In this document: piece after piece, positions 1 to 14,195 of the stretch
How the letters are laid out: each line of letters opens with the position of its first letter
How positions within the stretch are numbered: the first letter of the stretch is position 1
Virus record (IMG/VR): IMGVR_UViG_2617270940_000003
Reading direction: 5' to 3' (one strand)
DNA length: 14,195 bases
Source: a virus
Lineage: Duplodnaviria > Heunggongvirae > Uroviricota > Caudoviricetes
Made by a program: the position numbers and the translations under genes
The notes under the pieces: generated by a model
Seen by the model: the letters and a program-made list of their open reading frames with translations, nothing else
The model's database searches: none
Told to the model about the DNA's origin: nothing

Positions 1-291
1 TATCACCACGTCAAAGGGTGACAGCAGGCTCATAAGACGCCCCAGCGTCGCCATCGTGCGTTCACCGAATACGTGCGCAACAACCGTCTTCCGGAGCCTG
101 TCATACGCGTAAAACAGCCAGCGCTGGCGCGATTTAGCCCCGACGTATCCCCACTGTTCGTCCATTTCCGCGCAGACGATGACGTCACTGCCCGGCTGTA
201 TGCGCGAGGTTACCGACTGCGGCCTGAGTTTTTTAAATGGCGGAAAATCGTGTTGAGGCCAACGCCCATAATGCGGGCGGTTGCCCGGCAT
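1..291 (-). CDS. insB: IS1 InsB, 5' portion only (3' end lies beyond the window start); normally expressed as an InsAB' frameshift fusion
   Basis: Minus-strand frame opens at the ATG at 291-289 ([16 protein letters not shown]...) and continues through ...[20 protein letters not shown] to position 1. It overlaps the 3' end of insA in the -1 frame, as in IS1. Confidence 0.75.
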
Positions 292-485
292 CCAACGCCA
301 TTCATGGCCATATCAATGATTTTCTGGTGCGTACCGGGCTGAGAGGCGGTGTAAGTGAACTGTAGTTGCCATGTTTTACGGCAGTGAGAGCAGAGATAGC
401 GCTGATGTCCGGCAGTGCTTTTGCCGTTACGCACCACGCCTTCAGTAGCGGAGCAGGAAGGACATCTGATGGAAATGGAAGCCAC
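210..485 (-). CDS. insA: IS1 InsA (transposition repressor / N-terminal part of the InsAB' transposase)
   Basis: 91-aa [42 protein letters not shown]... with the Cys-rich zinc-finger N-terminus and HTH typical of IS1 InsA. Confidence 0.9.
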
Positions 486-618
486 GCAAGCACCTTAAAA
501 TCACCATCATACACTAAATCAGTAAGTTGGCAGCATTACCCTATTTCTGTAGTCACTTTTGTGGGGACAGTCCACAAAACTGCCAACTTCCGCTTCTTGC
601 TCTTAGCGGACATTAGCA

Positions 619-2231
619 TAGGCTATTTACCATAACGCCTCATTACGCGCACCGCCCAGACTGACTCAGCGCGTTTCTGGCATATCCCCGGTAAAACAAG
701 TAACAAACCACCCGAAAATGAACACCAGAAACGCGACTTAAGAATCTACCCTATGAATGGATATGCACTCAACCGAATCGATCTTGGTTTCAATCTTTTT
801 TATCGGGATCAGGCTTCTTTTTAGGTAACTTCGGGGGCTTAACTTGCTGATGACTTTGCGTTCGGCGCGTAAGCCAGGGATGGTCAGCTTTAGGTTTAAC
901 ATAGTATTTTGAGCGTAAATCAATACGGGCATTATCCACTCGTTCATGGACACTCTTTTCATCATCCAGTGGTATAGGCTCCGGGCCATCAACATACTTT
1001 TCCCAGCCCAGCGCTTTCCCGTCATACAGAACGTTAATTTCACCGTCAAAGTTCTCGCATACAGTAACAACCGAATGCCTAAGTCGATATCCCCGGCTCT
1101 CACTGCGTACCTGAAACGCACTGCTTTTGTACTGGAAAGTGAGATTTTTAGACAGAACGCGCTTCGCCTGTAGGCTGAAGATATAACCCAGTTCCTCTTC
1201 AGAATGGTGCACATCAAGATGAGCATTATCAGTAGTACGAGGCGACGTAGCGAACCGGTTGTTATAGGCTTCAATAAAGGTCGGCAACCATGCATTTGCT
1301 GTTTCAATATCACTGATATTCTGAAGCCGCATTTCTTTGACCAGCCTGTCCTGTAGTGTCTGATTGGCGCGCTCTACCCGCCCTTTTGCCTGCGGGCTGT
1401 TGGCATGGATTGGCTCGATGCCCAGTGTCTTTATCGCACGAGTGAACTGGGTCAGCTCACCTTCCCGCTCTGGGTTATTTACCCTGAATATACTGTGTCT
1501 ATCAGAGTAGAGAGCGAGCGGTACGCCATGATCATTAAGGTAACCCCGGAGGGTTTCCATGTAAGCCCGGGTTGTTTCAGCAGGCACAAAACGCAACGCC
1601 ATCAACGCACTGGTGGCATCATCAATGAAAACGATCAGTGTACATCTGGGGCCTCGATTTTCAAACCAGTCATGAGGTGAGCCATCAATCTGGATCAGTT
1701 CACCGTAAGATGGTCGTCGCATGCGGCGTTGATATATACGGGCAATTTTACGACGGCGTTCACGCCATAACCCCTCTTCTATCATCCACTTTCTGAGAGT
1801 TTCAACGGATAAAGATAAACCGTGTATCTCGCGCAATTTTTCGCACGCAAACGTAGGTCCAAAATCAGCGTAACGGCCTTTGAGGAGTGAAATTACTGTT
1901 GCTCTGAATTCAGTAGAAAAGGAATTATTAGGACGCTTTCCACGTCGGTGGGAAACCAGACCAGAAGGCCCTTCATTTCTATACCGTTGCACCAGACGTT
2001 TAACCTGCCGAATAGAAATGCCAATGCGTGCCGCAGCTTGTTCCTGAGTAATATGTCGATTAATTGACTCCTGAATAATCTGAAGTCGGTGGAGTTCCTT
2101 ATGACTCATCGTAACAGTCTCTTTGATCATGAAAAATCCCCCAGAGAATTGTCTGGGGACATTTTAGAATGGTTCAAAGGGGACATTACAGCTTGGTGTT
2201 AACAATAGCCTGCTTCTCCGTGCCTTTCGGC
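619..2231 (-). mobile_element. Tentative extent of the IS carrying the 446-aa transposase; ends not resolved
   Basis: Only a weak imperfect inverted match between 619-640 (aggctatttaccataacgcc) and the reverse complement of 2210-2231 (aggctattgttaacaccaagc). Hairpins at 2148-2167 (ccccaga-N6-tctgggg) and 2237-2254 (cggagaagc-N0-gcttctccg) lie in or just beyond the transposase leader. No clear target-site duplication found. Confidence 0.3.
790..2130 (-). CDS. DDE-type transposase with N-terminal HTH and rve (integrase-core) domain, ISNCY (IS1202-group) or IS481-like
   Basis: 446-aa ORF. N-terminal HTH (ITQEQAAARIGISIRQVKRLVQRY). Catalytic-core candidates LIQIDGSPHDW (D), LYSDRHSIF (D), GRVERANQTLQ (E). 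Lys/Pro-rich basic C-terminal tail. Family assignment is from motif layout and length, not a search. Confidence 0.8.
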   Translation of the reverse strand: MIKETVTMSHKELHRLQIIQESINRHITQEQAAARIGISIRQVKRLVQRYRNEGPSGLVSHRRGKRPNNSFSTEFRATVISLLKGRYADFGPTFACEKLREIHGLSLSVETLRKWMIEEGLWRERRRKIARIYQRRMRRPSYGELIQIDGSPHDWFENRGPRCTLIVFIDDATSALMALRFVPAETTRAYMETLRGYLNDHGVPLALYSDRHSIFRVNNPEREGELTQFTRAIKTLGIEPIHANSPQAKGRVERANQTLQDRLVKEMRLQNISDIETANAWLPTFIEAYNNRFATSPRTTDNAHLDVHHSEEELGYIFSLQAKRVLSKNLTFQYKSSAFQVRSESRGYRLRHSVVTVCENFDGEINVLYDGKALGWEKYVDGPEPIPLDDEKSVHERVDNARIDLRSKYYVKPKADHPWLTRRTQSHQQVKPPKLPKKKPDPDKKD

Positions 2232-2464
2232 ACGTAAGAGGCTAACCTACATGTGTCTAGCATGAAATTGGCCTCAGATTAATGTTAAGCGTCTTGCAGG
2301 ACGCGTAATGTTAACTGGGGCTTTTCTCTATCTGCCGTTGGTGTCCATGCCCGAGGCAGATAGCCTCAAGCACCCGCAGTCATTCTACTTAACTAAGATT
2401 TCCCCGCAAACCGTTTTTGTCCAGCACAGTAAATATCCAACTAAACCAATGGAGTTCGCTGTAT

Positions 2465-2644
2465 TTACCGCCAGTATTCAATGCACATGACCGCCATGAA
2501 CACCCCTAAAAAAAGGGCATTTATATATCCAAATATTAATATCAAAACATCAACTTTTTCCATATACCTTGCTGTGAAGATGATGGGCATACATGATGCG
2601 AACAACCAGAACGCAACAAACAAAAACTGCAATGCGTTTTTCAT
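2465..2644 (-). CDS. Small hydrophobic protein, 59 aa, two predicted transmembrane segments; function unknown
   Basis: Internal ATG of the listed 72-aa ORF, preceded on the minus strand by a canonical Shine-Dalgarno (gtAGGAGGaataATG). Product MKNALQFLFVAFWLFASCMPIIFTARYMEKVDVLILIFGYINALFLGVFMAVMCIEYWR. AT-rich, island-like context. Confidence 0.4.
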   Translation of the reverse strand: MKNALQFLFVAFWLFASCMPIIFTARYMEKVDVLILIFGYINALFLGVFMAVMCIEYWR

Positions 2645-2901
2645 TATTCCTCCTACAATCAATGTGCAATTACATTTAAACACACCTCAATTTGGCCGGA
2701 CATATAAATATCTAAACCAGAAAAAATCACTTACATAGCGTTACAAACTCTTTAGTCTAAAGGTTCATCGTAAAACATTCCCCATACTTATCAGTCCGTT
2801 CCGCGCCAGGTAGCTCATTGCCTTATCTGGCAACCTGTAATCAGGTTTCCGCTTTTTCAGTTGGCTGGTCGTTTAACCGACATAGTTAATCCATTAATCT
2901 A

Positions 2902-3532
2902 GTTGCCGGATGTTGGTGGATTTTCGCGTTTTAGTTGTTCATAAAAGTGCACAGCTTTAACCAGTTCTTCTGATGTAACCGGGACTGGTGAGGCAGTGAA
3001 TAAGGCCTGAATTTGATAGTTCGGCCTGTCGTTACAATCCTCTTTTTTCGGTACATATTTCCAGTCACCAGACCACTACTTCCCCTGAAAGTCCGTAACG
3101 CTTTTTTCACGTAGCGATATCGCCATGCCACTGGTTTTGCTTGCCCGCCGTTTCATGCCCTTCCTGATAATTAATCTCGCTCATTCATCGCCCCACTCAT
3201 CACAATATGCTTCGACCGGAGTTTTTCCCGCTTCATAGTCATCACGCTAGGATTCGACATCAGCAGCACTTCCACCGCGTAATTCACCATAGTCCATTAA
3301 TAGTTCATCCCGCTCTTCAAAACTGATGTTATATTTAGCTGAACAAAAATCAGCCACTTTGTTCTTCCTCATCGTCTTTTATTTCGTGGTATGAGTAATT
3401 GCAGTAGTTAAAGAAAATTTCTTATGCTCCGTCATGAATTTCATCAGGTGTTGCGTCATCGTCCACTTCGAATACATCCTCAAAATCTCCACCAGCTATT
3501 TCCGTTTCAATAATAATTTTGAACTTTCGCAT
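2902..3532 (-). pseudogene. Run of decayed small phage (nin-region-like) ORFs on the minus strand: fragments in three frames, one in-frame TAG and at least one frameshift
   Basis: Hand translation gives a 36-aa ORF (3425-3532, MRKFKIIIETEIAGGDFEDVFEVDDDATPDEIHDGA); a 41-aa ORF (3251-3372) whose frame continues after a TAG at 3250-3248 as RDDYEAGKTPVEAYCDEWGDE; an ATGA stop/start overlap into MSEINYQEGHETAGKQNQWHGDIAT; and a start-less protein-like frame ...WSGDWKYVPKKEDCNDRPNYQIQALFTASPVPVTSEELVKAVHFYEQLKRENPPTSGN ending at 2902. Confidence 0.4.
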
Positions 3533-3794
3533 TTCACTACCGCCCTTTCGGGCGGCCTCCTGATGTTCTGAGGGTGCAGAAATCCATCCGGTTAAGGATT
3601 AAGTTTTATTTACAGAACTGAATTTAATTATTCAGATATACGTATCTGTAACCTTACGAATCTACTCACTGGATGCCTCTTTCATAAAAATAATCCAGTG
3701 GGTTTTATCGTTTTTTCCCTGTTCGTTGACAGATAACAGGCTTTCTATCTGTCAGTGCCAGAATCTGGCTTACCGGTATTTGCGTTTCATTCCA

Positions 3795-4151
3795 TTAAAA
3801 AATCAGAACGCCGTGCGGCCTCAACACCCGAAAAGCTTCTTTAAATCTCTGTCGCAAATCATCACGCCAGGCATCTTTATTCAGCCGTCCATATTTCTTT
3901 CCCATCCAGGCGTTATCACCAACACGCTCAAGATGCGGAGGGTCTAATACAACCATCGAAAAAGATGCGTCTGCAAATGATAATGCACGAAAATCTGCGA
4001 TAATGTCAGGGCTGATAATCAAGCGTCTCCCATTGCGTAATGTGTATCCTTCTTTTCTGATATCGCTGAATATCGCCCGTTTGTCAGACTTATCGAACCA
4101 GAACATGCGGCTGCCACAGCACATATCAAGAATGGTTGCCGGTGCACTCAC
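3795..4151 (-). CDS. Putative DNA (amino) methyltransferase, probably C-terminally truncated (catalytic motifs I and IV only, 118 aa)
   Basis: ILDMCCGS (AdoMet-binding motif-I-like) near the N-terminus and VVLDPPH (DPPY/H-type motif IV) about 60 residues later. No room for a target-recognition domain. Start overlaps the upstream ORF stop (ATGA at 4148-4151). Downstream sequence is decayed. Confidence 0.5.
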   Translation of the reverse strand: MSAPATILDMCCGSRMFWFDKSDKRAIFSDIRKEGYTLRNGRRLIISPDIIADFRALSFADASFSMVVLDPPHLERVGDNAWMGKKYGRLNKDAWRDDLRQRFKEAFRVLRPHGVLIF

Positions 4152-4570
4152 TGCGCCACGTCCTGAAAATTACCCTGATAGAAAGCCAGTATGCGCTGCA
4201 TAACTTCGCTCTTCCGGCACTCGCGACAGATTATGTTTAGGCGACTGTCGTAGCGACGTATTTCTCCGTCAGGTGATGACCAGATAAGGTCCGGATCAAC
4301 CACAGCAGGTTTCTTCACCTTTGCCCTCGAGAGTTTTTTGCGGGCGTTTTGCCAGTCCTTACGCGCCTGTTCAGAGGGGAATAACCCGTAGCCGGAGTTG
4401 TATACATCGCCACTGGCTACCAGCTCTCTGGCAAGAACGCTCATCAGATATCTAGTCGCACCTGTTTTAGCTTCCAGTTGCCGTAACGTCTCACGGCCGC
4501 TCTGGCGCACGAGTTCCACCACCTGCCATTTAATTTTTTCCCGCTCTTCTTGTGTAAAAACTTTTGCCAC
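4148..4570 (-). CDS. Hypothetical phage protein, 140 aa, basic
   Basis: Complete ORF in an operon-like array, translationally coupled to the downstream methyltransferase fragment; no recognisable motif. Confidence 0.55.
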   Translation of the reverse strand: MAKVFTQEEREKIKWQVVELVRQSGRETLRQLEAKTGATRYLMSVLARELVASGDVYNSGYGLFPSEQARKDWQNARKKLSRAKVKKPAVVDPDLIWSSPDGEIRRYDSRLNIICRECRKSEVMQRILAFYQGNFQDVAQ

Positions 4571-4610
4571 AAGTCCCCCTTAAAATTACCTCATGACCTG
4601 AAATCAACAC

Positions 4611-4994
4611 TTATCCTCTGAAACCAGACGGAATTTCTGTATCCGGTTCAGAAATATGATTAACACAACGCTGTACAGGTGAACGTCCCAGGCGGATGAC
4701 CAGTTCGTCCCATTTTTCGCGGAGCTTTGACGGGCTCATGATGTTTTTTACCCAGAATGGATCTCGCTGAACCCGACCAAACATTTCGCAAATTTGTCTG
4801 TGGCTTCTGCCATCCAGCATCCGCATTGTGCGCACGTCATTGGCCCAGGCAGTCCAGTTAGGCTCTTTTGGTCGCATGATCTCGCCATCATCACTGGCTG
4901 CCTGTTCGTAGAGACCCACGATCCGCCCCCAGATCCACTGCGCACACGCCAAATCCTCCCTGCTACCCCACTGGCGTTTTTTCGCACTAAACAC
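4611..4994 (-). CDS. Probable C-terminal domain of the replication initiator, as a separate ORF because of an in-frame TAG; apparent GTG start
   Basis: Same minus-strand frame as 5025-5630. The only stop between them is the TAG at 5027-5025, followed by ten sense codons (DSLTRNSDAV) and then this ORF. Confidence 0.5.
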   Translation of the reverse strand: MFSAKKRQWGSREDLACAQWIWGRIVGLYEQAASDDGEIMRPKEPNWTAWANDVRTMRMLDGRSHRQICEMFGRVQRDPFWVKNIMSPSKLREKWDELVIRLGRSPVQRCVNHISEPDTEIPSGFRG

Positions 4995-5024
4995 AACCGC
5001 GTCGGAGTTCCGGGTTAAAGAATC

Positions 5025-5630
5025 CTATTCAGTCGTCTGCGGGTCCGGTTGCGAAGCTTCCGGACGAAAAGTGTTTTTATTCTCTGTAGTAATCTCTGTT
5101 GTATTCTCTGTAAGATCATCAGGCCATTTTGACCCGATGACATTGGGTCGTTTTGAACCAATGGAGCGTTTCATTTTGACCTCTTCCATCGTGTCATTTT
5201 GACCTGATGGAGCGGCGCATTTTGAACCGATGGATTCGCTCAATTTGCCACCATCTAAAAGCTCGCTCCCATAGTTGATCGTGTAGAAATTGGTCATATC
5301 GCGCTTTGATTTATTGAGCTTTTCACAACGCAAAAGCCCCAGCGTTTTCAGACTTGCAAACGCGCGCTTTAACGTTGACTCTGACCAGAATGGGAACTGT
5401 TCCAGCCATTGTTCCGTTGTGTTATAAATCCAGCGAACACCATCACATTCCATGCCGGAGTTGGTATCTCTCAACCAGTAGTGCAGTTGTTGCAAAACAA
5501 TGGCTTCGTTTAAGCCAATTTTCATTGCCAGCTGCGTGTTTATAACCAGTGGGCGTTCAGCAAAAAGAAGGCTCATAATTCCATCCAGCTTTTTGTTGGT
5601 ATTGCTGTCGATACGCAAGCTTGAAAGCAA
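5025..5630 (-). CDS. Replication initiator (lambda O-like replisome organiser), N-terminal DNA-binding domain plus linker; ends at an amber codon
   Basis: 201-aa ORF with ...LNEAIVLQQLHYWLRD... helix-turn-helix-like segment and a repetitive linker (SIGSK x3) whose coding DNA is the iteron array. Sits downstream of the Cro-like and cII-position genes. Alternative start Met19 at 5576. Confidence 0.6.
   Translation of the reverse strand: MLSSLRIDSNTNKKLDGIMSLLFAERPLVINTQLAMKIGLNEAIVLQQLHYWLRDTNSGMECDGVRWIYNTTEQWLEQFPFWSESTLKRAFASLKTLGLLRCEKLNKSKRDMTNFYTINYGSELLDGGKLSESIGSKCAAPSGQNDTMEEVKMKRSIGSKRPNVIGSKWPDDLTENTTEITTENKNTFRPEASQPDPQTTE
5124..5233. repeat. Five direct iterons (putative phage replication origin) inside the initiator gene
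   Basis: C(A/G)TTTTGA(A/C)C..GATGG-type repeats starting at 5125, 5149, 5172, 5195, 5218 (23-24 bp periodicity). Flanked at 5081-5111 by three TCTCTGT repeats at 12-bp spacing and an AT-rich tract at 5067-5080. Confidence 0.6.
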
Positions 5631-6078
5631 TTGCTTTTTCTATAAGTTCGTCAGTTTCACGATCCACTACGGCAGGATCAGCAAAAAGCAGTCCGGACTC
5701 CACCACATCGCCATATTCTTTGTTTAACCCGGCGATCATGCACGTGATGCTTTTTCCGTCAGTAATTTCACGATACAACCTGAAATCACTAATCCGGATA
5801 GCCTCCATAATCGCAGGCACTAGCGCCGTGAACTTTTCACGCTTATCCCTGGTGTCGATAGCCTTCCAGCGTTCGAATATCTTCACTCGATTAACACCAA
5901 GCGCTCGCTGATCAACCGCGCCACCTTCATCTGTGACACGCTGAACATCGATGTTCGGGCGCTCTTTCAAAGCCCAGAATGCTTCAGTGATTAATATCGT
6001 CGCCTGCTCCTGTGTCATTCCTGGTCGACATATCCAGGCATCCAGAGCCTCACGAGCCTGTTCAGGAGTGATTTTCAT
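5557..6078 (-). CDS. Hypothetical early protein at the cII position (second gene of the Cro-side operon), 173 aa
   Basis: Complete ORF immediately downstream of the Cro-like gene, overlapping it by 17 nt. No motif recognised. Function inferred only from position. Confidence 0.5.
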   Translation of the reverse strand: MKITPEQAREALDAWICRPGMTQEQATILITEAFWALKERPNIDVQRVTDEGGAVDQRALGVNRVKIFERWKAIDTRDKREKFTALVPAIMEAIRISDFRLYREITDGKSITCMIAGLNKEYGDVVESGLLFADPAVVDRETDELIEKAIAFKLAYRQQYQQKAGWNYEPSFC

Positions 6079-6289
6079 TGTTCAACCGCCCCGCCCGCTT
6101 CGTCTTACGATATTCATCATAAACTTTGGGATCATACTGAAGCTCCCCGCCAGATGCCTCCTGTAGACGCATCGCGCGACCTTCAGGAACCAGTATCCCC
6201 CAAGCAGCAACACTTGCCAGCCTCACTCCTGCGGCATTGGCAAGCTTTGTTTTGCTGCCAAAAAAAGTAATTGCGTCAACTTTAAGCAT
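6062..6289 (-). CDS. dicC: Cro-like HTH repressor, DicC-like (75 aa from Met at 6289; the longer 86-aa frame starts at 6322)
   Basis: HTH segment FFGSKTKLANAAGVRLASVAAW. Divergent from the DicA-like gene across a 48-81 bp intergenic region that contains a palindromic operator. Confidence 0.6.
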   Translation of the reverse strand: MLKVDAITFFGSKTKLANAAGVRLASVAAWGILVPEGRAMRLQEASGGELQYDPKVYDEYRKTKRAGRLNNENHS

Positions 6290-6303
6290 CAAAGCCCCCC
6301 TCT

Positions 6304-6321
6304 TGTTAGACTTTTCTAACA
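6304..6321. promoter_or_regulatory. Palindromic operator candidate TGTTAGA-cttt-TCTAACA in the dicA/dicC divergent promoter region
   Basis: Perfect 7-bp inverted arms with a 4-bp spacer. Same half-site as the palindrome downstream of dicA. Confidence 0.5.
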
Positions 6322-6370
6322 TTATTGTGCGCGGGATACCTAAGTCAAGAAAAATTAGAATTACCTAACT

Positions 6371-6778
6371 ATGGATACAAGAACCCTGGGCCAGCGAGTT
6401 CTGGCGCGACGAAAAGAATTACGCTTAACACAACGAGAAGCCGCGCGCCTCGCTGGAGTTGCTCACGTCACAATTTCACAATGGGAAAGAGACGAAACCC
6501 AGCCAGTCGGAAAACGATTGTTTGCTTTAGCGGATGCTCTGAAGTGCTCACCTACATGGCTAATGTTTGGTGACGAAGACAAGGCACCAGTGCCTGCACA
6601 AGAACTTCATGTGGAAACAGAGCTAACTCCCAACCACAAAGAATTGATCGAATTATTCGATGCTCTTCCATCTTCCGAGCAGGAAGCCTTGCTGTCTGAA
6701 ATGCGCGCAAGAGTAGAAAACTTCAACAAACTCTTCGAAGAAATGCTTAAAGCGCGTAAAAATAAATCAATAAAATAA
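6371..6778 (+). CDS. dicA: XRE-family HTH repressor, DicA-like (repressor of the division-inhibition operon)
   Basis: 135-aa ORF. HTH LTQREAARLAGVAHVTISQWE. Segments ...SPTWLMFGDEDK..., ...ELIELFDALPSSEQ..., ...EMRARVENFNKLFEEMLKAR... match my recollection of E. coli DicA. No S24 peptidase domain. Confidence 0.85.
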   Translation: MDTRTLGQRVLARRKELRLTQREAARLAGVAHVTISQWERDETQPVGKRLFALADALKCSPTWLMFGDEDKAPVPAQELHVETELTPNHKELIELFDALPSSEQEALLSEMRARVENFNKLFEEMLKARKNKSIK

Positions 6779-6813
6779 CATTCTTTTCAAGTGATTAGTT
6801 GCGCCCACCCTTT

Positions 6814-6833
6814 TTGTTAGATCAATCTAACAA
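6814..6833. promoter_or_regulatory. Palindromic operator candidate TTGTTAGA-tcaa-TCTAACAA upstream of ydfA, with a degenerate third copy at about 6851-6867
   Basis: Perfect 8-bp inverted arms with a 4-bp spacer between the dicA stop and ydfA. Partial copy tgttagg-tta-ttctaaa at 6851-6867. Confidence 0.5.
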
Positions 6834-6946
6834 AAAACACTTGCCTCTCATGTTAGGTTATTCTAAATTATTTTCCATCAAGACACCGCACGGTGTTCTC
6901 AGCAAACAGTTCCGCTACCCCGGCGTTAAGGGGAAATGAGGTCAGC

Positions 6947-7102
6947 ATGGATACTATCGATCTTGGCAACAGCGAATCTCTGGTATGTGGCGTGTTCCCC
7001 AACCAGGACGGTACGTTCACCGCGATGACGTATACCAAAAGCAAAACGTTTAAAACCGAAAATGGTGCCCGTCGCTGGCTGGAAAGAAACCCAGGTGAGT
7101 GA
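6947..7102 (+). CDS. ydfA: Small Qin-type prophage protein YdfA-like (51 aa)
   Basis: MDTIDLGNSESLVCGVFPNQDGTFTAMTYTKSKTFKTENGARRWLERNPGE with a GAGG Shine-Dalgarno 7 nt upstream. First gene of the operon leading to dicF and dicB. Confidence 0.75.
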   Translation: MDTIDLGNSESLVCGVFPNQDGTFTAMTYTKSKTFKTENGARRWLERNPGE

Positions 7103-7103
7103 T

Positions 7104-7232
7104 ATGGATTTCGACACAATCATGGAAAAGGCTTACGAAGAATACTTCGAAGGTCTTGCCGACGGCGAAGAAGCTCTCAGCTTCAACGAATTTAAACAGG
7201 CGCTTTCCAGTTCGGCAAAATCTAACGGCTGA
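7104..7232 (+). CDS. ydfB: Small Qin-type prophage protein YdfB-like (42 aa); below the 60-aa ORF-track cutoff
   Basis: ATG 1 nt after the ydfA stop. MDFDTIMEKAYEEYFEGLADGEEALSFNEFKQALSSSAKSNG, stop TGA at 7230-7232. Confidence 0.7.
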   Translation: MDFDTIMEKAYEEYFEGLADGEEALSFNEFKQALSSSAKSNG

Positions 7233-7261
7233 TAAGCGAAACAGCACCGCGAGGAATCAGT

Positions 7262-7480
7262 ATGCAGAAACGAGAACCCGTCATCATCGCGCCAGACTAT
7301 ACCGATGATGAACTTTATGAGTGGATGCGCCAGAAAATTAATGCAGCGCAGGATTTGAAATGGGCCAATGAAACCAGGGCTAAGCAGGCTGAAAATCTGT
7401 CCGCTCTGGAGCAGGATATCACCAATCTGGAAAAAGCAGCGGCATTAAGCATTGCCAGAATGATTACATACCCGCGTTAG
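7262..7480 (+). CDS. ydfC: Small Qin-type prophage protein YdfC-like (72 aa), coiled-coil-like
   Basis: Complete ORF with a GAGGA Shine-Dalgarno; position and length match ydfC of the dicB operon. Confidence 0.7.
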   Translation: MQKREPVIIAPDYTDDELYEWMRQKINAAQDLKWANETRAKQAENLSALEQDITNLEKAAALSIARMITYPR

Positions 7481-7820
7481 TAGCTAATCAACAAAGCTAA
7501 GGTTAGTAATTAAGGAGTTCTCCACGGGTGAGGTGGAGTGCGTGCGCCGGACACGGGTGAGCATCCGGCACTGACAGTTTACTGAAAGGATATTTCCCTG
7601 AAAAGTCAGACCATAACGCGAAAGCGCACGGCGAGGTAGCTGGTTCATAGATAGCCTGTCGTTAAATTTTCGTCGACCGTGCGCTTCCGGTTGTGGCAAC
7701 CCGCGAAATGGCGCGGCGGTAAGTATGGCGGGGGTATTCCTTCCCCGTTGAGGACACCGGGTTGTCAGGTTGACCATACGCTTAAGTGACAACCCCGCTG
7801 CAACGCCCTCTGTTATCAAT

Positions 7821-7873
7821 TTTCTGGTGACGTTTGGCGGTATCAGTTTTACTCCGTGACTGCTCTGCCGCCC
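7821..7873 (+). ncRNA. dicF: DicF small antisense RNA (about 53 nt), followed by its intrinsic terminator T-run at 7874-7878
   Basis: Sequence tttctggtgacgtttggcggtatcagttttactccgtgactgctctgccgccc followed by ttttt matches the DicF sRNA as I recall it. GC stem (ggcgg at 7836-7840 pairing with ccgcc at 7868-7872) immediately before the T-run. Confidence 0.8.
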
Positions 7874-8047
7874 TTTTTAAAGTGAATTTTGTGATGTGGT
7901 GAATGCGGCTGAGCGCACGCGGAACAGTTAAAACCAAAAACAGTGTTATGGGTGGATTCTCTGTATCCGGCGTTAATTGTTAACTGGTTAACGTCACCTG
8001 GAGGCACCAGGCACTGCATCACAAAATTCATTGTTGAGGACGCGATA

Positions 8048-8236
8048 ATGAAAACGTTATTACCAAACGTTAATACGTCTGAAGGTTGTTTTGAAATTGG
8101 TGTCACTATCAGTAACCCAGTATTTACTGAAGATGCCATTAACAAGAGAAAACAAGAACGGGAGCTATTAAATAAAATATGCATTGTTTCAATGCTGGCT
8201 CGTTTACGTCTGATGCCAAAAGGATGTGCACAATGA
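8048..8236 (+). CDS. dicB: Cell-division inhibitor DicB (acts via MinC), 62 aa
   Basis: Internal ATG of the listed 97-aa ORF, with a GAGGA Shine-Dalgarno. MKTLLPNVNTSEGCFEIGVTISNPVFTEDAINKRKQERELLNKICIVSMLARLRLMPKGCAQ matches recalled DicB. Confidence 0.85.
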   Translation: MKTLLPNVNTSEGCFEIGVTISNPVFTEDAINKRKQERELLNKICIVSMLARLRLMPKGCAQ

Positions 8237-8424
8237 ATTCAGCATTTGTGCTTGTTCTGACAGTTTTTCTTGTTTCCGGAGAGCCAGTTGATATTGCAGT
8301 CAGTGTGCACAGGACAATGCAGGAGTGTATGACTGCAGCAACCGAACAGAAAATTCCCGGTAACTGTTACCCGGTCGATAAAGTTATTCACCAGGATAAT
8401 ATCGAAATCCCGGCAGGTCTTTAA
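8233..8424 (+). CDS. ydfD: YdfD-like small membrane lysis protein, 63 aa
   Basis: ATG overlapping the dicB stop (ATGA). MNSAFVLVLTVFLVSGEPVDIAVSVHRTMQECMTAATEQKIPGNCYPVDKVIHQDNIEIPAGL with a hydrophobic N-terminal segment. Confidence 0.8.
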   Translation: MNSAFVLVLTVFLVSGEPVDIAVSVHRTMQECMTAATEQKIPGNCYPVDKVIHQDNIEIPAGL

Positions 8425-8517
8425 AACAGTTCCGTAATAAATATCCGGTTTCATTCTTATATGCCAGCAATGGCAGGGATTTGTTCATCCTTAAATCTGT
8501 CATGAGGTTAAAACAAA

Positions 8518-10989
8518 ATGAGTAAAGTCTTTATTTGCGCCGCTATTCCTGACGAACTGGCAACAAGGGAAGAAGGCGCTGTGGCTGTAGCCACAGCCAT
8601 TGAAGCTGGCGACGAACGCCGTGCTCGAGCAAAATTTCACTGGCAGTTCCTGGAACATTATCCGGCTGCTCAGGACTGCGCTTATAAATTTATTGTCTGC
8701 GAGGATAAACCTGGCATACCCCGCCCTGCCCTCGATTCATGGGATGCTGAATATATGCAGGAAAACCGCTGGGATGAGGAGTCTGCTTCTTTTGTCCCGG
8801 TTGAGACTGAATCCGATCCGATGAACGTCACTTTTGACAAGCTGGCCCCTGAAGTACAGAACGCTGTCATGGTTAAGTTCGACACATGTGAAAACATCAC
8901 CGTTGATATGGTTATTAGCGCACAGGAATTGTTGCAGGAAGACATGGCAACATTCGACGGACATATCGTTGAAGCGTTGATGAAAATGCCAGAAGTTAAC
9001 GCCATGTATCCGGAGCTTAAGTTGCACGCCATTGGGTGGGTTAAGCATAAATGTATTCCTGGTGCTAAATGGCCCGAAATTCAGGCAGAGATGCGCATCT
9101 GGAAAAAACGTCGCGAAGGTGAACGCAAGGAAACCGGAAAATACACGTCTGTTGTTGATCTCGCCCGCGCCAGAACCAATCAACAGTACACTGAAAATTC
9201 AACAGGAAAAATCAGCCCGGTCATTGCTGCCATTCATCGCGAATACAAGCAGACATGGAAAACACTGGATGACGAACTGGCCTACGCTCTCTGGCCTGGT
9301 GATGTGGATGCCGGAAACATTGACGGCAGCATCCATCGCTGGGCAAAAAAAGAAGTTATCGACAACGACCGCGAAGACTGGAAGCGTATCTCGGCATCAA
9401 TGCGCAAACAGCCTGATGCCCTTCGCTACGACCGCCAGACTATTTTTGGCCTTGTCCGTGAGCGTCCGATCGACATTCACAAAGATCCCATAGCACTGAA
9501 CAAATATATCTGCGAATACCTGACGACAAAGGGCGTGTTTGAGAATGAAGAAACAGACCTGGGCACTGTTGATGTTCTCCAGTCATCAGAAACACAAACT
9601 GATGCAGTGGAAACTGAGGTATCTGATATCCCAAAAAATGAAACCGCGCCGGAAGCTGAACCATCTGTAGAGCGTGAGGGGCCGTTCTATTTCCTCTTCG
9701 CAGATAAGGACGGAGAAAAATACGGTCGCGCAAACAAACTTTCTGGTCTGGATAAGGCACTGGCTGCTGGCGCCACTGAAATCACAAAAGAAGAATATTT
9801 TGCCCGAAAAAATGGCACATACACGGGCTTACCGCAAAATGTAGATACCGCTGAAGATTCAGAACAACCAGAGCCGATAAAAGTTACCGCTGACGAAGTA
9901 AACAAAATTATGCAGGCAGCCAATATCAGCCAGCCTGACGCCGATAAGTTGCTTGCTGCATCACGTGGTGAATTTGTTGAAGGGATTAGTGACCCGAATG
10001 ATCCGAAATGGGTTAAGGGGATCCAGACCCGCGATTCTGTGAACCAGAACCAGCATGAATCGGAACGGAACTACCAAAAAGCGGAACAAAACAGCACAAA
10101 TGCGTTACAAAACGAGCCAGAAACGAAACAGCCTGAACCAGTGGCGCAACTGGAAGTGGAAAAAGTCTGCACCGCCTGCGGTCAGACCGGCGGCGGCAAC
10201 TGCCCTGATTGTGGCGCGGTGATGGGCGACGCAACATACCAGGAAACATTCGATGAAGAGTATCAGGTTGAAGTTCAGGAAGATGATCTGGAGGAAATGG
10301 AAGGCGCTGAACATCCACACAAGGAGAACACTGGCGGCAATCAGCATCACAATAGCGATAATGAAACTGGCGAGACGGCAGATCACTCAATTAAGGTGAA
10401 CGGTCATCACGAAATCACATCCACCAGCAGGACGTGTGACCATCTAATGATCGACCTTGAAACCATGGGAAAAAATCCTGATGCCCCGATCATCTCAATA
10501 GGTGCAATATTTTTCGATCCGCAAACCGGAGATATGGGACCGGAATTTAGTAAGACTATCGATCTGGAAACTGCTGGCGGAGTCATTGATCGGGACACCA
10601 TTAAATGGTGGCTTAAGCAATCACGCGAAGCGCAATCTGCCATTATGACCGATGAAATCCCGTTAGATGATGCACTGTTACAATTGCGGGAATTTATCGA
10701 CGAAAACTCCGGTGAATTTTTTGTTCAGGTTTGGGGAAATGGAGCCAACTTCGACAACACGATTTTGCGCCGTTCATACGAACGGCAGGGGATCCCCTGC
10801 CCGTGGCGTTACTACAACGATCGCGATGTACGCACAATCGTTGAGCTGGGGAAAGCCATAGACTTCGATGCCAGAACGGCTATTCCATTCGAAGGTGAGC
10901 GCCATAATGCACTTGATGACGCCCGTTACCAGGCAAAATACGTTTCAGTTATCTGGCAAAAACTGATCCCGAGTCAGGCTGATTCTTAA
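8518..10989 (+). CDS. Large multidomain prophage protein: N-terminal region of unknown function, CxxC-x7-CxxC zinc ribbon, acidic linker, C-terminal DEDDh-type 3'-5' exonuclease domain (occupies the ydfE position)
   Basis: Uninterrupted 823-codon frame. Zinc ribbon CTACGQTGGGNCPDCG encoded at 10168-10212. Exonuclease motifs: Exo I MIDLETMG (D646, E648), Exo II GNGANFDNTIL (D746), Exo III HNALDDARY (H796, D800). Last gene of the plus-strand operon before xis/int. Confidence 0.85.
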   Translation: MSKVFICAAIPDELATREEGAVAVATAIEAGDERRARAKFHWQFLEHYPAAQDCAYKFIVCEDKPGIPRPALDSWDAEYMQENRWDEESASFVPVETESDPMNVTFDKLAPEVQNAVMVKFDTCENITVDMVISAQELLQEDMATFDGHIVEALMKMPEVNAMYPELKLHAIGWVKHKCIPGAKWPEIQAEMRIWKKRREGERKETGKYTSVVDLARARTNQQYTENSTGKISPVIAAIHREYKQTWKTLDDELAYALWPGDVDAGNIDGSIHRWAKKEVIDNDREDWKRISASMRKQPDALRYDRQTIFGLVRERPIDIHKDPIALNKYICEYLTTKGVFENEETDLGTVDVLQSSETQTDAVETEVSDIPKNETAPEAEPSVEREGPFYFLFADKDGEKYGRANKLSGLDKALAAGATEITKEEYFARKNGTYTGLPQNVDTAEDSEQPEPIKVTADEVNKIMQAANISQPDADKLLAASRGEFVEGISDPNDPKWVKGIQTRDSVNQNQHESERNYQKAEQNSTNALQNEPETKQPEPVAQLEVEKVCTACGQTGGGNCPDCGAVMGDATYQETFDEEYQVEVQEDDLEEMEGAEHPHKENTGGNQHHNSDNETGETADHSIKVNGHHEITSTSRTCDHLMIDLETMGKNPDAPIISIGAIFFDPQTGDMGPEFSKTIDLETAGGVIDRDTIKWWLKQSREAQSAIMTDEIPLDDALLQLREFIDENSGEFFVQVWGNGANFDNTILRRSYERQGIPCPWRYYNDRDVRTIVELGKAIDFDARTAIPFEGERHNALDDARYQAKYVSVIWQKLIPSQADS

Positions 10990-11000
10990 TGTTCAACTGT

Positions 11001-11032
11001 CGCCGGTTGTGACTGGTATTCTGCAACCGGCG
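11001..11032 (+). other. Stable stem-loop (9-bp stem cgccggttg/caaccggcg, 14-nt loop) between the 823-aa gene and the excisionase gene; no T-run
   Basis: Perfect inverted repeat read directly. Not followed by a U-tract, so not a canonical intrinsic terminator. Confidence 0.4.
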
Positions 11033-11061
11033 CTCGTCTAATGTAAGAGATAAAGAAATCG

Positions 11062-11313
11062 ATGAGCGAAGTAATCATGATTGTCTCTCCCGGCAAATGG
11101 GTATCCGAAGAGCAGTTAATTGCGCTGAAAGGAATAAAAAAAGGTACGTTAAAAAAGGCCCGGGAAAAATCGTTTATGGAAGGAAGGGAATATAAGCATG
11201 TCGCTCATGACGGTATGCCATGGGATAACAGCCCATGCTTTTACAACCTGGAAGAAATTGATCGCTGGATTGAGCGCCAGGCATCAGCGAGACCAAGACG
11301 TCATCTTACTTGA
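11062..11313 (+). CDS. Putative excisionase / recombination directionality factor (83 aa, basic)
   Basis: Small basic ORF ending 20 nt before int on the same strand, the lambda-like xis-int arrangement. No motif verified. Confidence 0.55.
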   Translation: MSEVIMIVSPGKWVSEEQLIALKGIKKGTLKKAREKSFMEGREYKHVAHDGMPWDNSPCFYNLEEIDRWIERQASARPRRHLT

Positions 11314-11332
11314 CTAAAAGCCACACTAACTA

Positions 11333-12628
11333 ATGAGAGAAGTTGAAATGAAATATCCGACAGGCGTGGAAAACCATGGAGGGAAATTACGTATCTGGTT
11401 TGTTTATAAAGGCGTAAGAGTCAGGGAAAATCTGGGGGTTCCTGACACAGCAAAAAACAGGCGCGTTGCAGGTGAACTACGCGCCTCTGTTTGTTACGCA
11501 ATAAAAACTGGTGTTTTCGACTATGCAAAACAGTTTCCCTCCTCACGCAATCTGGAAAAATTTGGTGAGGCCCGACAAGATTTAACCATAAAAGAACTGG
11601 CTGAAAAATTTCTGGCACTGAAAGAAACTGAAGTCGCAAAAACATCACTCAACACATACCGTGCCGTCATCAAAAATATCCTGAGCATAATCGGTGAAAA
11701 AAATCTTGCCTCATCGATTAATAAAGAAAAATTACTGGAGGTTCGTAAAGAGCTACTGACTGGATACCAGATCCCCAAAAGTAACTATATTGTTACACAA
11801 CCAGGGAGATCGGCTGTAACTGTAAATAATTACATGACAAATCTTAACGCCGTGTTCCAGTTTGGTGTTGATAACGGTTACTTGGCAGATAACCCGTTTA
11901 AGGGGATCTCGCCATTAAAGGAATCAAGAACCATTCCGGATCCTCTTTCGCGGGAGGAATTCATCCGTCTTATCGATGCGTGCAGAAATCAGCAAGCCAA
12001 AAATTTATGGTGTGTTTCTGTTTATACTGGCGTTCGCCCTGGTGAGCTGTGTGCACTTGGATGGGAGGACATAGATCTGAAAAATGGAACAATGATGATC
12101 AGGAGAAATTTAGCAAAAGACCGTTTCACGGTACCAAAAACACAGGCGGGAACCAATCGGGTCATTCATCTTATTAAGCCAGCAATCGACGCTCTCCGGA
12201 GTCAGATGACATTAACGAGACTGAGCAAAGAGCATATCATTGATGTTCACCTCAGAGAGTATGGCAGAACAGAAAAACAAAAATGCACCTTTGTTTTTCA
12301 ACCTGAAGTGTCAGCGAGAGTAAAAAATTATGGTGACCATTTTACCGTTGACTCAATAAGGCAGATGTGGGACGCAGCGATAAAACGTGCCGGACTCCGC
12401 CATCGAAAATCATATCAGTCGAGACATACTTATGCCTGCTGGTCGCTGACAGCTGGTGCTAACCCGGCATTTATAGCAAACCAGATGGGCCATGCAGATG
12501 CGCAAATGGTATTTCAGGTATACGGAAAATGGATGTCTGAAAACAATAATGCACAGGTAGCTTTGTTAAATACACAGTTAAGCGAGTTTGCCCCAACCAT
12601 GCCCCATAACGAAGCAATGAAAAATTAA
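11333..12628 (+). CDS. Phage tyrosine integrase (lambdoid Int family); likely true start at the ATG at 11348 (MKYPTGVE...)
   Basis: N-terminal arm-binding-like segment (GKLRIWFVYKGVRVRENLGV...GVFDYAKQFPSSR) resembling e14/Rac-type integrases. C-terminal catalytic region with R (VYTGVRPGEL), H-x-x-R (RHTYACW) and the Tyr in ...MVFQVYGKW. Confidence 0.9.
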   Translation: MREVEMKYPTGVENHGGKLRIWFVYKGVRVRENLGVPDTAKNRRVAGELRASVCYAIKTGVFDYAKQFPSSRNLEKFGEARQDLTIKELAEKFLALKETEVAKTSLNTYRAVIKNILSIIGEKNLASSINKEKLLEVRKELLTGYQIPKSNYIVTQPGRSAVTVNNYMTNLNAVFQFGVDNGYLADNPFKGISPLKESRTIPDPLSREEFIRLIDACRNQQAKNLWCVSVYTGVRPGELCALGWEDIDLKNGTMMIRRNLAKDRFTVPKTQAGTNRVIHLIKPAIDALRSQMTLTRLSKEHIIDVHLREYGRTEKQKCTFVFQPEVSARVKNYGDHFTVDSIRQMWDAAIKRAGLRHRKSYQSRHTYACWSLTAGANPAFIANQMGHADAQMVFQVYGKWMSENNNAQVALLNTQLSEFAPTMPHNEAMKN

Positions 12629-12650
12629 TTTAATATTTATCAAATAGTTA

Positions 12651-12758
12651 ACACGTATGACTCTTGAAATCCATAAATTCAAGCGCAGTGCCCAGCCATC
12701 CCGATACTGCTGCTTTCACCAAATCCTTAGTGCTTCTTTCGTGTTTTTCTATTGTCAT
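12651..12758 (-). pseudogene. 5' fragment (36 codons) of an MFS (metabolite:H+ symporter-type) transporter gene truncated by prophage integration; ydfJ-like
   Basis: Minus-strand ORF MTIEKHERSTKDLVKAAVSGWLGTALEFMDF-KSHTC* with the conserved N-terminal MFS signature (G-x-x-L/M-E-F/W-x-D-F), then divergence and a stop within a few codons, right beside int. Confidence 0.5.
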
Positions 12759-12901
12759 AATGGTTATCTCTAAAAAAGAGGTAAGATGCGTACTACTTAC
12801 TCGCCGTTATTGGTATTATTCAGAAAAAGTGAGTAAGACTTTGCAGCAATGTTTTTGATCCTGTTCAAATAAACTAATGGCATCAGCAACTGGATTTGCC
12901 C

Positions 12902-13807
12902 CTATATTTCCAGACACCTGTTATCACTTAACCCATTACTGGCCTGCTGCCGCAGATATTCCCGTGGCGAGCGATAACCCAGTGCACTATGCGGATGCCA
13001 TTCGTTATAATGCTCGAACGCCTCTGCAAGGTTCTTTGCTGCCGTTAACCCGTCTGGTTTAGGCATGATACTGATGTAGTCACGCTTTATCGTTTTCACG
13101 AAGCTCTCTGCTATGCCGTTACTCTCCGGACTCCGCACCGCCGTGTTCTTCGGTTCAAGCCCCAACATCCGGGCAAACTGCCGTGTTTCATTAGCCCGGT
13201 AGCATGAACCATTATCCGTCAGCCACTCTACTGGAGACGCCGGAAGCTCGTTGCCGAAGCGGCGTTCCACCGCTCCCAGCATTACGTCCTGTACTGTTTC
13301 ACTGTCGAAGCCGCCCGTAGTGACTGCCCAGTGCAGTGCCTCACGGTCACAGCAGTCCAGCGCGAACGTGACTCGCAGTTTTTCTCCGTTATCACAGCGG
13401 AACTCGAACCCGTCAGAGCACCATCGTTGATTGCTTTCTTTCACGGCCACTTTGCCAGTATGTGCCCGTTTCGATGGCGGTACAGCGGGTTTTCGCTCAA
13501 GCAACAGCGCATTCTGGCGCATGATCCGGTAAACACGTTTGGCATTGATCGCAGGCATACCATCAAGTTCGGCCTGTCTGCGAAGCAGCGCCCATACCCG
13601 ACGATAACCATACGTGGGCAGCTCTCCGATAACATGGTGTATACGGAGAAGCACATCCGTATCATCTGAGTGACGGCTGCGGCGACCATCTTTCCAGTCA
13701 TCGGTTCGTCTGAGAATTACGTGCAACTGCGCACGCGACACCCGGAGACAACGGCTGACTAAGCTTACTCCCCATCCCCGGGCAATAAGGGCGCGTGCGC
13801 TATCCAC
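12902..13807 (-). CDS. insD: IS2 transposase OrfB (InsD), DDE integrase core
   Basis: 301-aa ORF ending ...[22 protein letters not shown]...; overlaps insC in the -1 frame. Confidence 0.9.
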
Positions 13808-14130
13808 TTTTTTGCACGCCCGTATTCAACGGCTTCTTTAAGGAGTTCATTTTCCATCGTTTTTTTGCCGAGCAGGCGCTGGAGTTCTTTAATCTGCTTC
13901 ATGGCAGCAGCAAGTTCAGAGGCAGGAACGACCTGCTCTCCTGCGGCCACAGCAGTAAGACTTCCCTCCTGGTATTGCTTGCGCCAGAGAAATAACTGGC
14001 TGGCTGCCACACCGTGTTGCCGGGCAACAAGGGAGACCGTCATTCCCGGTTCAAAACTCTGCTGAACAATAGCGATCTTTTCCTGTGTAGTACGCCGTCT
14101 GCGTTTCTCCGGTCCTAAGACATCAATCAT
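13765..14130 (-). CDS. insC: IS2 OrfA (InsC), HTH DNA-binding protein
   Basis: [56 protein letters not shown]... from the ATG at 14130-14128. The ORF-track frame extends upstream to 14175 but the recognised start is the internal Met. Confidence 0.85.
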
Positions 14131-14195
14131 CTGCTCTCCAATGACTAGTCTAAAAACTAGTATTAAGACTATCACTTATTTAAGTGATATTGGTT

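Follow-up and report, generated by a model that had tools for sequence, protein, structure and literature searches.

A 59-codon reading frame upstream of hok/sok is a probable accessory gene of Qin-type lambdoid prophages in Escherichia and Shigella

A reading frame of 59 codons, here termed ORF59, lies on the minus strand of a 14,195-nucleotide stretch of viral DNA (the window; positions refer to it unless another record is named). The evidence as a whole is best explained if ORF59 is a genuine accessory gene of Qin/hokD-type lambdoid phages and prophages of Escherichia and Shigella, and we consider this reading likely. Its status as a gene follows from a comparison with a second, distant family (family 2, as opposed to family 1, to which the window copy belongs), which keeps frame, start and stop codon and carries a coding signature. 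On this comparison, ORF59 is very probably a real protein-coding gene, either now or until recently. Current constraint is doubtful, because recent variation in the frame is nearly all non-synonymous.

The coding sequence, MKNALQFLFVAFWLFASCMPIIFTARYMEKVDVLILIFGYINALFLGVFMAVMCIEYWR, occupies positions 2465..2644 (-), comprises 59 codons plus TAA and is predicted to specify a two-helix membrane hairpin. The ATG frame with an AGGAGG ribosome-binding site reported in the first-pass annotation was confirmed on the minus strand, running 2644->2465. A longer version of 72 aa (2683->2465, minus strand) begins at a GTG 13 codons upstream of the ATG. This GTG start was dismissed, and the earlier preference for the ATG upheld, because the frame of family 2 opens at the homologous ATG and is closed by a stop 6 codons further upstream. 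The Shine-Dalgarno sequence AGGAGG (2649..2654, -) is located 4 nt 5' of the ATG. It had been described as one of the best in the window, which stands in so far as AGGAGG is present; the perfect form, however, is allele-specific, since a SNP at 2651 gives AGGGGG in about half of the family 1 copies. Family 2 has AGGGA with a 6-nt spacer. The motif AGGAGG was found five times on both strands of the window (4.3 expected), and of these copies, that of ORF59 alone stands before an ATG ORF of 59 aa or more. When the whole window was shuffled 300 times with its dinucleotides preserved, the same combination arose in 5% of the shuffles. Taken alone, the ORF and its Shine-Dalgarno sequence are weak evidence, only marginally beyond chance.

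A promoter scan revealed no sigma-70-like promoter near ORF59 in family 1, and no flanking terminator was found there. The two families can still be aligned, with indels, over ~135 nt upstream (2645..2779, -), where neither a sigma-70-like promoter nor significant RNA structure was detected, and over ~38 nt past the stop codon (2427..2464, -), where there is no terminator. About 100 nt upstream of ORF59 we noticed a palindrome, CTTTAGaCTAAAG (2749-2761), aligned with CTTCAGtCTGAAG in family 2; the changes are symmetric in both half-sites. This element could be an operator or a small hairpin. It was rejected as a terminator, for which a stronger stem and a longer loop would be needed.

The window represents an E. 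coli Qin/Kim-type lambdoid prophage and is ~97-99.8% identical over most of its length to the corresponding locus of strain ATCC 8739. There, dicA/dicC, a ydaT-like gene, a replication gene, a DUF977 gene and a methyltransferase gene are followed by an ISNCY element. The GC content around ORF59 (2401-2850) is 0.39; the ISNCY ORF lies on one side and genes flagged as broken by PGAP on the other, as stated when the region was first described as an AT-rich stretch between an IS and decayed phage genes. Upstream of ORF59, the small nin-like genes of the window (2765-3186 and 3352-3534, -) are disrupted. Their counterparts in ATCC 8739, one of them a DUF7167 gene, are marked by PGAP as frameshifted or internally stopped; those in phage vB_EcoS-640R1 form three intact overlapping ORFs (L003 5166-5771). 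ORF59 sits at the distal end of this dicC-side early-right, nin-like block and is co-oriented with it, with no detectable terminator between. Elsewhere in the window, positions 1-546 consist of an IS1 element that abuts the ISNCY element and matches the IS1 copies of many genomes at 99.8% identity; ATCC 8739 has flxA-side sequence in its place. The DicF sRNA is found at 7822-7873 (+, 77 bits), followed by a sub-threshold STnc100-like match at 7871-8080 (+, 34 bits against a gathering score of 47).

The initial description of ORF59 as stand-alone had to be abandoned. Among the 151 IMG/VR loci with enough downstream sequence, ORF59 is directly upstream of the leader of a hokD-type hok/sok locus in 150; the hok locus is complete in 115 loci, has the split arrangement of the window in 35 and is different in one. 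In the window, the hok/sok leader region (2204..2375, -) matches the Rfam model RF01794 'sok' over its full length (104 bits, E=3e-23). A putative hok promoter, TTGCGG, 16 nt, TAGAAT (2382..2409, -), which was recognised by eye and scores below the threshold of the scan tool, ends 7 nt 5' of the start of the leader model. A truncated mok remnant ORF, MLDTCRLASYVPKGTEKQAIVNTKL (2186-2263, -), crosses from the leader into the IS inserted there. The 15-bp sequence GGAGAAGCAGGCTAT (2205..2219, -), which reaches from the hok Shine-Dalgarno sequence to the AT of the hok ATG, is the last stretch homologous to the intact locus. The locus is thus split exactly at the hok ATG (2205), and the block that parts the leader from hokD starts with the ISNCY element and its transposase ORF of 446 aa (790..2130, -). 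In ATCC 8739, the hok coding sequence follows 3.3 kb on, past ISNCY, 'ydfW', flxA, ydfV, relB and relE. The 15-mer is present at both junctions (L001 3592-3606 and 6906-6920), the second copy standing before hokD after relE. In phage vB_EcoS-640R1, ORF59 is followed by a complete hokD-type locus with a promoter-like TTGCGG-16-TAGAAT, leader, mok, Hok and terminator (L003 6177-6700), and the Hok coding region is 98% identical to K-12 hokD.

The split locus accounts for the K-12 hokD (relF) gene, which lacks a leader and sok and is the third gene of relBEF. The leader/sok half 'missing' from this gene persists in non-K-12 strains across the ISNCY-flxA-ydfV-relBE block, and the split shows the origin of the relBEF operon arrangement. 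Family 2 has a dead fragment of a hok coding sequence ~55 nt downstream of the ORF (80% identical to hokD); this fragment is all that is left, and an Rfam search at E <=10 gave no match to a sok-like leader. Since family 2 is also followed by hok sequence, the linkage of ORF59 to hok predates the split of the two families. A preprint surveying Hok makes no mention of an upstream ORF.

Family 2 (P0037/P0042, from E. coli) was recovered by an exhaustive phmmer search of 1.84 billion cluster representatives. Its proteins have exactly 59 aa and share 41% aa identity with ORF59 (E=1.2e-8). At the DNA level (L267 and L268), the frame aligns with the window ORF59 gap-free, with the same ATG and stop codon, at 59% nt identity, and the indels of the alignment are confined to the flanks. 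Nucleotide identity at codon positions 1, 2 and 3 is 57.6, 71.2 and 47.5%, respectively (25, 17 and 31 mismatches). Conservation thus falls in the order position 2, position 1, position 3 (chi-square p=0.03; position 2 versus position 3, p=0.014). The Nei-Gojobori method gave dN=0.45 and dS=2.1 in the ORF59 frame. The resulting ratio of 0.21 is the lowest of all six frames, the other five ranging from 0.45 to 1.36. When 73 random substitutions were placed on ORF59 in simulations that modelled substitutions alone, the frame stayed open in 3.2% of the runs, and start, frame and stop were all retained in 0.24% (P=0.0024). The test rests on one deep comparison, as only two families exist, both from Escherichia/Shigella, and it carries an ascertainment bias in that P0037 came from among predicted proteins. 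No third, more distant family was found among the 1.84 billion representatives, in a profile search of 5.8 billion proteins or in genome, viral and metagenome contigs. A word-indexed search of 5.8 billion proteins returned solely near-identical Escherichia/Shigella sequences, some of them truncated (e.g. by a T7->T8 change).

An earlier choice of loci by protein similarity favours intact and similar ORFs. IMG/VR was therefore resampled with an exact DNA pattern consisting of the Shine-Dalgarno sequence and five codons only, which yielded 176 usable loci. The frame is intact in 173 of these (98%), so that the finding named beforehand as speaking against a gene, a frame disrupted without constraint, is generally absent. 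At a divergence of <=5%, such a proportion is also what neutrality would give. The variable sites comprise 12 non-synonymous, one synonymous and no nonsense change in family 1 and three non-synonymous, no synonymous and no nonsense change in family 2. Purifying selection was not seen in this recent polymorphism of either family. The synonymous fraction of random mutations in ORF59 is ~0.25, and the pooled ratio of 15:1 has a probability of ~0.06 under neutrality and of ~4e-6 under an omega of 0.2. Recent polymorphism can therefore be reconciled with neutrality or diversifying selection but not with an omega of <=0.2. Nucleotide diversity is modestly and non-significantly lower in ORF59 (pi 0.011) than in the immediate non-coding flanks (0.018-0.020).

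This pattern lends some weight to the view that ORF59 is the decaying relic of a former gene, one that was functional in active phages but evolves neutrally in cryptic prophages, with too little time having passed for the frame to be lost. We consider this a serious possibility, though one that falls clearly short of an even chance. The within-family ratio of 15:1 differs in the expected direction from the ~48 non-synonymous and 25 synonymous substitutions between the families; a McDonald-Kreitman-like Fisher test, using a within-family ratio of 11:1, gave p=0.095. The upstream neighbours are pseudogenes in the window, where hok is also split; in family 2, hok is dead. In a T7 homopolymer within codons 44-46 (2508..2514, -), frameshift alleles with T6 or T8 are occasionally found. 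One further copy with 53% identity (L006) carries many indels, with 40 gap openings in 943 nt compared to one in the adjacent 267 nt; these may reflect decay or assembly error, and we give the copy little weight. Against general decay stands the 98% of intact copies, which include those in phage records and at loci with intact hok. The two readings are compatible, and decay is partly included in the preferred explanation, an accessory gene of lambdoid phages: in cryptic remnants such as the window, ORF59 is probably silent or under relaxed constraint. With respect to alleles, the common family 1 form M37/H40 (window 2534 and 2527) matches family 2 at both codons. Because of this sharing, the window allele I37/Y40 is probably derived, or the alleles were swapped by gene conversion.

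If ORF59 were open by chance, it would be part of a non-coding spacer, T-rich and AT-rich, that lies before the hok promoter and lacks stop codons in one frame. Any frame of T-rich DNA translates into hydrophobic helices, and the shuffling result, the polymorphic Shine-Dalgarno sequence, the failure to find a promoter and the consistent silence of PGAP at this position all agree with such a spacer. So do the 15:1 ratio, a diversity not significantly below that of the flanks and the restriction of the family to one genus. What a spacer leaves unexplained is the second family, in which all 59 codons with their start and stop are retained at 59% nt identity (P ~0.002, substitutions alone), together with the codon-position order, the minimum of dN/dS in this frame and indels only outside it. 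We consider chance unlikely on these grounds.

ORF59 could also be a type I toxin that is silenced by an unrecognised antisense RNA and forms a second toxin-antitoxin unit beside hok/sok. The protein is within the size range of such toxins (<~60 aa and hydrophobic; 59 aa, GRAVY 1.27), the accessory island is rich in toxin-antitoxin genes (hok/sok, relBE, rem), and the non-coding flanks are conserved between the families. Other results speak against it. Fold z-scores of +0.43, -0.61, +0.34 and +1.08, covering both families, show no unusual structure in the leader and no sequestration of the Shine-Dalgarno sequence. A search for an antisense RNA gene detected no promoter-like sites on either strand in family 1, and the three minus-strand sites in family 2 equal the shuffle mean. 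The sole Rfam match at ORF59 is the neighbouring sok downstream. To our knowledge, the type I toxins so far characterised in E. coli are single-helix proteins. A second unit of this kind is therefore quite improbable.

The antisense 85-aa ORF (2481..2738, +), although annotated in phage records PV340562, ON470612 and ON470619, is effectively refuted as the real gene by the dN/dS of 0.45-1.36 in the three reverse frames and by the lack of any antisense ORF of >=50 aa at the homologous place in family 2, and its Asn/Thr-rich, low-complexity product is what is expected opposite a membrane-protein gene. In one or two of these three records (ON470612.1 23105-23356, ON470619.1, PV340562.1 10959-11210) it bears the label 'hornerin'.

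If the gene is real, its product can be expected with good confidence to be a membrane hairpin. Kyte-Doolittle hydropathy over 19-residue windows exceeds 1.6 at window starts 3-8 and 30-38, and AlphaFold2, run on a nine-sequence alignment, modelled helices at residues 2-26 and 28-58 (mean pLDDT 72). Hydropathy peaks and modelled hairpin agree with the two hydrophobic helices noted at first sight of the sequence. In family 2, the N-terminus is basic (MRK) and the loop acidic; in family 1, the N-terminus bears one Lys and the loop is without net charge. By the positive-inside rule, both termini are thus probably in the cytoplasm. Residues that are invariant between the families include W13, S17, C18, P20, T24, F38-G39, N42-A43-L44, G47-V48-F49, E56 and W58-R59. 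Polar and small residues inside the helices form the pattern expected of a packed or self-associating membrane hairpin. A concentration of the conserved residues on one helical face was tried and rejected (resultants 0.18 and 0.07, P=0.64 and 0.93).

Sequence, profile and fold searches detected no homology to characterised proteins. Pfam gave no match at E <=10 for ORF59, none of nine members matched Hok_Gef (PF01848) at E <=1, and PHROG and NCBIfam gave nothing significant. DUF4212 (PF13937), a family of small proteins with two transmembrane segments, appeared below threshold in family 2 members only (best E=0.032) and not in family 1. The PDB profile search was without a match, and Foldseek against viral structures returned nothing better than E=1.9. 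PADLOC anti-phage defence profiles matched neither family at E <=1 (0 families), which weakens the proposed role in exclusion. Peptide strings of ORF59 are absent from the searchable literature.

Family 1 is present in 1,569 and family 2 in 1,045 of 5,426 complete E. coli genomes; the carriers of ORF59 include the UPEC strain CFT073 (a family 2 genome, with the frame at NZ_CP058222.1 2736441-2736620, minus strand), ST131, O104:H4 and Shigella. Family 1 was found in only 3 of 50,697 phage records. At the Rac attachment site, family 2 occupies a remnant, flanked by ttcA and an integrase fragment on one side and by uspF on the other. In one contig of this family, cdtA, cdtB and cdtC (L267 2326-4563), identified as cytolethal distending toxin genes from ORF translations only, are located next to this integrase fragment, which comes before the ORF. 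PGAP calls nothing in any of 40 sampled rows of family 1 or 15 of family 2, so that a small membrane-protein gene skipped by a major pipeline, as first suggested, is the most likely reading. The assumption that annotation pipelines miss it needs qualification, since other gene callers have deposited proteins of both families as hypothetical or membrane protein in GenBank and UniProt, on >1,000 contigs and with UniRef entries. As far as the searched databases reach, the family appears restricted to Escherichia/Shigella prophages and is already on deposit without a name.

Both families are absent from K-12 MG1655, and K-12 small-protein surveys therefore could not have seen ORF59. A deletion in the K-12 Qin prophage joins ydfW to ydfX; reaching from inside ISNCY to ydfX, it took out ORF59 and the hok leader. 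What is annotated in K-12 as 'protein YdfW' (b1567) is equivalent to the last 49 codons of the 446-aa transposase ORF of ISNCY in the window (790-939, -; L269 7175-7324). If expressed, ORF59 would be an uncharacterised small membrane protein in roughly half of sequenced E. coli, a figure that adds the two families over the 5,426 genomes and may count twice those with both.

For the preferred reading, an accessory gene of lambdoid phages, we propose that, after induction, transcription of the phage early-right operon would read through into ORF59. This is the simplest model because the frame is co-oriented with the early-right block, no terminator intervenes and it has no promoter of its own. 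We give lytic-cycle expression by this route an even chance. The protein would then be translated from the ATG behind the G-rich Shine-Dalgarno sequence and inserted into the inner membrane. There it may act alongside Hok as a membrane-active accessory factor that modulates membrane integrity, lysis timing or release, or blocks superinfection. After induction, the phage-borne hokW of Sp5 yields an inner-membrane protein that helps lysis and release (PMC8621323). A membrane role beside Hok is the most economical guess for ORF59, and a membrane-perturbing or lysis-assisting function is put forward tentatively. A conserved two-gene membrane module, in which ORF59 would be a second effector, a modulator or an immunity factor for Hok, is improbable at present. 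Were it true, the predominance of non-synonymous polymorphism would reflect diversifying selection in phage-phage or phage-host conflict. Two points deserve to be followed up, the non-synonymous excess and the linkage to hok, and the near-obligate place before hok/sok offers a concrete hypothesis on the use of phage-borne hok loci.

In comparison with known systems, ORF59 fails the tests for a canonical holin, and of the three for a type I toxin it passes the one on size, with neither an unusually structured leader nor an antisense promoter detected. The suggestion of a holin was not borne out by position, C-terminus or family matches. In vB_EcoS-640R1, ORF59 (L003 6001-6177) is 5.5 kb away from holin S and the lysis genes, which begin at 11645, and in the window it is located between the nin-like genes and hok. 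The protein ends ...CIEYWR, only four residues after helix 2, and thus has no charged C-terminal tail. Class II holins and pinholins such as S21 have ~70 aa and two transmembrane domains. ORF59 resembles them in being phage-encoded, in its two predicted transmembrane helices and in small residues spaced four apart in helix 2 (G39, A43, G47); it differs in lying outside the lysis cassette and in having no dual-start motif, no charged tail and no holin match in PHROG or Pfam. T4 Imm is a small superinfection-exclusion membrane protein with two transmembrane segments. Like it, ORF59 is a predicted small inner-membrane accessory protein of phages in a variable region, but no sequence or fold match connects the two, and no dedicated promoter that would drive it in the lysogen was detected. 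GhoT, the type V toxin of E. coli, has 57 aa and two transmembrane helices. ORF59 is near-equal in size and has the same predicted hairpin, whereas searches detected no sequence similarity, a GhoS-like RNase antitoxin gene is missing from its neighbourhood, and it sits in a prophage rather than in a ghoST operon. Toxins of the Hok/Gef type differ from ORF59 in having one helix instead of two, a mok-like overlapping frame, a sok-like antisense element and a structured leader, none of which ORF59 has as its own, and they share no sequence similarity or Pfam Hok_Gef match with it. They are alike in being small, hydrophobic inner-membrane proteins of lambdoid prophages (as predicted for ORF59), and the two are physically linked at nearly every locus compared.

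Follow-up and report, generated by a model that had tools for sequence, protein, structure and literature searches.

We analyzed a 14,195-nt stretch of viral DNA (IMG/VR record IMGVR_UViG_2617270940_000003), hereafter the window, in which an O-like replication initiator gene follows cro- and cII-like genes in a rightward, PR-type operon (Table 1). The gene order was int, xis, RecE-like exonuclease, dicB, DicF RNA, dicA-like, dicC/cro, cII/YdaT-like, and O. Past O lay DUF977, a broken methyltransferase gene, hok/sok, and IS remnants, and the element adjoined rspB. The element is a Qin-type cryptic lambdoid prophage of E. coli. A near-identical locus in E. coli CFSAN064036 contained IS remnants and frameshifted genes or pseudogenes, and no head or tail (morphogenesis) genes were found in it; the prophage was already cryptic before the stop codon described below arose. 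The 1.5-kb region at 4400–5900 was present, at a coverage of at least 80%, in 1707 of 5426 complete E. coli genomes (approximately 31%), and phages PhiR42_1, HannyBb, and mEp460_ev081 carried it with 97–99.5% identity. In HannyBb, a complete phage genome 98.1% identical to the window over this region, the O-like gene was the only replication gene, suggesting that the intact module works in isolated phages such as this one.

The initiator was identified by comparison with PHROG 391 (replication initiation O-like): residues 17–321 of an intact homologue aligned with positions 11–298 of the 298-position profile (E 1e-90), and the stop codon was the sole difference between that homologue and the window allele. 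Together with the homology of the C-terminal half to lambda O given below, this bore out the original prediction, made from the letters of the window, of an O-like initiator. The frame it had described, open from 5630 to 4611 except for one TAG at 5027-5025, was found again. The TTG at 5630 is not the start, since the ATG at 5576 had this role in all five annotated homologues, with M1-S2-L3-L4 conserved. In the annotated records of PhiR42_1, HannyBb, mEp460_ev081, and two E. coli genomes, the intact form was a single 966-nt CDS. Among the best 120 of 4274 homologues, full-length proteins were typically 321–330 aa. The alignment of homologues that had been proposed as a check thus gave one continuous ORF each, in phages, E. 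coli, E. albertii, Citrobacter, and Salmonella, and the frame was open in 85 of 87 close relatives. The expected continuity therefore held, whereas the expected length of about 340 aa gave way to 321 aa. Likewise, the part downstream of the TAG comprises 137 codons (185–321); the 127 aa assigned to it earlier correspond only to a mechanical ORF from a GTG at 4994.

Table 1. Features of the initiator locus, in window coordinates.
Feature	Position	Strand	Remarks
DUF977 gene	4148..4570	-	'ren' position directly 3' of O, the site of P in lambda; PF06163 (E 5e-29); PHROG 142
O-like replication initiator gene	4611..5576	-	321 codons plus stop; pseudogene here, stop at codon 184
DnaT-like C-terminal tail	4614..4673	-	aa 302-321, QRCVNHISEPDTEIPSGFRG; untranslated in this copy
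C-terminal domain, homologue of the lambda O C-terminal domain	4695..4985	-	aa ~198-294; untranslated in this copy
Amber codon TAG	5025..5027	-	codon 184, Gln in all relatives; G>A at + strand 5027
Low-GC, purine-skewed tract	5060..5119		holds the 12-mers and AATAAAAACACTTTT
Three 12-nt repeats, proposed origin unwinding element	5078..5113		coding strand ACAGAGAnTACw
Five ~23-nt near-palindromic iterons	5117..5232		coding-strand core GGTCAAAATGAC
N-terminal winged-helix domain, predicted iteron-binding	5241..5576	-	aa 1-112
cII-like / YdaT-family gene	5557..6078	-	20-nt overlap with the O start; PF06254; PHROG 163 CII-like; annotations
cro/dicC-like gene	6062..6322	-	first gene of the rightward operon reading into O; annotations
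PR-like sigma-70 promoter	6321..6348	-	upstream of cro/dicC; TTGACT-16-AATAAT, 10/12, consensus match only

Pfam scans of the two protein halves returned no meaningful family. The N-terminal domain had no match to PF04492 (Phage_rep_O) at E<=10, whereas lambda O, which belongs to that family, scored 5.7e-36 in the same run. Its fold was of the RepA_N / DnaD-like winged-helix type, with 11% identity to the staphylococcal plasmid initiator RepA (PDB 4PTA) in the structural alignment; Pfam showed no relevant RepA_N or DnaD-like family at E<=10. RepA_N initiators and DnaD/DnaB-type primosome proteins differ from the present protein in their C-terminal domain, and RepA_N initiators are plasmid-borne, whereas the element here is a phage. 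The C-terminal half aligned with residues 135–270 of lambda O (34% identity over 148 aa, E 5e-26, BLASTP). Its AF2 model was all-helical with a pLDDT of 70, and structural comparison gave no confident fold match.

Repeats within the initiator gene

To describe the repeats inside the gene, we combined a repeat search with TRF. Five units were found in the same orientation at + strand positions 5117-5139, 5141-5163, 5164-5186, 5187-5209, and 5210-5232, with spacings of 24, 23, 23, and 23 nt, in agreement with the predicted five direct repeats of 23-bp spacing. Every unit was near-palindromic, as exemplified by iteron I1, CATCAGGCCATTTTGACCCGATG. The core CATTTTGAMC occurred five times within 110 nt, while in 2000 shuffled versions of the window the maximum was three per 110-nt span, reached once. 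It is the clustering that is significant; the total in the window (7 against 3.35 expected) was not significant alone. The iterons occupied codons ~115–153, in the segment that encodes the interdomain linker. The linker was repetitive, as predicted, although not with three copies of SIGSK: two iterons encoded SIGSK and one VIGSK, and a shift of frame applied to the remaining two. A 23-nt period cannot be divided by 3, so that the iterons fall into all three reading frames and the five DNA units specify three different peptides.

Adjoining the iterons, three 12-nt units, TATTCTCTGTAG, TAATCTCTGTTG, and TATTCTCTGTAA, occupied 5078-5113, and these correspond to the three predicted repeats of 12-bp spacing. 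The tract that contains them (5060-5119) had a GC content of 0.325–0.375, compared with ~0.5 in the flanks. The AT-rich tract of the original prediction is therefore present, with a drop in GC that is moderate and not extreme.

We further examined how these elements are kept in relatives. Homologous genes, sampled as one genome per species, contained 3–5.6 copies of a 22–24-nt repeat at nt ~320–460, followed by 2–5 copies of a 12-nt repeat. This layout recurred in Enterobacteria, Pseudomonas, Acinetobacter, Staphylococcus, Bacillus relatives, lactobacilli, and Clostridia. Of 57 homologous genes, drawn from many phyla, 48 carried two or more copies of ACAGAGAnTAC(A/T) at the same place in the gene, and conservation of the 12-mer ACAGAGAnTAC extended from Enterobacteria to Firmicutes. 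Third codon positions were compared in 50 distinct close relatives: the variable fraction was 0.28 for the N-domain and 0.30 for the C-domain, but fell to 0.077 for the iterons and to 0 for the 12-mers. When repeat units were chosen by their peptide (TExT) alone, Thr was encoded by ACA in 85/85 units and Glu by GAG in 85/85, while in the remainder of these genes the two codons made up 19% and 51%; the fourth codon was ACA or ACT in 84/85 and never ACC. In eight loci, one 12-mer copy was placed at a spacing of 11 or 13 nt, in another frame, and kept the DNA motif. Codon choice that is frozen and a motif that is kept out of frame indicate that the constraint acts on the DNA. We propose the 12-mers as a candidate unwinding or loading element of an origin. 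A full-text literature search with the 12-mer strings returned unrelated primer sequences only, although a prior description may still exist.

The repeats resemble the origin of lambda in several respects. In both, the linker segment of the initiator gene contains the origin (iterons at codons 116–144 in lambda), tandem near-palindromic iterons with a TCAAAAYG centre are followed by a low-GC, purine-skewed tract, the C-terminal domains are homologous, and the operon order is cro, cII-like, O. The earlier assignment of an ori-lambda-like architecture inside gene O agrees with these matches. Lambda differs in having four iterons of ~19 nt instead of five of 23 nt, and a plain AT-rich run where 12-nt repeats stand here. 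The module is of the lambda O/ori type by its architecture, C-domain homology, and operon position, and it also belongs to PHROG 391 and to the 'O-only' class discussed below.

These results suggest that the repeats are most likely a cis-acting phage origin embedded in the initiator coding sequence. They could instead be nothing but a repetitive coding linker or autoregulatory operators, a reading that draws on their position in a coding linker and on the SIGSK-like and TExT peptide repeats that they encode. We regard it as hardly tenable, because the 23-nt period runs out of frame and yields the three different peptides, synonymous sites are frozen in iterons and 12-mers, the displaced 12-mers of the eight loci still keep the motif, ori-lambda shows the same order of iterons and low-GC tract at a matching place in the gene, and the in-gene layout recurs across phyla in the 48 of 57 homologous initiator genes.

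In addition, the repeats and the N-terminal domain travel together. Klebsiella phages shared 5078-5519 of the window at 78% DNA identity and had an unrelated C-terminal domain; the N-domain, iterons, and 12-mers are one recombination module, inherited together. Among unrelated hosts, residue 67, which sits in the predicted recognition helix, varied in step with base three of the iteron core. Serine at residue 67 (SESTLKR-type) was accompanied by GGTCAAxxTGACC in 12 of 12 such loci, including one from Staphylococcus, and aspartate (xDTVKR-type) by a G-G-C-A core (GGGCAAxxTGCAC-type) in 12 of 12, spanning Pantoea, Pseudomonas, Comamonas, and Acinetobacter. Such covariation is the pattern that would be expected if the predicted helix read these bases directly.

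The amber codon at position 184

Comparison of the window with E. coli CFSAN064036 revealed one base difference in 1501 nt, C>T in the coding strand, which converted CAG (Gln184) to TAG. A survey of this codon across relatives, likewise proposed as a check, showed CAG in all 87 ungapped full-length sequences, so that the stop codon is not conserved as expected of readthrough or a split gene. No exact match to the TAG version was found among the 581 complete E. coli genomes that carry this 69-mer stretch. Taken together, the single ORFs of the homologues, the invariant CAG, and the lack of the TAG version in these genomes point to a private nonsense mutation and not to readthrough or two genes. 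The original prediction had offered both possibilities; the nonsense mutation in a defective prophage is the one that stands, and separate synthesis or readthrough of the two domains finds no support.

Lesions were also found in other copies of the gene. Two of them had a TGA at codon 244, and an otherwise identical E. coli copy had lost exactly 93 nt in frame, from iteron 1 to iteron 5, leaving one iteron. Such independent lesions are consistent with neutral decay, and another possible cause is selection against replication in situ by a prophage that can no longer produce particles. We conclude that the TAG very probably arose from CAG through a nonsense mutation private to this copy, the prophage being cryptic by then. 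It is one more decay step, and neither a designed split nor a recoding signal.

The truncated product ends after residue 183 and keeps the DNA-binding domain and linker, while the C-terminal domain and the tail are lost. In lambda, the amber mutants Oam317 (160 aa), Oam8 (205 aa), and Oam205 (294/299 aa) are used as O-defective testers and plate on a supE host (PMC6022878); the first two have amber positions comparable to codon 184. By analogy, the product of the TAG allele would at most bind the origin and could not fire it. As DNA, the origin is undamaged, and an intact initiator provided in trans could act on it.

Other explanations of the TAG were weighed against a private mutation. It is unlikely that the base reflects a mistake in sequencing or assembly, or an artefact of the laboratory, and that the source strain has an intact gene (CAG) and a functional initiator. 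The TAG is indeed a single base in one sequence, the sole difference from the nearest genome over 1501 nt, and is shared with no other genome. However, independent events have inactivated other copies (two loci with TGA at codon 244, one with the 93-nt iteron deletion), adjacent genes of the near-identical locus were already pseudogenes, and no homopolymer or similar error hotspot surrounds the site. Moreover, cryptic prophages often acquire genuine stop codons through C>T transitions.

Less probable still is that a benefit has preserved the N-terminal fragment, which would block either incoming phages with the same iterons or a lethal in-situ replication of the prophage. The entire predicted DNA-binding domain is retained, the region is frequent in E. 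coli and present in several phages, other copies carry independent O or ori lesions, and selections for survivors of lambda replicative killing yield O and ori mutants (PMC6022878). However, we consider this very improbable, since an allele private to one sequence gives no sign of selection or spread, and the position of the gene downstream in a repressed PR-like operon makes expression in a lysogen-like state doubtful. Scarcely credible is a functional stop, whether for the production of the N- and C-terminal parts as two polypeptides or for regulated readthrough by recoding or a suppressor: the frame remains open past the TAG, and a CAG-derived amber is read as Gln by a supE (glnV) suppressor to give the exact wild-type protein, but the TAG was missing from the 87 relatives and 581 E. 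coli genomes, the homologues are without exception single ORFs, no Shine-Dalgarno sequence precedes GTG 4994, the next start in this frame, and the context GAA-TAG-GAT is like no readthrough signal known to us. We hold with high confidence to the account as a whole, namely a Qin-type prophage initiator with an embedded origin, knocked out by an amber codon.

The DnaT-like tail and helicase loading

The last 20 residues of the intact initiator resembled those of E. coli DnaT. Thirteen of 20 positions (65%) were identical (pairwise E 8e-07), and the shared segment (...SEPDxxIPxGFRG) ended the protein in both cases. The tail aligned with positions 160–179 of the NCBIfam DnaT model (NF002770), where the score, obtained by these 20 residues only, was 15.5 bits against a cutoff of 201. 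In a PDB sequence search, DnaT chains 2ru8, 6aep, and 9zbt were matched by the tail; the only other hit, YteR, was a chance match. Nothing beyond the tail was shared with DnaT, and a search of the initiator for the DNA-binding domain of DnaT (PF17948) gave no hit. Because the similarity is confined to these residues, phage homologues that bear the RAST-style label 'Primosomal protein I' are misleadingly named. The same tail also ended initiators with an unrelated C-domain (Klebsiella phage) or an unrelated N-domain (phage Evi). In the available parts of a 2026 preprimosome paper, a 2017 restart review, and a 2014 review, DnaT residues 160–179 are not specifically described.

We further examined the relation between the tail and loader genes by tallying non-redundant loci, considering genes within 3 kb downstream; the resulting counts ignore phylogeny. 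A helicase or loader gene (P, DnaC, DnaB, or an ORF with a Walker-A motif) was present in none of the 19 loci with a DnaT-type tail. Five loci had a lambda-type tail (...W..W..L); a lambda-P homologue was found in four, and DnaC/DnaB genes in the remaining one, which had been caught by the crude tail pattern. For the 49 loci with other tails, a DnaC-like, DnaB-like, or Walker-A ORF was identified in 26. Locus L172 combined the same N- and C-domains with a lambda-type tail and a following P gene. Homologues of P, DnaC, or DnaB were found neither in the window, nor within 3 kb downstream of O in related loci, nor in the whole HannyBb genome. Lambda differs from the present module in having P after O and in its O tail, ...DWIYGVDL.

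These findings may be assembled into a mechanism for the intact module. Dimers of the winged-helix N-domain would bind the five near-palindromic 23-nt iterons in the linker-coding segment, and the nucleoprotein complex would destabilise the adjoining low-GC tract with its three 12-mers. The lambda-O-like C-domain and the DnaT-like tail would then bring in the host replicative helicase, probably through the host DnaT/PriA/DnaC route, because no phage loader is encoded.

A module of this composition has been described before. According to the available part of a study of lambdoid phages, phage LLS and 34 of 314 lambdoid phages have 'O-only' modules (Genome Res 2025, PMC12315714), in which, as here, an O homologue stands alone without a helicase or loader gene; the replication of these modules is described there as not understood. 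The available text mentions neither a DnaT-like tail nor in-gene repeats. The 'O-only' phages of that study differ from the window copy, which is a broken prophage allele and no active phage. As one tentative reading, which we hold to be possible rather than probable, the DnaT-like tail marks a class of loader-free phage initiators that includes the 'O-only' lambdoids (approximately one in nine), and the tail would plug the origin-bound initiator into the DnaT-dependent helicase loading of the host (PriA/PriB or DnaC-DnaB). Initiators with lambda-type tails would use their own P and the others their own DnaC- or DnaB-like genes, and the 12-mer ACAGAGAnTAC would act in unwinding or loading by its specific sequence and not merely as AT-rich DNA.

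An in-gene origin and an amber codon are in themselves an ordinary finding, and the window adds a further inactivating mutation in a Qin-type cryptic prophage. A lambda-style in-gene origin proved recognisable from raw sequence. The initiator family is very common in E. coli, active in isolated phages, and of the 'O-only' class. As far as we have checked, the new leads are the 12-mer, the pairing of residue 67 with the iteron core, and the absence of a loader gene where the tail is DnaT-like, and these make the question of helicase loading in 'O-only' modules experimentally approachable. The tail in particular is testable and could explain the modules described as not understood in the part of PMC12315714 cited above.

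DUF977, whose gene occupies the site of P, was considered as a replacement for P and rejected, since in L172 it follows a genuine P gene. A wHTH-PerC protein was encoded directly 3' of many of the initiators with a DnaT-type tail.

Initiator residue 67 and the conserved DNA repeats

Across loci carrying homologues of the lambda-O-like initiator gene with its internal iterons, residue 67, which lies in the predicted recognition helix, covaried with base 3 of the iteron core, and this covariation was independent of host phylogeny. Ser67 was paired with a GGTCA core in 12/12 loci, and Asp67 with a G-G-C-A core (12/12 loci). Judged from these sequences, the pairing of residue 67 with the iteron core may represent a simple specificity code.

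The 12-nt repeat ACAGAGAnTAC was conserved at the DNA level in the initiator family, in both Proteobacteria and Firmicutes, and was located at nt ~400-550 of the initiator gene in loci L016-L067. ACA and GAG were invariant in 85 of the 85 repeat units, and in some copies the motif was preserved despite a different reading frame. The positions of these and other features are listed in the table.

Features of the window and loci with a PerC-domain ORF
Feature	Position or loci	Strand	Remark
Transposase ORF, ISNCY/IS1202-like	790-2130	-	446 aa
sok antitoxin RNA of hok/sok system	2204-2375	-	104 bits
SAM-dependent methyltransferase fragment	3795-4151	-	118 aa
C-terminal 20 residues of initiator	4614-4673	-	
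12-nt repeats	5078-5113		
Codon 67 of initiator	5376-5378	-	predicted recognition helix
Putative terminator hairpin	5501-5517	+	consensus match only
DicF antisense RNA	7822-7873	+	76.7 bits
PerC-domain ORF	L008, L017, L020, L025, L026, L029, L031-L036, L040, L041, L043, L047, L050		immediately downstream of initiator

C-terminal tail of the initiator and downstream genes

The C-terminal 20 residues of the initiator showed 65% identity to the C-terminus of host DnaT. The relatives in loci L008-L050 and L172 were grouped by tail, and their helicase-loader genes were compared. Among relatives with a DnaT-type tail, genes for P, DnaC, DnaB or a Walker-A protein were found within 3 kb downstream in 0 of 19 non-redundant loci. 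A P homologue was present downstream of lambda-type-tail relatives in 4 loci, and DnaC- or DnaB-like genes were present downstream of many relatives with other tails.

Directly 3' of the initiator gene, 17 loci encoded a protein of 128-164 aa that combines a winged helix at its N-terminus with a PerC domain (PF06069). This ORF was not found in loci encoding P, DnaC or DnaB. The preceding initiators had a clear DnaT-type tail in most of the 17 loci; those of L017 and L041 had variant GW/GF endings.

Altered initiator copies and prophage decay

An initiator gene variant of 290 aa was observed in E. coli GCA_054853035.1 (L173:2501-3373), and protein clusters P0016-P0021 also correspond to this variant. 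Exactly 93 nt are deleted in frame over the stretch running from iteron 1 to iteron 5, which reduces the iterons to one; the variant is a naturally occurring equivalent of lambda ori deletion mutants. Two IMG/VR contigs (L119 and L126) carried an independent nonsense mutation, TGA at initiator codon 244, indicating that inactivation of the initiator recurs in prophage copies.

In the window, the DicF and sok RNAs are typical Qin-type prophage cargo. The transposase ORF and the methyltransferase fragment are further signs of prophage decay, and near-identical genomes carry an annotated frameshift in the methyltransferase gene.

The E. coli prophage initiator gene was also observed on MAG contigs assigned to Bacillota bacterium, Veillonella parvula and Collinsella (L013, L015 and L068). 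Their initiators showed 95-100% protein identity to the E. coli gene, and the contigs are most likely mis-binned Escherichia DNA; in the survey of the family, the taxonomy given for MAG-derived loci needs caution.

A hairpin and a trailing T-run that resemble a terminator, recognized by consensus match only, lie on the antisense strand at the initiator gene's 5' end, at roughly the location of the lambda oop antisense RNA.

Follow-up and report, generated by a model that had tools for sequence, protein, structure and literature searches.

The window, by which we mean the whole 14,195-bp stretch of DNA analysed here, is a Qin-like defective lambdoid prophage of Escherichia coli and covers its immunity and early-left region. 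The 1.7 kb around the sites described below show 100% identity to the CFSAN064036 chromosome of E. coli, in which dicB, ydfA-D, YdaT and Cro/CI genes are annotated; over 7.7 kb the identity to this chromosome is 99.96%. Most of the 1.7-kb version is carried by about 110 of 5,426 complete E. coli genomes. The features of the locus are collected in Table 1. A short HTH_3 repressor gene, dicA, lies divergent from a P22_Cro-type gene, dicC. Pfam found no peptidase S24 domain in the 135-aa DicA, of which residues 1-71 match the DNA-binding domain of P22 c2 (1e-18), and judged by its sequence this is a diverged dicA allele, different from that of K-12.

On the dicC side, the ydaT-like gene is the second gene of the dicC (PR-like) operon and, by its position, a CII analogue, a role that YdaT of prophage CP-933P has been shown to play (PMC8630535). 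On the other side of dicA, dicB and ydfD are the toxic cargo of the operon that begins with ydfABC; the annotation of the CFSAN064036 genome and Pfam give concordant gene calls, with an exonuclease gene after ydfD. A tblastn search of the window for the K-12 antirepressor Rem gave no significant homolog (best E = 0.15). IS-type ORFs occupy the left part of the window, at the position expected for rem. Rem could be encoded elsewhere in the genome, and it is an accessory feature rather than a defining one of a Qin-type switch.

Table 1. Genes, promoters and predicted operator sites at the dicA locus (positions in the window).
Feature	Position	Strand	Evidence and remarks
ydaT-like gene	5557..6078	-	Pfam YdaT_toxin, 5.6e-05; "toxin YdaT family protein" in NZ_CP028166.1
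dicC-like gene (Cro analogue), 75 aa	6062..6289	-	Pfam P22_Cro, 4.9e-12; 86% identity to K-12 DicC
Oc, predicted operator, TTGTTAGActttTCTAACAT	6303..6322		the 7-N4-7 palindrome at 6304-6321 is perfect; lines up in every column with K-12 Oc, TTGTTAGTCATAACTAACAA
dicC promoter, predicted	6321..6348	-	-35 TTGACT (6348-6343), 16-nt spacer, -10 AATAAT (6326-6321)
candidate middle operator ("Om" position), weak	6328..6345		half-site only, CTAA at 6340-6343; 24-25 bp from Oc and Oa
Oa, predicted operator, AATTAGAattaCCTAACT	6353..6370		abuts the dicA ATG; 49-51 bp from Oc in the nine intact loci, L026 and L027
dicA-like repressor gene, 135 aa	6371..6778	+	Pfam HTH_3, 1.5e-14; 57% identity to K-12 DicA
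candidate third site of the dicBp region, weak	6793..6810		half-site only, TTAG at 6795-6798; 22 bp upstream of the distal palindrome
distal operator of dicBp, predicted, TTTTTGTTAGATcaATCTAACAAAAA	6811..6836		perfect palindrome; centre about 52 bp upstream of the predicted start
dicBp (PL-like) promoter, predicted	6841..6869	+	-35 TTGCCT (6841-6846), 17-nt spacer, -10 TAAATT (6864-6869)
proximal operator of dicBp, predicted, TGTTAGGttatTCTAAAT	6851..6868		in the spacer and -10 of the predicted dicBp
ydfA, ydfB, ydfC, first genes of the dicB operon	6947..7480	+	annotation of a near-identical genome; ydfA, DUF1391, 1.3e-27
DicF small RNA	7822..7873	+	Rfam RF00039, 76.7 bits, E = 8e-16
dicB (cell-division inhibitor) and ydfD (lysis protein)	8048..8424	+	Pfam DicB, 1.9e-40, and DUF1482, 3.9e-26; genome annotation

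Palindromic sites and predicted promoters on both sides of dicA

The initial annotation had pointed to three related palindromic sites around dicA, all of which are present. The first, TGTTAGA-N4-TCTAACA (TGTTAGActttTCTAACA), is read directly at 6304-6321 as a perfect 7-N4-7 palindrome, exactly as had been stated, and a second perfect copy of the same pattern lies at 6815-6832 inside TTGTTAGAtcaaTCTAACAA (6814-6833). The latter 20 bp had been taken as the whole of the second site; the palindrome and its shared half-site hold, but a repeat search extends the arms to 12 nt each (6811-6822 and 6825-6836, 100% complementary). The third, a degenerate copy, had been placed at 6851-6867 and in fact ends one base further, at 6868. 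A fourth site, immediately before the dicA ATG at 6353-6370, had been overlooked and was recovered by the repeat search, and there are possibly two more positions with a half-site only. The reverse complement of the fourth site (6355-6369) and the degenerate copy (6852-6866) are identical at 14 of 15 bases.

The matched palindromes are non-random. With up to three mismatches allowed, the 18-bp pattern TGTTAGA-N4-TCTAACA occurs at four sites in 14,195 bp (two of them exact) against 0.61 expected, and the core TTAG-N6-CTAA occurs exactly four times in the window, with starts at 6306, 6355, 6817 and 6853, against a chance expectation of 0.14; none of 200 shuffles gave four. All four cores are confined to the two regulatory regions on either side of dicA. 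One of the four pattern matches, at 4082-4099, was considered as a fifth site and dismissed, as it has three mismatches and no TTAG core and is probably due to chance.

The predicted dicC promoter matches the consensus at 10 of 12 positions in a sigma-70 scan and has the same -35 in the aligned columns of K-12. The 20-nt inverted repeat Oc lies at the -10 of this promoter, its palindrome beginning at the last base of the -10 and covering the predicted dicC start; compared with K-12 Oc, 15 of 20 bases are identical and the core is invariant. Inside Oa there is a -10-like TAGAAT (6356-6361) that ends 9 nt before the dicA ATG, and reading of the sequence before dicA gave no Shine-Dalgarno sequence; because of these two features dicA is probably near-leaderless, like lambda cI and paaR2.

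Downstream of dicA, related sites occur at the PL-like dicBp, which drives ydfABC-dicF-dicB-ydfD. The predicted dicBp agrees with the consensus at 8 of 12 positions, below the threshold of the promoter scan; its -35 TTG is invariant in the nine loci compared below, and the columns aligned to it in K-12 read TTGACC and TAATCT, again separated by 17 nt. The distal palindrome is located just upstream of the predicted -35, outside the core promoter, and it is the degenerate site, not a perfect palindrome, that appears to sit on the core promoter itself.

Clear sites thus number two per region, spaced 49 and 36 bp. A full third operator in each region, as stated in the K-12 literature, was sought and only the half-site candidates at 6328-6345 and 6793-6810 were found; these weak candidates would give spacings of 22-25 bp. 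At the "Om" position, CCTAAG is conserved in all loci but K-12, a conservation that is ambiguous because it overlaps the dicC -35 and that may stem from the promoter. At 6793-6810, only GTTA-like bases are partly conserved across the loci.

Co-variation of half-sites and repressor across genera

Relatives of the locus were collected by a DicA protein scan with one genome per species, and intact ones were obtained from E. ruysiae, E. albertii, two Citrobacter, Buttiauxella, Enterobacter hormaechei, Pantoea stewartii and Erwinia. Among its further matches were frameshifted pseudogenes of E. coli and Shigella; loci with a frameshifted dicA pseudogene (L011-L013) were excluded from the co-variation analysis, and twelve Campylobacter matches (L014-L025) were set aside, as only a 34-residue stretch matched. 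The four-site layout is found in all nine intact loci (the window and the eight relatives), which represent six genera, and in two phage records: an Oc-like site upstream, an Oa-like site abutting the ATG 49-51 bp further on, and a distal and a proximal site downstream. The latter two are 35-36 bp apart wherever both could be located, also in phage HannyBb, and the position of the distal site is kept in all loci, though K-12 and L008-L010 have a degenerate right half there. In L008-L010 a separate hairpin, GC-rich and terminator-like, follows dicA.

The half-site reads (T)GTTAG in Escherichia, Citrobacter and Buttiauxella. Enterobacter, Pantoea and Erwinia have (C)CTTAG at Oc; their proximal site likewise shows CTTAG, and the left half of their distal site is weaker, reading CTTAG or TTTAG. 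At Oc the change of class is symmetric in both arms, from GTTAG...CTAAC to CTTAG...CTAAG, and in the CTTAG class CC or TC replaces TG or CG on the left flank of the proximal site. A third class, TTGAG, comes from phage HannyBb (L026), where a DicA-like repressor that is 52% identical and carries a different recognition helix goes with the half-site ATTGAG-N4-CTCAAT; all four sites are retained there, spaced 49 and 36 bp. The three independent classes (GTTAG, CTTAG and TTGAG; n = 3) switch jointly on both sides of dicA. The recognition helix is identical between the GTTAG and CTTAG classes, and helix 2 of DicA reads TQR(E/S) in the former and SQAALGK in the latter, as in P22 c2.

A natural recombinant, L027 (a prophage region in LC567820), combines a DicC that is 92% identical to that of the window with a DicA whose N-terminal domain shares 89% identity with the CTTAG class; its operators are of the CTTAG type. 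In this recombinant the flank base of the half-site follows DicA and not DicC. Taken over three independent classes, the co-variation is good indirect evidence that one protein, DicA, would read the sites on both sides of its own gene. Between the window and K-12, the sequence diverges in a block running approximately from Oc to the proximal site, outside which the identity is at least 93%.

A probable Qin-type immunity switch and the alternatives

Control of dicA, dicC and dicB in K-12 is said to have been described by Bejar et al. in 1986 and 1988, and the dicA/dicC/dicB region was re-examined by Yun et al. in 2012 and by Ragunathan et al. in 2023. In K-12, DicA binds the 20-nt inverted repeat Oc in vivo in a dicA-dependent manner, and binding is lost when the first A of CTAA is changed to C (PMC3441716); this critical base is kept in the window, at 6318. 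With DicA at Oc, dicC is repressed and dicA is activated, and the dicC start as mapped by 5'RACE has Oc overlapping the dicC -10 (PMC3441716). DicA also represses dicBp, the promoter upstream of ydfA: deletion of dicA raises its activity 22-fold (PMC10448788). The dicA-dicC and dicA-dicBp intergenic regions have been described as containing operators that resemble the ones at lambda PR and PL, with DicA and DicC forming a bistable CI/Cro-like switch and Rem acting as antirepressor (Ragunathan et al., PMC10448788). The Reg-Seq survey rates a DicA site at dicB as low-evidence, with its location unknown (PMC7567609), and the downstream operators therefore rest on sequence and genetics only.

We consider it very likely that the sites in the window are the operators of a Qin-type lambdoid prophage immunity switch. 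Within this scheme we infer the promoter positions of the window, binding by this DicA allele, cooperativity and the role of Oa. DicA, with a P22 c2-like helix-turn-helix and a short C-terminal region that lacks the RecA-cleavable domain, would most likely be dimeric on 18-20-bp sites with the TTAG-N6-CTAA core. Bound at Oc, it would cover the dicC -10 and start and keep the dicC-ydaT (PR-like) operon off, and occupancy of Oc would, as in K-12, activate a weak and probably near-leaderless dicA promoter. A filled proximal site would block RNA polymerase, leaving ydfABC, DicF, dicB and ydfD silent, and the distal palindrome, 36 bp upstream, may serve as a high-affinity anchor that helps to fill the weaker proximal site. 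Oa, on the -10-like element and start codon of dicA, may allow dicA to be turned down by DicC or by excess DicA.

The initial annotation had proposed a compact immunity switch in which the Cro-like gene and the toxic operon are both under one repressor dimer. The switch itself agrees with the K-12 DicA experiments and with the co-variation of the half-sites, but its description needs to be widened, as DicC, judged by lambda, P22 and CP-933P and by K-12 genetics, very probably shares its sites with DicA, and "one repressor dimer" is therefore an incomplete account. A stronger form of this, complementary to the DicA reading and in our estimate only a little short of an even chance, takes the sites to be mainly or equally operators of the Cro-like DicC, above all Oa and the proximal site. 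In lambdoid switches, operators are common to repressor and Cro, and lambda Cro acts at OR3 and OL. The likeness between Oa and the proximal site (14/15) exceeds the likeness of either to the perfect palindromes. Footprints of PaaR2 and YdaS overlap on the four palindromes of CP-933P (PMC8630535), overproduced DicC represses dicA in K-12, where dicC is also required to switch dicBp on (PMC10448788), and K-12 Om and Oa alone are not bound by DicA in vivo (PMC3441716), so the weak sites may need cooperativity or may belong to DicC. It is DicA, however, on which binding at K-12 Oc depends (PMC3441716), deletion of dicC left K-12 dicBp activity unchanged (PMC10448788), and the flank base in L027 tracks the class of DicA while DicC stays window-like.

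Two other readings do without repressor binding. The palindromes might act as RNA hairpins, either as a terminator or stabiliser of the dicA transcript or, in the dicC leader, as a structure affecting translation, and in this allele the folding is indeed stable: 6800-6850 folds at -10.2 kcal/mol (z = -5.2) and the dicC-leader hairpin at -6 kcal/mol (z = -3.2). Yet no U-run follows the hairpin on either strand, the K-12 equivalent is no more stable than shuffled sequences (z = -1.3), L008-L010 have a degenerate right arm and a terminator-like hairpin of their own after dicA, and what is conserved are TTAG-N6-CTAA DNA half-sites common to unlinked sites rather than the pairing of a stem of free sequence. 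We regard the hairpin reading as very improbable and reject it, given that the structure is stable in this allele and not in K-12 and lacks a U-run. It is scarcely conceivable that the sites are a chance resemblance, or a relic of module exchange at the borders of a swappable dicA cassette, with no binding function. They do sit at the mosaic borders of the block that diverges between the window and K-12, but four cores against 0.14 expected, their palindromic form, the retention of spacing and promoter position across genera, the switching of half-sites with the type of DicA, and the loss of DicA binding by point mutants of K-12 Oc (PMC3441716) all speak against this; statistics, conservation and the K-12 mutants lead us to reject it.

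The reading as operators of a compact immunity switch is thereby supported, but it is already known from the published K-12 model, of which the window is an orthologous, allelic copy; the arrangement is the textbook lambdoid one and carries little weight for discovery. What is added is the fourth site, Oa, the weak site on the dicBp core promoter, the probable use of the sites by DicC as well, the resolution of the half-site into a core and a class-determining flank base, and a recombinant that assigns the flank base to DicA. The two dicBp sites are placed to the base by cross-genus comparison, against a location listed as unknown by Reg-Seq (PMC7567609). The allele is also a cleaner one, with perfect palindromes that would be useful for footprinting, and the half-site classes predict which Qin-like prophages are homo-immune and which hetero-immune.

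Relation to known prophage switches

The closest counterpart is the Qin (Kim) prophage of K-12, which has the same order of genes, a ydaT/ydfX-like gene, dicC, dicA, ydfABC, DicF, dicB and ydfD, and operators in the same aligned columns with the same TTAG-N6-CTAA core, spaced 36 bp at dicBp and 49-50 bp between Oc and Oa. Both have Oc on the dicC -10 and a DicA of 135 aa without a cleavage domain. The two differ at position 7 of the half-site, which is TGTTAGA here and TGTTAGT or TGTTAGC in K-12, and in the 4-bp centre; at the distal dicBp site, the perfect 26-bp palindrome of the window stands against a degenerate TGTTAGCtataGCATACA in K-12, and the K-12 "Om" sequence is not conserved in the window. 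The replication, ydaT and exonuclease genes are truncated in K-12 Qin and not in the window, whereas the homolog of Rem is missing within the window.

Phage P22 immC shares more general features. The N-terminal domain of DicA resembles that of c2 (1e-18) and DicC resembles P22_Cro, and in both systems the operators are 18 bp long and built on a 7-N4-7 frame, with TTA in common at positions 3-5 of the half-site. They lie on either side of the repressor gene, where they govern divergent PR/PRM-like and PL-like promoters. The consensus of the P22 operators is ANTNAAG-N4-CTTNANT. P22 c2, however, has 216 aa and a RecA-cleavable C-terminal domain, in contrast to the 135-aa DicA, which lacks one; induction in K-12 proceeds through an antirepressor (Rem) or repressor instability and not through SOS, again in contrast to P22, and there are two clear sites per region here instead of three.

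With lambda CI/Cro the locus has the logic in common, a repressor that holds both early promoters off while activating its own leaderless gene, and a Cro-type protein that competes for the same sites and so creates bistability. The C-terminal part of the repressor belongs to a different fold family, the operator regions lie 0.5 kb apart here and 2.4 kb apart in lambda, and the sites are spaced 36 and 49 bp rather than 23-24 bp. Octamer looping as in lambda is without support here, and the loci compared do not point to looping as a constraint on Oc and the distal dicBp site: their distance is 511 bp in three Escherichia loci, 518 bp in Citrobacter, 517 bp in Buttiauxella and 564 bp in Enterobacter, and since it varies, helical phase is not conserved.

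Prophage CP-933P of E. coli O157:H7, which encodes PaaR2, YdaS and YdaT, offers a further parallel, with a repressor analogue, a divergent Cro analogue and YdaT as CII analogue, four palindromes, a repressor gene that is leaderless, control of a PL-like promoter by these regulators, and bistability in a cryptic prophage (PMC8630535). Unlike the window, its PaaR2 is unrelated in sequence to DicA, its repressor operon holds a toxin-antitoxin pair, and all four palindromes lie in a single intergenic region.

A joint reading, which we hold to be unlikely, would combine a loop of DicA oligomers around dicA with a division of labour in which DicA classes split via helix 2 and DicC reads the core only. 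The two dicBp sites, strong distal and weak proximal, and the pair formed by Oc and Oa, 0.5 kb away, might then be bridged, and helix 2, with Arg (TQRE) or Ala (SQAALGK), would read the base flanking the invariant TTAG. If this latter part were true, a single DicC could act across heteroimmune Qin-like prophages in one cell, as the recombinant L027 suggests.

Conserved leader of the ydfA operon

Six genera and one phage record (L027, the prophage region in LC567820, a natural dicA/dicC recombinant) conserve the ydfA-operon leader, whose GTTCCG motif is invariant throughout this set. Locus comparison also revealed a hairpin, CCCC-GGCGTTAA-GGGG, lying 3′ of this motif and carrying two compensatory pairs, as well as a further conserved stretch, CACCGCACGGTG. 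The leader could act as a nut-like or processing signal.

dicA and the sequence downstream of it in related loci

Among the related loci, those of Citrobacter and Buttiauxella (L005-L007) have ydfA replaced by a GC-rich hairpin, AGCGCCCtactGGACGCT, located ~170-200 nt past the dicA stop codon. In Citrobacter Cu233 (L005) this hairpin is followed by CGCTCTTTAACAA, which we take to resemble the boxA antitermination element, and close variants occur in L006 (CGTTCTTTAACAA) and L007 (AGCTCTTTAAAAA). Enterobacter, Pantoea and Erwinia (L008-L010) carry a hairpin and then a T-rich stretch directly 3′ of the dicA stop, for example CCCGTTTTCTACGGGTATTTTT, an arrangement that looks like a terminator. 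Between dicA and dicBp, the promoter upstream of the ydfA operon, the Escherichia loci have no comparable terminator-like hairpin.

Three further loci (L011, L012, L013), one from E. coli ECMA0423 and the others from two genomes of Shigella flexneri, have dicA itself disrupted by frameshifts. In L011 and L013 Oc, the operator palindrome at the dicC promoter, has likewise decayed; the L012 pseudogene locus retains a perfect palindrome, TGTTAGAttttTCTAACA.

Flanking genes and a nonsense change

The window contains a hok/sok module, marked by a sok antisense RNA that scores 104 bits against Rfam, and two IS-type ORFs lie to the left of sok, the shorter of which presumably resembles IS1 InsA, while the longer reads like a transposase when judged by eye. 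K-12 Qin differs in having rem, its antirepressor gene, at the place of these ORFs, and tblastn of K-12 Rem against the window returned no homolog. The exonuclease gene is intact in the window; its K-12 counterpart is cut off by IS2.

Features of the window
Feature	Position	Strand	Remarks
IS-type ORF	210-485	minus	91 aa; left of sok
IS-type ORF	790-2130	minus	446 aa; left of sok
sok match	2204-2375	minus	
O-like replication gene	within 4611-5576	minus	in-frame TAG at 5025-5027
ydfA-operon leader	6876-6946		
CACCGCACGGTG stretch	6884-6895		
GTTCCG	6909-6914		
Leader hairpin	6920-6935		
Exonuclease gene	8518-10989		823 aa; Rv2179c-like 3′-5′ exoribonuclease domain, residues 642-813

Sequence comparison with the near-identical E. 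coli genome NZ_CP028166.1 gave three base differences over 7.7 kb (positions 5027, 7734 and 9681), the first of which changes CAG to the in-frame TAG of the O-like replication gene; the counterpart in NZ_CP028166.1 is annotated as intact, with 321 aa.

Follow-up and report, generated by a model that had tools for sequence, protein, structure and literature searches.

Among described systems, the closest is the dicBF operon which the cryptic prophage Qin of K-12 carries; its genes follow the order dicC-dicA-ydfABC-dicF-dicB-ydfD-ydfE. Phage exclusion by DicB, lysis by YdfD and control by DicA and Rem have all been published before, and the mechanisms referred to below are taken from the K-12 work (PMC10448788, PMC6832061, PMC8835842). 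According to published work, DicA cannot be cleaved by RecA and its repression is lifted by the antirepressor Rem, while YdfD has been reported as a lysis protein inhibiting IspG. The precursor of the small RNA DicF is in K-12 a substrate that RNase III and RNase E process (PMC10448788). A similar arrangement is seen for lambda Kil and Rac KilR, each of which is a small division-blocking toxin encoded in a repressor-controlled PL operon upstream of recombination or exonuclease genes, as is dicB. No sequence similarity is detectable between DicB and KilR. The modes of action also differ, as DicB acts via MinC whereas lambda Kil, according to PMC3961180, acts on FtsZ via ZipA.

We analysed a stretch of 14,195 nt (hereafter the window), in which an intact dicF-dicB-ydfD module had been pointed out at 7821-8424. 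The DNA is that of E. coli; its central 12.35 kb (541-12890) is 99.98% identical to CFSAN064036, the most similar complete genome found, with 3 differences in 12,350 bases. The insertion site is the one which the cryptic prophage Qin occupies in the K-12 chromosome and which adjoins rspB in relatives, and judged by its sequence the window is a Qin-type prophage (Qin/mEp460-type lambdoid) occupying this site. Both the chromosomal site and the gene order of the operon are common to K-12 and the window. From ydfC to ydfE the two share 98.5-98.9% identity in the non-coding regions, and the layout of the operator half-sites is the same. The differences are found around the shared genes: in K-12 the exonuclease gene ydfE and intQ are pseudogenes, and xis/int are pseudogenes or absent, whereas the window copies are full length; to the right of dicC K-12 has ydfX/ydfW, whereas the window has YdaT and a broken O-like replication gene; and in this comparison only the window segment is flanked by IS1 and IS2.

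The three elements of the module were all recovered, and lie at, or within one base of, the positions given for them in the original prediction. The 53 nt DicF sRNA is found at 7821-7873 on the (+) strand, where the K-12 sequence maps without mismatch, and the Rfam model RF00039 matches 7822-7873 along its whole length (1-52 of 52), scoring 76.7 bits where the gathering threshold is 48. The ftsZ-pairing region and the terminator hairpin are the same as in the characterised K-12 sRNA, and a run of five U follows at 7874-7878. The dicB gene (8048-8236, (+) strand) encodes 62 aa, a protein identical to K-12 DicB, and is named dicB by PGAP in an identical genome; Pfam DicB (PF05358) covers positions 1-62 of 62 with 136.8 bits (cut-off 27). 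For ydfD (8233-8424, (+) strand, 63 aa), 63 of 63 residues are identical to K-12 YdfD and the Pfam family PF07358/DUF1482 scores 91.1 bits (cut-off 25). The concern that these reading frames might differ substantially from DicB, YdfD and DicF is hence settled by alignment, as the RNA and both proteins are identical to those of K-12. The proper Shine-Dalgarno sequences and the ATGA coupling of dicB to ydfD were likewise borne out: GAGGA is located at 8036-8040, 7 nt before the dicB ATG, AAGGA at 8219-8223 before ydfD, and the ATGA overlap of the two genes at 8233-8236. From the identity of the proteins it would follow that DicB of the window inhibits division in a MinC-dependent manner as does that of K-12.

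The same features are kept in diverged relatives. Among 38 other dicB copies on viral contigs the ATGA junction is retained in 35 and the length of 62 aa in 37, and pN/pS in this set is 0.49 for dicB (with a pS of 0.31) and 0.41 for ydfD. The conserved length and junction together with the pN/pS values argue that dicB and ydfD are functional, without saying for whom. Full-length matches to PHROG phage families were obtained for each of the five small proteins of the operon.

Upstream of dicF the operon continues with ydfA (6947-7102, Pfam DUF1391), ydfB (7104-7232) and ydfC (7262-7480), each with a full-length PHROG match; all three are on the (+) strand and their products are 94-99% identical to those of K-12. 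Between ydfC and dicF lies the structured non-coding DicF precursor region (7481-7820, (+) strand), which is 98.5% identical to K-12 and folds into a long hairpin (z = -4.5 for a 580-nt region). Downstream of ydfD a terminator scan located a terminator-like hairpin at 8462-8485 on the (+) strand, followed on the same strand by an exonuclease of 823 aa (8518-10989, Pfam Rv2179c-like, 226.5 bits), the excisionase xis (11062-11313, DUF1233, 108.1 bits) and the integrase int (11333-12628, Phage_integrase and Arm-binding domain).

Further upstream, the module had been assigned to a DicA repressor and its operators, and of this the architecture stands while the identity of the repressor has to be modified. 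A dicC-like gene for a Cro-type regulator (6062-6289, (-) strand, 75 aa by PGAP in an identical genome, Pfam P22_Cro 45.9 bits) has 75% amino acid identity to K-12 DicC, and near-identical genomes have it labelled 'Cro/CI family' or 'DicC'. Divergent from it, at 6371-6778 on the (+) strand, lies a gene for a DicA-type repressor of 135 aa (Pfam HTH_3, 54.2 bits), in which the C-terminal third is conserved, and which is only 55% identical to K-12 DicA at the amino acid level. By alignment it is thus an allele other than K-12 DicA, and it may be hetero-immune relative to the latter. No further Pfam domain, peptidase included, was detected in the 135-aa repressor besides HTH_3, and the lack of a peptidase domain fits with the published finding that DicA escapes RecA cleavage. 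A rem gene was not found within the window; in relatives rem lies to the left of it, and here an IS1 piece fills 1-540.

The operator-like palindrome TTAG-N6-CTAA occurs four times in the window, and all four copies lie in this regulatory region (shuffled sequences are expected to hold 0.14, and none of 200 shuffles reached four). Two of them, at 6306-6319 and 6355-6368, are in the divergent dicC/dicA promoter region, and two, at 6817-6830 and 6853-6866, are downstream of the repressor gene at the operon promoter. The same half-sites are seen in the same two regions of K-12, with different central bases and spacers. We place the equivalent of dicBp at 6817-6869 on the (+) strand, with a putative -35 hexamer TTGCCT (6841-6846) and -10 hexamer TAAATT (6864-6869) positioned by homology to those of K-12 (TTGACC-17-TAATCT). 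Both hexamers are weak matches, and in a consensus promoter scan the operon promoter fell below threshold. The last operator (6853-6866) overlaps the putative -10 hexamer. The regulated unit would be the whole operon from about 6876, upstream of ydfA, and neither the 604 nt that were flagged nor a unit beginning at dicF.

Taken together, we consider it highly probable that the segment is the dicBF operon, that is the early-left (PL-type) operon, of a Qin/mEp460-type lambdoid prophage, holding early host-takeover genes like lambda kil which are intact along with the whole arm. Our grounds are sequence identity, architecture and distribution, while regulation, processing and protein activities are carried over from the K-12 work. 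On this basis the DicA-type repressor would bind the TTAG-N6-CTAA operators, which overlap a promoter lying some 70 nt upstream of ydfA, and keep the operon silent. Derepression, which in K-12 comes about by the Rem antirepressor, by stress or by stochastic switching, would give a single transcript across ydfABC, dicF, dicB and ydfD. RNase III and RNase E would release DicF from it, which is expected to base-pair with the ftsZ mRNA. Transcription reading through the DicF terminator would allow DicB to be translated, MinC to be sent to midcell and the Z ring to be blocked, and YdfD, coupled translationally to DicB, would inhibit IspG and cause lysis. As host-takeover genes of the phage early programme, these would be the counterpart of lambda kil and silent in the lysogen.

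The original prediction took the intact module to be a complete killing or division-arrest cassette on an otherwise degraded prophage, retained for abortive infection or exclusion rather than for propagation. The degradation is real in part. The left edge of the window is cut by the IS1 piece (1-540), a remnant of an ISEsa1/ISNCY (ISEsa1-type) transposase fused to 'ydfW' is found at 790-2130 on the (-) strand, IS2 makes up the right flank (12891-14195), and the PGAP annotation of a near-identical genome has frameshifted pseudogenes from about 2765 to 4106. In addition, position 5027 is A in the window and G in CFSAN064036, which creates a window-specific stop codon at 5025-5027. This nonsense codon splits the O-like replication initiator of 321 aa, the halves of which match the two halves of phrog_391. 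The early-left arm, on the other hand, is wholly intact, from the promoter over ydfABC, dicF, dicB and ydfD to the exonuclease, xis and int.

The arm is also close to that of phages. Over 5773 nt (6909-12681) the window shares 98.8% identity with the complete genome of phage Tritos, in which the order of repressor, ydfABC, dicF, dicB, ydfD, exonuclease, xis and int is the same while the CI/Cro pair differs from that of the window. Complete copies of the 604-nt module are present in 8 phage genome records, those of PhiR42_1, Tritos, HannyBb, mEp460_ev081 and four vB_Eco phages. In Tritos, mEp460_ev081, HannyBb and PhiR42_1 it is 96-99.8% identical and the early-left order is as in the window; these four are complete phage genomes, whereas the window copy sits with the replication-gene nonsense codon and the IS insertions. 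Further, the authors of the K-12 work have reported that the functional phage mEp460_evo81 carries dicB, dicF, dicAC and rem (PMC10448788). We suggest that the toxic genes owe their intactness to the state of the early-left arm, which is intact throughout and closely resembles the arm of living phages.

That host selection instead maintains the toxic module for defence within a decaying prophage, by superinfection exclusion through DicB and/or abortive infection through YdfD, seems unlikely to us. It has arguments in its favour: when induced, DicB protects about 100-fold against lambda and further phages that depend on ManYZ (PMC6832061), the module is very common and often present in several copies, pN/pS is below one for dicB as well as ydfD, and this particular prophage has lost its replication gene and acquired IS elements. 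The K-12 authors argued likewise in 2016, when they remarked that no phage genome with DicB or DicF was known, a premise that is superseded by the functional phage and the phage genome records which carry the module. These phage records show the same conservation as the prophage copies, and in the window the non-toxic exonuclease, xis, int and ydfABC are just as intact as the toxic genes. Counting genomes gave a similar picture. Of 5426 complete E. coli genomes, 3779 (~70%) contain the module, at a median of two places per genome, and 3467 contain the module plus the full exonuclease at 80% coverage; the latter number is an upper bound, as the exonuclease and its upstream spacer alone make up 80.9% of the module-plus-exonuclease query. 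We see no sign in these counts that the toxic genes outlive their non-toxic exonuclease neighbour.

Comparison with known defence systems points the same way. None of the PADLOC models matches YdfA, YdfB, YdfC, DicB, YdfD or the exonuclease, and the repressor gave generic HTH matches only. DicB resembles prophage superinfection-exclusion systems in that its induction cuts infection via ManYZ (PMC6832061), but the protection requires derepression, and derepression alone is enough to arrest or kill the cell. Abortive-infection systems are suicide systems triggered by infection, whereas the published effect of DicB is a block of DNA entry upon artificial induction (PMC6832061), and in the literature on the operon we found no report of abortive infection by YdfD. 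Selective retention as a defence cassette is thus not indicated by the sequence comparisons. Benefits to the host, such as the exclusion of ManYZ-dependent phages by DicB, are a published side effect to which this locus adds nothing. Very improbable is a silent remnant of no present use to phage or host that looks intact because the insertion is recent: the 3 differences from CFSAN064036 do imply a very recent divergence and the operon is reported to be repressed under standard conditions in K-12, but length and coupling junction are conserved across alleles diverged to the extent of the pS and pN/pS given above for dicB, and in K-12 DicF accumulates in stationary phase and induction has phenotypes (PMC10448788).

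Returning to the early-left operon reading, we regard the locus as an intact copy of a well-characterised and ordinary E. coli prophage operon, the identification of which was correct and already known. What is new is confined to the "spacer" in front of dicB, which is a conserved folded RNA. It extends from 7882 to 8031 on the (+) strand, as delineated by a sub-threshold Rfam match, the MFE fold and covariation, and the dicF-dicB spacer of K-12 is 98.9% identical. In the MFE fold of the window it is a multi-branch domain in which 7882-7901 and 8012-8031 form a closing duplex of about 20 bp; the domain further has internal hairpins and, within 7994-8014, a terminal one, and the closing duplex ends 4 nt before the Shine-Dalgarno sequence of dicB. 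Against the Rfam family STnc100 (RF02076) the spacer scores 34.4 bits, below the gathering threshold of 47, with an E-value of about 1e-5. The literature describes STnc100 as a PasD-related prophage sRNA located downstream of stx2. The spacer has in common with this STnc100/PasD sRNA family the closing helix, a first hairpin with a CUnnGCG loop and a terminal CCNGG-AGGCA-CCNGG hairpin. It lacks the terminator which the family has of its own and instead runs into the ribosome-binding site of dicB or kilR.

The leader recurs in other settings. By distant blastn about 165 nt (7868-8032) are found at 80-86% identity in phages with different flanks, namely in Rac-SA53 just upstream of kilR, in the Stx phage 75/02 of Shigella upstream of 'Kil', and in P7 upstream of a terB/tciB-like cluster. 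At these other loci (those of kilR, kil and P7) the STnc100 scores are 33-44 bits and hence also sub-threshold. In Rac-type phages kilR follows a DicF-like sequence and an STnc100-fold leader that are the same as those in front of dicB. Within the literature searched, we found no link of STnc100 to dicB, dicF or kilR; a 1994 work on dicF-like prophage sequences may hold an earlier description of homology flanking dicF in Rac.

We scanned viral contigs for the core TCACCNGGAGGCACCNGGCAC, an exact 19-base pattern, which resulted in more than 120 stretches and 55 representatives of less than 93% identity. For 17 pairs in three helices across these 55 copies, 98.2% of the cells were paired, compared to 86.4% in shuffles and 38-48% with slid partners. 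The number of double-change cells was 106 versus 24 in shuffles, and was reached by none of 500 shuffles; as the sequences were gathered by the exact core, the terminal hairpin in these figures is partly fixed by selection. The first stem occurs for instance as CCCC/GGGG, GCGG/CCGC and CUUU/AAGG.

At the two free positions of the pattern the only combinations are G..C, in 91 copies, and T..A, in 51, and these divide the sequences into two classes. To call downstream ORFs we used a Shine-Dalgarno-plus-ATG criterion, as a plain search for the first ATG gave many spurious ORFs. The G..C class is true STnc100 with scores of 69-161 bits, free-standing and often in tandem arrays beside phage tRNA genes; none of its 91 copies has a Shine-Dalgarno-plus-ATG ORF within 90 nt, and 45 have a T-run. 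In the T..A class, to which the window belongs, a T-run within 120 nt is absent from all 51 copies, of which 47 run into the start codon of a DicB-family ORF (n = 38, 33 nt downstream) or a KilR-like ORF (n = 9, 26 nt downstream). A DicF-like motif precedes 36 of the 51. In this leader class the long duplex is conserved and variation is low, and the covariation for the duplex is consequently thin.

We also compared the positions with the transcript lengths known from K-12 (813+190, 1,146 and 1,608 nt), counted from the putative start of the operon. Counted in this way, 1,003 nt leads to the end of the DicF U-run, 1,146 nt to about 8021, inside the 3' strand of the closing duplex, and 1,608 nt to just after the terminator-like hairpin at 8462-8485. 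The position of this hairpin would thus fit it as the end of the 1,608-nt transcript.

As a possible explanation, which we put forward tentatively, 7882-8031 might be a dedicated cis-acting leader derived from the free-standing phage sRNA STnc100, which accompanies two unrelated genes, dicB and kilR, and in most cases follows a DicF-like sequence. As its duplex ends 4 nt before the ribosome-binding site, we speculate that it could be a processing device of the RNase III type or a translation-control device, setting the amount of toxin after read-through of the DicF terminator. A put-like role in antitermination was also considered and seems unlikely, as the canonical family consists of free-standing sRNAs with their own terminators.

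The flagged module alone matters little, as the defence reading had already been proposed and partly tested, and functional phages with the operon had been noted before. Of some value is that present phage collections weaken the case for domestication by showing that dicBF is not confined to defective prophages. The structured leader common to dicB and kilR is the one lead that deserves a bench test, and it is directly approachable in K-12. That two division inhibitors should have this leader fold in common suggests a so far unstudied layer of control over the division inhibitors of prophages.

The apparent spacer between dicF and dicB (window 7882-8031, plus strand) holds an RNA of the STnc100/PasD fold, which has covariation support along with a sub-threshold match to the prophage sRNA family STnc100 in Rfam (34.4 bits, below the 47-bit threshold). 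In other phages the gene directly 3' of the same leader type is either dicB or kilR, which is unrelated to dicB, whereas copies of canonical STnc100 are free-standing. True STnc100 units were also detected as tandem arrays of 2-5, spaced about 250-480 nt, directly 3' of phage tRNA gene clusters in the IMG/VR contigs L016, L026, L028 and L044. A further STnc100-like element (43 bits) is found in phage P7 (L006, NC_050152) at 2501-2616. In the P1-like phages P7 and D6 this element lies within the C1-controlled tRNA-ban operon, and the element is followed closely by terB and by a TciB-like gene for 'inhibition of cell division'.

In the DicF precursor region, the long hairpin contains one of the three differences between the window and CFSAN064036, the most similar complete E. 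coli genome found, with G at window 7734 in place of T. In the record of phage PhiR42_1 (L005, PV340562) the annotation lacks both dicB and dicF, and two minus-strand 'hypothetical proteins' are annotated across the DicF precursor and dicB (6785-7485). Their equivalents in the window are 111-aa antisense ORFs at 7484-7819 and 7849-8184, both on the minus strand, and these are probably spurious. Further, 237 nt with 98.7% identity to the E. coli dicF region occur near the end of the 254-kb jumbo-phage record of Aeromonas phage AP1 (MT713136.1, 249916-250152), for which contamination or a chimeric assembly is a more likely cause than real transfer.

Another single-base difference from CFSAN064036, A instead of G at window 5027, creates a stop codon (5025-5027) on the minus strand inside the gene of a 321-aa O-like replication initiator (4611-5576). 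The resulting pieces of 183 aa and 127 aa correspond to the two halves of phrog_391. An exonuclease gene on the plus strand (8518-10989) is full-length and encodes 823 aa, with an Rv2179c-like 3'-5' exoribonuclease domain at the C-terminal end; 'ydfE' of K-12 is what remains of the N-terminal part of this gene after truncation by IS2.

The prophage segment is bounded on the left by a partial IS1 (1-540, 95% to IS1A) and on the right by an IS2 (12891-14195, 96% to IS2E of K-12), which has intact insC and insD ORFs and begins immediately past the integrase and attachment region. A sok/hok-mRNA match on the minus strand (2204-2375; Rfam, 104.1 bits) has no Hok-like ORF at its locus, and homology to the hokD locus of the complete phage genome Tritos ends at 2205, where an ISEsa1-type transposase remnant starts. 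The match looks like a hok/sok locus that was decapitated by this IS.

The DicA allele of the window (6371-6778; operators at 6306, 6355, 6817 and 6853) shows only 55% identity to K-12 DicA, and 986 genomes have the whole of the 2.2-kb region with this allele, compared to 3779 for the dicF-dicB-ydfD module alone. The TTAG...CTAA half-sites are common to both alleles while the 6-nt centres differ, and the window allele may be a hetero-immune variant.

Follow-up and report, generated by a model that had tools for sequence, protein, structure and literature searches.

A RecE-type scaffold joined to a predicted DEDDh 3′-5′ exonuclease domain in the prophage dicB operon

RecE, exonuclease VIII of the Rac prophage of E. 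coli K-12, is an 866-aa protein whose 5′-3′ catalytic domain is of the PD-(D/E)XK type (residues 606–866; PDB 3H4R). The non-catalytic region is dispensable for nuclease activity and enhances recombination between two linear DNAs, a property of the N-terminal region that has been exploited for direct cloning. To our knowledge, the function of this ~590-residue N-terminal region has gone unexplained for decades. Nucleases of a different class, the DEDDh exonucleases, include a phage-encoded 3′-5′ DNA exonuclease, DexA of T4 and T2 (exonuclease A; 8KEL, 8KEN), a stand-alone protein of 227 aa. They also include M. tuberculosis RNase AS (Rv2179c), the founder of Pfam family PF16473, which is a stand-alone bacterial exoribonuclease of ~160 aa with no phage context. 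The family is named after a 3′-5′ exoribonuclease, and its RNase AS/Rv2179c members are ribonucleases. Most recently, a stand-alone E. coli homologue of DexA, EcD (HAK9828821.1), was reported to cut T4 DNA while sparing unmodified dsDNA (Kang et al., 2025; PMC12153337).

The PL operons of the Rac and Qin prophages run in parallel: each contains a DUF1391 gene, an FtsZ inhibitor, recE or a gene of the type described here, xis and int. In Qin, the PL-like promoter dicBp is repressed by DicA and no internal promoters were found; a 2023 study of the dicBF operon gives YdfD as the sole other characterized product and reports that in K-12 the maturation of DicF depends on RNase III and RNase E (PMC10448788). 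As the initial annotation stated, the place of the gene in K-12 Qin is taken by a ydfE pseudogene (b1577), cut by IS2E after codon 256 and followed by insD7 and a pseudogenized intQ. The K-12 remnant thus ends before the RecE-like middle region, zinc ribbon, linker and exonuclease domain that we describe below.

The window, a 14,195-nucleotide stretch from an IMG/VR record of a tailed phage, carries the complete gene at the same operon position and chromosomal site. At 8518–10989 (+) there is, as previously noted, an uninterrupted reading frame of 823 codons with its stop codon. It encodes a protein with the same sequence as RefSeq WP_001515375.1, which is annotated as "exonuclease" or "3′-5′ exonuclease", and PHROG 2082 matches it along its full length; the name given by PGAP is sometimes "3′-5′ exoribonuclease". 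Upstream on the same strand are a DicA-type repressor gene (6371–6778), the product of which controls dicBp, the promoter of the operon in which the exonuclease gene is last (PMC10448788), and the operon genes ydfA to ydfD (6947–8424), consisting of ydfA (6947–7102), ydfB (7104–7232), ydfC (7262–7480), the DicF sRNA (7822–7873, identified with Rfam), dicB (8048–8236) and ydfD (8233–8424). Directly downstream is the xis-int block (11062–12628, +), with xis at 11062–11313 and an intact int at 11348–12628. In annotated records that are 100% identical, dicB, ydfD, xis and int likewise flank the gene, and a scan of the interval between ydfD and the exonuclease gene revealed neither a sigma-70-like promoter nor a convincing terminator. 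These observations bear out the proposal that the gene shares an operon with DicF, DicB and YdfD. The further suggestion that it occupies a slot for exclusion or moron genes does not hold, since it takes the place that recE has in the Rac PL operon. PL operons also carry accessory genes unrelated to recombination, such as dicB and ydfD.

One feature of the Rac operon is missing. No recT follows the gene: in the window, no recT-like gene lies between the exonuclease gene and xis, and a search of the ORFs upstream, in the window and in phage HannyBb, detected no annealase of the RecT, Redβ, Erf or Sak type. Xis follows directly in 2,563 genomes, with other xis/int modules following elsewhere, and an annealing partner was absent from every context examined, as had been reported for this locus. 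With no adjacent annealase gene, the protein is not part of a classical exonuclease/annealase pair such as RecET or lambda Red.

Comparison with RecE changes the picture of the N-terminal two-thirds of the protein, of which the first ~540 residues had been described as lacking any assignable motif. Alignment with K-12 ydfE and RecE, the check that had been proposed, divides the region in two. Codons 1–256 (8518–9285, +) match the K-12 YdfE pseudogene at 99% identity. Residues 262–622 (9301–10383, +) are homologous to RecE 278–588 (BLASTP of residues 262–625 against RecE 278–591, E = 1e-59), and two blocks, 474–511 and 548–601, are ~87%–93% identical in the two proteins. This homology ends abruptly at residue 622 (RecE 588), just ahead of the RecE nuclease domain, and no similarity was found past RecE residue 588, where the PD-(D/E)XK domain lies. 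In agreement, the NCBIfam exonuclease VIII model NF007259 matches only residues 246–625 (model positions 271–602 of 877), and its 280.4 bits fall short of the equivalog cutoff of 1269. The head also differs from that of RecE: the PF06630 Exonuc_VIII model, which does detect relatives of the RecE head, has no match in the window protein. The protein is therefore not unrelated to RecE; a stretch of ~360 residues, to which the zinc ribbon and acidic linker belong, corresponds to the RecE non-catalytic region, and the two proteins are of similar size (823 versus 866 aa).

The ribbon and linker are themselves as originally described. The four cysteines of the CxxC-x7-CxxC motif (C551, C554, C562 and C565; CTAC-x7-CPDC; 10168–10212, +) are all present, and the motif also occurs in K-12 RecE (CNACGQTGGDNCPDC). 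Between residues 561 and 600, 14 of 40 residues are Asp or Glu and none is Lys or Arg. The linker, predicted to be disordered and with an AlphaFold pLDDT below 50, spans residues 567–637 (10216–10428, +), most of it shared with RecE 533–588. The ribbon, which 6 of 48 long relatives have, is an optional part of the linker and is not tied to the exonuclease. In the AlphaFold model, residues 1–208 of the head form a confident alpha/beta plus helical module, and the middle region contains two folded modules, one helical (residues 245–345) and one of beta-hairpins plus helices (388–435). Searches for structural relatives of the head returned nothing informative, and structure searches with the predicted fold of head and middle gave no functional clue.

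The C-terminal domain is, as judged from profile and structure searches, a bona fide DEDDh 3′-5′ exonuclease domain of the DnaQ fold, for which activity is predicted. Pfam PF16473 (Rv2179c-like) matches residues 642–813 (10441–10956, +) over profile positions 2–177 of 177, scoring 226.5 bits (cutoff, 27; E = 2.3e-67). With the full-length model, all 26 Foldseek matches at E ≤ 1e-3 are DEDDh exonucleases, among them RNase T, a Cas-associated DnaQ domain, the DinG exonuclease domain and Orn, followed by REXO2, RNase AS and Cap18, a CBASS-associated exonuclease, at E = 1e-3 to 2e-3; the probability is 1.00 throughout, although AlphaFold models this domain with moderate confidence (pLDDT 55–86). 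The first reading of this domain as DEDDh and not PD-(D/E)XK thus holds, and 3H4R was not matched in our PDB search. Of the catalytic residues assigned at that time, D646, E648, D746 and H796 are present as named. The last was placed at D800; both 800 and 801 are Asp, and the canonical H-x4-D partner of H796 is D801. This pentad of the ExoI, ExoII and ExoIII motifs (D646, E648, D746, H796 and D801) aligns with D7, E9, D119, H186 and D191 of DexA, which is the closest solved sequence relative (8KEL/8KEN; E = 1.6e-6, PDB search). DexA differs in its low identity (~26%) and in its extra loops and helices. RNase AS belongs to the same Pfam family and is a structural neighbor (6S0M; target TM-score 0.63), but has no scaffold. 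In addition, genes of ~190 aa adjoining ea22-type accessory genes encode close relatives of the domain on its own, which suggests that the nuclease does not need the scaffold to work and that its role may lie outside recombination.

The relatives of the window protein make up a narrow mosaic family in which the middle and linker are common, the heads are of two types and the tails are interchangeable. The tails are the RecE-type PD-(D/E)XK domain (12 of 48 long representatives), the DEDDh domain (7 of the 48) and a third module. Both head types are seen with both DEDDh and RecE-type tails, giving all four combinations. The exchange is most direct in sister proteins that share the dicB cassette and position of the window gene and have a RecE-type head with a DEDDh tail (WP_000102142.1, 813 aa; P0128, 805 aa). 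In these proteins, the zinc-ribbon linker is 92%–95% and the DEDDh domain 99% identical to those of the window protein, whereas the RecE-type head and middle are only 14%–27% identical. One such sister is 59% identical to RecE 50–592 and then 99% identical to the window DEDDh domain.

Of 5,426 complete E. coli genomes, about 3,537 (~65%) carry full-length copies, often several per genome, and the gene is also found in EHEC lineages that bear Stx phages and in the viable phages HannyBb, Tritos, PhiR42_1, mEp460 and Evi. In every segment dN/dS is well below 1 (0.08–0.53), with values of 0.08–0.10 for the head and 0.16–0.24 for the DEDDh domain, which places the gene under purifying selection, with its function retained. 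Inactivated copies occur in K-12, where the cause is IS2, and in the PPompW phages of O26 EHEC, where it is a frameshift. Many fragments were also present among the matches of the representative search.

How might such a protein function? In the explanation that we prefer, and to which we assign a probability of roughly one half, it would be a RecE-family DNA-end exonuclease of swapped polarity, with a phage-side role in end processing or related to recombination. A YdfE-type head and RecE-type middle, with the optional ribbon and a flexible acidic linker, would carry a Mg-dependent DEDDh 3′-5′ exonuclease of the DexA/Rv2179c type in place of the 5′-3′ PD-(D/E)XK nuclease of RecE. Transcription comes from DicA-repressed dicBp, so the protein would be made only upon derepression or in lytic growth. 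The non-catalytic scaffold may guide the exonuclease tethered to it to the DNA on which it acts, probably the ends of linear molecules, where the DEDDh domain would strip nucleotides from 3′ ends. We infer that the most likely role is phage-side DNA-end processing or other recombination-related DNA metabolism that does not involve a dedicated annealase. A possible parallel is XthA, whose 3′-5′ resection reportedly drives the joining of linear DNA without an annealase in E. coli (bioRxiv 10.1101/454074). Counting against this explanation are the lack of an adjacent annealase, the loss upon 3′-5′ digestion of the 3′ tails that RecT or RecA use, the stand-alone relatives, the report of anti-T4 activity for EcD, the ribonucleases in the family, the uninformative folds of head and middle and the accessory genes unrelated to recombination in PL operons.

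A second possibility, proposed in the initial annotation as superinfection exclusion, is that the protein resembles EcD ("HREX" type) and digests incoming modified-cytosine DNA, such as that of T-even phages, to protect the lysogen or developing phage. A distant homologue that stands alone provides a published precedent: EcD, which belongs to the same Pfam family and has the same catalytic residues, is reported to protect cells even when expression is leaky, and WP_001515375.1 is included in Table S3 of bacterial DexA homologues in the same study (PMC12153337). DicB, encoded in the same operon, is also reported to protect against some phages (PMC6832061). However, the identity of the window domain is only 26% to DexA and 37%–38% to a 189-aa EcD-type ORF from IMG/VR, which starts MIDTET, has Ala78 and is taken here to be EcD itself or closely related to it. 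The residues proposed to recognize 5hmC, W152 and D169 in DexA, correspond to W132 and E145 of the EcD-like protein but to Y766 and K779 of the window protein, in an alignment of 26%–37% identity that is gapped around D169. The tetramer-forming Asp whose loss defines the EcD dimer state (DexA D90; Ala78 in EcD) is kept as D718. No PADLOC-DB 2.0 family matches the window protein at E ≤ 0.01, the operon is repressed in lysogens (PMC10448788), and an EcD-like function would leave the 640-residue RecE-type scaffold without a role. We therefore consider an exclusion nuclease of this type unlikely. The stand-alone paralogues give weak PADLOC matches to a generic Cas-associated DEDDh model.

Less likely still are two roles suggested by other relatives of the domain. 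The exonuclease could digest broken host DNA from its 3′ ends and so supply nucleotides for phage replication, as in the classical view of T4 DexA, since DexA is the closest solved relative and expression from a PL-type promoter is early (PMC10448788); host-DNA scavenging is one of two roles described for DexA (PMC12153337). The identity to DexA is only 26%, though, and scavenging explains neither the conserved scaffold nor the interchange with the RecE nuclease. Moreover, we know of no temperate lambdoid phage that degrades the host chromosome, which also makes such a role improbable. Similarly improbable is an exoribonuclease akin to RNase AS, RNase T or Orn that processes the dicBF transcript or DicF, or acts in anti-defense by degrading host or defense RNAs or nucleotide second messengers. 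The naming of the Pfam family, the PGAP name in some records and the structural neighbors (RNase T, Orn, REXO2, RNase AS and Cap18) are in its favor, but RecE, which has the scaffold in common with the window protein, acts on DNA, the nearest characterized sequence relatives, DexA and EcD, are DNases, and PADLOC revealed no association with a known signaling defense or anti-defense locus. As for the operon transcript, RNase III and RNase E mature DicF in K-12 (PMC10448788), where the gene is truncated, so the exonuclease gene is not needed for DicF processing; this part of the earlier proposal is unsupported. Finally, the inactivated copies in K-12 and the PPompW phages and the many fragments might suggest a decaying or selfish mosaic remnant that hitchhikes in a widespread cassette and has no current function. 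This is very improbable and already disfavored by the low dN/dS in all segments, the intact catalytic residues, the full-length copies in about 3,537 genomes and the maintenance of the gene in viable phages.

If the preferred explanation of a polarity-swapped end exonuclease is extended to the whole family, one can speculate that the YdfE/RecE scaffold is a general platform for targeting or tethering swappable modules to DNA ends, be they 5′-3′ exonucleases, 3′-5′ exonucleases or possibly a Rad52-like annealase. The DEDDh version, which is in most E. coli genomes but not K-12, might then serve in a so far unrecognized, annealase-independent mode of phage recombination or end joining, or in end-directed destruction of competing DNA. 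We give this extension a low probability.

The full-length protein was initially judged to be probably uncharacterized, and this seems correct, as the dicBF study lists only YdfD as a further characterized product (PMC10448788) and our literature search found no paper tying DEDDh to RecE or to prophage exonucleases. The gene probably escaped study because K-12 has just the IS2-truncated ydfE stump, even though the DEDDh version is among the commonest E. coli prophage genes. Our analysis also bears on the view, put forward in 2025, of bacterial DexA-like exonucleases as defenses against T4, as the sequence features and context of the window protein, which is among the homologues listed there, do not fit the EcD model (PMC12153337). 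For the RecE family, the finding means that the same scaffold naturally bears nucleases of predicted opposite polarity, and perhaps a third module. If so, the function of the scaffold must be independent of the polarity of resection, and the opposite-polarity tails would provide a direct comparative handle on what that function is.

The gene at 8518–10989 (+), the last of the dicB operon, is one unbroken frame of 823 codons. Our analysis shows that it encodes an intact, selected PL-operon protein in which a RecE-family scaffold is followed, after a long, acidic and flexible linker, by a catalytically complete DEDDh domain, and that a natural exchange of tails has taken place exactly at the scaffold/nuclease boundary. 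We regard this molecular identity as highly probable. The residues named in the initial annotation are all present, namely C551, C554, C562 and C565 of the zinc ribbon (CTAC-x7-CPDC) and D646, E648, D746 and H796 of the exonuclease; there is also an Asp at position 800, as proposed, but the canonical H-x4-D partner is the neighboring D801. The acidic linker is evident from residues 561–600, which include 14 acidic and no basic side chains, and from AlphaFold pLDDT values below 50 at 567–637. The DEDDh fold, whose absence would have refuted the initial annotation, is found. The C-terminal domain matches the entire Pfam profile PF16473 (Rv2179c-like 3′-5′ exoribonuclease domain; E = 2.3e-67). 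Its nearest solved sequence relative, a 227-residue "Exodeoxyribonuclease" (8KEL/8KEN), is T4 DexA (PMC12153337), with which the catalytic pentad aligns at five of five positions (DexA D7/E9/D119/H186/D191). All Foldseek hits of the full-length model are DEDDh exonucleases of the DnaQ fold, among them RNase T, Orn, REXO2, RNase AS (Rv2179c), a Cas-associated DnaQ domain and the CBASS Cap18 exonuclease.

The N-terminal part, in which no assignable motif had been recognized, proves to be homologous to RecE, exonuclease VIII of the K-12 Rac prophage. The NCBIfam RecE equivalog matches residues 246–625 (model 271–602 of 877; E = 3e-83), at 280 bits far under the whole-protein cutoff of 1269 bits, and BLASTP aligns residues 262–625 with RecE 278–591 (E = 1e-59). 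Finer alignment reveals a 14-residue insertion and blocks of about 87–93% identity at 474–511 and 548–601, the latter block taking in the zinc ribbon and acidic linker. Homology stops abruptly at residue 622, equivalent to RecE 588, just upstream of the crystallized RecE nuclease domain (606–866; PDB 3H4R). Codons 1–256 are 99% identical to K-12 ydfE. As the initial annotation stated, and as the K-12 annotation confirms, that gene is a short pseudogene, cut by IS2E and followed by insD7 and a pseudogenized intQ, whereas the window gene retains its full 823 codons.

In the annotation of records that are 100% identical to the window, a Qin-type prophage occupies the rspB site, with the order DicC-like Cro, DicA-like repressor, ydfA, ydfB, ydfC, dicB, ydfD, "exonuclease" (WP_001515375.1), xis and an intact int; an Rfam match places DicF at 7822–7873. 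The dicBp promoter is PL-like and DicA-repressed, ydfA, -B, -C, -D and -E belong to its operon, and no further promoters were found (Ragunathan and Vanderpool, PMC10448788). Likewise, we found neither a sigma-70-like promoter nor a convincing terminator between ydfD and the exonuclease gene. The Qin operon (ydfA [DUF1391], ydfB, ydfC, dicF, dicB, ydfD, exonuclease gene, xis, int) runs parallel to the Rac PL operon (ydaG, ydaF [DUF1391], kilR, ydaE, racC, recE, recT, ralR, rcbA, xisR, intR), and the window gene therefore occupies the recE slot of a PL-type operon, not the accessory or moron slot first suggested for it. Adjoining its stop codon, before xis, is a GC-rich inverted repeat of 9 bp with a 14-nt loop and without a T-tract (CGCCGGTTG ... 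CAACCGGCG, 11001–11036 (+)). This is no canonical intrinsic terminator; it could bind a protein or act in RNA processing or stability.

The left operon, xis and int are still intact, while the early-right side of the window prophage (1060–4106 (-)) has decayed, with an ISEsa1 transposase pseudogene (1060–2130 (-)) and frameshifted genes for a hypothetical protein (2765–3184 (-)) and a SAM-dependent methyltransferase (3662–4106 (-)). Between the first two lies a strong Rfam match to the sok antitoxin (2204–2375 (-); 104 bits, E = 3e-23). The 100%-identical RefSeq record shows no hok/sok-type gene at this place, so that this may be an unannotated hok/sok-type locus.

When 1.84 billion representatives were scanned exhaustively by HMMER with residues 1–640, no more than 247 proteins, including many fragments, reached E ≤ 1e-3. 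The 48 members of at least 450 residues, to which typing was limited, share a middle and Zn-linker module beneath either of two heads, the YdfE type of the window or the RecE-N type (PF06630, Exonuc_VIII); their tails are DEDDh (7), RecE-type PD-(D/E)XK (12) or neither (29). Both heads occur with both known tails, giving four combinations: YdfE with DEDDh (window, P0001), RecE-N with DEDDh (P0128), YdfE with RecE nuclease (P0131, P0197, P0224) and RecE-N with RecE nuclease (RecE-like P0240). Modules are swapped even inside one and the same dicB cassette. Strains g1-11 and MS20674 carry, in the same ydfA-ydfB-ydfC-dicB-ydfD operon, an 813-residue protein with a stretch 59% identical to RecE 50–592, followed by a DEDDh domain that matches that of the window at 99% identity; its head is unrelated to that of the window (14% identity). 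The zinc ribbon is found with any tail type, in no more than 6 of the 48, and several DEDDh-tailed members lack it; it is therefore an optional linker element and not a partner of the exonuclease.

A third tail class, a module of ~205 residues with the invariant motif KKSLTD..K.LS.LGF.AD, follows YdfE/RecE-type scaffolds in P0129, P0134, P0135, P0153, P0170, P0187, P0189, P0196, P0211, P0232, P0237, P0263 and P0267 (alignment A3). It scores below threshold with Pfam Rad52_Rad22 (18.8 bits; cutoff 20.3), and hhalign aligns it with the N-terminal domain of human RAD52 colinearly but with weak statistics (probability 4%). As a gene of its own, with the conflicting annotations "exonuclease" and "DNA repair protein", the module is found in 173 phage records (F116, PMG1, ZF40, vibriophages). 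Should it be an annealase, then the scaffold can bear annealases as well as nucleases. P0126 and P0133 end in a fourth module of ~45 residues (LTIAA[LI][HQ]GLCANP...) in place of any nuclease.

The sequence is not new, and the gene is extremely common. The family is catalogued as PHROG 2082, under PGAP names and in the newer Pfam families PF27430 and PF27432. The window gene is matched at ≥80% coverage in 3,537 of 5,426 complete E. coli genomes, at a median of two places per genome, and is carried by cultured phages (HannyBb, PhiR42_1, Tritos, mEp460, Evi) and by PPompW prophages linked to Stx2a phages. The DEDDh tail leads straight into the window-type xis in 2,563 genomes and directly into other xis/int modules at other attachment sites. 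The cassette, joined to differing xis/int in g1-11 and MS20674 (1341–1532 of each locus), is paired with at least three such modules (sites rspB, tRNA-Ser/mtfA and potC), and hence the left operon travels as one unit, independent of the integration module. A recT-like gene was never seen downstream in the contexts examined, and in HannyBb and the window the PL-operon ORFs that lack annotation matched only PHROGs without known function, in keeping with the earlier remark that no annealing partner is nearby. Other temperate coliphages carry stand-alone DEDDh paralogues (~190 residues, 54–60% identical) beside ea22-type genes in their early operons. In pairwise comparison with mEp460 and Evi, dN/dS is 0.08–0.10 for the head, 0.31–0.34 for the middle, 0.41–0.53 for the Zn-linker and 0.16–0.24 for the DEDDh domain; every part is under purifying selection, strongest on head and nuclease. 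In phage PPompW_EH1846 (101–2568), from the O26 EHEC prophages linked to Stx2a-converting phage records, the orthologue is annotated as frameshifted by deletion; with the IS2 truncation in K-12, this indicates independent loss in some lineages.

How might such a protein act? We propose, with a probability of roughly 0.5 for the explanation as a whole, that it would be a 3′-5′ exonuclease on DNA 3′ ends, which the scaffold would direct or tether to a substrate; from the activity of full-length RecE, linear DNA ends are the most plausible candidate. Scaffold function would then have to be independent of resection polarity. The role would lie in phage DNA-end processing or recombination-related metabolism, upon derepression or during lytic growth, without a dedicated annealase. 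According to a preprint, the 3′-5′ exonuclease XthA drives a joining of linear DNAs in E. coli that does not depend on an annealase (bioRxiv 10.1101/454074), so that 3′-5′ polarity is, as far as that description goes, compatible with annealing-based joining.

Alternatively, the protein could be an exclusion nuclease. Kang et al. (2025; NAR, PMC12153337) solved the structure of DexA and reported that EcD (HAK9828821.1), a stand-alone E. coli homologue, cleaves T4 DNA, spares unmodified dsDNA and protects cells from T4; their Table S3 of "bacterial DexA homologues" lists WP_001515375.1 alongside stand-alone proteins of ~190 residues, the 823-residue form being only tabulated and EcD the form studied. 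That K-12 has no DexA homologues, as they note, agrees with the IS2 truncation of its ydfE. Using their published primers, we recovered an EcD-type ORF (start MIDTET...) from six IMG/VR loci; it has 189 residues and the Ala78 they describe, and since its 3′ end is one base off the reverse primer, it is either EcD itself or a protein very close to it. The window domain is 37–38% identical to this protein. In gapped alignments at this low identity, DexA W152 and D169, which are tied to 5hmC recognition (PMC12153337), correspond to W132/E145 in the EcD-like protein and Y766/K779 in the window, and the window protein keeps, as D718, the Asp (DexA D90) by whose loss the EcD state is defined. By these alignments, the window protein does not appear to fit the authors' own definition of HREX, their anti-T4 defense class, and no PADLOC model matches it. 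We consider EcD-like exclusion unlikely. DexA-like scavenging is less probable still, as is, to the same degree, an RNase or anti-defense role, and that the protein is a non-functional remnant is very improbable.

Besides DicB and DicF, YdfD is the sole characterized product of the operon (PMC10448788), and the expectation that the full-length protein is uncharacterized holds for its function. In the literature searched, we found no account of the gene as a RecE scaffold that bears a nuclease of swapped polarity. The protein is a caution for the HREX defense interpretation. Although not categorically new, this is a functionally uncharacterized gene that K-12 lacks, and it constitutes a natural experiment on the long-unexplained N-terminal region of RecE.

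Follow-up and report, generated by a model that had tools for sequence, protein, structure and literature searches.

A Qin/mEp460-type prophage junction within the E. coli transporter gene ydfJ, adjoined by an IS2 copy in rspB

Organization of the window

The window, i.e. the whole stretch of 14,195 nucleotides analysed here, begins inside an IS1 copy, continues with the exonuclease, xis and int genes of a prophage, passes into remnants of the host genes ydfJ and rspB, and ends inside an IS2 element. Since it starts inside one insertion sequence and ends inside another, it is probably a complete contig of a draft short-read assembly, broken at collapsed repeats. The main features are listed below, with coordinates and strand.

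1-546, left window edge: partial IS1, 99.5-99.8% identical to IS1 family transposase copies over 1-546/555
8518-10989, plus strand: exonuclease gene, intact, 823 aa; Rv2179c-like 3'-5' exonuclease domain (2.3e-67)
11062-11313, plus strand: xis, excisionase, 83 aa; Pfam DUF1233, putative excisionase (1.6e-31)
11348-12628, plus strand: int, tyrosine integrase, 426 aa; the mechanically defined ORF starts at 11333
12629-12662: phage-derived att arm, from the int stop to the att sequence; matches mEp460 attP and not the empty ydfJ
12663-12681: att sequence CTTGAAATCCATAAATTCA, 19 bp, from a five-way alignment; the phage match ends at 12681 and the host match starts at 12663-12666
12648-12758, minus strand: ydfJ remnant, made up of 31 host codons (12666-12758), 5 phage codons and a stop
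12759-12815: native rspB-ydfJ spacer, 57 bp, intact and identical to the empty-site strain
12816-12890, minus strand: rspB 3' remnant, codons 316-339 (VADAISLFEQDQKHCCKVLLTFSE) and stop; the rspB annotation of strain GB089 maps from 12816
12886-12890: GCAAC, the 5-bp target duplication expected from a simple insertion, the second copy lying beyond the window
12891-14195, minus strand: IS2 (IS3 family), 1305 of 1331 nt, with the right inverted repeat at 12891
12902-13807, minus strand: IS2 orfB, 301 aa, DDE integrase core; Pfam rve (8.5e-20), rve_3 and HTH_21
13765-14130, minus strand: IS2 orfA, 121 aa, HTH; Pfam HTH_Tnp_1 (1.8e-19)

Prophage-type matches begin at position 541. The int product combines an arm-binding N-terminal domain (Pfam Arm-DNA-bind_2, 5.5e-24) with a catalytic domain (Phage_integrase, 3.9e-18), as a tyrosine integrase does, and its gene adjoins the att site; strains 100% identical to the window in this region have it annotated as a gene of 1281 nt. 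The protein is identical to the integrase of phage mEp460 at 424 of 426 positions, and Xis is identical to its mEp460 counterpart over all 83 residues. A preliminary description of this DNA had taken both int and IS2 to be intact, which is correct for int; for IS2, the far end lies outside the window.

Unlike K-12, the window has int and xis genes that are intact and resemble those of a phage, and on the basis of their sequences this prophage end may remain recombination-competent. Despite the two intact genes the prophage as a whole may be defective, because its early region contains the IS1 copy, a partial ISEsa1-type transposase and pseudogenes, as judged from a relative of 100% identity.

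Other elements were observed within the prophage. A full-length DicF antisense RNA, expected in a Qin-type prophage, is located at 7822-7873 on the plus strand (RF00039, 76.7 bits). On the minus strand, a match to the sok antitoxin (Rfam RF01794) covers 2204-2375 and scores 104 bits, versus a gathering score of 59; no ORF of 30 aa or more that resembles Hok is apparent in its vicinity, the relatives carry no annotation there, and the match may correspond to a degraded hok/sok locus. A 446-aa ORF at 790-2130, also on the minus strand, is annotated in relatives as a partial ISEsa1/ISNCY family transposase lacking its C-terminus, and appears to be another mobile-element remnant of the prophage early region. 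As for IS1, three strains carry a copy near flxA/ydfW, detected as a two-piece match over about 1.47 kb with 94.6-94.7% identity; this arrangement was discarded as an equivalent of the left edge, as its junction differs from that of the window.

The prophage-host junction and its att sequence

The int gene stops at 12628, and past it the minus strand contains a 36-codon ORF (12648-12758) whose product is MTIEKHERSTKDLVKAAVSGWLGTALEFMDFKSHTC. The preliminary description had placed here, within the 5' coding region of an MFS transporter gene, the junction between prophage and host. Alignment with the uninterrupted gene of the prophage-free strain MLI106K2 bears this out and identifies the gene as ydfJ. 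The similarity to a transporter N-terminus, on which the proposal depended, is complete: residues 1-31 of the ORF coincide with the N-terminus of YdfJ at 31 of 31 positions, exactly 31 host codons being kept, and past residue 31 the ORF reads KSHTC and stops, versus QLYSL in YdfJ.

YdfJ of MLI106K2 is an MHS-family MFS transporter of 455 aa (Pfam MFS_1, 2.7e-37). A full-length protein of this kind, with 12 helices, is not encoded in the window, which holds residues 1-31 of the 455, with five foreign codons and a stop appended to them. The ORF at 12648-12758 is a gene remnant and no transporter gene, and it should be annotated as the remnant of ydfJ.

From 12666 onwards the window and the empty-site DNA are 100% identical for 225 nt (E = 3e-113), values by which a chance match may be dismissed; the entire host flank, 12666-12890, is identical to the empty ydfJ-rspB locus of MLI106K2. 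In this strain ydfI, ydfJ, rspB and rspA follow each other on one strand, and in the window the 5' end of ydfJ is likewise followed by rspB, as expected for the host flank of a prophage at this site.

The att site was defined by a five-way alignment including the window, mEp460 attP, the empty attB, the far junction of the GB089 prophage and K-12. A strict ungapped core, GAAATCCATAA, is common to attP, attB and both junctions and corresponds to window positions 12666-12676, inside the interval 12650-12680 near which it had been predicted. When the imperfect flanks are included, the length becomes 18 bp for attP and 19 bp for attB, the latter corresponding to window positions 12663-12681; Nakamura et al. 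2021 (PMC8112680, S7 Fig legend) likewise give 18 or 19 bp as the length of att in PPydfJ prophages. The attP sequence reads ...gactCTTGAAATCCATAA-TTCAcagg... and the attB sequence ...taaCTGGAAATCCATAAATTCAagcg..., the latter occurring within intact ydfJ as CTGGAAATCCATAAATTCA. The core includes, on the ydfJ coding strand, the ATG of Met29, as read directly from the sequence, and this is why older annotations began the truncated ydfJ at Met29.

The DNA that links int to the att site is of phage origin. This arm, 12629-12662, contains one A/G difference from mEp460 attP, at 12651, and one T/C difference from K-12, at 12657; the distance from the int stop is 34 nt to the att sequence of 19 bp and 37 nt to the strict core. 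The free phages mEp460, PhiR42_1, HannyBb and Tritos are 99.0-99.5% identical to the window from within int up to 12681, where they diverge. A related int 3' end, with about 91% identity, is also found in 15 records of Stx2a-converting phages: the match reaches window position 12678, inside att, in all 15 of them, and 14 of the 15 terminate at the start of the match.

In the window the order is phage arm, core, host, corresponding to a phage left arm joined to a host right arm. The far junction of the complete, 47-kb GB089 prophage has the order host, core, phage arm, i.e. a host left arm and a phage right arm. The two pairs of arms are reciprocal and share the common core, which is the pattern of attP x attB recombination, and no evidence was found that contradicts the prophage junction itself.

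By these sequences a mEp460/Qin-type phage integrated, through Int-type site-specific recombination between attP and attB, into ydfJ codons 28-31, with strand exchange taking place within the shared core at 12666-12676. This event left beside int a stub of 31 ydfJ codons, prolonged by five phage-derived codons. The remainder of ydfJ, devoid of its promoter and of the first 28-31 codons, would have been displaced to the opposite prophage end, where it is found in the relative GB089. If a single prophage is present, the far junction in the same genome would be expected to read ...AACTGGAAATCCATAATTCACAGG....

The IS2 boundary within rspB

Host-type matches end at 12890 and IS2 starts exactly at 12891 (TGGATTTGCCCC...). 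Its two genes lie in overlapping frames, and the annotation of a copy with 1 nt difference includes a programmed frameshift between them. Compared with an annotated IS2-type copy of strain PSJ-23, the element shows a single nucleotide difference in 1305; its final 26 nt, among them the left inverted repeat, fall beyond the window and read GTCTGGAGATTCAGGGGGCCAGTCTA in the PSJ-23 copy. The element is oriented like rspB and ydfJ.

The host DNA next to IS2 is coding. RspB ends in ...HVADAISLFEQDQKHCCKVLLTFSE, and the minus strand of the window encodes ...VADAISLFEQDQKHCCKVLLTFSE followed by a stop over 12816-12890, with 24 identical residues; codon 315 and the upstream part of rspB correspond to ATGCTGGAAATCAAACG. 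IS2 breaks the rspB reading frame after codon 315, with 24 codons (from 316 on) left up to the stop.

The preliminary description had located the start of IS2 at 12891, about 130 bp outwards, in what would have been the promoter region of the transporter gene. The position was accurate, with a boundary at 12890/12891 and 132 bp between the ydfJ start codon (12758) and IS2, and this distance is what makes a promoter-region insertion conceivable. The assignment itself had to be abandoned: the segment 12816-12890 codes for the 3' end of rspB (24 codons and the stop), the spacer that separates the two genes is just 57 bp long and untouched, and a consensus scan of 12500-13000 detected no promoter-like (sigma-70-like) or terminator-like site. 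In addition, any effect on ydfJ would be moot, the gene being already reduced to 31 codons. An insertion into the ydfJ promoter region is on these grounds very improbable. Because the scan of 12500-13000 was empty, it is more likely that ydfJ is read through, or co-transcribed, from rspAB. The segment 12816-12890 should be annotated as an rspB remnant rather than as promoter DNA.

The rspB/IS2 junction is best accounted for by a simple insertion, in which IS2, later and independently of the phage, would have transposed into rspB near its 3' end, at the boundary of codons 315 and 316. The pentamer GCAAC at 12886-12890 would then be the target duplication, by analogy with the IS2 copy of PSJ-23, flanked by the 5-bp direct repeat GCTAT, and the far IS2 junction would read ...CAGTCTA-GCAAC-ATGCTGGAAATC.... 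The prophage presumably preceded the IS2 insertion.

Alternatively, the junction could derive from an IS2-mediated adjacent deletion or inversion, or from recombination between IS2 copies, the 5' part of rspB being located elsewhere. Rearrangements of this sort would fit a window that ends inside IS2, and the closest complete genomes carry IS2 at 12 or more places; moreover an internal rspB-rspA deletion is found in the closest relative, CFSAN064036, and in K-12 the prophage IS2 appears to have been followed by a deletion reaching int. Simple insertion is, on the other hand, the default outcome of transposition, and at its visible end IS2 terminates cleanly in the right inverted repeat. A rearranged junction is accordingly considered unlikely.

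An assembly artefact, i.e. a chimeric contig joined at a repeat, is less probable still, to the point of being hardly credible. A contig that starts in IS1 and ends in IS2 is typical of short-read assemblies broken at repeats, but assemblers break contigs at repeat boundaries and seldom create such boundaries, and the transition from rspB to IS2 coincides to the base with the canonical terminus of IS2, with 1305 nt of the element behind it.

Taken jointly, a Qin/mEp460-type lambdoid prophage junction inside ydfJ and a later, independent insertion of IS2 into rspB are regarded with high confidence as the best explanation of the locus. Since the prophage splits ydfJ and IS2 sits in rspB, this strain carries two broken genes side by side in the rspA-rspB-ydfJ-ydfI cluster.

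The right flank of the PSJ-23 element, TAATGGAATGAGCTAT (sequence L006, 1501-1516), matches the rspB flank of the window, TAATGGCATCAGCAAC (12875-12890), at 12 of 16 positions. A junction shared by the two was considered and rejected: the PSJ-23 IS2 locus, near yhcG, is unrelated to the rspB locus, and the extension of the IS2 match by about 16 nt is nothing else than this flank resemblance. It could be due to chance, among thousands of IS2 copies, or could hint at a target-site preference.

Related prophages, prevalence and significance

The closest known arrangement is that of the Qin prophage in K-12, where intQ-ydfJ' lies beside rspB. Integration site and junction are alike (99.7% identity over 12600-12890), and dicB, ydfD, the exonuclease gene, int and rspB are common neighbors. 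The preliminary description had presented the K-12 locus as containing an IS2 remnant and a defective int, and this is indeed its structure: a truncated exonuclease gene is followed by the IS2 remnant and by a 5'-truncated intQ, and xis is gone (L003, 399-3029). In the window, by contrast, exonuclease, xis and int are full length, and IS2 occupies rspB, beyond the prophage end, its orientation relative to int being the opposite one.

A complete IS2 splits the exonuclease gene in SCU-172 (L008, 11955-15747), and related strains likewise carry it inside this prophage gene, in contrast to the rspB location found here. It is plausible that the SCU-172 state is the precursor from which the K-12 arrangement would have been generated by deletion. 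Among the top-ranked matches IS2 had at first appeared to lie next to int; this reading was discarded, the IS2 there being a different insertion, inside the exonuclease gene.

Free phages or complete prophages are represented by mEp460, PhiR42_1, HannyBb, Tritos and the STEC PPydfJ prophages (PMC8112680). In mEp460 attP lies directly downstream of int and contains the same core as the window; unlike the mEp460-type phages, the window prophage carries IS1, the partial ISEsa1-type transposase and pseudogenes. The closest complete genome, CFSAN064036, is 100% identical to the window over 541-12890.

The distribution of the junction was evaluated by comparing window positions 12600-12890 by megablast with 5,426 complete E. 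coli genomes. A match was found in 4,897 of them, and in 2,695 (50%) it covered the whole query, with an integrase and rspB as neighbors; K-12 MG1655 derivatives belong to this group, at 99.7% identity. Of the matches listed with less than full coverage, nearly all start at query positions 64-71 (window 12663-12670) and fall on an intact gene annotated as 'ydfJ: MHS family MFS transporter YdfJ', with rspB next to it. In the literature, Qin is described as integrated site-specifically at the 5' end of ydfJ, with loss of the promoter and of 28 N-terminal codons, and as present in 48% of strains (PMC6379469, Ramisetty and Sudhakari). Junction, site and att sequence are already published, and are found in half of the sequenced E. 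coli.

The IS2 insertion is distributed differently. No place with at least 80% coverage of window 12640-13140, which includes the rspB::IS2 junction, was found in the 5,426 complete E. coli genomes; the exact rspB/IS2 37-mer has no match in the collections of species-representative genomes or metagenome contigs, and the 33-aa ORF that reads through from rspB' into IS2 has no record in the assembly index. By these results the insertion is confined to the source strain or a narrow group of its relatives. It is the sole strain-specific feature of the locus, a new allele devoid of special mechanistic interest.

As a hot spot for the integration of lambdoid and Stx2a prophages ydfJ is already documented, and the window adds only a restatement of the att core at base resolution. 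Other lesions are seen in the neighboring operon: in CFSAN064036 (L009, 15276-16473) an internal deletion fuses partial rspB to partial rspA, without any insertion sequence, and represents independent damage to the same operon; in SCU-172 an rspA-type gene is shortened. Together with the IS2 copy in rspB described here, these cases hint that inactivation of ydfJ by the prophage relaxes selection on the rspA-rspB-ydfJ-ydfI sugar-acid cluster, which would then decay independently in different lysogens. This reading is a tentative one, more doubtful than not, and the effect is unlikely to be strong; if true, E. coli strains whose ydfJ is occupied by a prophage would be expected to have lost the 'starvation-sensing' genes rspAB.
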